Positions 1 through 64,000 of a DNA stretch of 64,000 bases are shown here, in pieces. This stretch comes from a virus, in IMG/VR virus record IMGVR_UViG_3300029891_000001, positions 1 through 64,000 of that record, one strand, 5' to 3'. Each line of letters starts with the position of its first letter. Positions within the stretch are counted from its first letter, which is position 1. The notes under the pieces are model-generated. The model did not search any database. It saw nothing but the letters and a program-made list of their open reading frames with translations, and was not told where the DNA came from. A program made the translations under genes and the position numbers.

Positions 1-199
1 TTGCTATGGACGACCATAGAATAGTAGATGTTTGCAAGTATTCGACAGAAATTCGTTGGTATCTGCTTAAGTCATATGGCAGTAAATTGTTGAGGCTGAG
101 AGATATGATGCCAAAGTTTATTATTTTTGATCGGGAGTGACTATACTTTCATAACCATTTTATCTATAAGTCTACTTTTATTCTGTAAGACATTAATCC

Positions 200-640
200 G
201 ATTTATCTACTTTCATATCTGTCGTTTTCGACTCTGTCGTTTTCGACTCTGTCGTTTTCGACTCTGTCGTTTTCGACTCTGTCGTTTTCGACAGCAATTC
301 GATTTATCTACTTTTCTCCTGAAAGGGATATGTTCTATTATATATAGAGAATAAACATCTCCTCAAATGCCTTATACCTGGAATTTCAACAGTTTCATAG
401 ATGTTTTATCGATAAGCCTATATTTTCCTGAGACAGAAAGCACTGCAAGACCTATGTTATATTCTCTTTATAGAATAACCCCATCCGCATGCGCCTTATG
501 CCGCGATTTTCATAGGCTTTTTATCTGTTTATCTACTTTTATTTCGTCCTTAAAGAGCTGCAAGACCTGTGTTGTTCTATTAATAGAGAATATGCCCATC
601 CTCAAACATTATTTGCCGCGAAATTATAGGTATTCGTAAT
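200..640. repeat. Degenerate direct repeats with ~115-bp period
   Basis: CTGCAAGACCT at 443 and 558; TGCCGCGA at 499 and 614; TTTATCTACTTT at 202, 303 and 528; ATAGAGAATA at 344 and 583. Confidence 0.75.
218..292. repeat. Five perfect tandem copies of 15-bp TCTGTCGTTTTCGAC
   Basis: Units at 218, 233, 248, 263 and 278; each contains the inverted repeat GTCG-TTTT-CGAC. Confidence 0.97.
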
Positions 641-672
641 GGCTATTTATCTTTTTCCTTAAATGTTATTAT

Positions 673-864
673 TTAATGACTTCCTAAATCAACAGTTCCA
701 TATTCCCGATAATGACCACAAAGCCAACAAGTGTAACATAAGGTTGCAATATTATTTCTAAAATTAGTTGTTCCTTGTATAATAAATTTCCTATTTCCAC
801 ATTTAGAACAAATATTCTCGTTACTCTTATTCGGCTTCTTTATCTCTTTTAAATTAATAATCAA
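673..864 (-). CDS. Small zinc-ribbon protein, MKIxL-type N-terminus (MIINL)
   Basis: CSKC...CWLC; TTG start overlaps the TGA of a 22-aa upstream ORF (929..861) that has an AAGGA RBS. Confidence 0.7.
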   Translation of the reverse strand: MIINLKEIKKPNKSNENICSKCGNRKFIIQGTTNFRNNIATLCYTCWLCGHYREYGTVDLGSH

Positions 865-978
865 AGATATTTACTTCGATAAGTCCATTTTCCAGAATTT
901 TCTACCTTGATATAATTATATTTTTTCATTTTATTTCCTTTCAATAAAGGTTTATGACTATATTTCTTATCACAATAT

Positions 979-1118
979 AGTATAACATATGAGATTTGGA
1001 ATGTCAAGAACTATTTTTGGAACTCTCGTGGTATTGCCGTTACGACTACCCTATTAGGTCACGTAAAATAGTTGCCAAAGATTATACTTGATTTTCCTGT
1101 TAATATTGTCGATATTAT
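979..1118. promoter_or_regulatory. Divergent promoter pair, copy 1
   Basis: Leftward TTGACA(1007-1002)-17-TATACT(984-979); rightward TTGATT(1088)...TGTCGATATTAT. Confidence 0.75.
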
Positions 1119-1149
1119 TATTAGATAAACAGAAAAGAAAGGGAAAATC

Positions 1150-1833
1150 ATGTTAGGATCTGATGCATTAAGGCTAATGAAACTGAATGTTACTGTGTAT
1201 TGTAACGCCTACAAAGACGGGGTACCTATTATTCTTTTCTTCAAAGTGAAAGGCAAAAAAATCTATTGGTCAGACGGAGAATATTCCTTTGACGCAAGTA
1301 AAGGGATAACCGAAAAAGAATTTCTTGCTAACCATAGTAATACTGTCTTTGACGTACCAGATGAAGAAGTAATTATTTAAGAAAGGGAAAAGAATGACTA
1401 AAAAGAAAAAATGCGAGGTCTTTATTCTTCCCGATTTGAGAGATAAGAAAAAGATCCAGTTAATTCAGAAGTGGTGTGAGTGTGAAAATTCAAAAGTCTT
1501 TCGACACCCACAAAGAGGTAAATGTCCGTGTGGGATAGATTACACCCATCGGCATTGTAAGTGTGGGGGAATCACAAAGATAGGTGATCAAACATACGGA
1601 CAAAAAATAGAAGAAACAAAGTGATCGTAAAGGAGAATAAAATGGCTCAAAAACCCTTTATAGTGAACGAAGATTTCGGTGAGATTGCTGTTATTGACAG
1701 TGACGGTTCATATTGTGAGATAAACACCGAAACTTGGGAAGACATAGAATATGCTTTAAAAGAAACAGGCAAACTCACAGAGTTATGTAAATGGTTGAAC
1801 AAGGCAATTCCCGACTATTATTACGACGGATAA
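1150..1833 (+). CDS. Three small hypothetical proteins (1150..1380, 1394..1624 Cys/His-rich, ~1621..1833)
   Basis: Consecutive ORFs with purine-rich RBSs downstream of a promoter. Confidence 0.65.
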
Positions 1834-2166
1834 AACAACAATAAACTAAAGACCTAGAAGCAAGAGTTAAGTAACAGTATCTTTTTTCCCTTCTTTGCCG
1901 TTACCCTCTTGCTTTCTTTTTGCTATTTTGCTTATGGATTACGAACATTTAGGTGGAAAAACATATAATAATGATTCTTGAATAACCCTATAGCTTTTTC
2001 GGTTCAAAGAATTAATGATTTTTTTTGTGGTAAGACGATCTTAGATACGGTTTTTTCCTTATAAACTCTATTTTTTTCCTGTTTTTTTTCAAAAAAAACT
2101 TGATTTTCTAAATGATTTTGTCGATATTATATACATGAGCGATAATTCAGAAGAAGGGAATTTATT

Positions 2167-2664
2167 ATGAATCCAGACTTTATTAATTTTTGTGAATTTT
2201 GCGAAAAAGAAATCGCAAAAGAAGACCAAGATTATTATGACCATTATGAGATGTGTCGTAACTGTTTCAAAGAAAGATGTTCCGAAACCTTTTTCTTTGA
2301 TTTTGGGTGTTTCCTGACTCTCTTTGAAAAGAAACAATCGAAACATCCGATAAGCAAGGGAATCCGAATAACTTTCTGCCGAGACGGGGATCTTCCGAGA
2401 CTTTATGTAGATAGTCATTATGTCAGCCTTGACAGACTAATTAAACAACAAGACGCAAAAGCAGACCAGGGATTTCTCTTTTCAAACATCCAAAACGTAT
2501 ATGAAAGACATTATCGATTCATCATCGAAGAATTAATCGGAAATTCCGTAAAAACTCTCAAAGAAAAATATGATTTAAATGAAGCCATAATCCCCGATTC
2601 ATTACTTGAAGATCACCTTAACGGGATTTATGAAGGGCTAAGAATGAAAGGAATCATACAATGA
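2167..2664 (+). CDS. Hypothetical protein with N-terminal CxxC...CxxC
   Basis: ORF with RBS, downstream of a TTGATT...TGTCGATATTAT promoter at ~2100-2130. Confidence 0.7.
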   Translation: MNPDFINFCEFCEKEIAKEDQDYYDHYEMCRNCFKERCSETFFFDFGCFLTLFEKKQSKHPISKGIRITFCRDGDLPRLYVDSHYVSLDRLIKQQDAKADQGFLFSNIQNVYERHYRFIIEELIGNSVKTLKEKYDLNEAIIPDSLLEDHLNGIYEGLRMKGIIQ

Positions 2665-2770
2665 TACTTTCTACCCCATTACCAGATATGATAGCGATTA
2701 TACTTATTATCGATATCTCTGCCATATTGATAATCATGCCTTTTATAAAAAATAGAAAAAGGAGTAAAAA

Positions 2771-2908
2771 ATGAACAAGTATGACCGTGAATATCTTTTC
2801 GGATGTTGCCTTTTGATAGGAGCCTTTATTGAATCAAATATCGTGCTTGGTGTTGTGGCAATTGTTATAATGACCGGAGCTAATTTGCTCTCATATAGAA
2901 ATAAATAA
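2771..2908 (+). CDS. Small membrane protein (45 aa)
   Basis: AAGGAG RBS; hydrophobic MNKYDREYLFGCCLLIGAF...VLGVVAIVIM. Confidence 0.55.
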   Translation: MNKYDREYLFGCCLLIGAFIESNIVLGVVAIVIMTGANLLSYRNK

Positions 2909-2927
2909 AGCCTATTCCCTTCTTTCC

Positions 2928-2956
2928 CCCCTCTACATTATGTGGCGGGGTTTTTT
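2928..2956 (+). terminator. Rho-independent terminator between convergent units
   Basis: GC-rich imperfect hairpin followed by a T run. Confidence 0.6.
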
Positions 2957-2978
2957 ATTGCCTTTACGAATACCTTTA

Positions 2979-3263
2979 TTATGGATACATTACTACTGGA
3001 AGAGGCAATGAGTTTTCTCTAATACCATTAACTCTATCTGGATTTTCCCGAACAAATATCCTATAACACATTATACAAATATGCATATTTCCAGTTAAGA
3101 CAGTTCCACTAAAACAAGGAGAATAAGAATGTTCTCCACACATCTGCTTACGACAAAAATCGCATTGATATAAATCAGGAGGATGACTACTATGTTTTTT
3201 TCCACAAATATAACAGACATCTTTAGGAATTTTTCGAGCAATATCCTTTAAATATATTTTCAT
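2979..3263 (-). CDS. Zinc-finger protein, MKIxL family (MKIYL)
   Basis: CYIC, CDFC, CGEH and CIMC motifs; AAGGA RBS. Confidence 0.8.
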   Translation of the reverse strand: MKIYLKDIARKIPKDVCYICGKKHSSHPPDLYQCDFCRKQMCGEHSYSPCFSGTVLTGNMHICIMCYRIFVRENPDRVNGIRENSLPLPVVMYP

Positions 3264-3296
3264 AATATTCCTTTACTTATTACGAAAAATTTAATA

Positions 3297-3731
3297 TTAA
3301 AAAGGCATTTCATCGTCATAGGTGTCTTCATCGTCATCGACGTTTTCGTCGTTATCTTCTGGATCAACTCCGTCAGTCCATTCCTCATCCGTTAACGCTA
3401 TTATTCCTGATTCTTCTAACGTATAATATCTATCCATATCTTGTTCTCCAATAACTTTTCCAGAACAATATCCCTTTTTAAGTTTTACATTAATTGTAGA
3501 AAGATTAGGAAATTTAGAAAATGTTTCAACAAGGATATCTTTTAATATAACCATTTCTTCATATTTATCATGGCAATGGCATAATACTTTTTTAGGTAAA
3601 ATCTTATTTTTATTTACTATAAATTCATCCTCAAATTCACTAAAAAATTTCATTCGACAATAAGGAACATGATTGATATACAAAGTAAATACTCCCTTAG
3701 GTTCTGATATTTTAGACAAATTAATTTTCAT
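3297..3731 (-). CDS. MKIxL-family protein (MKINL) with acidic SSB-like C-terminal tail
   Basis: Ends ...DDDEDTYDDEMPF. Confidence 0.8.
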   Translation of the reverse strand: MKINLSKISEPKGVFTLYINHVPYCRMKFFSEFEDEFIVNKNKILPKKVLCHCHDKYEEMVILKDILVETFSKFPNLSTINVKLKKGYCSGKVIGEQDMDRYYTLEESGIIALTDEEWTDGVDPEDNDENVDDDEDTYDDEMPF

Positions 3732-3794
3732 ATCTCATTATTTCCATAATTTAATTCCATTATCTTTCTCCCTGTCTAATATTATTCATAATAC

Positions 3795-3925
3795 AAAATA
3801 ATATATAAGATTTGGAATGTCAATAACTATCTTAGGATAACTCCGTTACGACTACTCTCAAGGTTAATGCCTAAAATAGTTATTTTTTTTGCTTGATCTT
3901 CCTTGCATATATGTCGATATTATAT
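3795..3925. promoter_or_regulatory. Divergent promoter pair, copy 2
   Basis: Leftward TTGACA(3823-3818)-17-TATTTT; rightward TTGATC...TGTCGATATTAT; shares sequence blocks with 979-1118. Confidence 0.75.
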
Positions 3926-3961
3926 ATAGAAAAGAAGAAACGATAAAGAAAGGAATTAGAA

Positions 3962-4619
3962 ATGACTGATGGAGAAAAAATTTATTACAAAATTAGAAAA
4001 ATTGTTGAACAAAAATTAGGAAGAGACCTATCTATCGTAGAGGAAATTTATGTAAATTTCACTCCCAAGAGACAATACTGTGCCACAATGACTCCTCATA
4101 ATATTCTTTATATGTTGGAAACACTCTACTTGCATGGAAAAACAAAGATATGTCTCAAAGTAAAAAGAATAAATCCAATACCCATAATTTATTCTATGCG
4201 AAATATTTTGGGTAATTTTCATTTATTCTATATTCCAATAGATAAATTCATCCAAATAAAAGTAATCATAACGCTGGTTGAAGATTAAAATGTACCTTAA
4301 TATAACAAAAGATCCAGATATAAGACGCAAGTTATTATGGAAGAAATATGCTTGCGTAAAAATAATGACAACCATGGAATTTCAACTATTAATAGGAACA
4401 TTCGACGCAAATTTGTTAATGGACTTAAATGATTTAACGAATGATGAAGTAGCTAGGATATTATCTATTCCTCAAAAAGAATTTTATAATAATGAGATAG
4501 AATGTTTCCACGACGAGATAAAAGATAAAACAACTAAACTTGGTTCCGATGCAGATATGAGGATGAAAATATATAATTTTCTAATAGGACTTAAAAGCAA
4601 ATATTATTCGGAAAATTAA
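3962..4619 (+). CDS. Two hypothetical proteins (3962..4288; 4278..4619 starting MKIKM)
   Basis: Overlapping, probably coupled ORFs after the promoter. Confidence 0.65.
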
Positions 4620-4694
4620 ATTGATAGATTATCTAATCATATCTTGCCGATATGAGAAAAGGCACAATATAAAGGTATTCGTAAAGGAGGAAAA

Positions 4695-4919
4695 ATGCTA
4701 TCTATCATTGAAACCTCAGAAAAATTTCCAGTAGTTGTTCAAAAGAACACTTATAAGGGAACTGAAAGAATTGATCTTAGGCACAATTTTTATGTCGATG
4801 GAAAACTTCAACCAACTCAAAAAGGGATTGTTCTTCCTGCTGACAATCCCAAGATAATAATCCAGCTTATTAAAGCGGTTATGAAAGAGTCAGGAATAAT
4901 AGTAAAGGATCTAAAATAA
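4695..4919 (+). CDS. PC4/p15-like ssDNA-binding protein
   Basis: TYKG..RIDLR....DG...PTQKGI signature; AAGGAGG RBS. Confidence 0.8.
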   Translation: MLSIIETSEKFPVVVQKNTYKGTERIDLRHNFYVDGKLQPTQKGIVLPADNPKIIIQLIKAVMKESGIIVKDLK

Positions 4920-4964
4920 TTTTATTCCTTCCCTCTCGAAAAAAGAGATGGGTAAAAGTGTTAA

Positions 4965-5228
4965 ATGAAACTGCATCTGAATAAATGGCAAGAAAATCGT
5001 TTCTTTGATGTTGAAGGTGGAATATCTTTTTTAAGAAATCACCTCGATGAACTTAAAAATTTTTCGTCTGAACCAATAATGTACAACGTATGTTTTTCAT
5101 ATTTACAAGAACAGAGAAAAATGGTATATAATTTTTATGTAAATTATCATGAATTAGACCGATTTTTTCATCCATATATCGAAACAGTATTAGATATAAC
5201 CGATTGTTATACTTTGGAAATAATATGA
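4965..5228 (+). CDS. MKIxL-type small protein (MKLHL)
   Basis: 87-aa ORF. Confidence 0.6.
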   Translation: MKLHLNKWQENRFFDVEGGISFLRNHLDELKNFSSEPIMYNVCFSYLQEQRKMVYNFYVNYHELDRFFHPYIETVLDITDCYTLEII

Positions 5229-5230
5229 AA

Positions 5231-5316
5231 GCCGGAGTGGTGGAAATGGTTTACACAACGGACTTAAAATCCGTCGAGAATAAAATCTCATATCGGTTCA
5301 AATCCGATCTCCGGCA
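5231..5316 (+). tRNA. tRNA-Leu, anticodon TAA
   Basis: GCCGGAG/CTCCGGC acceptor stem, ACGGA-CTTAAAA-TCCGT anticodon arm, long variable arm, GGTTCAAATCC T-arm; CCA not encoded. Confidence 0.93.
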
Positions 5317-5348
5317 CAATAACTGTAAAGAAGAAACAGAGGCGATGT

Positions 5349-5675
5349 ATGAGCGAATGGATTAAAAATATACTAATAATCTTTTTTATATTAGTTATAT
5401 TGTGGTTTGGGATTGAAATGTTGGGTCTTGGTTTTTTCAAATTTTTTGAACCTAAACGCGAAAACATAAGGATAGAAATTTTTGAAAATACTCAGTTTTA
5501 TGTTCATGGAAAAATACAGGATCTTTCCAGACTTTATCATCAGTATAACGAAGCCGATAGTATTTCAAGGGAGGTGTTAGAAAGTATAATAAGACAGCAG
5601 TTTGCCGAATTTGACAAGGAGAATATTAATTCTCTTGAATTGAAATCTTTCTTAACTAAAATAAGAGGTTATTAA
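5349..5675 (+). CDS. Membrane-anchored phage protein
   Basis: N-terminal transmembrane helix; GAGG RBS. Confidence 0.75.
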   Translation: MSEWIKNILIIFFILVILWFGIEMLGLGFFKFFEPKRENIRIEIFENTQFYVHGKIQDLSRLYHQYNEADSISREVLESIIRQQFAEFDKENINSLELKSFLTKIRGY

Positions 5676-5730
5676 GTAATATATTGTCCCCGAAGGTTAT
5701 TCGGGGCAAGGTACTCGTAAAGGAGTTAAA

Positions 5731-5829
5731 ATGTATTGTCTAAAATGCGGAATACAATTATATAGGATTGTTAAAAAAGATCCTAATCTGTGTTATGATT
5801 GTCATATGGTATCAAAAGAAATGTCCTAA
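5731..5829 (+). CDS. 32-aa zinc-finger microprotein
   Basis: MYCLKCG...CYDCH; AAGGAG RBS. Confidence 0.6.
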   Translation: MYCLKCGIQLYRIVKKDPNLCYDCHMVSKEMS

Positions 5830-5866
5830 GATAATTCTTGACATTTCAAAGGTTATATACTATACT
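5825..5866 (+). promoter_or_regulatory. sigma70-type promoter with upstream CCTAAGATAATTC box
   Basis: TTGACA(5838)-17-TATACT(5861). Confidence 0.8.
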
Positions 5867-5892
5867 ATATTAAATTAAATAAAGAGAAAATT

Positions 5893-6850
5893 GTGATCAA
5901 TAAAGAGATGAAAAAAAAGACTTCCGAATATCTTAAAAAGGGAAAATTTATTGCAAAAGAACTTAACCTTACTCTTTACGGTCTAATTCCAGGAATAACT
6001 TTATATAATAAAAAGAATTGTGATACAGTTCAAATCCCAGATTGGTTAGTTAATTCTTTATACGATTCTCTTAAAAAAATTGATACCATTAAAGCAGAGA
6101 ATAAAAAATTATTAAAGCATCTTGTTACTGTTAAAAATAGAGTTGGTTATATTCAGTACGAAAGACAAAAAGGAAGTTTAGAAAAAAGTCGTATCGATAA
6201 ATTAAGATGAAAATAAATATAGATAAATTTCCATCAATTGATAAAACCGTAGCGTTATTCCTCAATAAAAAAACGGTAAAATTTACAACATTTGAAGATA
6301 CATTATTATTTTTCAAAAAAACAGTAGAAATAAAACCTAATGTTAATTTTATGATAGAAATTAAATGTAACTATTATGGCGATTCAACTCCCTCATTTGG
6401 AACTTGGATATTAAATCGTTCAAAGATAAATAGGAAATTTTTCGAAGAAATACTTCAAAAGTATAAAAAGTTAACCACCAGAAAAATATCAAGTATAGAT
6501 ATTTCTTTAATCTCTTCTAAGAATACGATATGAGAATAAATTTAATATCATTACCGTCAAGAAATATAATAGAAGAAATGGTCGAAAGATTATTAAAAAG
6601 CACAAAAAAATGTTTTAAGTGTGAAAAGATTATCGGTAGTGATGGAATACATTTGAGGGAAATTTTAGATAGGTTACAAGACGAAGAAGGTTGGTTTGGT
6701 CACAATGAAATAACAGTAGAAGCGGCGATAAAAATATTCAGTATAGCTTTAAATAAAAACCATCATTGTTTTCTTAATTATTGTGGCTATCATGCTACTC
6801 CAAGATATCAATTAGCCTTCTTAAATGAATTATCTAAACATATAAAATAA
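5893..6850 (+). CDS. Three small proteins: 5893..6210, 6207..6533 (MKINI), 6530..6850 (MRINL, CxxC)
   Basis: ORFs coupled by ATGA overlaps. Confidence 0.7.
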
Positions 6851-6861
6851 AGGTAAAGAAA

Positions 6862-7401
6862 ATGGATAAAAAAGATTTTGATAATCAAATACCAGAACTT
6901 ACTAATTATCTGAGAAATAGAGTCTTTATGTTGTCACACGATAGAGAAAAAGCGAATGATTTAGTCCAAGATACCATTGTAAAAGCATACCGATATTTAG
7001 ACAACTTCGATGGAAGACATATAAGGGGATGGCTATATAATATAATGTACCGAATATTTTTAAATAAATTAGACCTCAAAGAAAATAGATTTAATTTTAT
7101 AAGTTTTGGAGAAACCATAAATGACGATAAAAGTTACCTTATCAATGATGTCTTATCTTCAAAAAATTCTCCAGAAAAAGCATTGGAAGATAAAATACTA
7201 AGAAATACATTAAAAGATGCCTTTAGAAAAGTACCAAGAAAATTTAGAAAAATAACTTATATGGCATTGGGAGAAGGATATAGTTACACAGAGTTAGCAA
7301 AAGTATTCGTAATTAAAGAAGGAACAGTAAAGTCGCGGATAAATAGAGGAAGAACTATCCTTAAAAAAGCATTGTTTCAAACATATAAGAAGTGTGCATA
7401 A
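6862..7401 (+). CDS. ECF-type RNA polymerase sigma factor
   Basis: Region 2 ANDLVQDT..KAYR...GWLYNIM; region 4 GYSYTELA...EGTVKSRINRGR. Confidence 0.92.
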   Translation: MDKKDFDNQIPELTNYLRNRVFMLSHDREKANDLVQDTIVKAYRYLDNFDGRHIRGWLYNIMYRIFLNKLDLKENRFNFISFGETINDDKSYLINDVLSSKNSPEKALEDKILRNTLKDAFRKVPRKFRKITYMALGEGYSYTELAKVFVIKEGTVKSRINRGRTILKKALFQTYKKCA

Positions 7402-7871
7402 TGAATATTTGTCCAGCAGATACTACGGCTCTTATTTATGAATTATCTCCACTAATTGTAAGACAAGAACCTACAGCCTCGATTACAATACTACTTTTTT
7501 ACCTACTAATCAGTGTTATAATAACTGTTATCTTTATTTGTATTCTATCAAATATGGATAAAATAATTGATACAGTATGCCAAATAATCAAGACAACTAC
7601 TTTAATCTTTTTGTATTTCTTATGGACGATAATTCACAGACAAGCCATAAAATTCAAAAAAGATTCTTTTTTGTATATTTTTAATTTTATGCTATATAAT
7701 TTATTGTGCAACCAATGTGAATGTTTTAGTTGCCTATACTCCAAGCATTTAAAAATACCGCTATTATATAAATGTTATAATAAAGAATCATATTTTTATG
7801 GCTATAAAAAGTCTTTTATAGGATATTGTCAACTTGTCGAGAAAGAACAATATGAAGATAAAGTTAGTTGA
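7392..7871 (+). CDS. Membrane protein with Cys-rich C-terminus
   Basis: Hydrophobic helices; start uncertain. Confidence 0.5.
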   Translation: MCIMNICPADTTALIYELSPLIVRQEPTASITILLFYLLISVIITVIFICILSNMDKIIDTVCQIIKTTTLIFLYFLWTIIHRQAIKFKKDSFLYIFNFMLYNLLCNQCECFSCLYSKHLKIPLLYKCYNKESYFYGYKKSFIGYCQLVEKEQYEDKVS

Positions 7872-8166
7872 TCCAAGAATAAAGATATTTTTAAATATCA
7901 AACAGCATTGTCATTGTTGTCGAAAAGAATTATATAACATTTTGGATATTTATTACTTTTATAAAATCTTGGATTTAAAAACATTAAAATATAAGAGATA
8001 TGCCTCAAAAGAAGAAATCAAAATATTCCTAAATTTTATAAATATGTTAAAGGAAAACTTGTCCGGGGATATTTTGAATGATAACACCGAGATTAATATA
8101 TGTTCTTCTTGTGCAACCGGAAATGTATTTAAAGACATTGTTAAAATAGCTAGGAGATTTGTATAA
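7852..8166 (+). CDS. Zinc-finger protein, MKIxL family (MKIKL)
   Basis: CHCC...ICSSC; ATG at 7852. Confidence 0.7.
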   Translation: MKIKLVDPRIKIFLNIKQHCHCCRKELYNILDIYYFYKILDLKTLKYKRYASKEEIKIFLNFINMLKENLSGDILNDNTEINICSSCATGNVFKDIVKIARRFV

Positions 8167-8169
8167 ATG

Positions 8170-8211
8170 CCTAAAATAGTTCTTGACATTCCATAAAAAT
8201 ATTGTTATTTT
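8170..8211 (+). promoter_or_regulatory. sigma70-type promoter with CCTAAAATAGTTC box
   Basis: TTGACA(8183)-17-TATTTT with extended -10 TG. Confidence 0.75.
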
Positions 8212-8229
8212 AAATAAAAAGAGAAAAAT

Positions 8230-8478
8230 ATGAATAACATATTTAATTACCGAATAACGTATTTCGATGAAATTGTGTTAGAGGGAGCTACTTCACAACC
8301 TTCACAAGAAGAAGCCTTATCTTATCTTAATAAGAAAGTTATAGATAAGGTCAAAAAATCAATGATACCTAATTTAAAGATTACTATTAATAATAGGAAT
8401 GAATTTATAAGAACAAAATTATTTGATAGACCTATAGCTAAAAAGTTACAAGGGAAAAATGAATTACCATGGAAATAA
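8230..8478 (+). CDS. Hypothetical protein
   Basis: ORF after the promoter. Confidence 0.6.
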   Translation: MNNIFNYRITYFDEIVLEGATSQPSQEEALSYLNKKVIDKVKKSMIPNLKITINNRNEFIRTKLFDRPIAKKLQGKNELPWK

Positions 8479-9245
8479 ATTTAAAAGCATTCAAACAATT
8501 CGATATAATTAGACAATGCGTAGTATGTAGAGAATATATTCGCAATTGTCAGAATAGAACTCCAGCAGGTAATTCAAAGATAGCTCAAGAATTGAATTTG
8601 CCAGAATTTTCGGAAAAATATATATATTGTTCGCCTATCTGTTTAGATTATGTTTATGAAAATCCAAAATCAGTATGGTATCTAAAAGTTCATAAAACAA
8701 CAGGATGGATAGATAAAAGTGAAGATTAAACTTAACGCATTACCTGTTTTTAATTTAGAAACACAATGTGTTATTTGTGGAGAAGAAATAGATAGAAGGC
8801 TTTATCATTATCCAATACAAGGATTACTTCACCGTTATTTTGATTTTAAGGGTAGAGGATATGGGTATTGTTCCGATGAATGTTTAAATATAATTAGAAA
8901 AACATCAAAAACTGTCGAAAATTTATCCAAACTTTTAAAAATAGAAGAAAGAAAATTAGGACTAAAAACATTTAGGACAACATGAAAATAATAACACAAC
9001 AATTTCCTGGAAAATTAGATACAGAAAACCATTGTATTATTTGCAAGAAAAAATGTATATCTCCATATGTTAGTTGCTCATTAAGTAAGGGAATATTACA
9101 CCAATATTTTTATACTGAAAAGAAATATATTTATTGCTCTAAGGAATGTTTATATCAGATAAAGAATACCAAAAGCTTTAAAGAAATTATGGAGTTAATA
9201 GATATAAAGGCTTTTAAATTAAAAATTAAGCCTCTTACAAAATAA
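8469..9245 (+). CDS. Three tandem TRASH/MYM-like zinc-finger proteins (8469..8729 MEINL, 8719..8985 MKIKL, 8982..9245 MKIIT)
   Basis: Each has CxxC...YCSxxC; the last two also share GxLHxYF. Confidence 0.75.
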
Positions 9246-9346
9246 TATTTATAAAGAATATATATATAAGGATAAAAGGAATAATTTATGACTAACCTAT
9301 TGAGACACAACAGAATTATAAAGTCCTCTTGTATTTATTATAATTT

Positions 9347-9388
9347 CCTAAGAAAGTTCTTGACAAATAACAGGTTATATATTATATT
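9347..9388 (+). promoter_or_regulatory. sigma70-type promoter with CCTAAGAAAGTTC box
   Basis: TTGACA(9360)-17-TATATT. Confidence 0.75.
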
Positions 9389-9449
9389 TGAGTTATGAAA
9401 AAGAGACAACAACAGAAGACAACCTCTATATGTTAAGCAAAGAGGACTT

Positions 9450-10057
9450 ATGAAAGTTGGTGAATATCCATCCGAGAATCTTGTGAATGTAGTTTTATTG
9501 TCTCCTGAAAATATTCAATACAATATATTGAAAATGGATATAAAAAAGGGAATCGTTTTGATGTGGAATATAAACTCGAATAAAATAGAAAAATTTTCTA
9601 TTTCCGAAGTTTATGATTTACCCGATTGGCAGATAGTTGAAAATATGGAAGACTTACAATGTTAAAAAGACCTAAGATAGAAGAAAATTTGGTAGTCGTA
9701 ATGGCTACTGACTTAGAAAAAGAATTAATAGAAATATACCGAAAAATCGAAAAATCTAAAATTGGTAATTTTATAAAAGAAATTTACCAAGTAAAAGATT
9801 ATTTGATAGACTGGCGTAGTGTTGAAGAAGCCGAAAATAAAATACCATACATATTTAGTAGTAATACAAAATTAGGAGAAAGAATTTGGTATTTGTCTAA
9901 TAACCAATCTTCTCACTATTATTATGGATTTTGGTTTGATTATAAAAAATCCAATACTAAAAACAGAAATTGCCGAGTTATGTGCAAATTGAGTAATGAA
10001 GCTATTAAGACTTTTAATGCGTATCAGAAAGAATTTTCCAATGAAAATAAACCTTAA
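9450..10057 (+). CDS. Two hypothetical proteins (9450..9665, 9659..10057)
   Basis: Overlapping ORFs; GAGG RBS. Confidence 0.65.
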
Positions 10058-11075
10058 AGAAATTTCATGTTTTTCAAAGTATAAAGAATTTGCCATAAGC
10101 AGATTAACTAATGACCATTGTTCTGTATGCGGATGTATAACAGAATATGCTTCAAATAACTTATCCTCGCACAAAAACATAATTATTGGCCGGTCTTTAC
10201 TAAAAAATATTAATCCAATATTCAAAAAAATATTATCTGATTTATTAAAAATGGTTGAAGAAGAAGGTTGGGAAGGAAAATTTCGTATAACGATATGTAA
10301 AAATTGTGTCGATAAATATCATATAAGCACTTTTAATATCCTTTGTAAAACATATTTGGACAATATAGAAAAAGAAATTATTGGAAAAACATGAAAATTA
10401 TCCTCAATCCCATTAAAAATATATCTAATATATTTATTGATAGACTTTATGGGTTCAAATGTTTTTATTGTGCCTGTGATGTAAATCCTGAAAAAGCAAC
10501 TTACCTAATATCAGGGTATATAAAAAGAAATTTTACCAAGGCTTTATCTATTACAGAACATAACGGAATTAAAAATACGATAATTTCCATGTTAGGATAT
10601 TTAGACGCAACACGAACATCACCTTCATTATATGTATGCGATCCATGCCTTGAATTTATTAAAAATTTGATTAGAAATTTAACCTGGGAAAAATTTATTG
10701 TGAAAAGTATTAAAGATAATTTGGAGAATAATTATGAAAATTATTTTAGATAAATTAGAACCATATAACTTATTAATAAAAAGAGTTTATGAAGGAGTAT
10801 GTATAAGGTGTGGGAAAAATAGTTATGGTAGAGTAATAAGATTGAGAAAACATTGGAAATTAAAAGACGCCAAAAAACAAAATAACTTACCTTTACTGAA
10901 TTTGACAAAAACCTTATACAAAAAATTCCCAACAGGAATATATATTTGTTTATGTGAACATTGTTATTTAGAAGGATACCAAGAAACAATTTATATTGAA
11001 GAGGACAACGGGAATACTCAAATGAAAGAAGCTATATTCCAAATAATAATTAATAATTCCTTTAAAAAGACTTGA
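10041..11075 (+). CDS. Three C4 zinc-finger proteins, MKIxL family (10041..10394 MKINL, 10391..10753 MKIIL, 10734..11075 MKIIL)
   Basis: CxxC...[IVL]CxxC in each; overlapping and directly upstream of the Ubl gene. Confidence 0.78.
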
Positions 11076-11100
11076 CAATTCATTAATTGTTTATTATATT
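11072..11100 (+). promoter_or_regulatory. Promoter of the Ubl cassette
   Basis: TTGACA(11072)-17-TATATT(11095). Confidence 0.75.
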
Positions 11101-11146
11101 AGAATATGATAAACAAAACACAGTAACTCTTATAAAAGGAAACGCG

Positions 11147-11362
11147 ATGCAAGTTACCGTACAGTATGGGGCTTCAACAATCAATCGGGATCTTAACGGT
11201 CCTGCGATGTCAATCAACGGCCTTCGCGCACTCGTTTCGGAAATTCTTGGGATTCCGAGAGATGCAGTCGCCTATGCCAACGGGGCGAAAGTGAACGATT
11301 CTTACCCTCTCCGCGATAACGACAGTATTGTCTTCCAGAAGACAACCGGAGAAAAAGGATAA
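11147..11362 (+). CDS. Prokaryotic ubiquitin-like (beta-grasp) protein, 71 aa
   Basis: MQVTVQYG...ANG.KV..SYPLRDNDSIVF.KTTGEKG with C-terminal Gly; AAAGGA RBS; adjacent to E2/JAB/E1. Confidence 0.88.
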   Translation: MQVTVQYGASTINRDLNGPAMSINGLRALVSEILGIPRDAVAYANGAKVNDSYPLRDNDSIVFQKTTGEKG

Positions 11363-11376
11363 TTTTAAACTTTAAC

Positions 11377-11410
11377 AAAAAAGGGTGTGAAGAGGTTCAC
11401 GCCCTTTTTT
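11377..11410 (+). terminator. Intrinsic terminator between Ubl and E2 genes
   Basis: AAAAAAGGGTGTGAA-GAGG-TTCACGCCCTTTTTT. Confidence 0.85.
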
Positions 11411-11430
11411 ATTAAAAGGAGAAGATTAAC

Positions 11431-12285
11431 TTGAATATAGATCCATCTAAATCACAAATTCTTATTTGTGGAGAAGAAGTCACTGTTGTAAAAATCATCG
11501 AAGAAAAGACCGTATCTTTGGGAGATTTTTTAAACGGATTGACTAAGAATATCCCTATTTTAACAGAACTTTTGCCAGACGGGACAAAGTGTATAGGATT
11601 CGATGGGGATAAAATGTCCATATGCGTAGAAATTCCTCCGGGGATAAGGCCAATCACTTTTTCTCATAGGGGTAAAGGAGAAAGTCACAAAATAACATTA
11701 AGGTTATATTTCCCATATACCTATATGTTTATAAACAGTTTAATCAGTCCCATCTCCATAAAGTATGTTGGAATGGGCCAAGCGAAAAAGAAGATAACTG
11801 ACATGGATGACCCTATCGGAGCAATCGCTATGCCAAACGTAACTTGGTATCCAGAAGTAGGAGTTTCTGCTATTTGTTTGGGAGAAATATCCATTAAAGA
11901 CAATCTTCATATGTCTAAAGGGATTAATGAACTGATTGCTACAATCTGGGGAAGTCATTGGAACAATGATCTTTGGTACTCTGCGACAGCTGTCACCGCT
12001 GTTGAAAAGATGTTAAGAGAGCAGCCTAAAGTGATTAAAATGGAGTTTGATAATCTTAAGACAATTGAAAAACTCAAACCAGATGAAAAACAAAGATTAA
12101 GCTTCTTGGAAACTTGTATTAATAATAGTCTTACAAAAGAAAATAAAGCCGCATACCTTTATTACTGGGAATTTTTAAGTCTTAATTCTTCTTCAGAAGA
12201 ATTGTCTGAAATGATTGTCCCTCCTCTTGAAGGCAAGTTCTCCGATGTTTTCAAAAAACTAATTGAGGAAATGAGATTCGCATAA
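11431..12285 (+). CDS. Prokaryotic E2-like (UBC-fold) protein, resembling Prok-E2 family D / PRTRC protein B
   Basis: FPY..F...AMPNV...AICLG (putative catalytic Cys)...IWGSHWNNDL; TTG start with GGAG RBS. Confidence 0.8.
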   Translation: MNIDPSKSQILICGEEVTVVKIIEEKTVSLGDFLNGLTKNIPILTELLPDGTKCIGFDGDKMSICVEIPPGIRPITFSHRGKGESHKITLRLYFPYTYMFINSLISPISIKYVGMGQAKKKITDMDDPIGAIAMPNVTWYPEVGVSAICLGEISIKDNLHMSKGINELIATIWGSHWNNDLWYSATAVTAVEKMLREQPKVIKMEFDNLKTIEKLKPDEKQRLSFLETCINNSLTKENKAAYLYYWEFLSLNSSSEELSEMIVPPLEGKFSDVFKKLIEEMRFA

Positions 12286-12322
12286 AAGGTATTCGTAAAA
12301 CCTTAAAAGAAATGAGAATTTA

Positions 12323-12682
12323 ATGGAAAGTAAATATAACAAAAATATGTTTGATATTATTTCTGGAATCCCTGCGATGATTAGAAAAAGAGTAAGAACT
12401 AACAAAAAAGATACAGAAAACAAAATAAGGATTAAAATTGGAGGGGTTCTTACAGAAGAATCCACTTCAACAGTAGATATTTCTACTTTTATCCGAGAAA
12501 ATGAAAAAGATAGTTTGAACCTTAAAAACTACAATGTTGGAGATTGGGGGATTATAGCCCTATTATCTTCAGAACCAAAATCAGATTTACACAACACATT
12601 TTTTGGTTCAAATAACATTTCACGTTTAATAAGATCGGTAGATAATATATGCCTGAAAGAATCCCAAAAAAAGAGAAGGTAG
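12323..12682 (+). CDS. Hypothetical protein inside the Ubl cassette
   Basis: ORF between the E2 and JAB genes. Confidence 0.65.
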   Translation: MESKYNKNMFDIISGIPAMIRKRVRTNKKDTENKIRIKIGGVLTEESTSTVDISTFIRENEKDSLNLKNYNVGDWGIIALLSSEPKSDLHNTFFGSNNISRLIRSVDNICLKESQKKRR

Positions 12683-13530
12683 AAACAAAAATAGAGATAA
12701 TAAAAAATATACCATTATTTTATAAAGGGCAAGAACCTGATGATTCTTCGCATTGTATTGTAATAGGCAAAAATGGAGCCTTTTTCAAAGTATCTAACCA
12801 TTTATATTCTTGTTTTACTGATATAAAAGACAAAAAGTTTTCTTTCCTGGATGATATAGAGACTGACGCTACTGTAAAATTACCAAAAGTATCTCTTGAT
12901 ATTTATTCTACAATATTGAAATTCTTCCGAGCAGTATATAAAGAACATTCTTCTGAAGCTGGAGTATTGTTAGTAATGAATTTGTCCAAACCAGTAGAAG
13001 AACAAGAATACAAAATTGTTGTTCCAGAACAAGAAGTAAGTGGAGCGCATATAGATTATAAGATAAAAGAAAAAGATATTGACCTATTATTAGAAGAAGG
13101 AGAAATCTTAGTAGGATCTTTTCATTCTCACCCAAATTTTGGAGCTTCGCAATCAAACGTAGATGCTGGAGACGAACTTAATTTCGATGGATTGCACGTT
13201 ACTCTTGGATATATTACAAGAGATGAACCTGAAATTCATGCAAGATTCTGTTTCCATGGACAAACTTATATTTCTAAATCTAATTGGATACAAAAAAGGC
13301 CCAAAGGATTAGATTATACTTTCCCAAAAGAATGGTTAGAAAAAGTTAAGAAGCCTGTTGTTAAAGTTTATACTTGTGGAGTTAATAATGCTTGGTCGAA
13401 TAATTATAGTTCACAGAGTGGAGTAGATTATAAAAAAGATTTTTGGTATATGACAGATTTATTTATAAGACCTGAAAAAATAAATAAGCACAACAAAAGC
13501 AAAAAACCAGTAATATATGCAATAGTATAA
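12649..13530 (+). CDS. JAB/MPN+ metallo-isopeptidase (PRTRC protein A-like)
   Basis: SEAG...GSFHSHPNFGASQSNVDAGDE matches the JAMM motif E-xn-HxH-x7-S-x2-D. Confidence 0.9.
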   Translation: MPERIPKKEKVETKIEIIKNIPLFYKGQEPDDSSHCIVIGKNGAFFKVSNHLYSCFTDIKDKKFSFLDDIETDATVKLPKVSLDIYSTILKFFRAVYKEHSSEAGVLLVMNLSKPVEEQEYKIVVPEQEVSGAHIDYKIKEKDIDLLLEEGEILVGSFHSHPNFGASQSNVDAGDELNFDGLHVTLGYITRDEPEIHARFCFHGQTYISKSNWIQKRPKGLDYTFPKEWLEKVKKPVVKVYTCGVNNAWSNNYSSQSGVDYKKDFWYMTDLFIRPEKINKHNKSKKPVIYAIV

Positions 13531-13541
13531 GGAAAAAATTA

Positions 13542-14252
13542 ATGACATTCAAAAATATCTACATTATAGGAGCGGGCGGAATAGGTTCTCATTTAATAAA
13601 TCCTTTGGGAAAGTTTATAAAATATTATTCCGAATCTTCATTGCCTTTCAATGTTGTCATAATTGATGGAGATAAAGTCGAAGATGATAACATTAAAAGG
13701 CAATGTTTTATTCCTTCAGACGTTAGCAAGAAAAAGGCTGCTTGTTTAGCAGATTGGTTTACAGCAATATGCGGAAAAGATCCTAGATTTAATATATATC
13801 CGATAGAAGATTATCTCACACCTAATAATATAGGAGATATAATAAAAGACGATTGCACTATCTTTGTTGGAATAGATAATCTTGTAAGAAGAGGAACAAT
13901 AGAAAAATATGTTACAGAGAAATTAAAAAATGCCTTGATAATATTTGGGGGAAATGAGTATGAAGATGGAGATGTTAATGTAGTTCTAATAAAAAACGGA
14001 AAACTCCAAACCCCATTGTATAGTGAAAAACATCCTGAGATATTTACGAAAAGAGACAAATCTCCAGAAGAGAAATCTTGTACAGAAGAAACTCCTCATT
14101 TCCCTCAATTGGTTTTAATAAACTCGACTATAGCGAACATCATGGTTAATGCTTATTATTCCGTACTAAAATTACAAAAAGTTACTAACCATGAAATATT
14201 TACCAATGTTGCGATAAACAATACTGTAGGAGTTGGATATGGAAAAAAATAA
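13542..14252 (+). CDS. E1-like ThiF/MoeB-family adenylyltransferase
   Basis: IIGAGGIGS, IDGDKVE..NIKRQ, K-KA, GIDN..RR, GGNE, KSC (putative thioester Cys), PQL..IN. Confidence 0.92.
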   Translation: MTFKNIYIIGAGGIGSHLINPLGKFIKYYSESSLPFNVVIIDGDKVEDDNIKRQCFIPSDVSKKKAACLADWFTAICGKDPRFNIYPIEDYLTPNNIGDIIKDDCTIFVGIDNLVRRGTIEKYVTEKLKNALIIFGGNEYEDGDVNVVLIKNGKLQTPLYSEKHPEIFTKRDKSPEEKSCTEETPHFPQLVLINSTIANIMVNAYYSVLKLQKVTNHEIFTNVAINNTVGVGYGKK

Positions 14253-14253
14253 A

Positions 14254-14943
14254 ATGGCATATTGCAAAAAATGTCTTCAAGTATTAAGGAATAAAATAGA
14301 CATTGATTTTGTGACTGATAAAGGATGTTGCCCGATATGTGGATATTATATTAATGATAAATATAGAAATTTCAAAATTCCATTAGATTCAGGAGAATTA
14401 GAAACAACAGAAGAAGAAGGATATTTTATTTCAGAAATAATAAGCAAAGAAGGAGAAAACTGCGAAGAATGTTTTACTTTTCTTCCTTGCGTTACACAGG
14501 AAAATTATTGGGTATGTAATAAATGTTTTTCCACTCTTTTTTATGATGGAGAAGCATTCTTGCAGGCAAAAAATTATAAAAAACAAATATACGATGAATG
14601 CAGTAAATGTCCTTTTCTAAAAACTTGTTATCCAGAAGGGATAAAGACGAATAAAGGAAGTAGTATGAGTAAAGAAATCACTCCAGAATTGTTAAAAGAT
14701 GAACCAATCCTAAAATCAATAGCAGAAAGAATAAAGCAAAAAATTGACGTTATTCCAGGATACAAAGTTAAAGAACCAGCATTGGGAATTGGAATTTTGT
14801 TAAATTTGTATCAATCTTTTTCCGCTGATTTTATAGAAAATGTATTAGACAAATTCTCCGACAAAGATGTTATTGAATATACAAAAGAATCATTGAAAAA
14901 TATTGAAAAAGCAAAAGGAATATTAATAAAGGCTGGGTTATAA
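14254..14943 (+). CDS. Multi-zinc-ribbon protein following E1
   Basis: Five CxxC pairs in the N-terminal part; helical C-terminus. Confidence 0.7.
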   Translation: MAYCKKCLQVLRNKIDIDFVTDKGCCPICGYYINDKYRNFKIPLDSGELETTEEEGYFISEIISKEGENCEECFTFLPCVTQENYWVCNKCFSTLFYDGEAFLQAKNYKKQIYDECSKCPFLKTCYPEGIKTNKGSSMSKEITPELLKDEPILKSIAERIKQKIDVIPGYKVKEPALGIGILLNLYQSFSADFIENVLDKFSDKDVIEYTKESLKNIEKAKGILIKAGL

Positions 14944-14955
14944 GGTGTATTCGTA

Positions 14956-15543
14956 ATGGACAAAATTGGAAAAAATATAATAGATTTTGCTACCGAAAAC
15001 AATAGAGTAATAGATAATGTCGTAAGAAGAATCCTAAGGCAAAATCATGAATATACCGACAAAGATATTTATAATAGATGCCTTGTTATCATTTGGAAAA
15101 AAATAGAAGAAAAAGGAATAAAGAATATAAATAAAGTCATATTATATAGATTATTATACACCAATGTCCTTAAAGAAATTTTTATAGAAAAAGATATAAT
15201 ATTAAAAGATAGGAAATATAAAGAAAAGTTTCCTACAATAGAAATTTTAGACAATATTGAATATTACTCACCAAAAAATAACTATTTAGATTTGATTCCT
15301 TTATTATTGAAATATAGTTCTCTTACTGAAATAGAATTGGTAATTATAGTTTTATTCTATGATTTAGAAATTCCAGAATCTATGTTAGATGAATATAAAG
15401 AGATAATTGACAGAGAACCTGGTTATTGGAATTCAAAAGAAATAAGCATATATTTAAAAAAACCAATATCAAAAGTATCTCTTTATAAAAAAATGGCCAT
15501 AAAAAAAATAAAAGAATATGTAAAAAAGTACCATAAACTATGA
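14956..15543 (+). CDS. Divergent sigma70-family factor / region-4 HTH protein
   Basis: LTEIELVIIVLFY...SKEISIYL....SKVS.YKKMAIKKIKE. Confidence 0.72.
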   Translation: MDKIGKNIIDFATENNRVIDNVVRRILRQNHEYTDKDIYNRCLVIIWKKIEEKGIKNINKVILYRLLYTNVLKEIFIEKDIILKDRKYKEKFPTIEILDNIEYYSPKNNYLDLIPLLLKYSSLTEIELVIIVLFYDLEIPESMLDEYKEIIDREPGYWNSKEISIYLKKPISKVSLYKKMAIKKIKEYVKKYHKL

Positions 15544-16442
15544 ATACAATACATGAATTTATTGGACAAAAAAATATAGTTAAAGAATTATCCGTTCACT
15601 TATTGTTTTCTAATATATGGGGGAAACCATTAGAACATACTATGTTTTATGGGCAAGCTGGATTAGGAAAAACTACATTAGCAGAATTGACAACCAAAAC
15701 TTTAGGGACTAATTTTATACAGAAAACAGGAAAAGAATTAAAAATATCTATTCTTCAAGATATATTAGAAAATATAAGGTACTGTGATGTTTTATTCATA
15801 GATGAAATCCACAGAGTTAAAATAGATACACAAGAAATATTATATGGCCCAATTCAAAATATAAATAACCTTCAAAAAGATTTTATACGAAATAAAATGT
15901 TTCCTTCAGAATTTATTTGGGAAAACAAATTGTATAAGCCTTTTACTTTAATTGGAGCAACTACTTCTGCTGGAATGCTAACTAAACCGATGAGAGATAG
16001 ATTTATTCATGCTTTTGAATTAAAATTATATACCAGCGAAGAAATAGAATCAGTTTTAATGAGAAATGGATGCAATTCACAATGTTCTAAAATAATAGCT
16101 AAAAGGTCTAGGGGAGTACCAAGAATTGCAATATCTTTTCTAATTAAGGCGCATAACCAAGGGTTATATGTACCAGAAATAAGACCAAAAGATTGTTATG
16201 CTGTTTTTGATTATTCAGGAATAGATGAATTAGGATTAAATCCAACAGACTTATCTATATTGTATTATTTGGCAGAAAATGGGGAAACAGGAGAACAAGT
16301 CCTCAGTTTAACTTTAGGTATTGATATAGAAAGTTTAATTTATATACACGAACCTTATTTAATGAGTTTGAATTTTATTAAAAGAACTACAAAAGGAAGA
16401 CAAATAACAAAACAAGGATTAAAATATATAGGTAAAAAATGA
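15540..16442 (+). CDS. ruvB: Holliday junction branch-migration ATPase RuvB
   Basis: GQAGLGKTT, FIDEIHR, PFTLIGATT, PMRDRF, SRGVPRIA, EPYL, RT.KGR. Confidence 0.93.
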   Translation: MNTIHEFIGQKNIVKELSVHLLFSNIWGKPLEHTMFYGQAGLGKTTLAELTTKTLGTNFIQKTGKELKISILQDILENIRYCDVLFIDEIHRVKIDTQEILYGPIQNINNLQKDFIRNKMFPSEFIWENKLYKPFTLIGATTSAGMLTKPMRDRFIHAFELKLYTSEEIESVLMRNGCNSQCSKIIAKRSRGVPRIAISFLIKAHNQGLYVPEIRPKDCYAVFDYSGIDELGLNPTDLSILYYLAENGETGEQVLSLTLGIDIESLIYIHEPYLMSLNFIKRTTKGRQITKQGLKYIGKK

Positions 16443-18069
16443 TTATTAAATTACAAAAATACTTTAGTTCTGAAGAATATTTCCTTTCTATTATAAAAGA
16501 AACATTTGACAAATATATTCCTTTTATTGCTGGAAGAGATAAAGATCCAATAAGATTTCGGTATCATAAATATAATACAATAATTTTCGATATTTTTAGA
16601 TTAAAACCAGAAGAATTAAAAGACCTAATAATAAAAAATAAAGACTATATTTTAGAAAAAGATCCTAACAAAAAAATCCGAGAAATTGTATTTAAAGAAG
16701 GATCAAATCTGGAAAATTCATTGAGATCCGATAAAGCAAATGGCGTATTCGTAAAAGGAAAGTTAATTGTATGTTGGACCTAGTAAAAAACTTGACAATT
16801 CAGAATGTTATAGTTATATTATATCGGGAGTAAAGAATGAAAGTATATTTGAAAAAGGATGAAGTTAAAAAGAAATGTAGTTATTGCCTTAAAAAAACAA
16901 CAGTAATATTATATATATATTATGATCCATGCGAAGAAGAAATTGTCCATAATTATTTTTGTGATAAATGTTTAATTACTTGTGATAGGTGTGGGGAAAA
17001 ATATCCAAAATCCATAAATTATGAGATAAATTCATTAATCCGTTTAAATCAATATAAAAAAATATGTCCAAGATGTGCTTTCTTCTGTGATTATTGTGGA
17101 GAATATTACTTAAAAGAAGAAATGTCCAATTTTACATGTCACAGTTGTGGAAAAATATATTGTATAAATTGCCAATCTAAGATTCCAAATATATGTTGTT
17201 TTTGTAGAGGTTAAAATGATTATTAAATTACAAAAAATTCAGAATCAAGATCCAATTGAATATTTTATAAACAAAAAATTTAATAATCCCATATTAGAAA
17301 AAGGATGTTTTATATGCAATATATGTAGCAATTTTCCAACGGATATTAAATGGGGTATTGATGAAGATTACCAAGAAGGAATATTTTCTGAATACTTGAT
17401 TGAATATACTAAAAAATACGGAAAACATACATCTTCTACTATTTTTATTTGCAAGGATTGTTATTCTATCTTTAATAATGAATATCCACGTGATTTTGCT
17501 TCCACAATAAAATTAAACGCCGAATTTTTAATAAGAAAATATATTGAGAAAATACGAAAAACACGAAAAAGAACAAGCGGATTATTTGTTGGTGGACATA
17601 TAGATATTTCTAATCTCTTGCCTCTTGATCTTTTCCTTATATGTTTTATATATAGTAATATAATTGGTAAAAGCCGAGATGAAATAATAAATCTATATAA
17701 AGGAATGCAATAATGGAAATCGGAGATATAGATTCTTTAATCTGAAAGATAACCATGAAAATAATATTAAAAGAAATATCCAATTCTAAATTATATAGAA
17801 GATTAATGTCTTTATCTAATAAAGAAGGTATTTGTATACTATGTAGAAATGAAAAGCATCTTTTTAATGATTGGCTTATAAGAAATAACTTATTCAAACC
17901 AGTTATTGATCTGGTAGAAAGATATAATATAAAATTAAATTCAATAAGGCCAGTAATAAGTGAACCAGAGTTAACGAAAATAACTCTTTGTTCTAATTGT
18001 ATCTCAAATGCTCAATGGCCAAAAAGAGACGATGGAAATTATCGACGTTTTATTATAATAGGTGTATGA
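16439..18069 (+). CDS. Four MKIxL-family proteins (16439..16783 MIIKL, 16837..17214 MKVYL multi-CxxC, 17216..17713 MIIKL, 17755..18069 MKIIL)
   Basis: Shared N-terminus; three carry CxxC pairs; TTGACA promoter at ~16792. Confidence 0.75.
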
Positions 18070-18209
18070 TGTGTAATAAAAAATTCAGAAACTTGGATAG
18101 TTTTTTAAGAGTTAATCTTTGTGGCGATTGTCTCAATTATATGTCAAATAGAATTTGCAAAATGGATATATAAAGATACTGAAACAATGGTACTCGTAAA
18201 GGAGATAAA

Positions 18210-18575
18210 ATGAATATAATAACAAAATTATTTAATGGTATATCTAATATGTTTAGAAAAGAACATATTAGACCTGAACTCAGGGAAAGTGCTAACATTT
18301 ATAGCGGAGATCTCTATATTTGGGGTCATAATGTAATGAAATACAAAGACGTTGAAATAACGGATACACATAGAATAGATAAGATAACGGGGATATTAAA
18401 TCCATTACTCAGAATCGGAGATGGAATAACATTCAAGGGAAAATCAGGAAGAAGAGTATTGTGGATATTTATTAGAGTAGAAGGATATGATAATGTAAAA
18501 AATATGTTTAACGCCAACATAAAAGTTGTTAAGTATTGTGATGGAAAAACTTTTAACAACATGACACCTTATTAG
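18210..18575 (+). CDS. Hypothetical protein
   Basis: AAGGAG RBS directly after a GTACTCGTAA motif. Confidence 0.7.
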   Translation: MNIITKLFNGISNMFRKEHIRPELRESANIYSGDLYIWGHNVMKYKDVEITDTHRIDKITGILNPLLRIGDGITFKGKSGRRVLWIFIRVEGYDNVKNMFNANIKVVKYCDGKTFNNMTPY

Positions 18576-19352
18576 AAAAGAGTTAATTATGTTTTTCTCT
18601 GACCTTATCGAAATAAACACTAATTATGGAACAATTAATATTATTATTCGTGATAATGGATCTAAAGAAAAAGAAGGAGTAATTATTTTAACAAAGTCAC
18701 AAGCCATATATTTAGACCATATATTTGGATTGTCGAAAAGTTTATCAGATTGGTTAAAAAAGGAGTGAAAAAATGAGAAAATATTTATGTTGGCTAATTG
18801 GGCATAGTTTCATTTGTCTATTCCATTATCATTGGGGAATAAATGATATAAATTTTGGTTCAGAAAGTACTGGTTGGATTTGTCAACATTGCCGTAAAGA
18901 AAAATTTGAACAATGTGATAATTAAATTACTTTAAAATCTTATATCTTAAGGAAAAATCAGTATTATATATAAATAGCTAATATTAATCCTTTTTTTTGG
19001 AAGAAACCATATAATGGTTTATAAACCATTACGAATACTCTCATTCATTCCTCTTTCCTTGCCTTGTTCCTTAAATCTTTCCTTGATTATTACGAATACC
19101 CCCTTTATAGAAGGTGTAAATAACTGCACCAAAAATATTCAAAAATATAGAAGGAAAATAAAGAAATTATGAGTAAGAACGACAACAACATTGATAAAAA
19201 TTGCTCAGTTTATAGTGACTGTTGGACACATAAAAAGTATGTAGAATTAGGAGAAGAATTTCTAAAACAAAAAAGCGTAACATTTATGAAAGATTTTTAT
19301 ACTATGAAAGATTATTGTCAGAGTTGTAAACACTATAGGAGATTAAAATAAA

Positions 19353-19982
19353 ATGTCAATTAATTTGCCAGAATGGGCTTTCAAAAATGCTTCATATTAT
19401 ATTGGAATAGCAGATTTTGTTAGAAAAAACAGAATAAGATGTCATTCAAGACAAATAGGATGCGTTTTAGTTAAAGATGATACTTTAATATCGACTGGAT
19501 TTAACGGCCCTCCAAGAAAAATTCCAACGTGTGATGAATGGCCCGGGAATTATGGTAATAAATTAATGGATAAATTTTTTGAAAAATTTCCAGAAGAATT
19601 TGACGACGATGGACATATAAATTTGAATGAATTTAATGACTGGGTAGAGTCTAAATGTCCAAGAAAGCTACTAGAAATTCCATCTGGGGAAGGTTTAGAG
19701 TATTGCTCTGCTGTTCATGCAGAAAGAAACGCTTTACTCTCTTGCGCTAAAACTGGAGTGTCTTCTAACGGGGGAATTATGTTTATGACATGCGGACTTC
19801 CCTGTAAAGATTGTATGATAGAAATTATACAAGCTGGAGTATCTGGAATAATTTGTGGAGATATAATTATTTATGACAATTATTCATGGAAATTAGCGAA
19901 AGAATCTAATATGACAGTATATTCATTATATAATAAAGAGTGGTACAAATTAATAGAAAATGAATTTGTAAAAATCTTATAA
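19353..19982 (+). CDS. dCMP deaminase
   Basis: C.SRQIGCVLV, GFNG, HAERNA, PCKDC. Confidence 0.93.
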   Translation: MSINLPEWAFKNASYYIGIADFVRKNRIRCHSRQIGCVLVKDDTLISTGFNGPPRKIPTCDEWPGNYGNKLMDKFFEKFPEEFDDDGHINLNEFNDWVESKCPRKLLEIPSGEGLEYCSAVHAERNALLSCAKTGVSSNGGIMFMTCGLPCKDCMIEIIQAGVSGIICGDIIIYDNYSWKLAKESNMTVYSLYNKEWYKLIENEFVKIL

Positions 19983-19993
19983 AAGGAGGAAAA

Positions 19994-20089
19994 ATGGGAG
20001 ACAAGAAACCAAAGAAAAAGAAGAAACAGATTAAAAAAACTAACAAAATTGAAGAAACACCACTTATACCAAAAAAGAAAAAGAAATAA
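19994..20089 (+). CDS. 31-aa lysine-rich microprotein
   Basis: AAGGAGG RBS; MGDKKPKKKKKQIKKTNKIEETPLIPKKKKK. Confidence 0.55.
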   Translation: MGDKKPKKKKKQIKKTNKIEETPLIPKKKKK

Positions 20090-20090
20090 T

Positions 20091-20807
20091 ATGGAAATAA
20101 TCTTAGAACAAATAACTCCAGATGCAGAAGTAGAAATAGAAAAAGCTTGTAGAACTTGTTATTCTAGTTGGCATAGATTTGATCCGCCTAAATCTACTGG
20201 CGAATTAATACAAAAAGTAATTAAAAAAGGACACCATTCTGTATTAGAACATGCTTCTGCAATATTTAGAGTTAAAAATGTTAGTAGGGTATTAACTCAT
20301 GAATTAGTTAGACATAGGCTTATGAGCTACTCCATGGAATCACAACGGTATGTAATATACGCAGACAAAAAAGATAGAAAGAAAACTAAAGACTTCAATT
20401 ATGTTATACCTCCGTCTTTTGAAGGAAAATCTATATCTAAACCAGAGATATTACATTATCCCCCAGAAGGAGATGAAAATACTTCTGTTGTAAAACAATA
20501 TCAATCTGTTATAAAAAATTGTTATAGTTTATATGAAAAAATATTAGACTGCGGAGTCTCACCTGAAGATGCAAGATATGTATTGCCAAATGCTACTTTT
20601 ACAGAGATAATTATATCTGGGAATTTAAGAGCATGGAGAGAACTACTCGTTAAAAGATGTAATCCAAGAGCGCATTGGGAAATTAGGAAAATGGCCGTTA
20701 CGATAAAAGATATTTTAATTGAAAAATGTCCCAATGTATTTTTTGATTTTAAGAAAGGTGAAATTATAATAGATGATGAAAAGAAAATACAAAATATTGC
20801 GTTATAG
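20091..20807 (+). CDS. thyX: Flavin-dependent thymidylate synthase
   Basis: GHHSVLEH, HELVRHR..SYSMESQRY, EDARYVLP, AHWEIR. Confidence 0.96.
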   Translation: MEIILEQITPDAEVEIEKACRTCYSSWHRFDPPKSTGELIQKVIKKGHHSVLEHASAIFRVKNVSRVLTHELVRHRLMSYSMESQRYVIYADKKDRKKTKDFNYVIPPSFEGKSISKPEILHYPPEGDENTSVVKQYQSVIKNCYSLYEKILDCGVSPEDARYVLPNATFTEIIISGNLRAWRELLVKRCNPRAHWEIRKMAVTIKDILIEKCPNVFFDFKKGEIIIDDEKKIQNIAL

Positions 20808-20927
20808 CTTTGATCAAGTTACTGGTTTAGATAGCATATTAAATAGAACAGATATTATTATAGAAAATATAATTACACTTTCTCAAGAAAAAATTCTTAT
20901 AATTTATAAAGAAAAAGGATAATAATA

Positions 20928-21842
20928 ATGTTTCATATTGATTATAGACCTTCATCTTTATCTGAATTTGTTGGAAATGAAAAAGAAATTGCAGAATTAC
21001 AAAAAAGAATAAAGAAATTACCTCAAACTATTTTAATTTCTGGTCCTTCTGGGTGTGGGAAAACTACTTTAGCTCGTATTATAGCTAAAGAGCTTAAATG
21101 TGCCCCATTGTACATTAAAGAAATAGATACAGCACAAGATAGAAGTATCGAAATTATGAGGAATCTTACTAAAGAAGCATACTCAAGACCCCTTATTGGA
21201 AAAAATAAAATATATATATTAGATGAAGCACAACAAATTAGAGATGATAGTCAAAATGCTCTTTTAAAAATAGCAGAAGAACCCCCGACAAACACTTATT
21301 TTGTATTTTGTTCAACTGCACCAGAAAAAATAATCAAAACATTAAAAAACAGATGTTATAAAATAAATCTTAATCCGTTATTAGACAATGAAATAGCTTC
21401 TATCATAAAGGATATAGCAAAAAAAGAAAAAATAGAAATTAACAAACGAATTGGGATGCTAATATTAAAAGAAGCTAAAGGAATTCCAAGAGAAGCTGTT
21501 CAATTATTCGAAAAGCTTAAAGACTGTAAGGACGTTAAAGAAGCAGAAAAATTAATAAAGGGATTTAGTGAAGAAGATACAGAGGTATATGATTTAGTAA
21601 AAGCTATAGTTAGTAAAGATTTTAATTCTATGATAGACAAATTAAATAATCTTCCGAAAACTAGTTATGAATCTATAAGAATAGCAGTTGCTAAAATATT
21701 AAAAGCCTTTATATTAAAATCTGATAATGGAAGAAAAGAAGAGCTATTTAATATATATAAACACTTTATAGATAGTATAGACAATAACTTAGGGGATATT
21801 AATCTATTATATAAGTTTTGGTTAATATCAAAAGGAGAATAA
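20928..21842 (+). CDS. DNA polymerase III gamma/tau-like clamp-loader ATPase
   Basis: YRP.SLSEFVG, GPSGCGKTT, LDEA, NALLK..EEPP. Confidence 0.88.
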   Translation: MFHIDYRPSSLSEFVGNEKEIAELQKRIKKLPQTILISGPSGCGKTTLARIIAKELKCAPLYIKEIDTAQDRSIEIMRNLTKEAYSRPLIGKNKIYILDEAQQIRDDSQNALLKIAEEPPTNTYFVFCSTAPEKIIKTLKNRCYKINLNPLLDNEIASIIKDIAKKEKIEINKRIGMLILKEAKGIPREAVQLFEKLKDCKDVKEAEKLIKGFSEEDTEVYDLVKAIVSKDFNSMIDKLNNLPKTSYESIRIAVAKILKAFILKSDNGRKEELFNIYKHFIDSIDNNLGDINLLYKFWLISKGE

Positions 21843-22285
21843 TGTTTAAAATAAAATATAAACATAACTTTGAAGCTGCACACCGTTTAACTAATTATGA
21901 GGGAAAGTGCAAAAATATTCATGGGCATAACTATGCTGTTCGCATTACAATTTCTTCTGCTACATTAGACAAAGATAATATGGTAATAGATTTCAACAAA
22001 CTAAAAAAAATATGTAAGAATGTAATAGACAAAAATTTAGATCATTGTATTATATTAGACAAAAAAGACAAAAATCTATACAAATCTTTAAAAAGTATGG
22101 ATCATAAAATTTATCTAATACAGGGAAGTCCAACTGCAGAAAATTTAGCATATGAGATTTATCTTCTATTATTAGCAAATTTTAAAGAAAAAGAGAGATA
22201 TTTTTTGGATTCCGTAGAAATATATGAAAATGATAAAAGCATAGCAATATGGGAAGATTCTTTAAAAAGGGTTAAAGATGAATAG
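21842..22285 (+). CDS. queD: 6-carboxy-5,6,7,8-tetrahydropterin synthase
   Basis: FEAAHRL..Y.GKCKNIHGHNY, DF, LDH, PTAENLA, YE. Confidence 0.93.
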   Translation: MFKIKYKHNFEAAHRLTNYEGKCKNIHGHNYAVRITISSATLDKDNMVIDFNKLKKICKNVIDKNLDHCIILDKKDKNLYKSLKSMDHKIYLIQGSPTAENLAYEIYLLLLANFKEKERYFLDSVEIYENDKSIAIWEDSLKRVKDE

Positions 22286-22664
22286 CGAAATCGTATGTAA
22301 ATTTAATGTTCCGGGATTGCATTTTTGGCCAAATCCCCCAGAAATATATAACTATTTAGGAAATCTTCATAGACATATTTTTTTCTTTGAAATATATATA
22401 AGAGTTGGTGAACTTAATAGACAATATGAATTTATTCACTTAAAATCATTATTAACAGAATTAGTATTAAATTCTTTTCATAAAGCTACACCACAAAGCA
22501 AACTTGGGCATTTAAAAAATACAGTATTATTTGGAGGAATGTCTTGTGAAATGATTGCTTTAGAATTATACACTTTGATAAAAAATAATTATGTTTATGA
22601 TATTTCTAAAATTGCCGTATATGAAGACAATGAAAATGGAGCTATATTGAGTTATGAAAATTAA
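22278..22664 (+). CDS. Second QueD-like T-fold protein
   Basis: GLHFWP...HRHIF...EF...SCEMIA...EDNENGA; adjacent to queD. Confidence 0.6.
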   Translation: MNSEIVCKFNVPGLHFWPNPPEIYNYLGNLHRHIFFFEIYIRVGELNRQYEFIHLKSLLTELVLNSFHKATPQSKLGHLKNTVLFGGMSCEMIALELYTLIKNNYVYDISKIAVYEDNENGAILSYEN

Positions 22665-22670
22665 GGAATT

Positions 22671-22772
22671 GGGGGTGAAAGGATTCGATTCAGATGCACC
22701 GATACAGAGTTTATTATATTATTCGCCGGATCATAGCATCTGAAGACTCCGGTTCGACTCCGGACACCTCCA
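22671..22772 (+). ncRNA. Minimal tmRNA-like RNA (tRNA-like domain plus short helix)
   Basis: 5' GGGGGTGAAAGGATTCGA; acceptor GGGGGTG/CACCTCC-A with G3.U70; helix TTCAGATGC/GCATCTGAA; GAC-TCCGG-TTCGACT-CCGGA T-arm; no D-stem or anticodon arm. Confidence 0.85.
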
Positions 22773-22781
22773 CTTATAAAT

Positions 22782-23129
22782 ATGAGTAACACTAACGATA
22801 TAATAGAAAATTATTTACTTGAAAAAGTAATTAATAATAAAAATATACAAGACAAATTATTAAGGAAAAAAAATAAATTACATAGGGAATTAAAATTATG
22901 GGAATTTGAAAAAGAGAAATTAGTTAAAAAATTAGAAAATTCTGCTAGTAAATATTATAAGAATATAAAAAGTCAAGTAACAGAAGTAGAAATTACTATA
23001 GAAAAAATAGAAGAAAACATTAAAGAAATAAATAAATATGTAAACGGAGTAAATATAAGTGGTAAACAACAAAGGCCAACAGTTAGTAGAAAATTTAAAA
23101 GAACAAAAAGAATTAAAGTCAAAGATTAA
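22782..23129 (+). CDS. Coiled-coil hypothetical protein
   Basis: K/E-rich heptad pattern. Confidence 0.6.
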   Translation: MSNTNDIIENYLLEKVINNKNIQDKLLRKKNKLHRELKLWEFEKEKLVKKLENSASKYYKNIKSQVTEVEITIEKIEENIKEINKYVNGVNISGKQQRPTVSRKFKRTKRIKVKD

Positions 23130-24078
23130 AGTAAAATTCTTACATTTAGCATATCATATTCACGAGAATTTGTTTAGAGATTCGTTTATGATCGGGGGTT
23201 TTTATAATTGGCATTTAGCTTTTGAGGGAGAATTTAAAAGATATAACCCAAAAGTAGAAAGCGAATTAGAAAAATATGATATATTATTTGTTGGTTTAAG
23301 TCGCCCAGAATTAGAAGGTGCTTTAATAACAAGATTAAGAAATAAAATTGGGCCTAATAGCAAAACTAAAATTGTTGTATGTATTGATTATGCTATAGAA
23401 TTATGGCAAGATACTTTTCAATATTTTCTATTACAAAAAGAATTAGTGCAAGCAGATTTAATCTTTACATCTGAACCCATGATGAATTCATGGGTTTCTG
23501 CTTTAATTAATGACGATTCAAAAGTTCATCATATAGTTCACCCTTCCAATTTAGATGCAATCAGACATTACGCAAAGCCATATGAAGAAAGAACAATGGA
23601 AATAGCTTCTATTCTTCATAGATATGACAATTATTGGACTCCTCTTTGGTTAGCTACAAAAGATCTTCCGTATAATAATACTGTAGTTTTATTAGATCCT
23701 AATGTAGAAATTAAAATATTGCCCTATTTCGCTTTTACTAAACATGGATTTAAATTTACTCATTATTTAGATTGGGTATCAAGACACAAAGTAGTAGTAG
23801 ATTCTTATCACAGAATTCATACATATGGAAGAACTGCTGTAGATAATGCTTCGTTAGATTTACCTACTGTAGGAGCTGATTGGACATATTCTCAGAAAAA
23901 AATATGGCCAGATCTATGTGTGAGTGCAGGGGATGTATGGAAACAAAAGAAATTAATACAAAAGTTAATGGAAGAAGAATCTTTCTATTTCGATTGTATA
24001 GAAAAAGCGAGAGAAGCTGTACAATTTTATTCTTATGAAAATAGAAAGAACGAATTACTTAATAAACTTTATAACTAA
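23059..24078 (+). CDS. Putative GT-B glycosyltransferase
   Basis: C-terminal TYGRTAVDNASLDLPTVG resembles the GT-B nucleotide-sugar-binding helix motif. Confidence 0.6.
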   Translation: MVNNKGQQLVENLKEQKELKSKIKVKFLHLAYHIHENLFRDSFMIGGFYNWHLAFEGEFKRYNPKVESELEKYDILFVGLSRPELEGALITRLRNKIGPNSKTKIVVCIDYAIELWQDTFQYFLLQKELVQADLIFTSEPMMNSWVSALINDDSKVHHIVHPSNLDAIRHYAKPYEERTMEIASILHRYDNYWTPLWLATKDLPYNNTVVLLDPNVEIKILPYFAFTKHGFKFTHYLDWVSRHKVVVDSYHRIHTYGRTAVDNASLDLPTVGADWTYSQKKIWPDLCVSAGDVWKQKKLIQKLMEEESFYFDCIEKAREAVQFYSYENRKNELLNKLYN

Positions 24079-24088
24079 AGGATATTTT

Positions 24089-24778
24089 ATGTCGTTTTCA
24101 AAAGAAAAAATCGTAGCATTAAGAGAAAAGTTTCCAGACGAATCTCTTCAAACAAAACAAGGCTCTAGAGACAAAAAAACGGGACAATATAAGATATTAG
24201 TAGGTTATAAACCACAATATATTATAGAAAGGCTTAATGACGTTTTGGGCCATGAAGAATGGGATTTTGAAGTAATAACCTCTGAAATTAAAGATGGTTG
24301 GGGAGTTGTTCTTGGAAGATTGTCTGTTTATGAATTCATAACATATCAAGATGAAGAAAGTACCCTTAGAGAACGAAGACTAGTTTGTAAAAAAGAACAA
24401 TTTGGGACAGCTACATTAAACGCTGAAACTGGAGCTGGAGATTGCCTGAAAGGAGCCGCTACTAATTCATTAGAAAAATGCTCTTCTTTATTAGATATCG
24501 GGCATCTTGCTTATAAGGGTAAAGAAAAAGTTCACAAAGATAATGGAGAAGAAGTAAGAGGAACCGAAGGAACTGAAGAAGTTAAAGAAACAGCTCCGTC
24601 TATTTCTTCAAAGAAATCACAACTTAGTGCTATATGCGCAGAAAAAGGAATTAAAAAAGTAGCCTTTAATTCTATGATTAAAAATGTTCTCAAAGAAGAT
24701 AAAAAGCATACTGACTTAACATCTGAAGATTTAGACAAATTAATAGAACATGTTAAAAGTAATGGAGCACCATTTTAA
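24089..24778 (+). CDS. Rad52/Sak-like single-strand annealing protein
   Basis: YIIERLNDVLG...WDFEV; KGAATNSLEKC..LLDIG..AY. Confidence 0.82.
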   Translation: MSFSKEKIVALREKFPDESLQTKQGSRDKKTGQYKILVGYKPQYIIERLNDVLGHEEWDFEVITSEIKDGWGVVLGRLSVYEFITYQDEESTLRERRLVCKKEQFGTATLNAETGAGDCLKGAATNSLEKCSSLLDIGHLAYKGKEKVHKDNGEEVRGTEGTEEVKETAPSISSKKSQLSAICAEKGIKKVAFNSMIKNVLKEDKKHTDLTSEDLDKLIEHVKSNGAPF

Positions 24779-25008
24779 TGAAAAAGATAACAAGTCTTAT
24801 TTATAATAAGTTTCAATACAAAATGGAAGATAGTTCTGATTGGAAAAGATTAGGTGCAATAATAAAAATGTTTGGAACAGAAATTGTTTTAGAAGCAATA
24901 GACGATATAGAATACCACGGGCAAGGATTAAATCATTTATTCGCTATGATAACGATAGAATGTAAACACATAATAAATGAAACCGATATAGATTTTGAAA
25001 AATTATAA
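24778..25008 (+). CDS. Small protein upstream of the helicase
   Basis: Coupled ORF. Confidence 0.6.
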   Translation: MKKITSLIYNKFQYKMEDSSDWKRLGAIIKMFGTEIVLEAIDDIEYHGQGLNHLFAMITIECKHIINETDIDFEKL

Positions 25009-26299
25009 AAATACAGAATCAGACAATGAATGGTACATATTATACTGTTTAATTGACGACAGTTGTAAGTATGATATATTATCTAAAATTCAGCTAAAAC
25101 ATTTTAGCAGTATAGTAACTAAAGAAATATATGCTTTTTGTTCTGAATTGATACAAAAAGACATAAAAATAGATATAACTCTTTTAATCTCAAAATTTTC
25201 TCAATATGAAATTATAATAAAACAATACTTCACTCCAGTAAATACTAAGAATTATTCTCTTTATATAGATGAACTATTAAACAATTATGCTAATAATTCT
25301 ATTAAAAATTTTGGGATTAAAATATCTAAAAATGATATTGGGACAAAAGAGATATATTCAGAAATACAAAATCTCATAGATGATATATCAGACAAACAAA
25401 ATGATAATATCTGTCTTATAAAAGATATAATAGACGAATATTTTGACAATCTATTAAGTGAAGAAGAAACATTAACTGGAATCCCATTCTACATAAAAGA
25501 TATAGATAATATTATAGATGGACTTAAATCTGGGGATTATATTATTATCGCTGGCCGTCCATCTATGGGTAAAACATCTTTAGCTACTCATATAGTAATG
25601 GAAAATGTTCTTAATGGTGTCTCAACTGTATTTTTTTCAATGGAAATGTCTAGAAATCAAATATTAAGCAAAATATTAGCCAGTAAATTAGAAATAGAAT
25701 TATGGAAAATAAAGAAAAAGAGATTGAATGAAGTAGAAAAAGAAAAATTGATTAATATAAAAGAAGCACTAAAATCATCTCCACTAATAATAGATGAAAA
25801 TTCGCTATTAACGATAGAAGACATTAACGCTAAAGTTCAAAAAGCTAAAATACAATTTCCAGATTTGGGATTAATAGTGATTGATTATCTTGGATTAATG
25901 GATGGAAAAGGAGGGAATAGAAACGAAATAGTAAGTAATGTATCAAAAGGGCTAAAGTCTATAGCTAAACAATATAAAGTTCCAGTTATAGCTCTTTCTC
26001 AATTATCTCGCTTATGCGAACTAAGAGAGAATAAACGCCCAGTTTTATCTGATTTGCGCGACAGCGGGAGTTTGGAGCAAGATGCGGACATAGTTATGTT
26101 CGTATATAGAGATCATTATTATAATTACAACCCTCAACATGAAAGCATTTGCGAAATTATAATAGGGAAATTCAGAGATGGGCAAACAGGTAAAACAATA
26201 GTAAATTATGATTTAAAAACACAAACATGGAAAAGTATTCTCAAAAATAGTAGATTGTGGGAATATGCTAAAAAATTCTATTTTGAGACAAAGGAGTAA
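24995..26299 (+). CDS. dnaB: Replicative DNA helicase
   Basis: AGRPSMGKT, FSMEM, IDYLGL, ALSQLSR, RPVLSDLRDSGSLEQDAD. Confidence 0.96.
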   Translation: MKNYKNTESDNEWYILYCLIDDSCKYDILSKIQLKHFSSIVTKEIYAFCSELIQKDIKIDITLLISKFSQYEIIIKQYFTPVNTKNYSLYIDELLNNYANNSIKNFGIKISKNDIGTKEIYSEIQNLIDDISDKQNDNICLIKDIIDEYFDNLLSEEETLTGIPFYIKDIDNIIDGLKSGDYIIIAGRPSMGKTSLATHIVMENVLNGVSTVFFSMEMSRNQILSKILASKLEIELWKIKKKRLNEVEKEKLINIKEALKSSPLIIDENSLLTIEDINAKVQKAKIQFPDLGLIVIDYLGLMDGKGGNRNEIVSNVSKGLKSIAKQYKVPVIALSQLSRLCELRENKRPVLSDLRDSGSLEQDADIVMFVYRDHYYNYNPQHESICEIIIGKFRDGQTGKTIVNYDLKTQTWKSILKNSRLWEYAKKFYFETKE

Positions 26300-26301
26300 C
26301 A

Positions 26302-26595
26302 ATGATTAATATTTCTGAAATTAAAGTTCGTCCATACGAAAGGGGAAAGTCTAATTTAAAGGCTTTCGTTGATGTATTGATAGACGAATGTTTAGCTATT
26401 AATGGTATTAAAATAATGGACGGCAAAAATGGGCTTTGGCTTTCTATGCCATCTGTAAAGGGTAAAAATGATAAGTGGAATGATATTGTATATCCTATTA
26501 ATACTGATACTAGAAAATATATGACAAAAGAAATTTTGAAAGCATATGATAATACTCTAGCTAAGAAAGAAGAACTGTTCGGAGATGATAAGTAA
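26302..26595 (+). CDS. spoVG: SpoVG-family nucleic-acid-binding protein
   Basis: ISEIKVR...LKAF..V.ID....I.GIKI.DGKNGL..SMPS.K...DIVYPIN. Confidence 0.88.
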   Translation: MINISEIKVRPYERGKSNLKAFVDVLIDECLAINGIKIMDGKNGLWLSMPSVKGKNDKWNDIVYPINTDTRKYMTKEILKAYDNTLAKKEELFGDDK

Positions 26596-26685
26596 AATCA
26601 ATCTTGTATAAATTAAAGGCAAGACGTACAGGTTTGAATCTTGCTGTCTTTCCAAAAATATTACCCTATAACTTGGAGACAAATA

Positions 26686-27450
26686 ATGAGCGATAGATGG
26701 TGCGAAGACGAAGAAAAGATTTTGATAAAGTTCTTTACTGGAAATGTTTCAGCTATGACTACGTACCAAAGGCTCATAAGGTTATGGGAAGCTAAAAGCT
26801 TCCCATATCGCTCTTATGAAGCTATGATGCGACGAATAAGATATTACAGAGAACAATATTACTGGGGAAGTACTAAACAACTTGCTATACAAGAAATGAA
26901 AGTGGGATATTTAGATATAGAAACTACTAATCTACAAGCAGATTTTGGGATTATTTTATGTTGGTATATAAAAGAAAAAGATAAAAATTGTTACGATCAC
27001 TCTATTATAACAAAAGAAGAAATGATAACTTATAAATTTGACAAAAGAGTTGTAAACGATTTATTAGAAGCAATTAAGAAATACGATATTTTATATGTTC
27101 ATTATGGGTCAGATCGCAGATTCGATATTCCATTCATAAGAACTAGAGCTTATGCTAATAATTTAGAACATAAATTACCAAGGAGAATGGAGAAGTATAT
27201 ATTAGATACTTATCCAATTGCTAGAAATAAATTGAGATTACATAGCAATAGATTAGATTCTATAGCAGATTTGCTTGGAATTAAAATACAAAAAACAAGA
27301 CTTTCGCCAAGAATATGGAATTTAGCTAGGGCTGGTCATAGCGAGTCATTGGCTTATGTGGCCTTACATTGTAAAAGAGATGTAGAAATTTTAGAAAAAG
27401 TTCATGAAAAATTATCTATTGTAGAAAGTCCTATTTATAAGAGCATGTAA
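26686..27450 (+). CDS. RNase H-fold (DEDD) 3'-5' exonuclease
   Basis: YLDIETT, FDIPFI, HCKRDV. Confidence 0.85.
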   Translation: MSDRWCEDEEKILIKFFTGNVSAMTTYQRLIRLWEAKSFPYRSYEAMMRRIRYYREQYYWGSTKQLAIQEMKVGYLDIETTNLQADFGIILCWYIKEKDKNCYDHSIITKEEMITYKFDKRVVNDLLEAIKKYDILYVHYGSDRRFDIPFIRTRAYANNLEHKLPRRMEKYILDTYPIARNKLRLHSNRLDSIADLLGIKIQKTRLSPRIWNLARAGHSESLAYVALHCKRDVEILEKVHEKLSIVESPIYKSM

Positions 27451-27460
27451 TGGAGGTAAA

Positions 27461-27862
27461 ATGAAACATACATCAACACCGTGGATTGCAAAATTATATG
27501 CTCCAGATAAAGATGGCAGACCCCATTGGGGAGTTCGTCAATCGCCCGACGTGCCGTCTGTATCAGTGGATGGGACATTGTTACCCTGTCAATTTTGCAT
27601 TTGCGAAATTGTTGAGCAAGATATGGAAGATATCGAAAATGGAGAAGAGAAGGCCAACGCCGAATTCATCGTAACTGCCTGCAACGCCCATGACGAACTG
27701 GTGGCGGAAAACGAGAGACTGAAGGAAGCATTGAATAAAATTGTCGATACTCCTCCAATGCTAACGATAGTGAAACCATTTATCTCGTCAAAAACTTGTC
27801 CTCGATGCCAAGATATTAGGGGTATTGCCCGTGCCGCTCTCAAGAAAGCGAGTATAATTTAA
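27461..27862 (+). CDS. Phage hypothetical protein (HT.PW...ANA.FIV.A.N type), GC-richer than its neighbours
   Basis: Recurrent phage motif; GGAGG RBS. Confidence 0.7.
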   Translation: MKHTSTPWIAKLYAPDKDGRPHWGVRQSPDVPSVSVDGTLLPCQFCICEIVEQDMEDIENGEEKANAEFIVTACNAHDELVAENERLKEALNKIVDTPPMLTIVKPFISSKTCPRCQDIRGIARAALKKASII

Positions 27863-27866
27863 TATT

Positions 27867-28526
27867 ATGGATATAAAAAAATTCTATAAAGAACAATATA
27901 AATCAGATTATGTTGGGCGTATGCCAAAATGGCTAGAAAAAGAAGCCATAAAAGAAAGTGAAATATTCAAATATTTCTTATCTTACTTAATTACATTCCA
28001 TCCCAATTATAATCTTGGAATAATTTTAGATATAGGTGCAGGACAACTTAGAATTATAGATGAATTATATCCATTTCTTTCAGAAAAGTATATAGCTCAA
28101 GATATTGTTATGCCTTCTTTTTTTCCTGCTAAAAATAAATATGTAATGGACATAAAAAGAAATATAATAGAAAAATCTTATATAGTTGGGAATATTACGG
28201 ACGACATAGAAACATTACATAAAGTATATAATGTTTATCAAGAATACCCATATTTAATAATTAGTTGGGGTGTAGATGAACATTTGTCAAAATATGAGTT
28301 TGATCTTATGTTCGAAAAATTCAAACAAATGAATACCCCGTATATTATTTGGCAAACAATAAGACTTGATACTATAAAAGGTTTAAGATTAGCTTGGGGA
28401 GAAAGAAAAATAACTAAAAGTTATAGAAGTATTGCTTTTTGTAAACATTATTTCAAAAAGAACAATTTCAAATTAATAGAAATGAAACAAACAAAAGTAT
28501 CTAACATATACTTTATTGAGGGATAA
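27867..28526 (+). CDS. Class I SAM-dependent methyltransferase
   Basis: ILDIGAGQLR motif I. Confidence 0.7.
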   Translation: MDIKKFYKEQYKSDYVGRMPKWLEKEAIKESEIFKYFLSYLITFHPNYNLGIILDIGAGQLRIIDELYPFLSEKYIAQDIVMPSFFPAKNKYVMDIKRNIIEKSYIVGNITDDIETLHKVYNVYQEYPYLIISWGVDEHLSKYEFDLMFEKFKQMNTPYIIWQTIRLDTIKGLRLAWGERKITKSYRSIAFCKHYFKKNNFKLIEMKQTKVSNIYFIEG

Positions 28527-29224
28527 TGGCAAAAAAAAGTAGAGGTAGAAAAAAAAGTAAAAGATATTCTATAAAAGAAATCTTTCAATCTATTCAGGGT
28601 GAAGGGGAACTTCAGGGGTTATGGACATGGTTTATAAGATTCTCTGGATGTGGCATGAATTGTTTTTTTTGCGATACAGATTGGAAACCTAGTAAATCTG
28701 ATCAAAAACTAAGTAAATTACAAATTGCAAAGATATTAGTTAAATACCCACAAACAAAATGGATATTCTTTACTGGGGGAGAACCACTATTACAATTAGA
28801 TGAAGAACTATGTTTTGAATTAAAAAAATTAAATTATAAATTAGGTATAGAAACTAATGGGACAATAGAAACTGATATTTTACCCTTTATAGATCATATA
28901 AGTTGTTCACCAAAAGTTCCAGCAGATAAAATGGAACTTATAAATTATGATATAGACAGTATGAAAATGATATACCCGTTTTTAGATAAAAATGGGAATC
29001 AAATAAAAGAAATGTTACCAGAAGTATTCAGAGAAAATTACGAAAAAATTATCAACAACAATCCAGATGGACATACAGAAGTTAGAAATTGGTTTATTCA
29101 ACCTTGTGAAACTGCTGATATACCAATTAATATTTCTATAGAAAATTCTATAAAAAAATTAGAAGAATTAAAAAATGATTGGAGATTATCTATACAACTA
29201 CATAAAATTATTGGGGTCAAGTAA
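28526..29224 (+). CDS. queE: 7-carboxy-7-deazaguanine synthase (radical SAM)
   Basis: EIFQSIQGEG, RFSGCGMNCFFCDT, TGGEPLLQ, IETNG, SPK, RLSIQLHK. Confidence 0.95.
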   Translation: MAKKSRGRKKSKRYSIKEIFQSIQGEGELQGLWTWFIRFSGCGMNCFFCDTDWKPSKSDQKLSKLQIAKILVKYPQTKWIFFTGGEPLLQLDEELCFELKKLNYKLGIETNGTIETDILPFIDHISCSPKVPADKMELINYDIDSMKMIYPFLDKNGNQIKEMLPEVFRENYEKIINNNPDGHTEVRNWFIQPCETADIPINISIENSIKKLEELKNDWRLSIQLHKIIGVK

Positions 29225-29826
29225 TGAAAAAAATAGATGAAAAAATATTATGCTCTTGGATTGATTTAGTAAAGTTTTATCATGAAAAATATTCTTGTTT
29301 CACAGAAGAAGAATTAGCTAATACTCCGTTTAGATTATATAACGCATTCGAAGAATATACAAAAGGATACAAAGAAAATCCAAAAACTATATTAAATAAA
29401 AAATTCTATAGTGAAAAAAATGAATATTATATCAGCGAAGACATTATAGCACAGACCAATATCCCATTTACATCTATGTGTTCTCATCATTGGGCACCAT
29501 TTGTTGGTAAGGCACATTTTGGGTATATCCCAAATGATAACGGAGTAGTTGGATTAAGCAAAATAGCTAGATTGATTAAATGTTTTTCTAGAAGATTTCA
29601 AATACAAGAACAATTAGCCAATCAAATTGTAAATAATTTTCAAGAAGTAATAAAATCAAAAGGATGCATTATAATATTACAAGCAAGACATATGTGTACA
29701 GAAAACAGGGGAGTAAAAGTTCATAATTCCCCGATGATCGTTTCTGCTGTAAGGGGATGTTTTCAGACTGATGAAACTCTAGAAAACAAATTCTATAACT
29801 TAATTAATTTAGGAGAAAGAAAATGA
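29224..29826 (+). CDS. folE: GTP cyclohydrolase I
   Basis: TP.R, SMCSHH..PF.G, GLSKIAR, QIQE.L, HMC...RG. Confidence 0.95.
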   Translation: MKKIDEKILCSWIDLVKFYHEKYSCFTEEELANTPFRLYNAFEEYTKGYKENPKTILNKKFYSEKNEYYISEDIIAQTNIPFTSMCSHHWAPFVGKAHFGYIPNDNGVVGLSKIARLIKCFSRRFQIQEQLANQIVNNFQEVIKSKGCIIILQARHMCTENRGVKVHNSPMIVSAVRGCFQTDETLENKFYNLINLGERK

Positions 29827-30824
29827 AAATTCTAGGAACAGAAAAAGCTCAAACTATGATAGAAAAAAGCAATTTATCAGAAAGAGAAAAAAACTTCATT
29901 GTTCAACACTTAAATGCTTTAGAATTTTCTGTAAATTCTCTTAATAATGATCTTAACTTATTGTTAAGCAAAAATGAAGGTTTAGAATTAATAAATTCTA
30001 AAAACTATTCTTATGAATCAGAAAAAGAATATCTAAAATTAAAGTTTATAAAATTATCTAATATAATAGAAGAAGTAGAAAAATTAATATCTGAAAACAT
30101 CTGTCCAGAATGTGGGCATATATTTTTAACAAATATTAGGAAGTTACTTAAATATACAGAAGAGATAACAAAAGATGATAATGAAGATGATTTATTCAAA
30201 ATTATAATGAATACTTTTCAATAAGAAGAGTATATGGGTACAATAATAAATTTTATATTAAATTTATTAAAGAAACAAAATAATAGTATAATAACTGTTA
30301 TATTTATGATTCTTGCTTCTGTTGGGATTTATTTTGCTTTTTCTAAGAATAAAACTATTGAAGAATTACAAAATGAGTTATCTAATATAGAAGTTCAAAT
30401 AAAGTATGTCCCAGTTAATCATATGATAACAGATACTATAACTAATATTATTCATCGTGTTTCTAATAAATATGATACTATTTTAGTAAATGATACTGTT
30501 TATATAATTAATACTATTGAAACACCATTTGAAGTAGATGGATATATAGAAGGAAAATATAAGCCAAAACTGTGTTTTGAAGACAGTTCTAATGACAGAG
30601 TAAGAGTTTACGGAGAAGCTGATTACCCATATTATAATTTGAAATTAACATATTATAATAAATATATAAAATTCCCAAAAACATATTGGTGGAGAATTGG
30701 ATTAAATTATGATATAAATTATAAAAATACTTTTATGAATTTATCATTCACTCCAGGAAAATTAGGGATAAATGCTTTTGTTGGAAAAGACATATATGGA
30801 ATTGGGATAAATATTGGGATATAA
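29823..30824 (+). CDS. Two hypothetical proteins (29823..30224; 30234..30824 membrane-anchored)
   Basis: ORF track; N-terminal TM helix in the second. Confidence 0.6.
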
Positions 30825-30825
30825 A

Positions 30826-31515
30826 ATGAAAAGAAATATCCAAATACTAGTACCCCATCCTGATGATGAATTTATATATTTATCTGATTTTATAAAGAAC
30901 AATCATAAATCAATCTCTAGTATTATCTTTTTTACTAGTGGAGAATTCCAATTGATAAGACATATAGATATTATATCTTATATAAATACCAGAAGAAAAG
31001 AATCAACGAATTGGATTAACTATATAGATAAAAATATTGATATAGCTTGGATGCCATTCCCAGATTCTATAAATGGATATAAATATTTAGATAGAGATTT
31101 TGTAGTAAAAGCATACAAAGAAACATATGGAATAACTCCGTTTGAATATATATGCAGATCAGTAAAGAATATGATAGATGAAAATGGGATATTAATGTAT
31201 ATCTCTAGAGAAACATTTGGGCATTCAACACATCATCTTTTGAATGAAGTTGGGAATAATATTAAAGAAAAGTTATCAATAATGTATGGACCTCAATGTC
31301 AATTTGAAATAAGGACTAGAAAAGAAGAATATATACATATTAAGAAAAAAACAAATTTTGATGAAAAAATAAAAGAATTTGAATATTTTTATCCATCACA
31401 AAAATATATTCTATCTTTGAATGGGCATAAACCAGATAAAAGTTTATATTTTTATGTAAATTTTTATAATGAATATTATTATTATAATAAATTGTGTAAA
31501 TTAAACATGGAGTAA
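30826..31515 (+). CDS. PIG-L/LmbE-family N-deacetylase
   Basis: LVPHPDDE, R..E, GH..H. Confidence 0.8.
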   Translation: MKRNIQILVPHPDDEFIYLSDFIKNNHKSISSIIFFTSGEFQLIRHIDIISYINTRRKESTNWINYIDKNIDIAWMPFPDSINGYKYLDRDFVVKAYKETYGITPFEYICRSVKNMIDENGILMYISRETFGHSTHHLLNEVGNNIKEKLSIMYGPQCQFEIRTRKEEYIHIKKKTNFDEKIKEFEYFYPSQKYILSLNGHKPDKSLYFYVNFYNEYYYYNKLCKLNME

Positions 31516-31518
31516 ACG

Positions 31519-32208
31519 ATGAACACCTCTATTAAAGTAGTCGGAAATAAAATAAAAGATACAGACATATTCTTATACTATCCAGATGATGAAATAATAG
31601 GTAAAAACATAAATGAAATTGGGCAATGGGAGCCTGAATTAACAGATTATTTTATAAAATATATTAGAGAAATTAAAAATGACTTTATTTTTATAGATAT
31701 AGGAGCACATGTAGGTTATTTTAGTTTAATTTGTGCTAATATTAGAAAAGATTGTACCGTATATGCTTTTGAGCCAAACAAAAAAATAAGTAACATTTTT
31801 AAATTAAATGCTATAGTATATAATAATATTATCATTAATGAATGTGCTATAGGATCAAAAAACGAAGAAAAAGAGTTATATTGTAGTTATAACAACACTG
31901 GGGATAATAGCTTATCTTTAGAAGAATGTAAAAAATATAATTCAGAATATTATATTTTATCATGTAAAATTAGAAATATTGATTCTTTTAATATTGATTG
32001 GGATAAAGTAAAAATAATAAAAATAGATACTCAAGGAACAGAATTAGACATTTTATTAAAGATATATTCTAAAGCAAAGAATAATACCTTATTTATATGT
32101 GAAGAAGACAAAAATTTAGAAGGAATATTACGAAATAATGAAGTAGAGTATAACAAAATAATGTATGACTTAATTTGGGTAAAAACAAAGGAGCTATATG
32201 AAAGTTAA
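31519..32208 (+). CDS. FkbM-family methyltransferase
   Basis: WEP, FIDIGAHVGYFS, AFEPN, KIDTQGTE. Confidence 0.88.
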   Translation: MNTSIKVVGNKIKDTDIFLYYPDDEIIGKNINEIGQWEPELTDYFIKYIREIKNDFIFIDIGAHVGYFSLICANIRKDCTVYAFEPNKKISNIFKLNAIVYNNIIINECAIGSKNEEKELYCSYNNTGDNSLSLEECKKYNSEYYILSCKIRNIDSFNIDWDKVKIIKIDTQGTELDILLKIYSKAKNNTLFICEEDKNLEGILRNNEVEYNKIMYDLIWVKTKELYES

Positions 32209-32446
32209 CTTAAAAGCTTGGGAAAGAAAGCCTATATTTACTCCCTTTAAAGATAATTGGAATAAATTTATTCCATTTATTAAAACATTTTGGAACAATA
32301 AACATGTATCAAGTACAATATTTTGGGACGATGAACATATTCTTCCTCAATATTATGAAATGAATGTTGATACAAGTACTGCTACAAGTACTGCTACAAA
32401 TGTTGCTATAAGCCATTATAATATACCAAATATATCGGGAGTATAA
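32198..32446 (+). CDS. MKIxL-type small protein (MKVNL)
   Basis: AAGGAG RBS; internal TSTATSTAT repeat. Confidence 0.6.
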   Translation: MKVNLKAWERKPIFTPFKDNWNKFIPFIKTFWNNKHVSSTIFWDDEHILPQYYEMNVDTSTATSTATNVAISHYNIPNISGV

Positions 32447-32448
32447 TA

Positions 32449-33588
32449 ATGTTATATTTAATAGATTTAGAGAGTTATAAAGAAAGATATACATATTGGT
32501 GGAAAGATTACATTCCATCAGAATTTTTTAAATATAATCTTGAATTTGAAATTATAGAAGGAGGCCAATTAACTAAAACAGTTGATGTTGGTACAGTATT
32601 AGATGCTGCTGGAACTAATTATTACAAATCTATCCAATTACAAAAAATATGCGAGTTATTTAAAGCGAATAGAATAAAAGACAATGATCATTTTCTTATA
32701 GCTGATATATGGTTTCCTGGTATAGAGATGATAAGATATATGGCTAATTTATATCATAAAAAAGTATATATATGGGGTATATGGCACGCTGGTTCTATAA
32801 CTATGGGTGATTTCGCACAAATTATGAATCCATGGTCTAAATATTTTGAATACGGATTTATTAATATGTGCGATGGAGTATTCGTAGGAAGCGAATATTC
32901 TAAAAACTCTATATTAGAAAGATTAACTGTAGATTTCAAAATGACAGAAGAAGAATACAAATCATTATCTAAAAAAATACACGCATATGGTATGCCATTA
33001 GACTACAATTACTTGCAAAAATTTAATAATGTAGAAAAAGAAAATATTATTATCTTCCCACATAGACCAGACGAAGAAAAGGGAATAAATGAATTTTTAA
33101 ATTTAATTGAATATTTATTCATGAAGTGGGATAAAGTATTTGATTACACTTTTCTTTTCACTACTTCTAAATTAAAATATAAATCTCAATCAGAAATTAT
33201 AAACAATAGATTATCATTTTTACAATCTAATACCAATTTGAATAACAACATAATTATAAAAGAAAATCTTGATAAAGAAGAATATTATTCACTATTGGGC
33301 AAGTCTAAATTTATGATATCAACTTCTTTAGAAGAAAATTTTGGATATGTTGCAGTAGAAGCGTTAGCTCTTGGGTGCCATGTTTTAGTTCCCAATAATT
33401 TCTCATATCCAGAATTAGTAGAGGGAGATAAAAATTGTTTATATGATACTTTAGAAGAATTAGCTGATAAAATAAAACATTTTAATAAAAACGAGATAAT
33501 TAATAGAAACATTTTTCTTAATTATGCAGAACCATATAATAGAGTCGTGCATAAGTGGATAGGCATAATGATGGGGGTTATAACGTGA
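32449..33588 (+). CDS. GT-B (GT4-like) glycosyltransferase
   Basis: FPHR...EKG, EENFGYVAVEALALG...VP...SYPE. Confidence 0.85.
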   Translation: MLYLIDLESYKERYTYWWKDYIPSEFFKYNLEFEIIEGGQLTKTVDVGTVLDAAGTNYYKSIQLQKICELFKANRIKDNDHFLIADIWFPGIEMIRYMANLYHKKVYIWGIWHAGSITMGDFAQIMNPWSKYFEYGFINMCDGVFVGSEYSKNSILERLTVDFKMTEEEYKSLSKKIHAYGMPLDYNYLQKFNNVEKENIIIFPHRPDEEKGINEFLNLIEYLFMKWDKVFDYTFLFTTSKLKYKSQSEIINNRLSFLQSNTNLNNNIIIKENLDKEEYYSLLGKSKFMISTSLEENFGYVAVEALALGCHVLVPNNFSYPELVEGDKNCLYDTLEELADKIKHFNKNEIINRNIFLNYAEPYNRVVHKWIGIMMGVIT

Positions 33589-33702
33589 ATTTCATAGACT
33601 TAATAATAGGGATAATACTTACCACAATATTATTTATCTGTTGCACCGCATTAATAATATGGATGGTTAAATTTTCAAAAGAATTTAAGAAAGACATACT
33701 GA

Positions 33703-34887
33703 ATGAAAACAATTTACATTCCAGCATTATTGACAGGGATAGAGAATCCGATAAAAAGATGTCTGATACCAGGGAATAAATTTGGTTTATGGAATGGATA
33801 TGATCCAGCTTGGTTTACTGATTTAAGTGTCTTCCAACATCCATACGTTTTAGTGTCTTATTATTATTCTGGGAAAATACCCAACTATAGAGAAAGATTA
33901 AGAATAAGACCAGAAGTAGAACTATGGGCAGATTCTGGGGGTTATTCTGTCTTTACTCAAGGAGCTAAAATAAATCCCATAGAAGTATTAAGATGGCAAG
34001 AAAAAAATTCTAATGTAGCATTTACATTAGACGTTCCCCCTGCATCTTCTGAAAATGTTGGAAGAGTATATCCAGGAAAAGTTCAATATCACGTGTTAGA
34101 TGAATTTGAAAAGTGTGCAGAACAAACAAGAAAAAATACTTTATTTTTTCAAGAAAATAGAAATTCTGATAAATTAAAGATATATAATATAGTTCAAGGA
34201 TATAATAAACAATCTCTAGAATTATGGTGGGATTATGTTACAAATGGAATAAAACTAGATGGATTTGGGACAGGGACTAAACCCACGAGTAACACTCTAA
34301 TGCAAGCCTTGTGCTTAATGTTCTTATATAGTAAGGGTGTAAGAGAGAATGTTCATTTATTGGGTGTAAGTGGGATTACTGTTATCCCATTGTTAGTTTG
34401 GGTATCTCAATATATCAAAAAAGTAACTTTTGACTCTACTAGTTATGGATATGGGTCTAGAACTAGAGCTTATATGTATCCAGATAAAATAAGAGAATAT
34501 ACTCATTTTGGGAAAAAATATAAGACTAAAATAAAACCCCTGACTAAGTTAAATTGCCCATGCCCGATATGCACTACTGTAAAAACTGTAGATTATTTTC
34601 TAGAAAATGATGTGACTTGGCCTGGATTGTTATTATCATTACATAACTTGTGGGTAACAAAAAAATATGTAGAAGATCTAGAAAGAGCTATATTAATAAG
34701 TAAAGAAGAATTTTTTAAGCTTTCTAAACAACATGTTGGGAATCATTATGAAAGTTTATTATTATCAATAAATTTTGTAGAAGAATGTATAAGTAAAGGA
34801 TTTGATGTAACTTATAATAAATACTTTGTAAATCATGAAGCAGAGAAGAGAAGATTTAAACAAAGGAAATTAACGTCATATGTCTAG
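33703..34887 (+). CDS. TGT-fold guanine transglycosylase, probably DpdA-like (7-deazaguanine insertion into DNA)
   Basis: ADSGGYS, LDVPP, VQG, HLLG, FDSTS, CPCPIC...HN; same region as folE/queD/queE. Confidence 0.82.
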   Translation: MKTIYIPALLTGIENPIKRCLIPGNKFGLWNGYDPAWFTDLSVFQHPYVLVSYYYSGKIPNYRERLRIRPEVELWADSGGYSVFTQGAKINPIEVLRWQEKNSNVAFTLDVPPASSENVGRVYPGKVQYHVLDEFEKCAEQTRKNTLFFQENRNSDKLKIYNIVQGYNKQSLELWWDYVTNGIKLDGFGTGTKPTSNTLMQALCLMFLYSKGVRENVHLLGVSGITVIPLLVWVSQYIKKVTFDSTSYGYGSRTRAYMYPDKIREYTHFGKKYKTKIKPLTKLNCPCPICTTVKTVDYFLENDVTWPGLLLSLHNLWVTKKYVEDLERAILISKEEFFKLSKQHVGNHYESLLLSINFVEECISKGFDVTYNKYFVNHEAEKRRFKQRKLTSYV

Positions 34888-35398
34888 AATATTTGCTCCA
34901 ACATTCCTTGGAAAACATACTTATCCCAATTATGATAAAATGATAGAAGAGATAGAAAATATCTTCAACGAAAATGATGATATTATTCTTGATTTAGAAT
35001 TTATATCTATTAAAGAAATAGACCCATATTTTACTTCTGTGTTAATAGAAATGTATAATAAAGATTTTACAGTAAGGACTAGAAGTAAAACTTACATTAA
35101 AAAATTACAAGATATTTTTAGAAGAAATGTTCTACAATATTCGCCAATTCTTATAAAAGAAGGATATTATCACATTAAAGTATATAAGGATTGAATTATG
35201 GAAAATATAAAATATGGAATACAATGTAAGGAATGTAATGATAGAATTTTTTCTTTTTATCGTCATGATTTTAAGTGTTGTCAATGTAAATCTACATATA
35301 TAGATGGAGGAGATGACTATTTTAAAGTTAGTGGCGATCCAAATAATGTAGAAACAATTATATTTTGTGAAGAAATAGATATAATTAGAAAAAAATAA
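34880..35398 (+). CDS. Two small proteins (34880..35194; 35198..35398 zinc-binding)
   Basis: Second has the CxxC...RHDF..C.C...IDGG..Y motif common in phages. Confidence 0.65.
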
Positions 35399-35399
35399 A

Positions 35400-38300
35400 A
35401 TGGGTAACTTTTGTCATTTACATGGACATTCTGAATATTCTGCTTTAGATGGATTCAGTAAAATAATAGAAATACCAAAAAGAGCTAAAGAATTAAATCA
35501 AAATTCTATAGCATTAACAGATCATGGTTCTTTATCTGGAATTTACAAATTTTATAAAGCTTGTAAAGAAGAAAAAATAAAACCCATTCTAGGTATAGAA
35601 GGATATCTTTGTGATGATGTTAAGAAAAAGGGGGATATATATCATATAGTTTTATTATCAAAGAACGAAGAAGGATGGAGAAATATATTAAAATTGTTTA
35701 GAATATCTCATGAAAATATATATTATAAACCAAGAATAGATTTTGATATTTTAAATAAATATAAAAATGGAATAATTTGTTTAAGTGCTTGTTTACATGG
35801 GATTATAGCTAGACCAATATTGAAGGGAAATATGGAATTAGCTATAAAAAATACTGGAATAATGAAATCAATGTTTAAAGATGATTTTTATATAGAGATA
35901 ATGGATCATGGAATAGAAGAACAAAAATATATAAATGCTAATTTGAGAGAAATATCTAATAAATACGAAATCAAAAGAGTAGCTACAGTAGATTATCATT
36001 ATGTTTATAAAGAAGACGCCCCATTACAAGACATCCTTTTGTGCGACCAGATGAAAAGCACTATTGATAATCCAAAACGAATGAGAATGAAAACAGAAGA
36101 ATTCTATATTAAACACAGAGATGAAATTCCAGCAGAAAAAGAAGAATTAGACAATACTTTAGAAGTAGAAGAAAAATGTAATACTTCTATAAGAAAACAT
36201 AATTATCTATTGTTAAATATAGAAGATCATAATGATATGTTAATGAATGAAATTAATAATGGGCTAAAAGAAAGAAATTTAATAGAAAATGGTGAAATTA
36301 TCCCGATATATAAAGAAAGATTAAGAGAAGAATGGAAAGTAATTATAGAAAGTAATTTATCAACTTATTTATTGACTGTTTCTGATTATGTAAGATATGC
36401 TAAGAACAACAATATTCTAGTCGGGCCAGGAAGAGGAAGTGTAGGGGGATGTTTAATTGCGTATTTACTTGGGATTCATGATATAGATCCAATAAAACAC
36501 AAATTATTATTTAGTAGATTTTATAATCCAGGAAGAAAAAGTTCTCTCCCAGATATAGATATAGATTTTCCGTTAAATAAAATAGATCAAATTATTAAAT
36601 ATATAACTGATAAATATGAATATGAAAAAGTTTCTCATATTGGAACAAACACTTTTCTAGAAATGAAAGGAGCATTAAAACTCATATGCAGATGTCTTGG
36701 TGTTGGGTTTGATATTGCTAATCAATATAGTAAAATTTTAGATAGCCCAGAAGAAACTTTTATAAAAGAAAAAGAAGATTCTAATTTTAAATCATTATAT
36801 GACAAAGCTAAAAAATTCCATAAACTAGCGATGTATCAAAGCATCCATGCTGCCGGAATTATTATAAGTCCAATTAATTTAGAAAAATTAGTACCATTAA
36901 GATATAATAATGATAATTCTTTAGTGTCTTGTTGGGACATGAAAGATATAGAAGATATTGGGCTTATAAAATACGATATTTTACATCTTAATACGCTAGA
37001 TTCTATAGCAGAAACTATTGAAAAGATTGGGATAAAAATAAAAGATATTCCATTAGATGATCCTAAAACATTTCAATTAATAAATAATACTAACAATGTA
37101 GGTGTATTTCAGTTAAGTTCTGTGGGAATATCTAAATTAGCTAATCAATTAAAAGTAGAATCTATAGATGATATAGCTGTTGTTGTCGCTCTATATCGTC
37201 CTGGCCCACTTGCTTCTAATTTTCACAATATGTATATAAAAAGAAAATTTGGGGAAGAACCAGTAACTTATATTCATGAAAAACTAGAACCCATATTGAA
37301 AAGTACTTATGGGATATTAATCTATCAAGAACAAATTACAGCTATAGGCCAACATGTTGCTGGATTCTCTGAAACAGAAGCTGATAGTTTAAGAAAAGCA
37401 GTTGGTAAAAAAATACCAGAACTTATGAAAAAACAAGAAAAACCCTTTAAAGAGGGATGTCTTAATAATGGATTAGACAAAAAGAGTGTTGATACTTTAT
37501 GGGAGCAGATAAAAGAATTCGCTGAATATAGTTTTAATAGGAGCCATTCTGTGGCATACGCTTATATAACTTATTACACTGCTTATTTAAAAGCTCATTA
37601 CACAATAAACTTTATGTGTTCTTTATTAAATAATAATTTTAGAAAACCAGATAAATTATCTATATATTTAAAAGAATGTTCTAAACTTGATATTCAAGTA
37701 GTTACTCCTTCTGTAAATGGAGAATCAGATTTTTCTATTAAAAATAATAAAATTATATTCGGATTAAAGGGAGTAAAAGGATTAGGAGACAAAACGACAA
37801 ATGACATAGTAGAAATAAAAAACAGTAAAAAAAATAAATTATTTGAAGATTTCGATGATTTTTGTTTTTCTTGTCATCCTTCATCTGATATTCTAATTGA
37901 TCTTACAGAAGCCGGAGCTTTTGATGAATTCAAATATAATAGAAATGAAATTATAAGTTCTATTCAAATTATTTCAGAACAACTTAAAAAAGACAATAAA
38001 AAAAGTTCAAAAACTAAAAGCTTATTCAAAGTAAATAAAAATATAAATATTCAAAAATTAGAAGAATTACCAGAAGATATATTAGCAGATAAAGAATATG
38101 ACAGATTAGGTGTTTATATAAAATATAATCCATTAAACAAAAAAGACTTAGAAAATTATACCCCAGAAGAATTAACAGAATCTATCTCTATTGGGGGGTA
38201 TTTAAGAGAAATATCGAATAAATATACAAAAACAAATAAACTTATGGGAGTAGGAAATTTAGTAACTCTATATGGGGAAATAGAAGTTCTATTTTTCCCA

Positions 38301-38405
38301 AGTTTGTATGAAAAGAATAAGAATATTATAAGAAAAGGAAATTATATAGTAGTTGAAGGACAATACGACAATAAAATTTTAGCGAGAAAAGTATGGAGTA
38401 TATAA
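35400..38405 (+). CDS. dnaE: DNA polymerase III alpha subunit (family C)
   Basis: PHP domain HLHGHSEYS.LDG and LTDHG; GPGRGS; PDIDID; HAAG; YQEQ; YSFNRSH. Confidence 0.97.
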   Translation: MGNFCHLHGHSEYSALDGFSKIIEIPKRAKELNQNSIALTDHGSLSGIYKFYKACKEEKIKPILGIEGYLCDDVKKKGDIYHIVLLSKNEEGWRNILKLFRISHENIYYKPRIDFDILNKYKNGIICLSACLHGIIARPILKGNMELAIKNTGIMKSMFKDDFYIEIMDHGIEEQKYINANLREISNKYEIKRVATVDYHYVYKEDAPLQDILLCDQMKSTIDNPKRMRMKTEEFYIKHRDEIPAEKEELDNTLEVEEKCNTSIRKHNYLLLNIEDHNDMLMNEINNGLKERNLIENGEIIPIYKERLREEWKVIIESNLSTYLLTVSDYVRYAKNNNILVGPGRGSVGGCLIAYLLGIHDIDPIKHKLLFSRFYNPGRKSSLPDIDIDFPLNKIDQIIKYITDKYEYEKVSHIGTNTFLEMKGALKLICRCLGVGFDIANQYSKILDSPEETFIKEKEDSNFKSLYDKAKKFHKLAMYQSIHAAGIIISPINLEKLVPLRYNNDNSLVSCWDMKDIEDIGLIKYDILHLNTLDSIAETIEKIGIKIKDIPLDDPKTFQLINNTNNVGVFQLSSVGISKLANQLKVESIDDIAVVVALYRPGPLASNFHNMYIKRKFGEEPVTYIHEKLEPILKSTYGILIYQEQITAIGQHVAGFSETEADSLRKAVGKKIPELMKKQEKPFKEGCLNNGLDKKSVDTLWEQIKEFAEYSFNRSHSVAYAYITYYTAYLKAHYTINFMCSLLNNNFRKPDKLSIYLKECSKLDIQVVTPSVNGESDFSIKNNKIIFGLKGVKGLGDKTTNDIVEIKNSKKNKLFEDFDDFCFSCHPSSDILIDLTEAGAFDEFKYNRNEIISSIQIISEQLKKDNKKSSKTKSLFKVNKNINIQKLEELPEDILADKEYDRLGVYIKYNPLNKKDLENYTPEELTESISIGGYLREISNKYTKTNKLMGVGNLVTLYGEIEVLFFPSLYEKNKNIIRKGNYIVVEGQYDNKILARKVWSI

Positions 38406-38662
38406 AAAACACAATTTTATATTTTATTTCTTATTTAGATATTTTAGCAAGTATCTTTCTACTAATAAGTTATAAAAAAATAGGGAATAAAGATGTAGAT
38501 GGATGGGGATATAATATAATCGGGTCATTCTTATTTGTCGTATGGGGTGTTACAATTCCATATCATGTGTCTAAAACTCCAGCTGTGGGGCTTATTATAT
38601 TAAATGCTATCTTTGTTGTCGTTGGGATATATAACTTATATAACTGGAAGAAAAATATATAA
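38393..38662 (+). CDS. Small three-TM membrane protein
   Basis: Hydrophobic helices; GIYN.YNW tail. Confidence 0.65.
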   Translation: MEYIKNTILYFISYLDILASIFLLISYKKIGNKDVDGWGYNIIGSFLFVVWGVTIPYHVSKTPAVGLIILNAIFVVVGIYNLYNWKKNI

Positions 38663-38992
38663 ATGAGATTTATAAAATTAAACAAGCATTTTGGTATAGC
38701 CATTTGTCCGGGGTGTGGAAAGCCATCGGGAAGATCTCTGTTGAGCAATATGAATCAACAAGATAGGATGTGTTTTGCTTGTCGTGCCAAACAACCACAG
38801 GCCGAATCTGCCGAGAAAATAGACAAATTCATAAACGAATTTATAGTAACTTTTATTGAAGAAGTGCACGAATGGATAGGGCCTTCCATCGTAGAAAATT
38901 ATCCTGACCAGAGATATTCACATATCAAGCAAGCTCTAAAAAGAAAACTTATCGCATGGCTCGCGGCTCACGAAGCCAGAAAGAAGAATTAA
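38663..38992 (+). CDS. Zinc-finger hypothetical protein, GC-richer
   Basis: CPGC...CFAC. Confidence 0.6.
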   Translation: MRFIKLNKHFGIAICPGCGKPSGRSLLSNMNQQDRMCFACRAKQPQAESAEKIDKFINEFIVTFIEEVHEWIGPSIVENYPDQRYSHIKQALKRKLIAWLAAHEARKKN

Positions 38993-38994
38993 CG

Positions 38995-39396
38995 ATGATT
39001 GAATCATTACAAAAATATTGGAAAGAAGCTGTTTGGATTTTTAGCGTTGTATTTATAGCATTTACTTTCTATTCATGGAAAGTTGAAGTAGAAGAAACTA
39101 AATAAAAAGTTGTTAAATTTGAAGAAACATTTCAAAATATAGCTCAAATAGCACAAAGACTTGAAAATCCTAATATATGGCTTAAAAATTATTTACTTTC
39201 TCATGGGGAAGACAGTTTATCAATAGAGGAATGGGTGTTTTATACAAGAAAAGTTCCACTAGATACACTAAAAAATCCAAGAAATAATGTTATTTTTTAT
39301 GATAGTACGATATTCCCAGAAGTAGGTGTTATTAATATGTATATATCTGGAGAATTAAAAACTTTAGACACATTGTGGGATTATAGAAGGAAATAA
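38995..39396 (+). pseudogene. Membrane-anchored protein gene interrupted by an in-frame TAA
   Basis: 36 codons with a TM helix, TAA at 39103-39105, then 96 open codons in the same frame. Confidence 0.6.
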
Positions 39397-39421
39397 TATA
39401 AATTATAAATAGGAATAAAAA

Positions 39422-40008
39422 ATGAGTATTAAAGTTCTTTTATATTCTCTGTTTCATACTCCTGTTAAATACGCAAAGTTATACGAATCAGAAGATAGTA
39501 AAAACATCTACAATACAACACAATGTGTATGGTCTACTGATAAAGTGTGGATTTATAAAGATGGAAAAATTATAGGCAAGAAACTAATGGATTTATGCAG
39601 AACCGAGATAATTAGGAAGGAATTATAATGACATTAAAAGAAAAAGTAAAATTATCCTATTCTTTATATCGTGAAGAATTGCAAAAATATGATTTTTTTA
39701 TATCTGGTAGTGTTGTTAATAATATTTTCAATGACAATACTAATATAGAAATAGTGATATATGACGAAGATGCTAGCAATGCTTATGATTACATAAGGAA
39801 TTTATATAATTCTAAAGAAATACAATTAGAGAGCGAAGAAACATTTATAGAAGAAGTAGAGATAAAACATAACAAAAAATTATATATTATTAATTTCAAA
39901 GATATTTATAAAACTAATCAAAGAGTATTCATATATATAACTAACAAAGAAAAAACAGAAAGAGATAAAACAAAAATTATAACTTTCGGGGAGTTTTTAC
40001 AATTATGA
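39422..40008 (+). CDS. Two hypothetical proteins (39422..39628; 39628..40008)
   Basis: Coupled ORFs with RBSs. Confidence 0.6.
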
Positions 40009-40886
40009 AATATATCTCAGCTTCACAAATAAACATATATTCTAATTGTTCTAGACAATATTATTTTCATTACATAGAAAAGATATTAAAACCAACATCT
40101 TCACCACACTTAGCGTTTGGATCTGCCTTACATGGTGCTTTAGAAAAATTAAATATCTCTATGGGAAGTGTGTTACTTACTTTAAGCGAAGTTTTTCAAG
40201 AATTTGATAAAATATGGAAAGAAAGCATAGAAAAAGAAGAGATTATTTTTAAAGGGAATATGCATGATGATCTATACGATATAGGACTAAAAAGTCTAGA
40301 ATTATATTATAAAGAATTCTTAAATTATGAGCCAATTATATATAAAAATATAGTGACAGGAGAAGTTAAATTCTCTGCTGAATGTGAATTCAAAGTACCC
40401 ATATACGATTTAGACGGAAACTACAATGAAAACTATGACTTATATGGGTTTATAGATTTAGTACTGAAAAAAGATAACAATATTTATATAGTAGATCATA
40501 AAACTGCGAAAGAAAAATACAAAGATTTCGATATAAATACTAGTATTCAATTATCGTTATACTCATACGCTTTTAGAGAAATGATAAAACAGGGATGTTT
40601 TCCAGATCTTAAAAGAAACAAAGAAGATTATGTAATGTATAACGTATTCGTAAAGAATTATAAGAATCATAAACCAGAAATTCAACAATGTAATAAAAAA
40701 ATTATGAAGAGAGATATTAACAATATTGTTTACATTATTAATAATTTTATAAAAGGAATAGAAAACGAAATATGGTTGCCAAATTTTGGTTCTCATTGTA
40801 ATTGGATGTGTGATTATAAAGAAGAATGCGAAAAATTCAAATTAAGCAGTAAAAAACTAAATCTAAAATCAAGAGAAATAATCTAA
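40005..40886 (+). CDS. PD-(D/E)XK exonuclease, RecB/Cas4-like
   Basis: ISASQI..Y..C.R, GFIDL, VDHKT, QL..Y, C-terminal Cys cluster C.WMC.Y...C. Confidence 0.88.
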   Translation: MKYISASQINIYSNCSRQYYFHYIEKILKPTSSPHLAFGSALHGALEKLNISMGSVLLTLSEVFQEFDKIWKESIEKEEIIFKGNMHDDLYDIGLKSLELYYKEFLNYEPIIYKNIVTGEVKFSAECEFKVPIYDLDGNYNENYDLYGFIDLVLKKDNNIYIVDHKTAKEKYKDFDINTSIQLSLYSYAFREMIKQGCFPDLKRNKEDYVMYNVFVKNYKNHKPEIQQCNKKIMKRDINNIVYIINNFIKGIENEIWLPNFGSHCNWMCDYKEECEKFKLSSKKLNLKSREII

Positions 40887-41431
40887 TGAACAATCTACTT
40901 CAAACTTACACGAACAAAATCATAGATGTAGTTAACCCAACAATAGATATGGTTGATATTATTGATATAGCTAGAGGGTTAGCATATACTTGTCGTTATG
41001 CTGGACAATGCCCCCATTATTATTCAGTAGCAGAACATAGTATTCATTGTTGCATTATGGCACAAAAATTACATTTAAGTTCTAATAGTATAAAATGGGC
41101 ATTATTACATGATGCTGCCGAAGCTTATATTGGAGATATAGCTAGACCGATAAAGTCAATAGTACCAGAATTTAAAAAAGTAGAAGATCATTTATTGGAA
41201 GTAATAGCATTAAAATTTAATTTAAAAACATATAAAATTCCAACGGAAGTTATAGAAATAGATAATAGAATGTTAACAACAGAAGCATATAATATGGGGA
41301 TGTCTTTACATTTATCCGAATTTTGGCATAAGGGTAAACCAAAATATCATGAATATACGATAAATTATTATGATCATGATGTAGCTGAAATAACCTTTTT
41401 AGAAATGGCCCATAAAATAGGTATAAGATAA
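40886..41431 (+). CDS. HD-domain 5'-deoxynucleotidase (YfdR-like)
   Basis: DIARGL...CRYAG...YSVAEHS...LLHDAAEAYIGDI..P.K. Confidence 0.9.
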   Translation: MNNLLQTYTNKIIDVVNPTIDMVDIIDIARGLAYTCRYAGQCPHYYSVAEHSIHCCIMAQKLHLSSNSIKWALLHDAAEAYIGDIARPIKSIVPEFKKVEDHLLEVIALKFNLKTYKIPTEVIEIDNRMLTTEAYNMGMSLHLSEFWHKGKPKYHEYTINYYDHDVAEITFLEMAHKIGIR

Positions 41432-41446
41432 AACACTGGTTATAGA

Positions 41447-41905
41447 ATGAAAGAAGCAATCTTCGCATCAGAATTTAAAAAATCTCTTTTTCGTTTGAAA
41501 GAAAAATATTGGTATTACAAAATACCAGATACTCATGGAGGATTAAGATTTACTCCGTTAAAGCCATTTGATGCTATATTAGTATATAATAGTATTCCAA
41601 TAGCTATAGAATTCAAACAAATTAAAACTGAATCTCCATTTCCACTAAGTAAACTCCCAGATCATCAAAGAGATAATCTATTGAAATTTGAAAAAAGCGG
41701 TGGGAAAGGGGTAGTTATAATAAATTATAGAATAGAAAGAATATATAATAAATGTTTTTGTTTACCAATATCAGACATTATTCAATTTGGAAAAGAAAGT
41801 AAAAGGAAATCTATACCATTAGAACAATTAAAAAAAGAATGGCTAATATTATCAAAAATCGACGGTAATTGGGACATTTATCCACTATTAACTTTACTGG
41901 GATAA
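41447..41905 (+). CDS. Holliday junction resolvase (RecU/Hjc-like PD-(D/E)XK)
   Basis: E..F, KIPD, PFD, AIEFK, HQ...L. Confidence 0.78.
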   Translation: MKEAIFASEFKKSLFRLKEKYWYYKIPDTHGGLRFTPLKPFDAILVYNSIPIAIEFKQIKTESPFPLSKLPDHQRDNLLKFEKSGGKGVVIINYRIERIYNKCFCLPISDIIQFGKESKRKSIPLEQLKKEWLILSKIDGNWDIYPLLTLLG

Positions 41906-41906
41906 T

Positions 41907-42926
41907 ATGAATTTATTAACTTTTGTATATCATCAGAATTTATTAAAATCAGAAAACAAAAGAATATTAAATTACATATATTCAAGAGGGATTTCACAAG
42001 AAACTATAAATCATTTTGAAATTGGATATTGTTGTAATGATATTGGAATAAAATATTATGAAAAAAACAATTTTATACAAAAATTTATAGAAGAATGTCC
42101 TTTATTCTTTAAAACGAACGATTATCATGATAAATACAACGGGTATATAACTATCCCAATAAAACATAAGAGTGAAACAGTAAATTTTACTGGAAGAAAA
42201 ATAATACAAAATGATAATTACCCAGATCATAAACATCTTGGGATTCCAATAACTTACGTATTTAATCACAATGCAGTATATAAATCTGATAAAATATTCG
42301 TTACAGAAGGGCCATTTGATTGTATGACTTTACATCAAAATGGATTTTCTGCTGTAGCTACATTGGGATGTTATAACTTATCTAGAAAACTAGTAGAAGA
42401 TTTATCTAACAAAACAGTCTTTATTGTTTTTGATAGCGATGAGAATGAAAGTGGCAAGAATGGAGCTATTAGACTAGCTACGCTATTAAATAAAAATAAT
42501 ATTAAATCTTATATAATATTTCTACCAAGAAAAAATAAAAGTAAAATAGATATAAATGATTATTTCAAAGAAAACAGTATATTCGATTTCGTAGATTTAG
42601 TAAAAAATGCTTTCCCAAGCAAAAAATTCATCAAAGAAGAAAAGAAAAAACTAAAAACACATTGTGAAATCATACAGAAACCCTCTATAATAGATATAGC
42701 ATCTAAATACTTAGATATTCAATATGTTGGGAACAGGGCAAAAGCTATCTGCCCGTTTCATAAAGAATCTAAACCCTCTATGATCTTATATGATACTACT
42801 GAAACATATTTTTGTTTTGGATGTGGGAGATGGGGTGATGCTTATACATTAATTCAAGAATTAGAAAAACAAAAGGGTAATAATCTTAATTTCTTTGAAA
42901 TAAAAAAAATTGTTGATTCTATTTAA
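41907..42926 (+). CDS. DnaG-type primase with the CHC2 zinc finger at the C-terminus
   Basis: Y..SRGI...F.IGY, FTGR, TOPRIM VTEGPFD...FDSD..G...DIND; C-terminal CPFHKE..PS...YFCFGC. Confidence 0.88.
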   Translation: MNLLTFVYHQNLLKSENKRILNYIYSRGISQETINHFEIGYCCNDIGIKYYEKNNFIQKFIEECPLFFKTNDYHDKYNGYITIPIKHKSETVNFTGRKIIQNDNYPDHKHLGIPITYVFNHNAVYKSDKIFVTEGPFDCMTLHQNGFSAVATLGCYNLSRKLVEDLSNKTVFIVFDSDENESGKNGAIRLATLLNKNNIKSYIIFLPRKNKSKIDINDYFKENSIFDFVDLVKNAFPSKKFIKEEKKKLKTHCEIIQKPSIIDIASKYLDIQYVGNRAKAICPFHKESKPSMILYDTTETYFCFGCGRWGDAYTLIQELEKQKGNNLNFFEIKKIVDSI

Positions 42927-43284
42927 AAATTTCCCAATGAGGAAAATCTACGTTAAACCAATTTCCTCCCCATCTTACTTTGATTCCCATCTTAATAGCT
43001 TTCTCAAAAACAAAAGCAGCAAAACGATAAAACCTTTCTAAATCATCCCAATCTATAGGATATGGTACAACATCTACTGCATCAGAAGGTAATTTGTTAT
43101 GATTACTATTTGGCCATCTTAAATGACTTTTACCATTTTCAAACGCTTTATTCTGATCTTCTTCATTTCTAAACCCGCATAAAATAGAACAATCAAAAAT
43201 TTTAATAATTTCATTAAATAAATCTTGTAAATCTTGTGTGCAAGTAGATAAATTATCTTTAGATCTTTTACTAAAATTAGCCAC
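42919..43284 (-). CDS. Endolysin, M15-family (L-Ala-D-Glu-type) peptidase
   Basis: FSKRS..NL, G.R..E.Q, SNHN..PS.AVD, WGG.W...D.PH.E; GTG start with GGAGG RBS. Confidence 0.88.
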   Translation of the reverse strand: MANFSKRSKDNLSTCTQDLQDLFNEIIKIFDCSILCGFRNEEDQNKAFENGKSHLRWPNSNHNKLPSDAVDVVPYPIDWDDLERFYRFAAFVFEKAIKMGIKVRWGGNWFNVDFPHWEIFK

Positions 43285-46200
43285 CGTAAACACCTCCATC
43301 AATTGATATCCAACGATATGCACCAACTGTTGCTCCATAGTCTATAATATCTAAAGGAGCAGAAGTAGAATAATAAAGACTATCAATAGATATACTATAA
43401 TTTCTAGATTGTTTATTAGAAGAAGCAAATTCCATATAAAATCCAAGGGATTTAGCGTTGTTAAAAAATAGATGATTAATATTCAAATTACAAGTATAAG
43501 TACCAATAATAGCATTCATATTGTATGATCCTAAAGAATTCCACTGTCCTCTGTCAGCAGGATCTCTTACAAAACTAGTAGAAGCTTCTGAAGTACAATA
43601 TAAAGAAAGAGAAACATAACGTCCAAATGAAGTACTATTAGTTACACTAACTTTTAATGTCCCAGAATTAGATAATGATTTCCAAGGCAAAACTGTAGCA
43701 CCTTTTTGTCTAGATATACTATTATAATCCATAAGAAGGCTATCATAATCTTCGACTTGCAATGGTGATGGATCATTAGAAGAATAATACATAGAAAGAG
43801 ATTTTAATGTACATCCACCTTCAGGGTTATCGTTATAAAGTTTAACTCCTATACTTCTAGCATTGTTCCAATCAGAATCAGTAAAATCTCCTATAAAATT
43901 ATAATAATAATCCGTAAGAGGAATACTAACGCTTTTTACTAAATTCCATTGACCTTTATATGGAAAACCAGTACTTGCTTGACTAGTAGCGTATAACTCA
44001 ACTAAAATATCATCTAAAAAATTACTAGTTAGAGAAAATTGCCACATTCCCCAGTCAGTTTTAGAAGAATTTGGCATAATATAACATCCCCAAGCTGTAT
44101 CTTGGCTAGGATCAATTAAGGCTATATATAAATTAGACGCAGAATAATATGGAAGAGGATTAGTGCTGTGCCATCTAAAAAAGTTAGCAACATTCTGCCA
44201 ATCATATTCATTCCATTGATCAGTAAATATTTTATCTATATAAAGATAATCATATGAAAGTGTACCAGATTTTACAATTTGAGCTTTAACGTTAAATCCT
44301 TCTGGGTCAACACTAGAAACTATCATTAAACTTTGAGAATCGGCACTATAAACACTATTATAAGTCTTTAGTTGTGTAGGTAAAATAACTACTAAAGGAG
44401 GAAGAGAATTACCATCCCAGTCTTTATATGGATAATCAAAGGAATTATATCTATTAAATTGAGATTCTCCAGATTCTACATGTTTAGTGAAGTTCCACCC
44501 TGAATTAATTGGTAAACCAGCTTGATGATACCTAAAATAATTCGGAGTCAACACAGCAAAAGAGCTATCTACGGTTTCTCTACCTATAACTAATTTTTTA
44601 CCGCTGCTAGTATTAGAATCTATTCTAATTTCTCCAGCATAAAAACGATTACAAAGTAAAGTATTATAAGTTATAGCAGAACCATCAATAGTACCAGGAG
44701 GAACATTCAAATTAGTAAAAAATTCATTCTCTACAAAATCACTTGCTGAATTCCCCTTTTCTAATTGCCAACAATCAGTAAAATATTTTTTAACAGGAGT
44801 AAAATTAAATAATTTTATATATTTAGTTTTTGCCCATTCGCTAGAACCCAATAAAGAACTTATAGTAGCACTAAATCTTATCCAAGAATTGCCATCTACA
44901 CCTGTTTCTTCTCCTAAATTTGAAAGAGACAAAGTACCATTTTTTAATTCTGAATAATCTTTATTGTATAAATAATATTTAGCATAATTACCATACCCAT
45001 TATCGACATTCGCAGTAGCGCAATAATATGAAAAACAATATTCAGAAGAACTAGAAGTATCATCTAACATAATATAATCTGTAATTACACTTCTTGGGCC
45101 AACACAATAAATAGAATTATTACCCTTAAATTTCTTAACAGAAGATACATGCCCGCCAATAGTATTGGGATTGGCTGAAGAAAAATAAAGAACTTTTCCA
45201 TAAGCAGTATGTTCAAAATTACAATTAAGAATATAATTTTTATTATTATTACGATTAACATTCCCAGTAACTATATACTTAGGTTCACTCATTTCTGATT
45301 CATTATGATTGACATCAAATAAAGTAAGACAATACTTATATCTAGTATTTTCATCTAACCCTGCTTTGTCAACAATCTCTATAGGCCCTTCTATGTCACT
45401 ATTCTGTTTATATTTATCACCGATATTTATGTATGTATCTTTAGTAAAAGATTCTGTAGTTGACATATAACTTTTAGTAGCTAAATAATCTTTATATACA
45501 TCTTCTGGAGTCCAAGTAGATTTTTCTATCCTAATTTGACTTATAGAACCGTTACATACGTCTCCAACTAAATGATTAGAACCAATATGTAATCTATCGG
45601 CTCTACAAGATACTCCAGTAGCAGTACCTTTTAATTCACCATTAATATACAAAGACATTTCAACTTCATTCCAAGCAGCACATAAATGAAACGGCTCTAA
45701 TGCAGAATAAGCAGTATAATGACGAACAGTCTTATCTCTCACACCTTGTTTACATCTTCTATAAGCAAAAGAAGTAGTAGATTGAAGATATGCTAAATAT
45801 TGAAATTGTAATTGACCAATACCAGAAGCAGAAGCATACCATATAACCCTATTGCTAGTCTCTTTCTCGTGAGAATCTTGTAATGGTGAATACCACAATC
45901 TTACAGTTCCAACAACAGAACTTATTATATCGTCTTCAACATCATAATATCTTATAGACTGTCTCGATCTTGGTAACGCACTAGGATAATATTCAAATTG
46001 AACAAAAGGAGTATAATTAGACGTTGATTCTAATTGAACTCCATCTATATAACATCTTCCATAATAACTGCTGTCAAATCCCAAATATACATCACAACTA
46101 GTCTGGGCATCGTTAGTAAATCTTATATTTCTATAATATCTTCTCCATTTATCAGTTAAATTAAATGATTCTGCAAAAGAAGTAATACCATCACTCAATA

Positions 46201-48259
46201 TAGTATTGATAACTTCATTCCCAGATTCTCCTCTAGCAAAGAAAGATAATCCCCAAGCAGTATCACCACCAGTTGTAAATATTGCATCTCCAGCTTTAGA
46301 AAAACTAGATTGCTTTATGTATTGTGAAGTGCTTATATCTAAACAATCTATTAAATAGACATATTTGTTATAAATAGCATCTGAAGTTTCTAAACAGCTC
46401 CAAGTACTTCCATATACTAATCCATTATCTATCCACCCAATATGAGGACTAGAAAAATCTCCCCATTGTAAATAATTTTTACCATAATCACAAATAGAAT
46501 ACCCTGAACTATATTTATTTAATTTATAATTAGTCGGTGTCGGTGTCCCAATCATTTCATCGGAATAAATATCTCCATAACTTTTTGAACTTCCATAAAA
46601 TTGAGCATCAAAAGTCGTATATGGTGTTATTTTTTTCATTGAAGAAGAAGTAGTAAGAACAACCAACTCTCTTGATGCAGAAGTATGAAACCAATCATAT
46701 TCCCTATATTTTCCAAAAGAAACACCATCTATAAAACGAGTAGTAGCTCTTTTATTATAGTAAGTAGCTTCTGAAGAACTACTTAAATAAAATCTAACTT
46801 TAAAACTACAAGCAGTATCTGGTAAATATGGGCCATAAGAAATAGCCGTATCCCAAAAAAATATCATAGTTTCTTTTTGCCAAGTTGGATAAACAGTAGA
46901 TTCTGGGTAATTTCCTTTAAATGTTTGTAATACATTGTCTGAAGTATCATAAAAAATAACTTCATATAAACCACTAGTAGCACCAGATATTTTTTTAGTA
47001 TAAAAGCTAAAAGCATATGCAGAAGAAGTAGATAAAGAATATTTTTTACTCTCAATATAGAAACTCTTAGGGGTACTGCTCTCTGCACATGTCATTTTTA
47101 ATGATTGCCCATTAAATAAAGAATCTCCTGCATATGGGTAAGCAGAACATTTATACCTCGTTGAATTTATATAATCTCCGCCAGCACTAGAAAGAACTGT
47201 CCAATCGCTTAAATTAGATCCACTATACCAACTAAAATCGCCATTATCTATCATATTACCAGGTAATATAAAAGATCCAGCTATACAATAATCTTTATCT
47301 GATCTTATCTTAGTCCCTGTTGGGAACAATCCCCTGCTTATATTATCAACGATAAAAGCATTATTAGCATGATAAGTATCTATAACACTCGTTACATTAG
47401 CATTAACAGATTCGGCAGTAGCTCTATAAATAGATATACCTCTCCAAGCTTCACTCTTGGGGAGATTTATATACAAATTGTTTTCTATATTTTTAGTAAC
47501 TTGGTTTATAGAAGTCGTAATTGGAGTACTGTACCATTGTGGTTTATCTAAAATTATTCCAGTCCAAGTTCTAGCATTCATATTTGTAGCAATTTTAGCA
47601 TATCCACCACTTTCTTGCCTATAAATCAATATATAAATTATTGCTCCATATTCAGATAATCTAGATGGAATATTCCATATCCCATCAAACGAAGTTTCTC
47701 CATTAGTCTGATATACTAAAGATGGAGTTTCAGATAATTGTATATTACCACTATCTATTATATTCCAATTTTTAGCCCATATTGCTAAACTACAATGTGA
47801 AGCTAACTCCAAATTAAAATCAAATCTAACACCTGGCTGATTCGGATTTATATTAATAACATAACAAACATTAGAAAAACTAGGCCAACCACCATCTAAT
47901 AATATCCCTGATTCATTACTATCTACAACGTAATGTTGAATACCAGAAGTACCCATAAAATCCCAAAAATAATTGGGGCTATTAATATCCATACTTAAAA
48001 CATAATATGGATATCCAACTGGGCCATTTTGTCTATGAAAAGTATAATTGTATTTATCCCAAGATATTTTATTGCCAACATTGGGAGTCTGCCCTGTTAT
48101 ATCAGCCCCACCAGTTCTTTTGTGTTGCTCATAATTGACAAAGCCTCCCATTCTGTTTATTTCTGCTAATTTGGGAGTACTTCTAGTTTGTTTGGATATT
48201 TGTTGTCTTATTTTATTATACATATATTTCTCACTATTAAGACGGATATCCCCCACCAA
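43277..48259 (-). CDS. Large tail/receptor-binding protein with CBM-like and LamG-like beta-sandwich domains
   Basis: 1660 aa; N...NGDF/WGDF...IDGVQLE CBM-like repeats; HL.AAW...LYINGE LamG motif; tail-module position. Confidence 0.75.
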   Translation of the reverse strand: MVGDIRLNSEKYMYNKIRQQISKQTRSTPKLAEINRMGGFVNYEQHKRTGGADITGQTPNVGNKISWDKYNYTFHRQNGPVGYPYYVLSMDINSPNYFWDFMGTSGIQHYVVDSNESGILLDGGWPSFSNVCYVININPNQPGVRFDFNLELASHCSLAIWAKNWNIIDSGNIQLSETPSLVYQTNGETSFDGIWNIPSRLSEYGAIIYILIYRQESGGYAKIATNMNARTWTGIILDKPQWYSTPITTSINQVTKNIENNLYINLPKSEAWRGISIYRATAESVNANVTSVIDTYHANNAFIVDNISRGLFPTGTKIRSDKDYCIAGSFILPGNMIDNGDFSWYSGSNLSDWTVLSSAGGDYINSTRYKCSAYPYAGDSLFNGQSLKMTCAESSTPKSFYIESKKYSLSTSSAYAFSFYTKKISGATSGLYEVIFYDTSDNVLQTFKGNYPESTVYPTWQKETMIFFWDTAISYGPYLPDTACSFKVRFYLSSSSEATYYNKRATTRFIDGVSFGKYREYDWFHTSASRELVVLTTSSSMKKITPYTTFDAQFYGSSKSYGDIYSDEMIGTPTPTNYKLNKYSSGYSICDYGKNYLQWGDFSSPHIGWIDNGLVYGSTWSCLETSDAIYNKYVYLIDCLDISTSQYIKQSSFSKAGDAIFTTGGDTAWGLSFFARGESGNEVINTILSDGITSFAESFNLTDKWRRYYRNIRFTNDAQTSCDVYLGFDSSYYGRCYIDGVQLESTSNYTPFVQFEYYPSALPRSRQSIRYYDVEDDIISSVVGTVRLWYSPLQDSHEKETSNRVIWYASASGIGQLQFQYLAYLQSTTSFAYRRCKQGVRDKTVRHYTAYSALEPFHLCAAWNEVEMSLYINGELKGTATGVSCRADRLHIGSNHLVGDVCNGSISQIRIEKSTWTPEDVYKDYLATKSYMSTTESFTKDTYINIGDKYKQNSDIEGPIEIVDKAGLDENTRYKYCLTLFDVNHNESEMSEPKYIVTGNVNRNNNKNYILNCNFEHTAYGKVLYFSSANPNTIGGHVSSVKKFKGNNSIYCVGPRSVITDYIMLDDTSSSSEYCFSYYCATANVDNGYGNYAKYYLYNKDYSELKNGTLSLSNLGEETGVDGNSWIRFSATISSLLGSSEWAKTKYIKLFNFTPVKKYFTDCWQLEKGNSASDFVENEFFTNLNVPPGTIDGSAITYNTLLCNRFYAGEIRIDSNTSSGKKLVIGRETVDSSFAVLTPNYFRYHQAGLPINSGWNFTKHVESGESQFNRYNSFDYPYKDWDGNSLPPLVVILPTQLKTYNSVYSADSQSLMIVSSVDPEGFNVKAQIVKSGTLSYDYLYIDKIFTDQWNEYDWQNVANFFRWHSTNPLPYYSASNLYIALIDPSQDTAWGCYIMPNSSKTDWGMWQFSLTSNFLDDILVELYATSQASTGFPYKGQWNLVKSVSIPLTDYYYNFIGDFTDSDWNNARSIGVKLYNDNPEGGCTLKSLSMYYSSNDPSPLQVEDYDSLLMDYNSISRQKGATVLPWKSLSNSGTLKVSVTNSTSFGRYVSLSLYCTSEASTSFVRDPADRGQWNSLGSYNMNAIIGTYTCNLNINHLFFNNAKSLGFYMEFASSNKQSRNYSISIDSLYYSTSAPLDIIDYGATVGAYRWISIDGGVYGG

Positions 48260-51200
48260 AAATGAATAACATTCTTGGGAAAGAAGGATTACTTATTGTA
48301 AAAGTTTTAGTATTCCCATATTGTTTCTCCATTTCTAACCCCACTAAATGCCAATCCCAATTATTTCCTGGATAATAATCAATAGTTACATTTCCATATT
48401 TTGTTTTCCAAAGAGAGGGACGAGCTATATTACCAGAACCAACTACCATTTCATCCCACCAATGAACATAACATTTTCTAAAATCCATTTCTACTTGCAA
48501 ACTACCATCATCTGGTTTATTGGAATGTGTAAGCTCCCATCTACCAACTAATCTAATAACATTAGGATCTCCCTTTTTTTCTTGACCCTCCATCCATTCA
48601 TAAACACCATGATTTTCTGGACCAGTACCATAAACTTGACCATTTGGGATAGATTGTCCAAAAGCTGTTTTTCTTTTAAGATATTTGTTAGTTTGTGCCA
48701 TTGGTCTTCCACTTCTATCTACAAATTCACCACTAAACAATATTATGGGGCAAACTAATAATCTCCCGTTATTATTCGCACCACTACCATATTCTTCAAT
48801 CCAAGTTCTAAGGATATTTGATGGAACAAAATTAAGAATATTACCACCTTTTCTAGTCGCTTTTAAATTAAAATAAAAACTCTTTGGATTTTTGAAATTC
48901 ATATACGAATTTTCTAAATTAGCGAATAACCAATCATTATTGTCATATATTTCTACATATTTAACTACGTTATTTTTATTTACAATCCCAGCATAAGTTA
49001 AAATATGATATTTAATATTGGGAGCTACATATCTGTATAAATCGCCATCTTGTGTACTTCCAACAGTATTATCTTTTATCCAAAATTTAAGTCCTTGATA
49101 ATTATTAGCACTATTATGAATATAAGAAGGGTTATAATACATAAGATTTCTACTAACACCATCTTGTATGACAATACCACGTGCTGTATCTGCTGGATAA
49201 GTAGTTGCTCCAGTTACAGTAGAAGTAAAAGTAGCCCATCTTTTCATCCCAGCAGTATCTAACCAAAAATCAATTTCACTTACAGGCCCTCTTCTAGTAT
49301 AAATATATTTTTCATGTGGATAGGCTAAACTATATGGTTGATCAGATCTATAAGTAAAATCTATTTTTGGACTAATAACATCAATTTCTACATAAAACTT
49401 ACCAAATTCTAAACTTCTATTAGAATTAGTCTCATTTAATTTCATATTCTCTACAACATAATTTCCACCCATAATATCAAAATTAGAAACATAATTATTA
49501 TATGCTCCAATTTGATCAAAAGCTCCCCAAGTATATCTTTTACCAGCTCCCCAAGTCATTTTGTCAAATCCCCAATCAGGATATCCATCTTTGCTTATTC
49601 CAGTTAAAGTATCTACATGCATCGACCCTAACAACTTAACACCGCTACTGTCATTTTCTGATTTAACAGAAAATATTCTTATTTGAATATCACCACTTAC
49701 AAGACAATCAAATTCTATTACAGGAGAAACATTCATAGATTCTTGAGTATATGGATCATAAGCTAAATTAACTAATTCATTAAAATACGCTTCTGTAGTA
49801 TGTGAAGTATAAATACCTCTAATTAAATCAGCCACATACCAACCAGCTGCAGAAGAATATTTTATTATTTCCCCATTTATCATTTTCAAATATCCCTTAG
49901 GTGGAATATGATAAGATAAATTATCTCTAAAAGTAATATTATTAGTTTCTGTTTTAGATAAATCCAATGATAAACTAGTAATCGCTCCGTTATAATATAA
50001 CTTAAAATTCTGAATTGGATGATTATCATATTCACTTAAATCAGGGCTTGGCTTCTTCCAAAAAGCATTTACTGGTTTTACTGGAGAAGTAGATATTTTA
50101 CTTATAAAATTTTTACTGTCGAAAGTATTCGTAATATCAGTAATCCATACATAATTAGTTGTATTTACAACATTTTTAGCATCATCATTAACAGAAATAC
50201 AATCGTCAATTTCTATTTTTGGATGTCCAGCAATAGAGAAATCTAAACTTTTATTTGGATTATTATATTCGCTTATAACATTGTAAGAAACAAAATCTGC
50301 ATGTTCTTGAGAGTTTATAGATGGATCAAATATCAAAGTCATTCTTGGGTGACCAATATAATTAATAGAAGTTGGCTTATAAACACTATTCAAATCTCTA
50401 GAAGAAGATTGAATATATTGATATATAGGGTTATTGGGATTAACAACATCTTTTTGATAAGCTTCTCCCCTTCCCATTTTAGTCCCAGTTCTAGACCCTA
50501 AAACTACACAATCGCTTCTTTGATCGTCTATTTGTAAACCAACTTGCAAATCTAAAATGCTACCAGAAGTATGAACATCGCCAGTATAAAAAGACTCTGA
50601 AGGATGTGAATAATCTTCATCATAAACGATAACTCCGTCTAATGCAATCGGATAATTATAATTAACAGTTCTAATTCTCAATCTATAATCGTCATATCTT
50701 AATCCATATAAAGTTATAACACTTGGGTTTAAATTTATAGAAGGATCTATTCCTTTATAATAAGACCAAGTAGTACTATTATATAAAGAATAATCACCAT
50801 AATTAAATTCTACATCATTATGTCTTAAACTTATATTAACAGTCTCAGTGCCATCTGAACTCCCATATACTGGCCCTACTCTAAATAAAATATCCATCTT
50901 TTTACCAGTTACATCAGCAGAAGCCAAACACAACCCTCCAGCAGGAGCTAAATTATAAGTACCAACAAAACAATGAATATTAGTTTTTTTATCCCAAGCT
51001 CCAGAAGCACAAGCAGTATCGAAATCCCTGTCATTTACATAGGAATATGGGACATCAATTCCATATAGAAATGGATGCGCATTTTCATCAAATCCCCACT
51101 TATAATACCAAGATTTCATTAAATTATCTATTGCATCTTTGTAATATTCCCCAGTATCTATTTTGTATAAATATTCATCATCTGCTTTAGCTTCATCTCC

Positions 51201-52478
51201 CAAAATAATATTTGGATTACCATAATAGTCTTTAGTATCTAACCAATCATCTACAAAAGAATTTATATTTTCAATTTTATAATTTCCAATTATTTTATCA
51301 TAATGATACCCGCTATGAATTTTCCTCTGATAAAAAGTGAATGGATCAATAAAAGAATTTGTCAATAATACTAAATAAGCTTTATATAATTCCCAACCAT
51401 CAAAAGCTCTTGGTTTACTTACTCCATTAACTCTATATTTTACTTCTGTTAAATATCCAGCTTGAATATAATCTAGCGGAGTTGGAGAAACTAAATTAAT
51501 AGAGTCTTTAGTAAAAACACTATAATCTACACAAGTAATCTGTAATATATCTTTTCCGTCTTTAGAATACTTTATATTAAAATCTCTAATTTGCCCAGTA
51601 AATCTTTTTATATATTGATATACACCAGAAGAATTTTTATAACCTTCAGAATATTCTATCATACGATATTTTTTAATTTGCATATCATTAGAAATATTCT
51701 GAAATAGTTCGTTATTTTCATCATAAAAATATCCATTATATGAATAAGGATCACTAGAACTAACTAATGGAACTTCAAAAGTAAATGTAGATTCATAATT
51801 AGAATTAATACTTAATTGTGTTTTTCCAATTCCCAGAACAGTAGATAAAGAAATTGGTAAATTACCATTTCCAGGATTCCCTGTAGATAAAACTGCTGCT
51901 GAAAGAGGAATCTTTTCTGGGGTTACATTCATATCATCAGTTTGCCAAAAAGATATTATCCCTGAATTATATCCATTTAATTGTCTAGATTTATATTTTA
52001 ATTCAAATGAATACCAATTACCACTAGTAAAAGCTATACCAGAATAAGAAGAAGCATAATCAGTATCACTAAGACTAAGATATTTTTCGCTAGTTAAAAA
52101 AGATACACCATTAATCTTAAACTCTGAAACAATTCCCTCTCCCCCGAAATAGAAATCGTATTTAGAAGTATAAGGAGCTCTAAAAAATCCACTAAATTTA
52201 ACTCCCCAATCTTCTACTGCATTTTCGCTAACAAAAGTATCTGGTACACCTTCTCCATACCAGAACTTTATTATCGGGACAACTCCCTCATAAGCAGTAT
52301 CAATCCAGTTTTCAGAATCTACATACCAAGTAGCATTACATCCATTACTTAAAACATTTGTTACTGTATCTGCATATTTTACACAAACAGTCGGAGTAGG
52401 ATATTTATAAAAATACGGTTGTCTTCCCTCTACTGTCGCAAAAAGGGCTTGGTCTGGTACGCTTAATCTTTCTATCAT
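48237..52478 (-). CDS. Tail tip/baseplate hub protein with N-terminal PA14-like domain
   Basis: 1413 aa; W.VKFSGFFRAPYTS.Y.F (PA14-like); G.P.IEIDD.I.V hub-like motif; downstream of the tape measure gene. Confidence 0.7.
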   Translation of the reverse strand: MIERLSVPDQALFATVEGRQPYFYKYPTPTVCVKYADTVTNVLSNGCNATWYVDSENWIDTAYEGVVPIIKFWYGEGVPDTFVSENAVEDWGVKFSGFFRAPYTSKYDFYFGGEGIVSEFKINGVSFLTSEKYLSLSDTDYASSYSGIAFTSGNWYSFELKYKSRQLNGYNSGIISFWQTDDMNVTPEKIPLSAAVLSTGNPGNGNLPISLSTVLGIGKTQLSINSNYESTFTFEVPLVSSSDPYSYNGYFYDENNELFQNISNDMQIKKYRMIEYSEGYKNSSGVYQYIKRFTGQIRDFNIKYSKDGKDILQITCVDYSVFTKDSINLVSPTPLDYIQAGYLTEVKYRVNGVSKPRAFDGWELYKAYLVLLTNSFIDPFTFYQRKIHSGYHYDKIIGNYKIENINSFVDDWLDTKDYYGNPNIILGDEAKADDEYLYKIDTGEYYKDAIDNLMKSWYYKWGFDENAHPFLYGIDVPYSYVNDRDFDTACASGAWDKKTNIHCFVGTYNLAPAGGLCLASADVTGKKMDILFRVGPVYGSSDGTETVNISLRHNDVEFNYGDYSLYNSTTWSYYKGIDPSINLNPSVITLYGLRYDDYRLRIRTVNYNYPIALDGVIVYDEDYSHPSESFYTGDVHTSGSILDLQVGLQIDDQRSDCVVLGSRTGTKMGRGEAYQKDVVNPNNPIYQYIQSSSRDLNSVYKPTSINYIGHPRMTLIFDPSINSQEHADFVSYNVISEYNNPNKSLDFSIAGHPKIEIDDCISVNDDAKNVVNTTNYVWITDITNTFDSKNFISKISTSPVKPVNAFWKKPSPDLSEYDNHPIQNFKLYYNGAITSLSLDLSKTETNNITFRDNLSYHIPPKGYLKMINGEIIKYSSAAGWYVADLIRGIYTSHTTEAYFNELVNLAYDPYTQESMNVSPVIEFDCLVSGDIQIRIFSVKSENDSSGVKLLGSMHVDTLTGISKDGYPDWGFDKMTWGAGKRYTWGAFDQIGAYNNYVSNFDIMGGNYVVENMKLNETNSNRSLEFGKFYVEIDVISPKIDFTYRSDQPYSLAYPHEKYIYTRRGPVSEIDFWLDTAGMKRWATFTSTVTGATTYPADTARGIVIQDGVSRNLMYYNPSYIHNSANNYQGLKFWIKDNTVGSTQDGDLYRYVAPNIKYHILTYAGIVNKNNVVKYVEIYDNNDWLFANLENSYMNFKNPKSFYFNLKATRKGGNILNFVPSNILRTWIEEYGSGANNNGRLLVCPIILFSGEFVDRSGRPMAQTNKYLKRKTAFGQSIPNGQVYGTGPENHGVYEWMEGQEKKGDPNVIRLVGRWELTHSNKPDDGSLQVEMDFRKCYVHWWDEMVVGSGNIARPSLWKTKYGNVTIDYYPGNNWDWHLVGLEMEKQYGNTKTFTISNPSFPRMLFIFGGGYPS

Positions 52479-53000
52479 TTAAACCCTTTCTGGTTGCAAC
52501 TTGACCGAAAAAGAATCATATCTTAATTGACCTCCACTTTTATAATTAGCTTCAAAAGAGATAATTCTTGCCAATTTATATGTTTCTCCAGATATCGAAG
52601 TAGAAGCTTCATAATCCCATCTATCGAATAGATTACCAATATTATTAAATAAAATATACTGTTTTTCACCTTCATGATTTCTCAAATAAGAAACAACGCT
52701 AGAAACTAAAGTATTTTCTAAAGTAAAACTATCCCATTGTAAAATTCTTATTCTAGAATCGAATCCTGCGCTATACCAAATATTGGGGGAGTTAATACAC
52801 TCAAAATTAGTTAAATTTCTAGAATCTTGAGGGTCACAATATACCGGATTTACAGGAAATGTGATGCCATCGCTTCCATCTAAACATCTAAAATACATTC
52901 TCCCACTCGCAGTATCAGTTTCTGACTTTATAGTAAATTTAGCATAGAATTTATCAGAATACTCCGGTGTAGCTTTTCCTCTAAATTTTCCGAATACCAT
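52479..53000 (-). CDS. Distal-tail (Dit)-like protein, paralog B
   Basis: Shares DPQD, IRIL.WD.F, HEGEKQYI.FN, EASTS, RIISFEA and QPE with 57850..58281. Confidence 0.6.
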   Translation of the reverse strand: MVFGKFRGKATPEYSDKFYAKFTIKSETDTASGRMYFRCLDGSDGITFPVNPVYCDPQDSRNLTNFECINSPNIWYSAGFDSRIRILQWDSFTLENTLVSSVVSYLRNHEGEKQYILFNNIGNLFDRWDYEASTSISGETYKLARIISFEANYKSGGQLRYDSFSVKLQPERV

Positions 53001-53011
53001 AAAAATTCCTA

Positions 53012-54016
53012 TTAAAACTGTTGAAATAACTGTCTATTAAGAACGGTATCTTGATAAGCAGTGAAGGTAATCTTAGCTATTCTTCCAGTTGGAGGAGTCC
53101 CAGTGTATATTACTACACTATCTTTAGGCCATTCATTTTCTGGATAAAAAACTTGAGTTACATTATTAAAACCACCAGTATAATAAGCGATAGCTTTAAT
53201 TAAAGGAGAAAAATTCTTCAAACTGTCTCTGGCTTCTCCAAGGGCTCTATCAAGAAAATATTGATAAACAGAATCAGAAAGTTTTGGATAAAAAGCGTCA
53301 GCAAATTTTTCAGCACTTAAAGTATTATCTTGAATTTTATCAATTGTAATCGCTGCAGTACCGATTTCTGAGCTAGTAATACAACTTGCCGCCAGTTCCG
53401 AAGCACTTATAGCATTTGCCGCAATCTTGGCTGCAGTAATGGCGTCCGTACCTATCTCCGCCGCATCTAACGTGCCATTAACATTCGATAAATCGATACC
53501 CGCCTCGCCCGTAGTAGTCACATCGAGCGTCCGACTTGCCACAGTCGGTCTCAAGGCTAGCATAGTTGATTGATCTACAATCAGAGAATCGTTGTCGGTT
53601 ATCGGGTTCCATGCGTCAATATTCGCGACTTCGGCATAGATTGCCGAATCAATCAGGCCGACGGTATAATTAAAATAATGAGTCGTATATAATGTCGCTG
53701 CAAAGTCATAAGCGGAAACGATTATCATGTATTGACCATCACCGCCAGCACCGTCAATGTCCTGAAACTGGTCATGGAAAATAAGAAAAGTTCCCGATGC
53801 TGAACATTCAGCATCCCCTGAATTGTACCATGCCGAGAATAATGACGTACCTTCTTTATAAGTAACAACCTGCATTGAATCAGGCAATGCGAGAGTTCCA
53901 TCGAGATTCACAGTTTGTACTATGAAAGTCACATCGGTTGTCGGATATATATTATCAGCCTGAACAGCCAGACTACATAATATTAGAATAGCAAATAAAA
54001 TGAATAATTTTCGCAT
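53012..54016 (-). CDS. Signal-peptide protein with tail-fibre-like repeats
   Basis: MRKLFILFAILILCSLAVQA signal peptide; AITAAKIAANAISASELA-type repeats. Confidence 0.7.
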   Translation of the reverse strand: MRKLFILFAILILCSLAVQADNIYPTTDVTFIVQTVNLDGTLALPDSMQVVTYKEGTSLFSAWYNSGDAECSASGTFLIFHDQFQDIDGAGGDGQYMIIVSAYDFAATLYTTHYFNYTVGLIDSAIYAEVANIDAWNPITDNDSLIVDQSTMLALRPTVASRTLDVTTTGEAGIDLSNVNGTLDAAEIGTDAITAAKIAANAISASELAASCITSSEIGTAAITIDKIQDNTLSAEKFADAFYPKLSDSVYQYFLDRALGEARDSLKNFSPLIKAIAYYTGGFNNVTQVFYPENEWPKDSVVIYTGTPPTGRIAKITFTAYQDTVLNRQLFQQF

Positions 54017-54017
54017 A

Positions 54018-57000
54018 TTAATCTCCAATATAAAAACTTCTTATTTTTCGAGCGCACTTTGCCGAACTGCTAGTCGGAATCCACAAAGATATTTCGTCTA
54101 TCTTAACATTTCCCTTGTAATCATCCGAATGGGGTTCACCAATGTATAAATATTCGAGTGTGTCACTTTCACCATACATTCCAAATATATTTCCAACCCA
54201 AACCGGATCGGGTGAAACTAATGGCGTTCCCGCATCGTTATAGAATATCAATGTCATAGTATCATTACGTTTTTGCATTTCGGCATAATACCATAAAGTC
54301 GTATCGTAAGTATAAGCCACATTCCAATTCCAATCAGTCGAATCCCAGACCACCCCGTCCCAAGTTCTCAGATAATTCCCGGCCTCTGGAGTCGGAACAG
54401 TATCGGGATCCATATATACCATAAAGACGGGATGAACCACATCCGGCCCGCCACCATAAGCTCTGTGGTTGTCAACATCAATGACCATCTTCCTGTGGTA
54501 ATGCCACCAGTATTCAGCACACTCAGCCCCGGAACAGGTGTCATCTGTAATGGTCAGAAAATAGACACCATTCTCAAAATAGCCACCATGAGTATCAAAA
54601 TCGGAATCGAGAGTATCTCCGGCGTCATAATTTTCAAGATCAAAATTAATACATCCCACCCGCATCCTGATCTTGTATTCATCCGGCAAGGTATCGGTTG
54701 ACCTAATGAGCGCAACCGCGCTGAATGGTGTCGAGGTTAGAAACAAATTCCCATCTGCGGCTGAAACCTCACCATTACCGAATAGTCTATAAGTCAACCA
54801 ACCGTCCGTTCCGAAAGTGTCATTAGTTGTTGTGAAATAGGTTGTATCGAAGATTTCAGAATAGAGAAGCGTCCAACCATCATCATCGAATTGAGCCGAG
54901 GCCGGTTCTTCACAAGCGGATTCCTGCGCTACGGGCCAATAGATTTGTGTCAGCCAACTAGCAACGGAGTCCTTGAACTCTAAATACCACATTGCGTTGG
55001 GGTGAAGAGCATCATTATCATATTTACTTAACCTATATCCAAACGAATCATTTTGCGGGTCTGGATTTACCGTCGCATTAAAGAAATCCCATACATAAAA
55101 ATTAGGATAATTATCGGGATCGGGCAAAGTGTCTGTCATCCAAGCAATAAAATCCAACATCCGATCAAATTCATCGGCATCCATGCATGTCTGATAGAAA
55201 CTGCCATACATTACCGGAACCATTGTAAAATAAACGAACTTCTTTTCTGGATAATTAGCGGCAGAATCTCTCATTGTCAAGTACATCGCTTTATAATCGG
55301 CTAAAAGTTGATCGGTCAATCCTCCTATGCAATTAGGCGAACTTCCACGATCAGTAAGAACGAATGGATTTCCAGCAAACATAACCATATCGAAACTGGT
55401 TATATCAACAATGCTGTCGGGGTCTGCATTGGCATCGAACACCGTATCTAATAATAATGTCCCGCCCTTTATGCTGTCTTTAGACATAGAACCCTGCCAA
55501 TAAGACAATAAACTTTCCGGCGGCATCGCATGTGCAGACCAATGGTAATAATCATTATATGGCTGGGGTAACATCCACCCTGCATTGGTTCCGTTAAGAC
55601 TGTCGAATCTGGCGGTTCGCCATCCGGCATAAGCCGCCGAGGGAATAGTATTGCATCTATAATCCCACATCCATATTGTCGTATCATGGGCTTTGCCGAC
55701 ACTATCAAGAACCGACTTTAGGCCCCTACTATAAGGATATGGTGCAAGCAGAAGTGCCCCACCAATACTCATGTGCATATACATAATGGAAATATCCGTA
55801 TCCGGCGGGCCGCCGGTATTTTGTAAAACCAGAGTATCGAACCGAAGATTATTGATAAAAGACATCGTATCGATCGTAGTATCTCCATAGAGAGAAGCAA
55901 TTAGACTACATGGGAAAAATGCCGCACTGTCCGTCTCCGTCCGCGATTCATAATAGGCAGTCATTAATCCTGTTGCCCATCCATCACCATCTGTTGTCGT
56001 ATTTATAATAACTTGACCATAGGCGTTTTTAACATAAACGGAAGCACCGGGCTGAGAATTCATGTCCGCCTTCAATACCAGCACATTCAAGTTTTTCTTC
56101 ACCTTAATATCAGTCTGTCCATAAAGTGAGCTTCGCCATCTGAATCTGTCCCATGCTGTATCCGGGTCAAAATAACAATCAGTAAAGACATGACCACCAA
56201 AAGAACCACTTAAATCACCGGGCCAGGATACATACGAGACTCTGTTATGGTAGCCATTCAGCGTATCAAAGGAGATTATAGTATCCTCATAAATATCATA
56301 ATTTCTTCCACCGGGGTCATAATCTCCAAAGCCATAGGCCGCGAAATTATGCCTTATTACATTATATCTTATATGATATTGGTCTATATTTTCGTCATTG
56401 AGTAATACAAATCCGACACAATGGGTGCTGTCCCAGGTAGTAGTGGTATGCTTGATGGTGTCAATTACGATGGCCGTTATTGTGTTATGCTCAAATATTA
56501 CATTTGAATCAGGGCGGTCAAAGTGTGGAAGGATAAAGAAGCCTCCACCATTACGCCCATAAGCCTTATAATTTATCGTATCATTCACAACAAGAACGGT
56601 AATATCGTTATCGTGAACATAGACATGCTTATTGGGGAACAAATCTCCAAACTCATCGCCCCGTCTGTTCTTCATACCTTTTGCGGAGACATTAAAACCG
56701 TAATAAACGTCCCATCCGCGGTGAGAAACGATTGTATTATTACAAATTTCTACCGGATAATCGGGGTGACCCTGATTTCCCTCAAACTCGATACCCCCAT
56801 CCATTCCATAAAAATCTTCTCCGGCATGTAAATAATTATTATATATTTTTGACCCTGCGCCCCAATGGTTGGCTTGCGGGTCGCCCCCTACCATCAGTCG
56901 TGACAATAATGCAAATGAATTGGCCTGACTCTTACAAAAATTATCAGTTGGGAATGTATACATAAAATTACGGCAGTCAACCTCTACATCATTATCAAAA

Positions 57001-57734
57001 ACAAAAACCTTACCATAAAATACAATTCCCTGGCCAGGAGCGTTTACGACAGTTGTACTGCAAACCTTGAAGGCATAAGAACCAGTATCCGACATTGATA
57101 AGTATGTCGTATCCACGGAAGACAAGTGAATGACTGCGGCATCATAAGTGCATCGGTTCGTATATCCCCAAACATTACTCGTATATGTTCCCCCGTTGAT
57201 TACAATATGATTATTGTTGGTAGCATAGAATGATTTGGGTGTCGTATTCGTAAAAGTTACATCCGCCAGAGTGCTCCAGCAAGGTGCTCGTATTGCCTTA
57301 CCGTTAGAACCATATATGTAGGCAGACATATTTTCAATATAAACGCCCTCGCATCCATTAATGGCTATGCAACGGTTTGCGTTTGACAACGAATCCCCGA
57401 CATGCCTTACAAGACCATTCTTTACAATGATATTCGACATGACATTATTTTTGGGATATTTTTCACCAATCAATATTCCAAAATTACTATTCCCATTACC
57501 AGCACCGAAATCAAGCGTGTCCCCATCAAAGTCGATAAGAACATTCGAGGCATTTTTTGCGACAGCTATACCATTCGTATTAGAAACAATGCGCGAAGAA
57601 CTAAAGGTCACCGTATCTCCAGACACAAGATAATAGGGCAAATCGGCAGACCCGATCACTCTTTGAGTCGCCCCCGCCTGTCCCGCGAATATCAGTATCA
57701 GTAACACGCATAGTATATATTTAAATCTTAACAT
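54018..57734 (-). CDS. Large secreted multidomain protein (beta-helix, SGNH-like, beta-sandwich), probably carbohydrate-active
   Basis: MLRFKYILCVLLILIFAGQAGA signal peptide; pectin-lyase-like N/D-turn repeats; HMSIG...D.LHPN; GC-richer DNA. Confidence 0.65.
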   Translation of the reverse strand: MLRFKYILCVLLILIFAGQAGATQRVIGSADLPYYLVSGDTVTFSSSRIVSNTNGIAVAKNASNVLIDFDGDTLDFGAGNGNSNFGILIGEKYPKNNVMSNIIVKNGLVRHVGDSLSNANRCIAINGCEGVYIENMSAYIYGSNGKAIRAPCWSTLADVTFTNTTPKSFYATNNNHIVINGGTYTSNVWGYTNRCTYDAAVIHLSSVDTTYLSMSDTGSYAFKVCSTTVVNAPGQGIVFYGKVFVFDNDVEVDCRNFMYTFPTDNFCKSQANSFALLSRLMVGGDPQANHWGAGSKIYNNYLHAGEDFYGMDGGIEFEGNQGHPDYPVEICNNTIVSHRGWDVYYGFNVSAKGMKNRRGDEFGDLFPNKHVYVHDNDITVLVVNDTINYKAYGRNGGGFFILPHFDRPDSNVIFEHNTITAIVIDTIKHTTTTWDSTHCVGFVLLNDENIDQYHIRYNVIRHNFAAYGFGDYDPGGRNYDIYEDTIISFDTLNGYHNRVSYVSWPGDLSGSFGGHVFTDCYFDPDTAWDRFRWRSSLYGQTDIKVKKNLNVLVLKADMNSQPGASVYVKNAYGQVIINTTTDGDGWATGLMTAYYESRTETDSAAFFPCSLIASLYGDTTIDTMSFINNLRFDTLVLQNTGGPPDTDISIMYMHMSIGGALLLAPYPYSRGLKSVLDSVGKAHDTTIWMWDYRCNTIPSAAYAGWRTARFDSLNGTNAGWMLPQPYNDYYHWSAHAMPPESLLSYWQGSMSKDSIKGGTLLLDTVFDANADPDSIVDITSFDMVMFAGNPFVLTDRGSSPNCIGGLTDQLLADYKAMYLTMRDSAANYPEKKFVYFTMVPVMYGSFYQTCMDADEFDRMLDFIAWMTDTLPDPDNYPNFYVWDFFNATVNPDPQNDSFGYRLSKYDNDALHPNAMWYLEFKDSVASWLTQIYWPVAQESACEEPASAQFDDDGWTLLYSEIFDTTYFTTTNDTFGTDGWLTYRLFGNGEVSAADGNLFLTSTPFSAVALIRSTDTLPDEYKIRMRVGCINFDLENYDAGDTLDSDFDTHGGYFENGVYFLTITDDTCSGAECAEYWWHYHRKMVIDVDNHRAYGGGPDVVHPVFMVYMDPDTVPTPEAGNYLRTWDGVVWDSTDWNWNVAYTYDTTLWYYAEMQKRNDTMTLIFYNDAGTPLVSPDPVWVGNIFGMYGESDTLEYLYIGEPHSDDYKGNVKIDEISLWIPTSSSAKCARKIRSFYIGD

Positions 57735-57849
57735 TATCACTTCCTTCGTCAAAAGTCACTATCTCAGCATTACAAGTTTATACATTAACATTACGAACTA
57801 AGATAAAAAGAATTAAAATAATTAAATATATGAATAATTTTAATTTCAT

Positions 57850-58281
57850 TTATGGTTCCTCTGGCTGTATTTTAACAGCAAAATAATCATATTTTAAAGA
57901 ACTTCCTCTAGCATATTTGGCTTCAAAAGATATAATTCTACCAACACTATATGTAACCCCTCCAGCAGAAGTAGAAGCTTCTGACGGCCATCTACTATTT
58001 ATATCTTCTAAAGTATTAAATTTAATATACTGTTTTTCTCCCTCATGTTCTCTAAAATATCCCTCCATTTGTTTCATATAATTATCTGTTATATCAAACT
58101 TATCCCATACTAAAATTCTGATAGCATCATCAAAAATCTTTTTCTGCCATATAGAAGAACCATGTAAAACTCCTAATTCATTTATTTTAGCATAATCTTG
58201 TGGGTCATAAGTAAGTGGGTTAATTGGACAAGATAAAGAACTAGCTCCATCTGGACTTCTAAAATATACTCTAATAGACAT
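57850..58281 (-). CDS. Distal-tail (Dit)-like protein, paralog A
   Basis: Directly after the tape measure gene; paralog of 52479..53000. Confidence 0.62.
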   Translation of the reverse strand: MSIRVYFRSPDGASSLSCPINPLTYDPQDYAKINELGVLHGSSIWQKKIFDDAIRILVWDKFDITDNYMKQMEGYFREHEGEKQYIKFNTLEDINSRWPSEASTSAGGVTYSVGRIISFEAKYARGSSLKYDYFAVKIQPEEP

Positions 58282-58289
58282 ATAAATTC

Positions 58290-61200
58290 CTATATAACAT
58301 TATATCCTCTAGTCCTTCCAACAGCTAATCCGAAATTAATATTATTTTCTATAGTTTTGATAACTGCAGTGGCTATTTCATCTGGGTTAGAATTATTCCC
58401 ATTAATAGTAATATTAACCTGATTCCCTGTCCCAAATTGACCAGAAAAAGCAGGGATGTTATATCTAGTAGGAGCATTAAATATCGCCTGATCTAATTGT
58501 TCTAAAGCTAAAGTATTTCTTTCTATAGCTCTAGTATTCTCATCTAAAGAGATAGATGATGGTTTCTCTGGTTCTTTACCCTTCCCAAATAAAGAACCGA
58601 ATAACCCGCCTATAAGACTTCCACCCAATATTCCTAAAGGCCCACCAAATATTCCCAATGATTCGAATAATGATTTACCCAAAGTAGCTTCTAATCCTGC
58701 AGGCCCAAACATTCCCCCAAAACTAGCACCTTTAAGAGCAGAAGTATTCCCTTCAAATAATCCAGCAGTTATAGCTTGCCCAAGACTGGCTGCAGCAATC
58801 GCTAAACCACTTCTTAAAGCTTTAGCACCCTCACTTAATTCTGTCTTTACTTTTTCAAAACCCTCTTCTACTTTTTCAGCAGAAGATCCTACAACACTAT
58901 CTAAATCACTAAAAGTATCCATAAGAGACATAGCATAACTAGACATTTGTCTTGATGGTACATCTGACATTTGTTTTTCTAATGATTCCATAATAGCTTT
59001 AACATATTCTTGCGTTTCTTTAAACGGTGGAATCCCTCCATATTCATCTACTCTACCAGGGCCAGCGTTATAAGCAGCTAAAGCTAATTCTAAATTTTTA
59101 TATTTGTCATATTGTTCTTTAAAATATTTAGTCCCACCCATAATATTTTGATATGGATCAAGTCTATTATCAACTCCCAAATCTACTGCTGTTTTAGGCA
59201 TTAATTGCATTAAACCTCGTGCACCTACACTAGATCCTGCTCTTGGGTCGAAATTAGATTCTCTTTTTATAATACCTTTTATTATCGCTTCTGGAACATC
59301 ATATGTTTTAGAAGCTTCTTTTATTATATCATCAAATTCGCTAGTAATTTCTTTACCAATATATTTATAGCCTAACCCAGAAGCATCTTCTTGTTTACGG
59401 GCCATCATTATTTCTCTTTGAGTAGTTAAAAAATCATTAAGCATACGCCAATATTCTGTTAAAAATCTGACATGTTCTGCCTTAAGAGCTTCTGTATAAT
59501 CCCCTATAAAACCACCAGTAGATTTTTCAAATATTTGTGCGAATTCTTGACCTAAAGTAGAAGTACCAATAGAAATATTAGATAAAGATTCTGCGAATCT
59601 AGAAGCTAATTTATCCCAATAAGCTTTTCCAACGCTATCAAACAACTTATTGAATATTTGTTTTATTTCATATATCCCTGCTTTATAATAATTTAATTCA
59701 TTTCTAACAACTTTAAGCCTATATTCAGCATCTTGTATGGCATTTCTATCTCCATCTCTTCTGGCTTCTTGTAGTTCTTTTTCTGCATCTGCTAAATCTC
59801 TATTTAATTCATATCTTTTTTCGCTACCAGTTTCTATATTCTCTGGAATAGAAGAAATAACATCTTTAACAGATTTTCTAAAAGTGTCTATACCATAATT
59901 CATAGAATCGAATATTTTAGATAATCTTATATTAGACATTTTTTCAAGAAGTTTAACCATAGATTTAAATTTGCTCTCATTGGCCTTTAAAACAGCTTGA
60001 AACTTTTCAGTAGCATCCATTTGATTCGCTAGAGAAGTCTCCATATCATATTGGGTATTGATTAATTCTTTTTCTAACTTTTCTCTAACAGAAGCTTTTC
60101 TACTTAATTTCTCATATATATTAGAAGTAAATTCTAATCCCCTCAATACAATATATTCAAGACCAGAAATATTCTGTGTTTCTAAAAATCTCTCTTTCAA
60201 TAAGTTATTTCTTTTTTTCTCTTCCTGAGTCAAATTATAAGTCAAATTAGCTAATTCTTTAATAATTTTTCTTTCGCTACTTAAAGCCTGTAAACTAGAT
60301 TGAATAATTATTAATTCCCTATCTAATGAATCAATACTATTTTCTCTATCTGTAGCAATCTTCTCATATAACTCTGGATAATCTAAAAGAAATTTTTTCA
60401 TTTCTTCATCAGAGGTATCGTCTTTTAATTTAGTTATAGTTTCATTATAAAGAGATTGTTTTTTAGTAAGATCATCAATAGTATTCCCAATTTCTATTTG
60501 TATCTCAAGAGCAGTTTTTAATTGATCTATAGATTCTTTACCAAAAAATTCTAATTGATCTGCAACCCCCGTCCCGAACGGAGAAGTTTTTTGTAATTTA
60601 ATAAATTGATTATATAAATCTTTTGCACTTTCTTTAAGTCCTTTAATTTTATCTTGAATTGCTATTATTTCTTTAGATGGAGCTTGGCCAATTTTCCATT
60701 CTTTATCACCTAGTGGTTCAATTTCAAAAAGGCTAACAATTTCGTCTTGTAACTTCGTTATGTCACTTCGTATTTCAGTATCTTTTAACGTAATCTTCCC
60801 AAAAATACCAGCAATGGAATTTCTAACATTTAATGCAGCTTCATTAACCATCTTAGTTGTAAATTCTACAAACATACTAGGAATTTTACTTTTATCTGGT
60901 TCTTTTTCTAAAACCATTAAAAGATCAATATAAGTATTTATAACTGCATTTAATTTACCTGTAATTTTTTCTGAATCTATAAAACCTAAAAATTCTTCTT
61001 TCTGTTCTTTGGTTATTTGCTTTTCGTCTTCCATCTTATCAAACATTTTTTCTATTTCTTCTATAACTAAATTCGATTTCATTTTAATAGAAGACAAATT
61101 AAGTTGAAATTTAGTTAATATATCCATACTGTCTTCGCCAAATAAATCTGTAAAAGATCTTTTAGATTTTTTTAAACTATAAGTATATTCTCCAATTTTA

Positions 61201-63911
61201 GAAGTATTTAATCCTCCAAAAGTAGCCTTAGCTAAATCTCTCCAATTTTTAGAACTAGAGAGTGCATCCTCAGAGAACTTTTCCATAGTTTTATTAAATG
61301 CTTTATAGGATTCGTTAGCTTCTAAAATATTTTTTATATTAGCTACAACTCCCTTCTCAGTTTCAAGATCAGCTATTCTGGATTTCAAAACCATTTCATA
61401 TGCCTTTTTTCTTTCTTCAGTAGCTTCTTTGAGAACTTTAAGTTCTTCTTTATTACTTTCTATAGTTTTTCTTACAGCTGTATCTAAAATATCATAAGCA
61501 TTTGCCTGATTAATAATTGCTTTTCTTGTTTCTGAAACTGCTTCGTTTAATTCAATAGATTGACCAGTATATACATCTAAAACCGTATTAACCTTTTTCA
61601 AAGTATCATTATAATCTTTTGTACCAATACCCAAATCATTGAGTTGTTTAATATAATCCTTAACAATAGATAAATTTTTATCATAAATATCATTTTGACT
61701 TTCTAAACTTTTTACTTCTCTTTCTGTAGTCAATAATCTTTCTTTGGCACTTTCCCCGATTTCATTGTAATCAGTTATTTGTCTTCTAGATTTTTTGCCA
61801 AATAATGCCCAAAGACCAACAAGAACACCAACTGCTAAAGCAACTCCACTTAAAATTCCAGCATAAGTAGCCATAGATGCTGACAACCCCGTTAAAGTAG
61901 CCCCCTGTTTAGAAAGAAAAGAATTAGTAATAGCCACAGAAGAAGCTAAGGATTTTTGTGAAGCAGCCGCCCCCAAAGAACTGAAAGTCATATTAGTAAG
62001 AGCTTTTCCAATAATCTTTAATAAAAATTCTAATGAAATAAAAACTCCTTTAACAACTAAAAAAACACCAAGAAAAGTAGCGAATGCACCTACTATACCA
62101 CCAAAAATAGTTTTTAGCGGTTTAAGAAAATTCAAAAATTTATTAAAAATACTTACCATATTAGTTATTGGAACAAGTAAGGTACTACCAATTCTTTCTC
62201 CAAATTCTGATATAACTACTTTAAAACTTTCCCAAGATTTAGCAATAGTTTCTACTTCTAATTGATTAGCCCTTAATGCTTCTGTAGAAGCTTTTTGTGC
62301 CGTTATAACAGATTTTTGTTTAACTGCATAATTATCCATTAAAGCAACAAAATCAGAATATCTTCTTATTCCTCCTAAAGTAACAGCAATATTAGCTTTT
62401 GTAACATCATCTAAAGTTCCCCATTTCACAGATAAATCATCTAATATATCATCTAAATCTCTGAAAGTATAAGCATTTTGTAACACAGCTATATTAATAC
62501 CTTCAAATACGTCTATAACTTCTTTTCTTGGTAACCTGGCGAACATAGTCTTTAATGACTGTCCAATAGCAGTACCACTTTTTCTAGTTACAGCATTGAT
62601 AGCGGAAACATAACCAGTTAAATCATCAATATCGACACCAACAACTCTAGCTGCTGCACCAACAATCTTCATAGCATTGGCTAAATCTTTGGCTTCTACT
62701 GGAAAAGCAGCTTGTACTGCCATCCATTTAGCAATAACTTGTGTAGATTCTTCTATAGCTACACCATAAGTAAAAATCGCAGAAGTAAGAGCTTCTGTAA
62801 CTTCTTTTGCATCCATTTCAATCGCGTTAACACCCAACAAAGTAGCTTTAGTAGTTTCTAAGGTTTGAGATACATTAAGTCCCATCTGTGCCCATACTTG
62901 CATTGATCTGCCAACTTCTAGAGCAGATACAGAATATTGATACCCAAGTTCATAAGCACTATCTTTAAGTTCTTTGTTGGCATCTACTGTTTCTGGCAAA
63001 ACCTTATTAAGTCTTGCCATAACCAATTCCATATCAGTAAATACTTTCATAGAATCACGAAGAGCTTCGATAGCACCACGCATAGCATAAAAAGCTACAC
63101 GATATCTAATAAGTTTAGATATGGCAATTCCAATTCTATCATTTATTTGTTCTTGTTCTTTTGCAAGCTTTTCTTTTTCTACTCTAGCTTCTTTTTCTCG
63201 TTTGGTAGTATCTATAATACTGTCACGATAATTATTTACAGAATTAAAAGCTATATCCCATTCTTTATAAATACCCTCTCCAGCCGCCGTAGAACGAAGT
63301 TTCATATTGCCTTGGTCTTGTTGTATCCCACTTATTGTAATATAATTATTAATATCTTTTTGTACTTGTCTGATCCTATCAACAATTTTTAATCTTTCTT
63401 GATCTGTTTTAACGTTTTTATATAAAACTTGAGCATAATCTTTTGTAGCATTGAGAATTTGAGTAGCCATTACTAATTGATTACGATAAAGAGTCTGCGA
63501 TTGCATTAATCTGTCTATAATACTTTTAGGGAATATTCTGTCTCCACCAGTATCGGCAGACATTTTCATATATTCTCTAAGTTCTTTTGCTTTATCTACT
63601 ATTTCAGAAATAGTCTTTTTATCTAATTGTTCCGAAAATGTTGATCTGGCACCATGAATAGCAGCAGTGGCTTCTTTCTTGGGCATAGATCTTTCCCAAT
63701 CGCCAAAATAATTCTTTATTCGTGTACCAAAATTTTGAGCAACATCTCCAGTCTGAATCATTTTATTTATAACATTGTCAAAAGATTTTCTAGTATCTTT
63801 GTCCATCTCAGAAATAGCTTCTCTGACAATATTACAAGAACGAGTTGGCTTATCGCTATTAATAGCATCCCAAATTAAATTTATACCAACATCAAATGAT
63901 TCTGCTGCCAT
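58290..63911 (-). CDS. Tail tape measure protein (TP901-like) with SLT lytic transglycosylase domain
   Basis: 1873 aa helical; TP901-type core; IIKRESNFDP...GA.GLMQLMP.TA...AAYNAGPG..GGIPPFKETQ.YV. Confidence 0.94.
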   Translation of the reverse strand: MAAESFDVGINLIWDAINSDKPTRSCNIVREAISEMDKDTRKSFDNVINKMIQTGDVAQNFGTRIKNYFGDWERSMPKKEATAAIHGARSTFSEQLDKKTISEIVDKAKELREYMKMSADTGGDRIFPKSIIDRLMQSQTLYRNQLVMATQILNATKDYAQVLYKNVKTDQERLKIVDRIRQVQKDINNYITISGIQQDQGNMKLRSTAAGEGIYKEWDIAFNSVNNYRDSIIDTTKREKEARVEKEKLAKEQEQINDRIGIAISKLIRYRVAFYAMRGAIEALRDSMKVFTDMELVMARLNKVLPETVDANKELKDSAYELGYQYSVSALEVGRSMQVWAQMGLNVSQTLETTKATLLGVNAIEMDAKEVTEALTSAIFTYGVAIEESTQVIAKWMAVQAAFPVEAKDLANAMKIVGAAARVVGVDIDDLTGYVSAINAVTRKSGTAIGQSLKTMFARLPRKEVIDVFEGINIAVLQNAYTFRDLDDILDDLSVKWGTLDDVTKANIAVTLGGIRRYSDFVALMDNYAVKQKSVITAQKASTEALRANQLEVETIAKSWESFKVVISEFGERIGSTLLVPITNMVSIFNKFLNFLKPLKTIFGGIVGAFATFLGVFLVVKGVFISLEFLLKIIGKALTNMTFSSLGAAASQKSLASSVAITNSFLSKQGATLTGLSASMATYAGILSGVALAVGVLVGLWALFGKKSRRQITDYNEIGESAKERLLTTEREVKSLESQNDIYDKNLSIVKDYIKQLNDLGIGTKDYNDTLKKVNTVLDVYTGQSIELNEAVSETRKAIINQANAYDILDTAVRKTIESNKEELKVLKEATEERKKAYEMVLKSRIADLETEKGVVANIKNILEANESYKAFNKTMEKFSEDALSSSKNWRDLAKATFGGLNTSKIGEYTYSLKKSKRSFTDLFGEDSMDILTKFQLNLSSIKMKSNLVIEEIEKMFDKMEDEKQITKEQKEEFLGFIDSEKITGKLNAVINTYIDLLMVLEKEPDKSKIPSMFVEFTTKMVNEAALNVRNSIAGIFGKITLKDTEIRSDITKLQDEIVSLFEIEPLGDKEWKIGQAPSKEIIAIQDKIKGLKESAKDLYNQFIKLQKTSPFGTGVADQLEFFGKESIDQLKTALEIQIEIGNTIDDLTKKQSLYNETITKLKDDTSDEEMKKFLLDYPELYEKIATDRENSIDSLDRELIIIQSSLQALSSERKIIKELANLTYNLTQEEKKRNNLLKERFLETQNISGLEYIVLRGLEFTSNIYEKLSRKASVREKLEKELINTQYDMETSLANQMDATEKFQAVLKANESKFKSMVKLLEKMSNIRLSKIFDSMNYGIDTFRKSVKDVISSIPENIETGSEKRYELNRDLADAEKELQEARRDGDRNAIQDAEYRLKVVRNELNYYKAGIYEIKQIFNKLFDSVGKAYWDKLASRFAESLSNISIGTSTLGQEFAQIFEKSTGGFIGDYTEALKAEHVRFLTEYWRMLNDFLTTQREIMMARKQEDASGLGYKYIGKEITSEFDDIIKEASKTYDVPEAIIKGIIKRESNFDPRAGSSVGARGLMQLMPKTAVDLGVDNRLDPYQNIMGGTKYFKEQYDKYKNLELALAAYNAGPGRVDEYGGIPPFKETQEYVKAIMESLEKQMSDVPSRQMSSYAMSLMDTFSDLDSVVGSSAEKVEEGFEKVKTELSEGAKALRSGLAIAAASLGQAITAGLFEGNTSALKGASFGGMFGPAGLEATLGKSLFESLGIFGGPLGILGGSLIGGLFGSLFGKGKEPEKPSSISLDENTRAIERNTLALEQLDQAIFNAPTRYNIPAFSGQFGTGNQVNITINGNNSNPDEIATAVIKTIENNINFGLAVGRTRGYNVI

Positions 63912-64000
63912 CTTAACTCCTAATTAACATTATAGACTTCTTTAGATCCATGTTTACGTTCTTTGTCTTTTTGTTTTTCTTTAAAAACTTTTCTCTCAAC

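Follow-up and report, generated by a model that had tools for sequence, protein, structure and literature searches.

A cassette of four genes, encoding a small ubiquitin-like modifier (Ubl), an E2-like carrier protein, a JAB peptidase and a ThiF-type E1, occupies positions 11147-14252 of the window, i.e., the whole stretch of 64,000 nucleotides that was analyzed. It is probably a phage-borne, ParB-less relative of the PRTRC/type 6d operons, which would carry out a Ubl conjugation cycle with a role inside the infected cell. As judged from the sequence, this four-gene kit very probably attaches the Ubl tag to other proteins. The source is a 111-kb IMG/VR virus record, estimated to be about 70% complete, which also contains DnaE, DnaB, primase and clamp-loader genes and thus bears out the initial annotation of the cassette as phage-carried. 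Likewise, the six open reading frames described there were verified in position and strand (Table 1), and the proposed identities of the four core genes were supported, as a Ubl, an E2 with relatives in Prok-E2_D/PRTRC_B, a peptidase of the JAMM kind and an E1 of ThiF type.

Table 1. Features of the conjugation cassette and its flanking signals (window coordinates).
Feature	Position	Strand	Remarks
Promoter-like site TTGACA-17 nt-TATATT	11072..11100	+	upstream of Ubl gene; consensus match only
Ubiquitin-like modifier, 71 aa	11147..11362	+	C-terminus G68-E-K70-G71
Terminator-like hairpin and U-run	11383..11410	+	between Ubl and E2 genes; RNA fold
E2-like carrier protein, 284 aa	11431..12285	+	Prok-E2_D/PRTRC_B-related via homologs
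119-aa protein, no family assignment	12323..12682	+	overlaps JAB start by 34 nt
JAB/JAMM metallopeptidase, 293 aa, N-terminal extension, PRTRC_A-like	12649..13530	+	HxHx7SxxD at 13123-13164
Minimal ThiF-type E1, 236 aa	13542..14252	+	GxGxxG residues 10-15; candidate catalytic Cys180
Protein with two Zn-ribbon-like CxxC pairs, helical tail	14233/14254..14943	+	positional coupling only

To judge from its distribution, the four-gene cassette is a recurrent and strongly conserved module of large phages. The E1 profile matched 136 IMG/VR contigs, and 83 loci were examined, comprising 80 of these contigs, two GenBank phage records and the window. All 83 loci contain E1, whereas 79 have JAB, 70 have E2 and 64 have the Ubl; the genes are nearly always adjacent and co-oriented, and their catalytic motifs are preserved throughout. 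Carriers include more than 100 viral contigs of up to 527 kb as well as lytic isolates. Bacillus phage vB_BauM_KLEB27-3 (gp199-gp194, OM634661) and Salmonella phage Arash (gp248c-gp246c, OQ632216) feature the same E2_D-like protein, PRTRC_A-like JAB and ThiF-like E1 in adjacent, co-oriented genes, the window E1 sharing only 27-32% identity with theirs. In KLEB27-3, the Ubl gene is located upstream of E2 as in the window, with two extra genes in between, and encodes four tandem Prok_Ub repeats each ending in GVKG, whereas the window Ubl consists of one unit. For Arash, the Ubl family HMM gave no Ubl; the E1 and E2 homologs of this phage were shown by MS to be produced as proteins (PMC10585845). 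The cassette of the window is one more, rather divergent, member of this group, and the value of the window alone is modest.

The Ubl reading frame starts from an ATG for which AAAGGA serves as ribosome-binding site, ends in GEKG and has a GC content of 49% compared with 30% for the window. Its AF2 model (pLDDT 89.8) shows a beta-grasp topology, and ubiquitin provided the top matches in a Foldseek search of the PDB (prob 1.00, TM 0.65-0.75, rmsd 2-3 Å). Aligned in register with 38 Ubls of related viral loci, it shares an invariant G46 and positions G8, G68, K70 and G71 with at least 90% conservation, resulting in a conserved GxKG terminus of the family. Neither Prok_Ub (PF14454) nor PRTRC_C (TIGR03738) matched the window Ubl directly in searches of Pfam and NCBIfam. 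An HMM iterated from it led to the poly-Ubl gp199 of KLEB27-3 (2e-7), which matches both families above their cut-offs (3.8e-27 and 6.7e-17, respectively).

The genes had been placed behind a promoter of their own. The best sigma-70-like site in a scan of 10500-15700 (11/12 matches) starts exactly at the position noted, 11072, in a region whose total count of promoter-like sites was not above that of shuffles. Transcription of all genes from this site has to be qualified, since a strong terminator-like hairpin, overlooked before, directly follows the Ubl stop codon. The hairpin consists of a 9-bp stem and a 4-nt loop with the U-run next to it; the RNA fold of 11366-11415 reached -21.1 kcal/mol (z -5.75), and none of 200 shuffles was as stable. 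The Ubl gene is therefore probably separated transcriptionally from the enzyme genes.

The JAB protein carries a perfect JAMM motif (HSHPNFGASQSNVD, residues 159-172) with Glu103 upstream, and the motif is intact in all 70 unique homologs from viral loci. Profile matches were obtained to PRTRC_A (6.4e-8, residues 29-206; 32.4 bits, curated cut-off 101.8), Prok-JAB PF14464 (1.2e-4; 22.4 bits, gathering threshold 25) and the PADLOC JAB model (1.3e-4). According to the initial annotation, this enzyme is probably not required for maturing the Ubl, which fits the family, as the conserved C-terminal Gly is the exact end of 40 of the 56 unique Ubls. Another 12 have 1-16 extra residues, and the Ubl of the closest relative terminates in Ala instead of Gly. 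The occasional extensions imply processing in the family, and the fourfold poly-Ubl of KLEB27-3 must be cut. Such cutting could be the entire function, with JAB cutting a precursor that contains the Ubl so as to serve assembly or a chaperone function, and no conjugation taking place, as proposed for lambda TAPI/TAPK; Ubl and JAB pairs are indeed known from phage tail assembly (PMC1779556). This explanation is very improbable for the cassette, since it leaves the conserved E1, whose adenylation residues and Cys are intact, and the conserved Cys of E2 without a task. Moreover, the single-unit Ubl of the window offers nothing to cut, and the cassette lies outside the tail module.

For the E2-like protein, the motifs P135-N136-V137 and I148-C149-L150-G151 were recognized, with codons 11836-11838 for Asn136 and 11875-11877 for the candidate catalytic Cys149. 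The protein itself had no match at E <= 1 in Pfam or NCBIfam (Prok-E2_D PF14460, PRTRC_B TIGR03737) and none in a sequence search of the PDB. An exhaustive phmmer search yielded 94 homologs; among the 79 that were aligned, matches to PF14460 were obtained for 29 (best 8.3e-10) and to TIGR03737 for 17 (best 2e-7). P95, N136 and C149 are invariant in this alignment, and the Cys is retained in 70 of 71 homologs from viral loci. The AF2 model (pLDDT 87) gave nothing at E <= 0.001 in Foldseek. With VIA-align, the top rows were BubCD E2, Cap2, CdnG-E2, UbcH10, Ubc13, UEV and RWD, so that the best structural neighbors are UBC/UEV/RWD folds nearly throughout, with scores of only Z 4.0-5.0 which are weak in absolute terms. 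Type 6d E2s are described as having an absolutely conserved downstream histidine (PMC1779556). In the 79 homologs, no conserved His was found after C149 among the tallied columns (His at 179 in 7/79, at 180 in 2/79); conservation downstream of the Cys is seen at S175, N178 and D180.

The E1 contains the motifs GAGGIGS and K178-S179-C180 (Cys180 codon 14079-14081) and matches ThiF PF00899 as a single domain over residues 5-212 (1.4e-15; 57.5 bits, above the cut-off of 28.1). The match to PRTRC_ThiF (2.2e-21; 76.3 bits) remains under the curated cut-off of 144.75. Family matches of both E1 and JAB are, in terms of these profile scores, far beyond chance. Thirteen residues are invariant in 27 E1 homologs (G10, G12, G13, G15, D42, G43, D44, R53, Q54, K65, D112, N113 and C180), and the GxGxxG motif is accompanied by the Asp/Arg-Gln/Lys/Asp-Asn ATP-Mg site, with the conserved candidate thioester Cys180 positioned after the adenylation core. 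Matches of E1 to PADLOC models were weak and concerned CBASS-type E1-E2 fusions; no PADLOC model matched the E2 or the Ubl of the window. Among solved structures, its profile matched MoeB, ThiF, Uba4, NAE, UBA5 and SAE2.

This E1 is a minimal, ThiF/MoeB-like protein without UFD or CYS domains, a type typical of sulfur carriers. The Ubl could be adenylated by E1, then be thiocarboxylated and donate sulfur to the modification of a nucleoside, DNA or a cofactor, with the E2-like protein as an accessory and JAB only maturing the carrier. The best sequence matches of E1 with solved structures (MoeB, Uba4 and ThiF), the weak ThiS-like matches of the Ubl family, and the radical-SAM and second ThiF-like genes near the cassette in the large-E2 clade agree with such a role. 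Still, it is improbable, because ubiquitin and not ThiS or MoaD leads the structural matches of the Ubl, 70 of the 83 loci also contain the E2-like protein, whose Cys and Asn are invariant, and JAB is kept although the window Ubl, already ending in Gly, needs no maturation. In addition, the absence of thiamine and molybdopterin genes noted before was borne out for the 111-kb record, in which no MoaE, ThiG or rhodanese was found.

Besides the core, the initial annotation counted two further genes as parts of a complete six-gene operon, and this is supported for Ubl, E2, JAB and E1 only. The 119-aa protein had no match in Pfam, NCBIfam or PHROG, no credible Atlas lead and no detectable homolog in the 83 related loci; the nearest relative (L005) features a 121-aa reading frame of weak similarity at the same position (BLASTP E 0.014). 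The Zn-ribbon protein, with Cys residues at 4, 7, 25, 26, 29, 70, 73, 79, 88, 91, 116, 119 and 125, had no family match in Pfam, NCBIfam, PHROG or PADLOC, and no detectable homolog in the 83 loci; paralogs were also absent from its own genome, and L005 contains an unrelated 213-aa gene in its place. With a counterpart in L005 only for the first and none for the second, neither belongs to the core.

Among known systems, the cassette resembles PRTRC (ParB-Related, ThiF-Related Cassette; NCBIfam TIGR03734-03742), which is the operon type 6d of Iyer, Burroughs and Aravind 2006 (PMC1779556). In both, the small Ubl is encoded separately and has a C-terminal Gly, the E2 (Prok-E2_D/PRTRC_B) lacks the histidine of HPN, the JAB (PRTRC_A) is extended at its N-terminus, and the E1 (PRTRC_ThiF) is short and of ThiF type. 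The best-scoring named families are those of PRTRC for JAB and E1, and likewise for E2 and Ubl, but through homologs. The earlier assignment to the PRTRC/E2_D type was thus right as to related families and too narrow as to strict membership, as the PRTRC_A and PRTRC_ThiF scores are far under the curated cut-offs, the type 6d downstream histidine is not conserved and ParB is absent. ParB_N (PF02195), PRTRC_B (TIGR03737) and PRTRC_E (TIGR03741) had no match in the 111-kb record, which is about 70% complete. No experimental test of PRTRC/type 6d was found in the literature searchable. This type is the fifth predicted operon type of bacterial ubiquitin-like conjugation. BilABCD Type I and Type II (Type II being operon type 6C/CEHH) likewise encode Ubl, E2, JAB and E1, in this order, by four separate genes, and protein conjugation as well as JAB pre-processing of the Ubl were demonstrated experimentally for Type II Bil (PMC10557695). 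Nevertheless, BilD is a large E1 in which an inactive and an active adenylation domain are arranged in tandem and a mobile CYS domain is inserted (PMC10557695), whereas the window E1 is one 236-aa ThiF domain. Type II CBASS Cap2/Cap3 and Bub (type 6E), the latter with protein conjugation shown (PMC11601596), share with the window a ThiF-type adenylation domain, a JAB as partner and, as suggested by the E2 model, a UBC-like E2 fold with a catalytic Cys, which for the window is a candidate. There, E1 forms a fusion protein with E2 or with JAB, and either the CD-NTase itself or a Ubl fused to an E2 serves as modifier, whereas the window has four separate genes with a separate Ubl and no cyclase or DUF6527 gene.

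Differences also concern the carrier, as Bil is a chromosomal defence and PRTRC resides on plasmids and ICEs (PMC1779556), whereas this cassette is phage-borne. The same biochemistry could serve another biology than host takeover, i.e., a cargo conflict module for superinfection exclusion, defence against competing phages or addiction. Bil operons and type II CBASS are the bacterial E1/E2/JAB systems for which a role has been demonstrated, and they act in anti-phage immunity (PMC11601603, PMC10557695), and the mobile elements carrying PRTRC and the weak PADLOC matches of E1 point in the same direction. This is rather unlikely, however, since the cassette is syntenic in early/replication regions of phages, across the viral contigs and lytic isolates mentioned, a pattern more in keeping with a phage function than with sporadic cargo, and no Bil or CBASS effector gene adjoins it. 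In the window, it is bordered by small early Zn-finger genes on one side and by a sigma-like factor, a RuvB-like ATPase and replication genes on the other, a position which favors takeover, replication or transcription control over virion assembly. The early expression, host takeover and counter-defence proposed in the initial annotation are speculative.

For the preferred reading as a conjugation cycle, the 71-aa Ubl would be overproduced from a promoter of its own, the terminator damping read-through into the enzyme genes. By homology, E1 would adenylate Gly71 of the Ubl and then hold it as a thioester on Cys180, from where the Ubl would move to Cys149 of the E2-like protein and be passed to lysines of phage or host proteins; no E3 or target-recognition protein was evident. 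JAB would undo the conjugation and, in relatives with Ubl extension or poly-Ubl, may additionally expose the reactive Gly. There is about an even chance that large tailed phages use a complete Ubl writer and eraser of their own in infection, tagging host or phage proteins with a Ubl supplied in excess by a separate promoter-terminator unit. If true, viruses would thereby have a counterpart to the bacterial immune conjugation systems Bil, CBASS and Bub, and PRTRC/type 6d would gain its first assigned function. The carriers among culturable Bacillus and Salmonella phages make the function of the cassette testable. Should phages set and remove ubiquitin-like marks on proteins of the host or the virus, this would add a new layer to phage-host conflict and offer a first handle on PRTRC.

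The predicted ubiquitin-like conjugation cassette at positions 11147-14252, consisting of the core genes for the ubiquitin-like modifier (Ubl), an E2-like protein, a JAB isopeptidase and an E1, is confirmed as a divergent further member of the PRTRC-type (ParB-Related, ThiF-Related) cassettes. The IMG/VR virus record carrying it comprises 111,438 bp (estimated completeness ~70%), the first 64 kb of which form the window with its GC content of ~30%. Replication genes of the record encode a DnaE-type polymerase, a DnaB helicase, a primase, and a clamp-loader, with the DnaE showing at most 35% identity to any GenBank phage. All open reading frames (ORFs) named in the initial annotation are present and co-oriented on the + strand, and in the stretch that starts with the unknown gene and ends with the Zn-ribbon gene, neighbours overlap or lie no more than ~12 nt apart.

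Features of the cassette region (window numbering)
Feature	Position	Strand	Length	Key features
Promoter-like site	11072-11100			TTGACA-17-TATATT
Ubl	11147-11362	+	71 aa	C-terminus GEKG
Hairpin and U-run	11383-11410			-21.1 kcal/mol, z -5.75
E2-like	11431-12285	+	284 aa	PNV...ICLG; N136, C149
Unknown	12323-12682	+	119 aa	no key feature
JAB	12649-13530	+	293 aa	HSHPNFGASQSNVD
E1	13542-14252	+	236 aa	GAGGIGS; K-S-C180
Zn-ribbon protein	14233/14254-14943	+	236/229 aa	CxxC pairs
Sigma-factor-like protein	14956-15543
RuvB-like AAA+ ATPase	15540-16442			RuvB_N 1.1e-31, RuvB_C 5.7e-16

Related loci were obtained by an IMG/VR scan seeded with the E1 alignment, which yielded 136 contigs with relatives, many of them 100-527 kb long; IMG/VR scans with single proteins (E1, the nearest E2 homolog, DnaE) found no related loci, and blastn of the cassette against GenBank phages gave no match. 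Together with the window and two loci from GenBank phages, the 80 contigs retained make up 83 loci, in which ORFs were called and searched with HMMs for E1 and E2 as well as iterated HMMs seeded by the window JAB and Ubl. E1 was detected in all 83 loci, JAB in 79, E2 in 70, and Ubl in 64. The window E1 matched ThiF above the cut-off (1.4e-15), its best named family being PRTRC_ThiF (2.2e-21) with 76 bits, i.e., under the 145-bit cut-off. Its nucleotide-binding residues and Cys180 are invariant in an alignment of 27 homologs, and its profile matched the structures of MoeB, ThiF, Uba4, NAE, UBA5, and SAE2. The JAB matched PRTRC_A at 6.4e-8 over residues 29-206, including the N-terminal extension, and its perfect JAMM motif is kept in 70 of the 70 unique JABs from the viral loci. 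The family check proposed in the initial annotation (Prok_Ub, Prok-E2_D, Prok-JAB, ThiF) was thus borne out directly for ThiF, whereas Prok-JAB was reached at 1.2e-4, slightly below the cut-off, and the E2-like protein gave no direct match.

For the E2-like protein, direct scans of Pfam, NCBIfam, PHROGs, and PADLOC returned nothing usable, a word-index homolog search retrieved the self-match only, and tblastn against GenBank phages gave no match. Exhaustive phmmer searching revealed 94 homologs with 23-38% identity; among the 79 aligned, 29 matched Prok-E2_D (best 8.3e-10) and 17 matched PRTRC_B (best 2e-7). This sequence link to Prok-E2_D is the main argument for the predicted E2 identity. 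In the alignment, P95, N136, and C149 are invariant and G151, N178, D180, and W246 nearly so, with the Cys being retained in 70 and the Asn in 69 of 71 viral-locus homologs. Type 6d E2s are described as having an absolutely conserved downstream histidine (PMC1779556), whereas the present homologs show no such conservation. An AlphaFold model built from the homolog alignment (pLDDT 87) found nothing at E <= 0.001 in Foldseek-PDB, its top rows, rotavirus VP8*, being taken as noise, and the E2 profile had no match among PDB sequences. The top rows of VIA-align, which is independent of Foldseek, were almost all UBC, UEV, and RWD folds, including UbcH10, Ubc13/Mms2, and the Tsg101 UEV. The values for BubCD (Z 5.0, rmsd 3.6, 102 residues), Cap2 (Z 4.7), and CdnG-E2 (Z 4.5) are low in absolute terms, so that the modeled comparison is supportive of a UBC-like fold and not decisive. 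Isolated phages carry related genes as well. In Bacillus phage vB_BauM_KLEB27-3, gp196 matched Prok-E2_D at 2.7e-4 and aligned to the window-derived E2 profile with a probability of 98% (hhalign), gp195 is annotated as a PRTRC_A-domain protein, and gp194 is a ThiF. In Salmonella phage Arash, gp248c, gp247c, and gp246c were identified as E2, JAB, and E1 by the HMMs built here, the E2 and E1 having been found by mass spectrometry (PMC10585845). As the Arash 'structural proteome' of 116 proteins includes ribonucleotide reductases (PMC10585845), this detection shows expression, not virion location.

Direct scans of the Ubl in the same four databases gave weak ThiS-like hints and nothing usable, and its word-index search returned only itself. 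The model calculated with an alignment of 38 viral-locus relatives (pLDDT 89.8) shows a beta-beta-alpha-beta-beta-beta topology, and its top PDB matches are ubiquitin (prob 1.00, TM 0.65-0.75, rmsd 2-3 A, ~70 residues). A conserved GxKG forms the C-terminal end of the family; 40 of 56 unique sequences end exactly at the conserved Gly and 12 continue for 1-16 residues, a classic sign of a modifier with a protease-exposed C-terminus. The KLEB27-3 protein gp199 (OM634661; L004:631-1380), encoded upstream of gp196, contains a tandem array of four Prok_Ub / PRTRC_C repeats, every one of which closes with GVKG, and its matches to both families are above the cut-offs. Annotated merely as hypothetical, gp199 is poly-ubiquitin-like, with seven residues following the last repeat. 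Besides, in the sister contig L005, the nearest relative of the window, the Ubl (L005:4667-4885) ends in GTKA, with Ala in place of the terminal Gly found in at least 90% of the family; it is either activated at Ala, a variant requiring processing, or decaying. Upstream of the window Ubl gene lies a near-consensus promoter-like site, the top scorer of a region in which the number of such sites is not above that of shuffles, and its stop codon is followed by a strong hairpin with a U-run not mentioned in the initial annotation. Flanked in this way, the Ubl gene looks like a separate promoter-terminator unit, and the enzyme genes would be transcribed via read-through past the hairpin or from a different start. 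The Ubl gene also has a GC content of 49% (GC3 0.49) vs. 30% for the phage, with GC3 of 0.15-0.32 in adjoining genes, and that of L005 is likewise higher (41% vs. 28.5%). Possible causes are a codon bias that serves strong expression, a constraint at the RNA level or a recent transfer.

The order Ubl-E2-x-JAB-E1 is common to the window and L005 (103 kb), whose E1 is 44% identical to that of the window (tblastn) and pairs with it in a quick E1 tree (SH-aLRT 98). Synteny extends to both flanks, with small Cys-rich proteins upstream and, downstream, the genes of the sigma-factor-like protein (L005 homolog: Sigma70_r4, 4.5e-6) and the RuvB-like ATPase. The commonest order is E2 (820-880 aa) - JAB - E1 - Ubl (~155 aa). 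In these large E2s (L006:93-2582 and ~34 similar loci), the E2 domain is N-terminal, covering residues ~30-270 only, and the ~580-aa C-terminal part, which had no Pfam match, could be a target-recognition (E3-like) part missing from the short E2 of the window. This clade often features a second ThiF-like gene of ~290 aa (ThiF 8.4e-14) downstream of Ubl (L006:5564-6454 and 37 other loci). Conserved near its cassettes are a gene for an RNA-polymerase beta-prime-like protein (903 aa; L006:7148-9859; cluster in 38 loci) and a radical-SAM gene, the latter lying upstream, as does a WYL_2 gene, in ~32 loci. Its Ubls comprise ~155-320 aa (L015:7710-8669, L006:4439-4930, and ~35 similar loci); that of L015 contains a SAP domain above the cut-off (3.8e-6) and two beta-grasp-like regions (ThiS, TGS), and that of L006 a weak Rho_N match, which hints at a tethering of the Ubls of the large-E2 clade to nucleic acid. 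Moreover, the human faecal phage contig L003 (MT835919) has adjacent JAB and E1 genes and an E2_D-like gene ~4.8 kb downstream, past a DNA polymerase III beta-like gene; a cassette can accordingly be split.

The initial annotation had counted the 119-aa and the Zn-ribbon protein as members of the system, which was not supported: a search of all 83 loci turned up no homolog of either. Both gave nothing usable in Pfam, NCBIfam, PHROGs, and PADLOC and no credible lead in Atlas look-ups; LRR_6 rows were dismissed given few shared features and an Atlas model pLDDT of 0.40. Equating the 119-aa protein with PRTRC_E or with the type 6d alpha-helical protein gained no support, as no match was obtained. 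Judging from a 121-aa ORF of marginal similarity (E 0.014) in the same slot of L005, it is possibly a lineage-specific accessory. At the Zn-ribbon slot, L005 carries an unrelated 213-aa gene. An E3/adaptor function of the Zn-ribbon protein was dropped, since related loci contain no homolog of it, the genome that encodes it contains no paralog, and its potential ligands do not form a RING-like pattern.

The overall gene set resembles that of operon type 6d of Iyer et al. 2006 (PMC1779556), which corresponds to PRTRC in NCBIfam, and the PRTRC-type reading of the initial annotation fits in cassette anatomy, whereas the sequences are very divergent and ParB is missing. ParB_N, PRTRC_B, and PRTRC_E had no match in the ~70% complete record. 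By homology, a canonical E1-E2 cascade is the most likely mechanism. Gly71 of the Ubl would be adenylated by E1, form a thioester on Cys180 and be handed on to Cys149 of E2, followed by isopeptide formation with targets, which JAB would reverse. Less probably, the cassette acts as a sulfur-carrier system, although MoaE, ThiG, and rhodanese had no match in the record (~70% complete). A defence or exclusion role may also be considered; the early Zn-finger genes, the sigma-like factor and the replication genes that neighbour the cassette speak rather for a function inside the infected cell. Among the bacterial conjugation systems, types 6B (CBASS Cap2/Cap3), 6C (Type II Bil), and 6E (Bub) have all been tested (PMC10557695, PMC11601603, PMC11601596), while in open-access papers and bioRxiv, neither experimental work on 6d/PRTRC nor a description or test of phage-borne cassettes was found. 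For this type, the window offers useful specifics in its GC-rich Ubl gene, apparently bounded by promoter and terminator, and in its syntenic sister contig.

Follow-up and report, generated by a model that had tools for sequence, protein, structure and literature searches.

The DNA analyzed here (the window), with an average G+C content of about 30%, is the opening 64 kb of an IMG/VR virus record of 111 kb, the completeness of which was estimated with CheckV at approximately 70%. A 102-nt mini-tmRNA gene (length counted to the discriminator) is located at positions 22671-22772 of the window on the plus strand, inside a block of co-oriented genes encoding dCMP deaminase, thymidylate synthase, a clamp loader, QueD, DnaB, and an exonuclease. 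The RNA gene occupies the entire intergenic gap between two ORFs of the same strand. The upstream gene (22278..22664), which encodes a weak QueD/PTPS-like paralogue of 128 aa assigned to phrog_17812, has its stop 6 nt before the RNA, and the downstream gene (22782..23129), which encodes a Lys/Glu-rich protein of 115 aa with no family above threshold, has its ATG 9 nt past the discriminator. A match of the 115-aa protein to YlqD (PF11068) was rejected, as it reached only 20.3 bits against a cut-off of 27 (E-value of 7e-4) and is probably compositional. Scanning for promoters and terminators around the element gave none above chance, and a promoter-like match inside the loop was also at chance level, which suggests that the RNA is co-transcribed with the neighboring genes and cut out by enzymes of tRNA processing. 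Apart from the mini-tmRNA, the record as a whole contains a single RNA gene, a tRNA-Leu(UAA) at window positions 5231-5316, which is also without an encoded CCA. SmpB was not found in the 111-kb record (approximately 70% complete). A search for clues to the host using window positions 20000-26000 gave one marginal DNA match among cultured phages, and the DnaB helicase had at most 36% identity to any cultured phage.

The RNA can be divided into the parts of a tRNA-like domain (TLD) and a short insert, all on the plus strand. The 5' strand of the acceptor stem (GGGGGUG, 22671..22677) forms 7 of 7 pairs with the 3' strand (CACCUCC, 22765..22771), including the G3.U70 wobble, in which U70 is located at 22769. 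Based on the Rfam alignment, positions 22678..22688 form a D-loop analogue of the tmRNA type (AAAGGAUUCGA, 11 nt), which has UUCGA at its 3' end and is one base shorter than the Rfam consensus; this segment recurs in three metagenome members of the family described below and in the elements of Poribacteria. Helix H2 is formed by 22689..22697 and 22736..22744 and encloses an AU-rich loop of 38 nt (22698..22735, 34% G+C), which stands in place of the mRNA-like domain and the pseudoknots. An inner stem, CCG/CGG, was predicted in this loop and resembles the inner hairpin of short family members. The GAC linker (22745..22747) comprises the GA (22745-22746) that forms tandem G.A pairs with the last GA of the D-loop analogue in the Rfam alignment and one C that is unpaired in the Rfam structure line. 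The T arm (22748..22764) has a 5-bp stem and the loop UUCGACU, and the discriminator A73 (22772) is followed by CUU, so that CCA is not encoded. All of the features listed in an earlier, sequence-only reading of this DNA were recovered when the sequence was checked, including a perfect 9-bp helix around 38 nt, the G3.U70 pair, the discriminator A, and a canonical T arm preceded by GAC. The G+C content of the element was 48% (56% without the loop), compared with 22-26% in the flanks. The 102-nt strand was predicted to fold with a minimum free energy of -34.8 kcal/mol (z = -3.35), and none of 200 shuffled sequences folded as well.

Comparison with the Rfam tmRNA model RF00023 gave a match at 22671-22775 with 56.7 bits and an E-value of 1.4e-19, where the gathering score of the model is 47 bits. 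The alignment extends over model positions 1-374 with both model ends aligned, and approximately 300 central positions are reduced to 35 nt. The element shares with canonical tmRNA the complete set of TLD features, namely the 7-bp acceptor stem, G3.U70, the discriminator A73, the D-loop analogue (GG.UUCGA), the tandem G.A pairs, the start of H2, and the T arm, and thus retains the alanine identity set G3.U70 and A73. In contrast to RF00023, it is without the distal part of H2, pseudoknots PK1-PK4, helix H5, the resume codon, and the tag frame. No mRNA-like domain with a resume codon and a stop-ended tag frame is present, and the 35-38 nt that stand for the roughly 300 skipped model positions are too few to hold PK1-PK4 and a long H2. 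Both TLD halves are thus found in normal gene order, joined via a short H2 and a small loop. ARAGORN called neither a tRNA nor a tmRNA at 22671-22772, even with lowered thresholds, and since Rfam assigns the element to tmRNA and not to tRNA, a canonical tRNA was rejected.

A fragment of a tmRNA gene left by attP or island integration was also considered. An attP core holds the 3' part of a tmRNA gene only, and both gene ends are present here; moreover, no tyrosine or serine recombinase (integrase) was found in the 111-kb record, which argues against an attP origin, though about 30% of the genome is missing. A two-piece (permuted) tmRNA was rejected because the halves stand in normal order. The sequence-only reading had likewise set aside both an attP fragment and a permuted gene, and these exclusions hold, as does its naming of the element as a mini-tmRNA, which is backed by an RF00023 score that exceeds the gathering score in an alignment of the TLD alone. 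That the gene is borne by a phage and does not lie at an integration junction follows from the virus record, the replication-module neighbors, and the failure to find an integrase in that record. On the basis of Rfam, the family covariance model described below, ARAGORN, and the lack of an integrase match, the stretch at 22671-22772 is very probably a genuine TLD-only tmRNA gene.

The nearest relative found for the carrier phage was a 103-kb contig with terminal repeats, which has approximately 59% amino acid identity in the clamp loader and the downstream glycosyltransferase-like gene. In the slot between these two genes, the relative carries four unrelated ORFs, and no tmRNA-like match was present anywhere in its 103-kb record. 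The two phages therefore differ by a variable cassette, which corresponds to window positions 21843-23058 (queD, the weak queD paralogue, the mini-tmRNA, and the 115-aa ORF) and to positions 2026-3853 of the relative, L024. A tmRNA-like RNA was also absent from 19 loci found through the upstream protein (30-38% identity). Since the element is absent from the nearest relative, the mini-tmRNA is an accessory gene of this cassette. No full-length tmRNA was found at the site in the relatives examined, and none is present in the record itself; the element is in all likelihood not an artefact that arose by deletion from a full-length gene at this place. Two results had been named in the sequence-only reading as grounds for abandoning it, a canonical tRNA score and a full-length tmRNA at this place in relatives; ARAGORN at lowered thresholds did not return the one, and the nearest relative did not carry the other.

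A strict pattern search of IMG/VR gave no close homologue of the 102-nt version. The sole match was a GC-rich element that was judged to be unrelated, an 85-nt TLD-only tmRNA with 72% G+C, an encoded CCA, and an Rfam score of 69.9 bits, which is identical at L002:3234-3318, L003:4100-4184 (minus strand), and L004:5751-5835. Using blastn against cultured phages, matches were obtained only to the 3' TLD of full-length tmRNAs of Streptomyces phages. An AT-rich mini-tmRNA of 98 nt with a long AU-rich central helix and an Rfam score of 68.9 bits was observed at L198:5842-5939 (minus strand) on a 115-kb phage contig with 27% G+C, and was rejected as a relative because its carrier phage is unrelated to that of the window.

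A loose two-anchor pattern, which specified the 5' TLD motif and the T loop only and did not impose acceptor pairing, U70, or A73, identified more than 120 stretches in metagenome contigs and, at larger spacings, 21 stretches in IMG/VR. Among the matches listed, the acceptor stem was paired at 7 of 7 positions in 85 of 105 distinct metagenome matches, and the members with at least 6 of 7 acceptor pairs had U70 in 85 of 86 cases, A73 in 84 of 86, and an encoded CCA in only 24 of 86. Because U70 and A73 are near-invariant though not imposed by the pattern, alanine charging may be under selection in the family, and these identity elements suggest that the family RNAs are charged. Also among the matches listed, GAC was the commonest linker (44 of 90 family sequences), H2 positions 1-8 were paired in 71-99% of the 90 sequences in the correct register with every Watson-Crick pair type represented, compared with approximately 40% after a shift of one base, and sizes ranged from 78 to approximately 116 nt with a mode of 79-80 nt. 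For the analysis of covariation, 21 family members were aligned to a hand-drawn structure and used for model R1, from which the window element was left out. Paired cells made up 95.2% of this alignment, compared with 68.7% in shuffles and 40-57% in slid controls, and two-sided changes were found in 16 of 23 pairs. Model R1 scored the window element over its full length with 55.9 bits and an E-value of 7e-10.

The window element therefore has the architecture and the covarying stems of a family found mostly on phage contigs, and differs in that it lies at the large end of the size range and has no close sequence relative among those found. The largest ORF matched a PHROG phage structural or packaging family in 6 of 10 sampled carrier contigs, the families being tail fibre, portal, head-tail adaptor, and terminase. 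In some phage contigs, a mini-tmRNA was observed within or next to large tRNA arrays (L200:50-2726, L209:1448-4119, and L195:4291-4670), and in L200 it is flanked by two groups of tRNAs. TLD-only elements were also observed on two contigs binned as archaeal MAGs ('Caldarchaeales' and 'archaeon'; L153:1726-1829 and L175:150-228), which are probably misbinned phage or bacterial contigs.

When the two-anchor pattern was used with bacterial genomes, approximately 22 assemblies of Candidatus Poribacteria were identified, each with a TLD-only element of 82-83 nt, such as that at L161:4650-4732 (plus strand); further copies were present in L147-149, L154, L156-157, L159-160, L164-168, L170, L173-174, L178, L180, and L183-184. 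These elements have 7 of 7 acceptor pairs, G3.U70, A73, no encoded CCA, and a covarying H2, and their first 18 nt are identical to those of the window element. The locus is syntenic and non-phage, located between a Na/Ca exchanger gene and a gene for a PLP-dependent decarboxylase, and the element was present in 19 of 121 sampled genomes of the phylum. Five complete Poribacteria chromosomes each carry a normal tmRNA of 353-359 nt with a standard tag as well as one or two minis; the full-length tmRNAs are located in L185-L189. A literature search returned no paper on a chromosomal mini-tmRNA of Poribacteria.

In the literature searched, one example of a TLD-only tmRNA from a phage was found, the CDS-less tmRNA of mycobacteriophage DS6A (JN698994, 28478-28560; tmID 11587), which is attributed to Mao et al. 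(2009) in PMC4131195 and PMC11915505 and is listed as 'TLD only' by Hudson, Lau and Williams (PMC4131195). The DS6A record itself is without an annotation for the mini-tmRNA. Both elements are borne by phages, join the TLD halves in normal order via a short H2 and a hairpin, have G3.U70 and A73 without an encoded CCA, and fill an intergenic gap of a replication module, which in DS6A lies just upstream of a DNA polymerase III gene; their scores with model R1 are nearly the same (55.4 bits for DS6A and 55.9 bits for the window element). They differ in that the DS6A form is approximately 80 nt long and GC-rich with an inner hairpin of 12 nt, whereas the window element has 102 nt, a perfect 9-bp H2, and the 38-nt AU-rich loop. 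In addition, the D-loop analogue of DS6A deviates (GGUGGUCGAC) and its Rfam score lies below the gathering score, whereas that of the window element lies above it, and the host phylum and phage type of DS6A are unrelated to those of the window. The novelty implied in the sequence-only reading was thus overrated: this kind of RNA is already published (Mao 2009; Hudson 2014; PMC11915505), and the DS6A form can now be placed in a broad covarying family, to which the locus contributes a member with an expanded loop from a large, AT-rich phage. What distinguishes the window element is only its size, the perfect 9-bp H2, and the large AT-rich phage that carries it.

CDS-less tmRNAs of organelles, namely of the mitochondria of jakobids and others and of Mallomonadaceae plastids, form a second group of known RNAs for comparison. 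They too are reduced to a TLD with no tag frame, and have been retained even though complete trans-translation appears to be impossible for them (PMC11915505). These organellar forms are vertically inherited, are the sole tmRNA, and have a dedicated SmpB (PMC11915505), whereas the window element belongs to the accessory genes of a phage and would work alongside the full-length tmRNA of the host.

Trans-translation by tmRNA and SmpB is the main bacterial pathway of ribosome rescue and protein tagging and is an antibiotic target, and AlaRS, SmpB, and EF-Tu recognize tmRNA through its tRNA-like domain. An RNA by which a phage imitates the tRNA-like end alone would provide a compact natural means of modulating this pathway. 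Based on the anatomy of the element, we infer the following series of events for expression, processing, charging, SmpB binding, and an inhibitory outcome. The mini-tmRNA would be transcribed together with the surrounding genes of replication and nucleotide metabolism, its 5' end would be freed by host RNase P and its 3' end by a 3' tRNA-processing nuclease, and CCA would be added by the host CCA-adding enzyme. AlaRS could then charge the RNA with alanine via G3.U70 and A73, and the D-loop analogue, the tandem G.A pairs, and helix H2 may serve for the binding of SmpB and then of EF-Tu. A resume codon, a tag frame, and pseudoknots are all missing, so that the mini-tmRNA cannot complete trans-translation; most likely it would compete with the host tmRNA for SmpB and stalled ribosomes and in this way lower ssrA tagging and rescue during infection. 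We assign a probability of roughly 0.55 to this reading as a whole, that is, to a genuine phage TLD-only tmRNA gene of the same kind as that of DS6A which would compete with the host tmRNA for SmpB and stalled ribosomes. The DS6A form is reported to inhibit the endogenous tmRNA in E. coli (PMC11915505), and a similar molecule was described as a strong inhibitor of tmRNA, perhaps via titration of SmpB (PMC4131195); reports of tmRNA inhibition are confined to the DS6A type.

Both a decoy for SmpB or AlaRS and a tag-less rescue RNA have already been discussed for the DS6A form (PMC4131195, PMC11915505), and either role would fit the conservation of G3.U70 and A73 across the family. A pure SmpB sponge would not need charging (Hudson et al., PMC4131195), so that, given the near-invariance of these residues, the RNA may have a productive role on the ribosome, in which the alanyl-mini-tmRNA with SmpB would enter stalled ribosomes and accept the nascent chain. 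The complex might then be resolved through drop-off with peptidyl-tRNA hydrolase, through ArfB-type factors, or in additional rounds, and ribosomes would be freed from broken phage or host mRNAs with products unmarked for proteolysis. The conservation of U70 and A73 where the pattern did not impose them suggests that charging is selected, peptidyl transfer to a TLD-only tmRNA has been obtained in vitro (Shimizu and Ueda 2006, as cited in PMC3895274), and mitochondria and some plastids have retained both CDS-less tmRNAs and SmpB (PMC11915505). The Poribacteria clade, which keeps a syntenic mini beside a normal tmRNA, is also hard to explain in terms of an anti-host weapon. However, no route is known that terminates and releases a peptidyl-Ala-TLD, and the sole experimental report on the phage form is one of tmRNA inhibition (PMC4131195, PMC11915505); productive rescue in any of these versions is considered a tentative and rather doubtful alternative to competition with the host tmRNA. 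The element takes up the gap between the two ORFs exactly, leaving 6 nt after the upstream stop and 9 nt before the downstream ATG, and neither a promoter nor a terminator of its own exceeded chance; this would also suit a signal for RNA processing, in which the tRNA-like shape would direct RNase P and a 3' nuclease to part the cistrons, as t-elements do, and the freed RNA would be functionless. Such a cleavage signal needs only the acceptor/T-arm minihelix, however, and the D-loop analogue of the tmRNA type, the tandem G.A pairs, the covarying H2, and the near-invariant G3.U70 and A73 would not be needed; a family member is also found inside tRNA arrays in other phages. We therefore regard processing punctuation as unlikely. 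A decaying remnant without function, whether a tmRNA of phage or host with an internal deletion, a fragment of the attP type, or an artefact of assembly, was judged to be highly improbable. The element is missing from the nearest relative phage, no close homologue of the exact version was found with the IMG/VR patterns, and one MAG contig (L177) carries what appears to be an enterobacterial tmRNA with a simple internal deletion, but here both TLD halves are intact, every stem is perfect, the G+C content is held at twice the flanking value, and the architecture agrees with a covarying family; no integrase was found in the record, and from an attP core only the 3' part of the gene would be expected. 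The element on L177, a contig of a Pseudescherichia MAG, is 99 nt long (4791-4889) and has kept both TLD halves, the start of H2, and CCA.

The question of whether the 38-nt loop encodes a tag was considered separately. The sequence-only reading had noted a 12-codon reading, TDTEFIILFAGS-stop, across the loop (22698-22736), possibly due to chance; this frame exists as described, and it is not favored over the others. All three frames of the loop are free of stop triplets, a condition seen in shuffles with P of approximately 0.025 and in 5% of 38-nt windows of the genome, and no frame-specific coding signal is thereby provided. On this basis the element might be a minimal yet complete tmRNA in which a very short tag frame in the loop, e.g. 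the GCC-GGA-UCA-UAG stretch or the 12-codon frame, is resumed and terminated to give a non-degron tag. The open loop is in keeping with such a frame, and natural tags of 2 aa have been reported in some bacteria (PMC11915505). Against it, no single frame stands out, the pseudoknots are absent, no resume context is recognizable, the hydrophobic, Ala-rich C-terminus typical of tags is seen in none of the possible peptides, and family members of 78-83 nt carry only a small hairpin at the position of the loop. A tag encoded in the loop is therefore unsupported, and a complete tmRNA of this minimal form is judged to be very improbable. The CCG/CGG inner stem is kept as in the short forms, and in one family member of 103 nt, an insertion into the inner hairpin of the 79-nt type is plainly seen; for these reasons, the long AU-rich loop of the window element is best read as an expansion of the short-form hairpin. 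A broader version, in which the RNA would be a working minimal rescue RNA, with the loop providing a very short non-degron tag and a stop or with repeated rounds of alanine addition until the chain is released, was rated as decidedly unlikely. If it were true, ribosomes would be rescued by the phage without exposing the products to ssrA-directed proteolysis, and the conserved chromosomal copy of Poribacteria would be a cellular use of the same trick.
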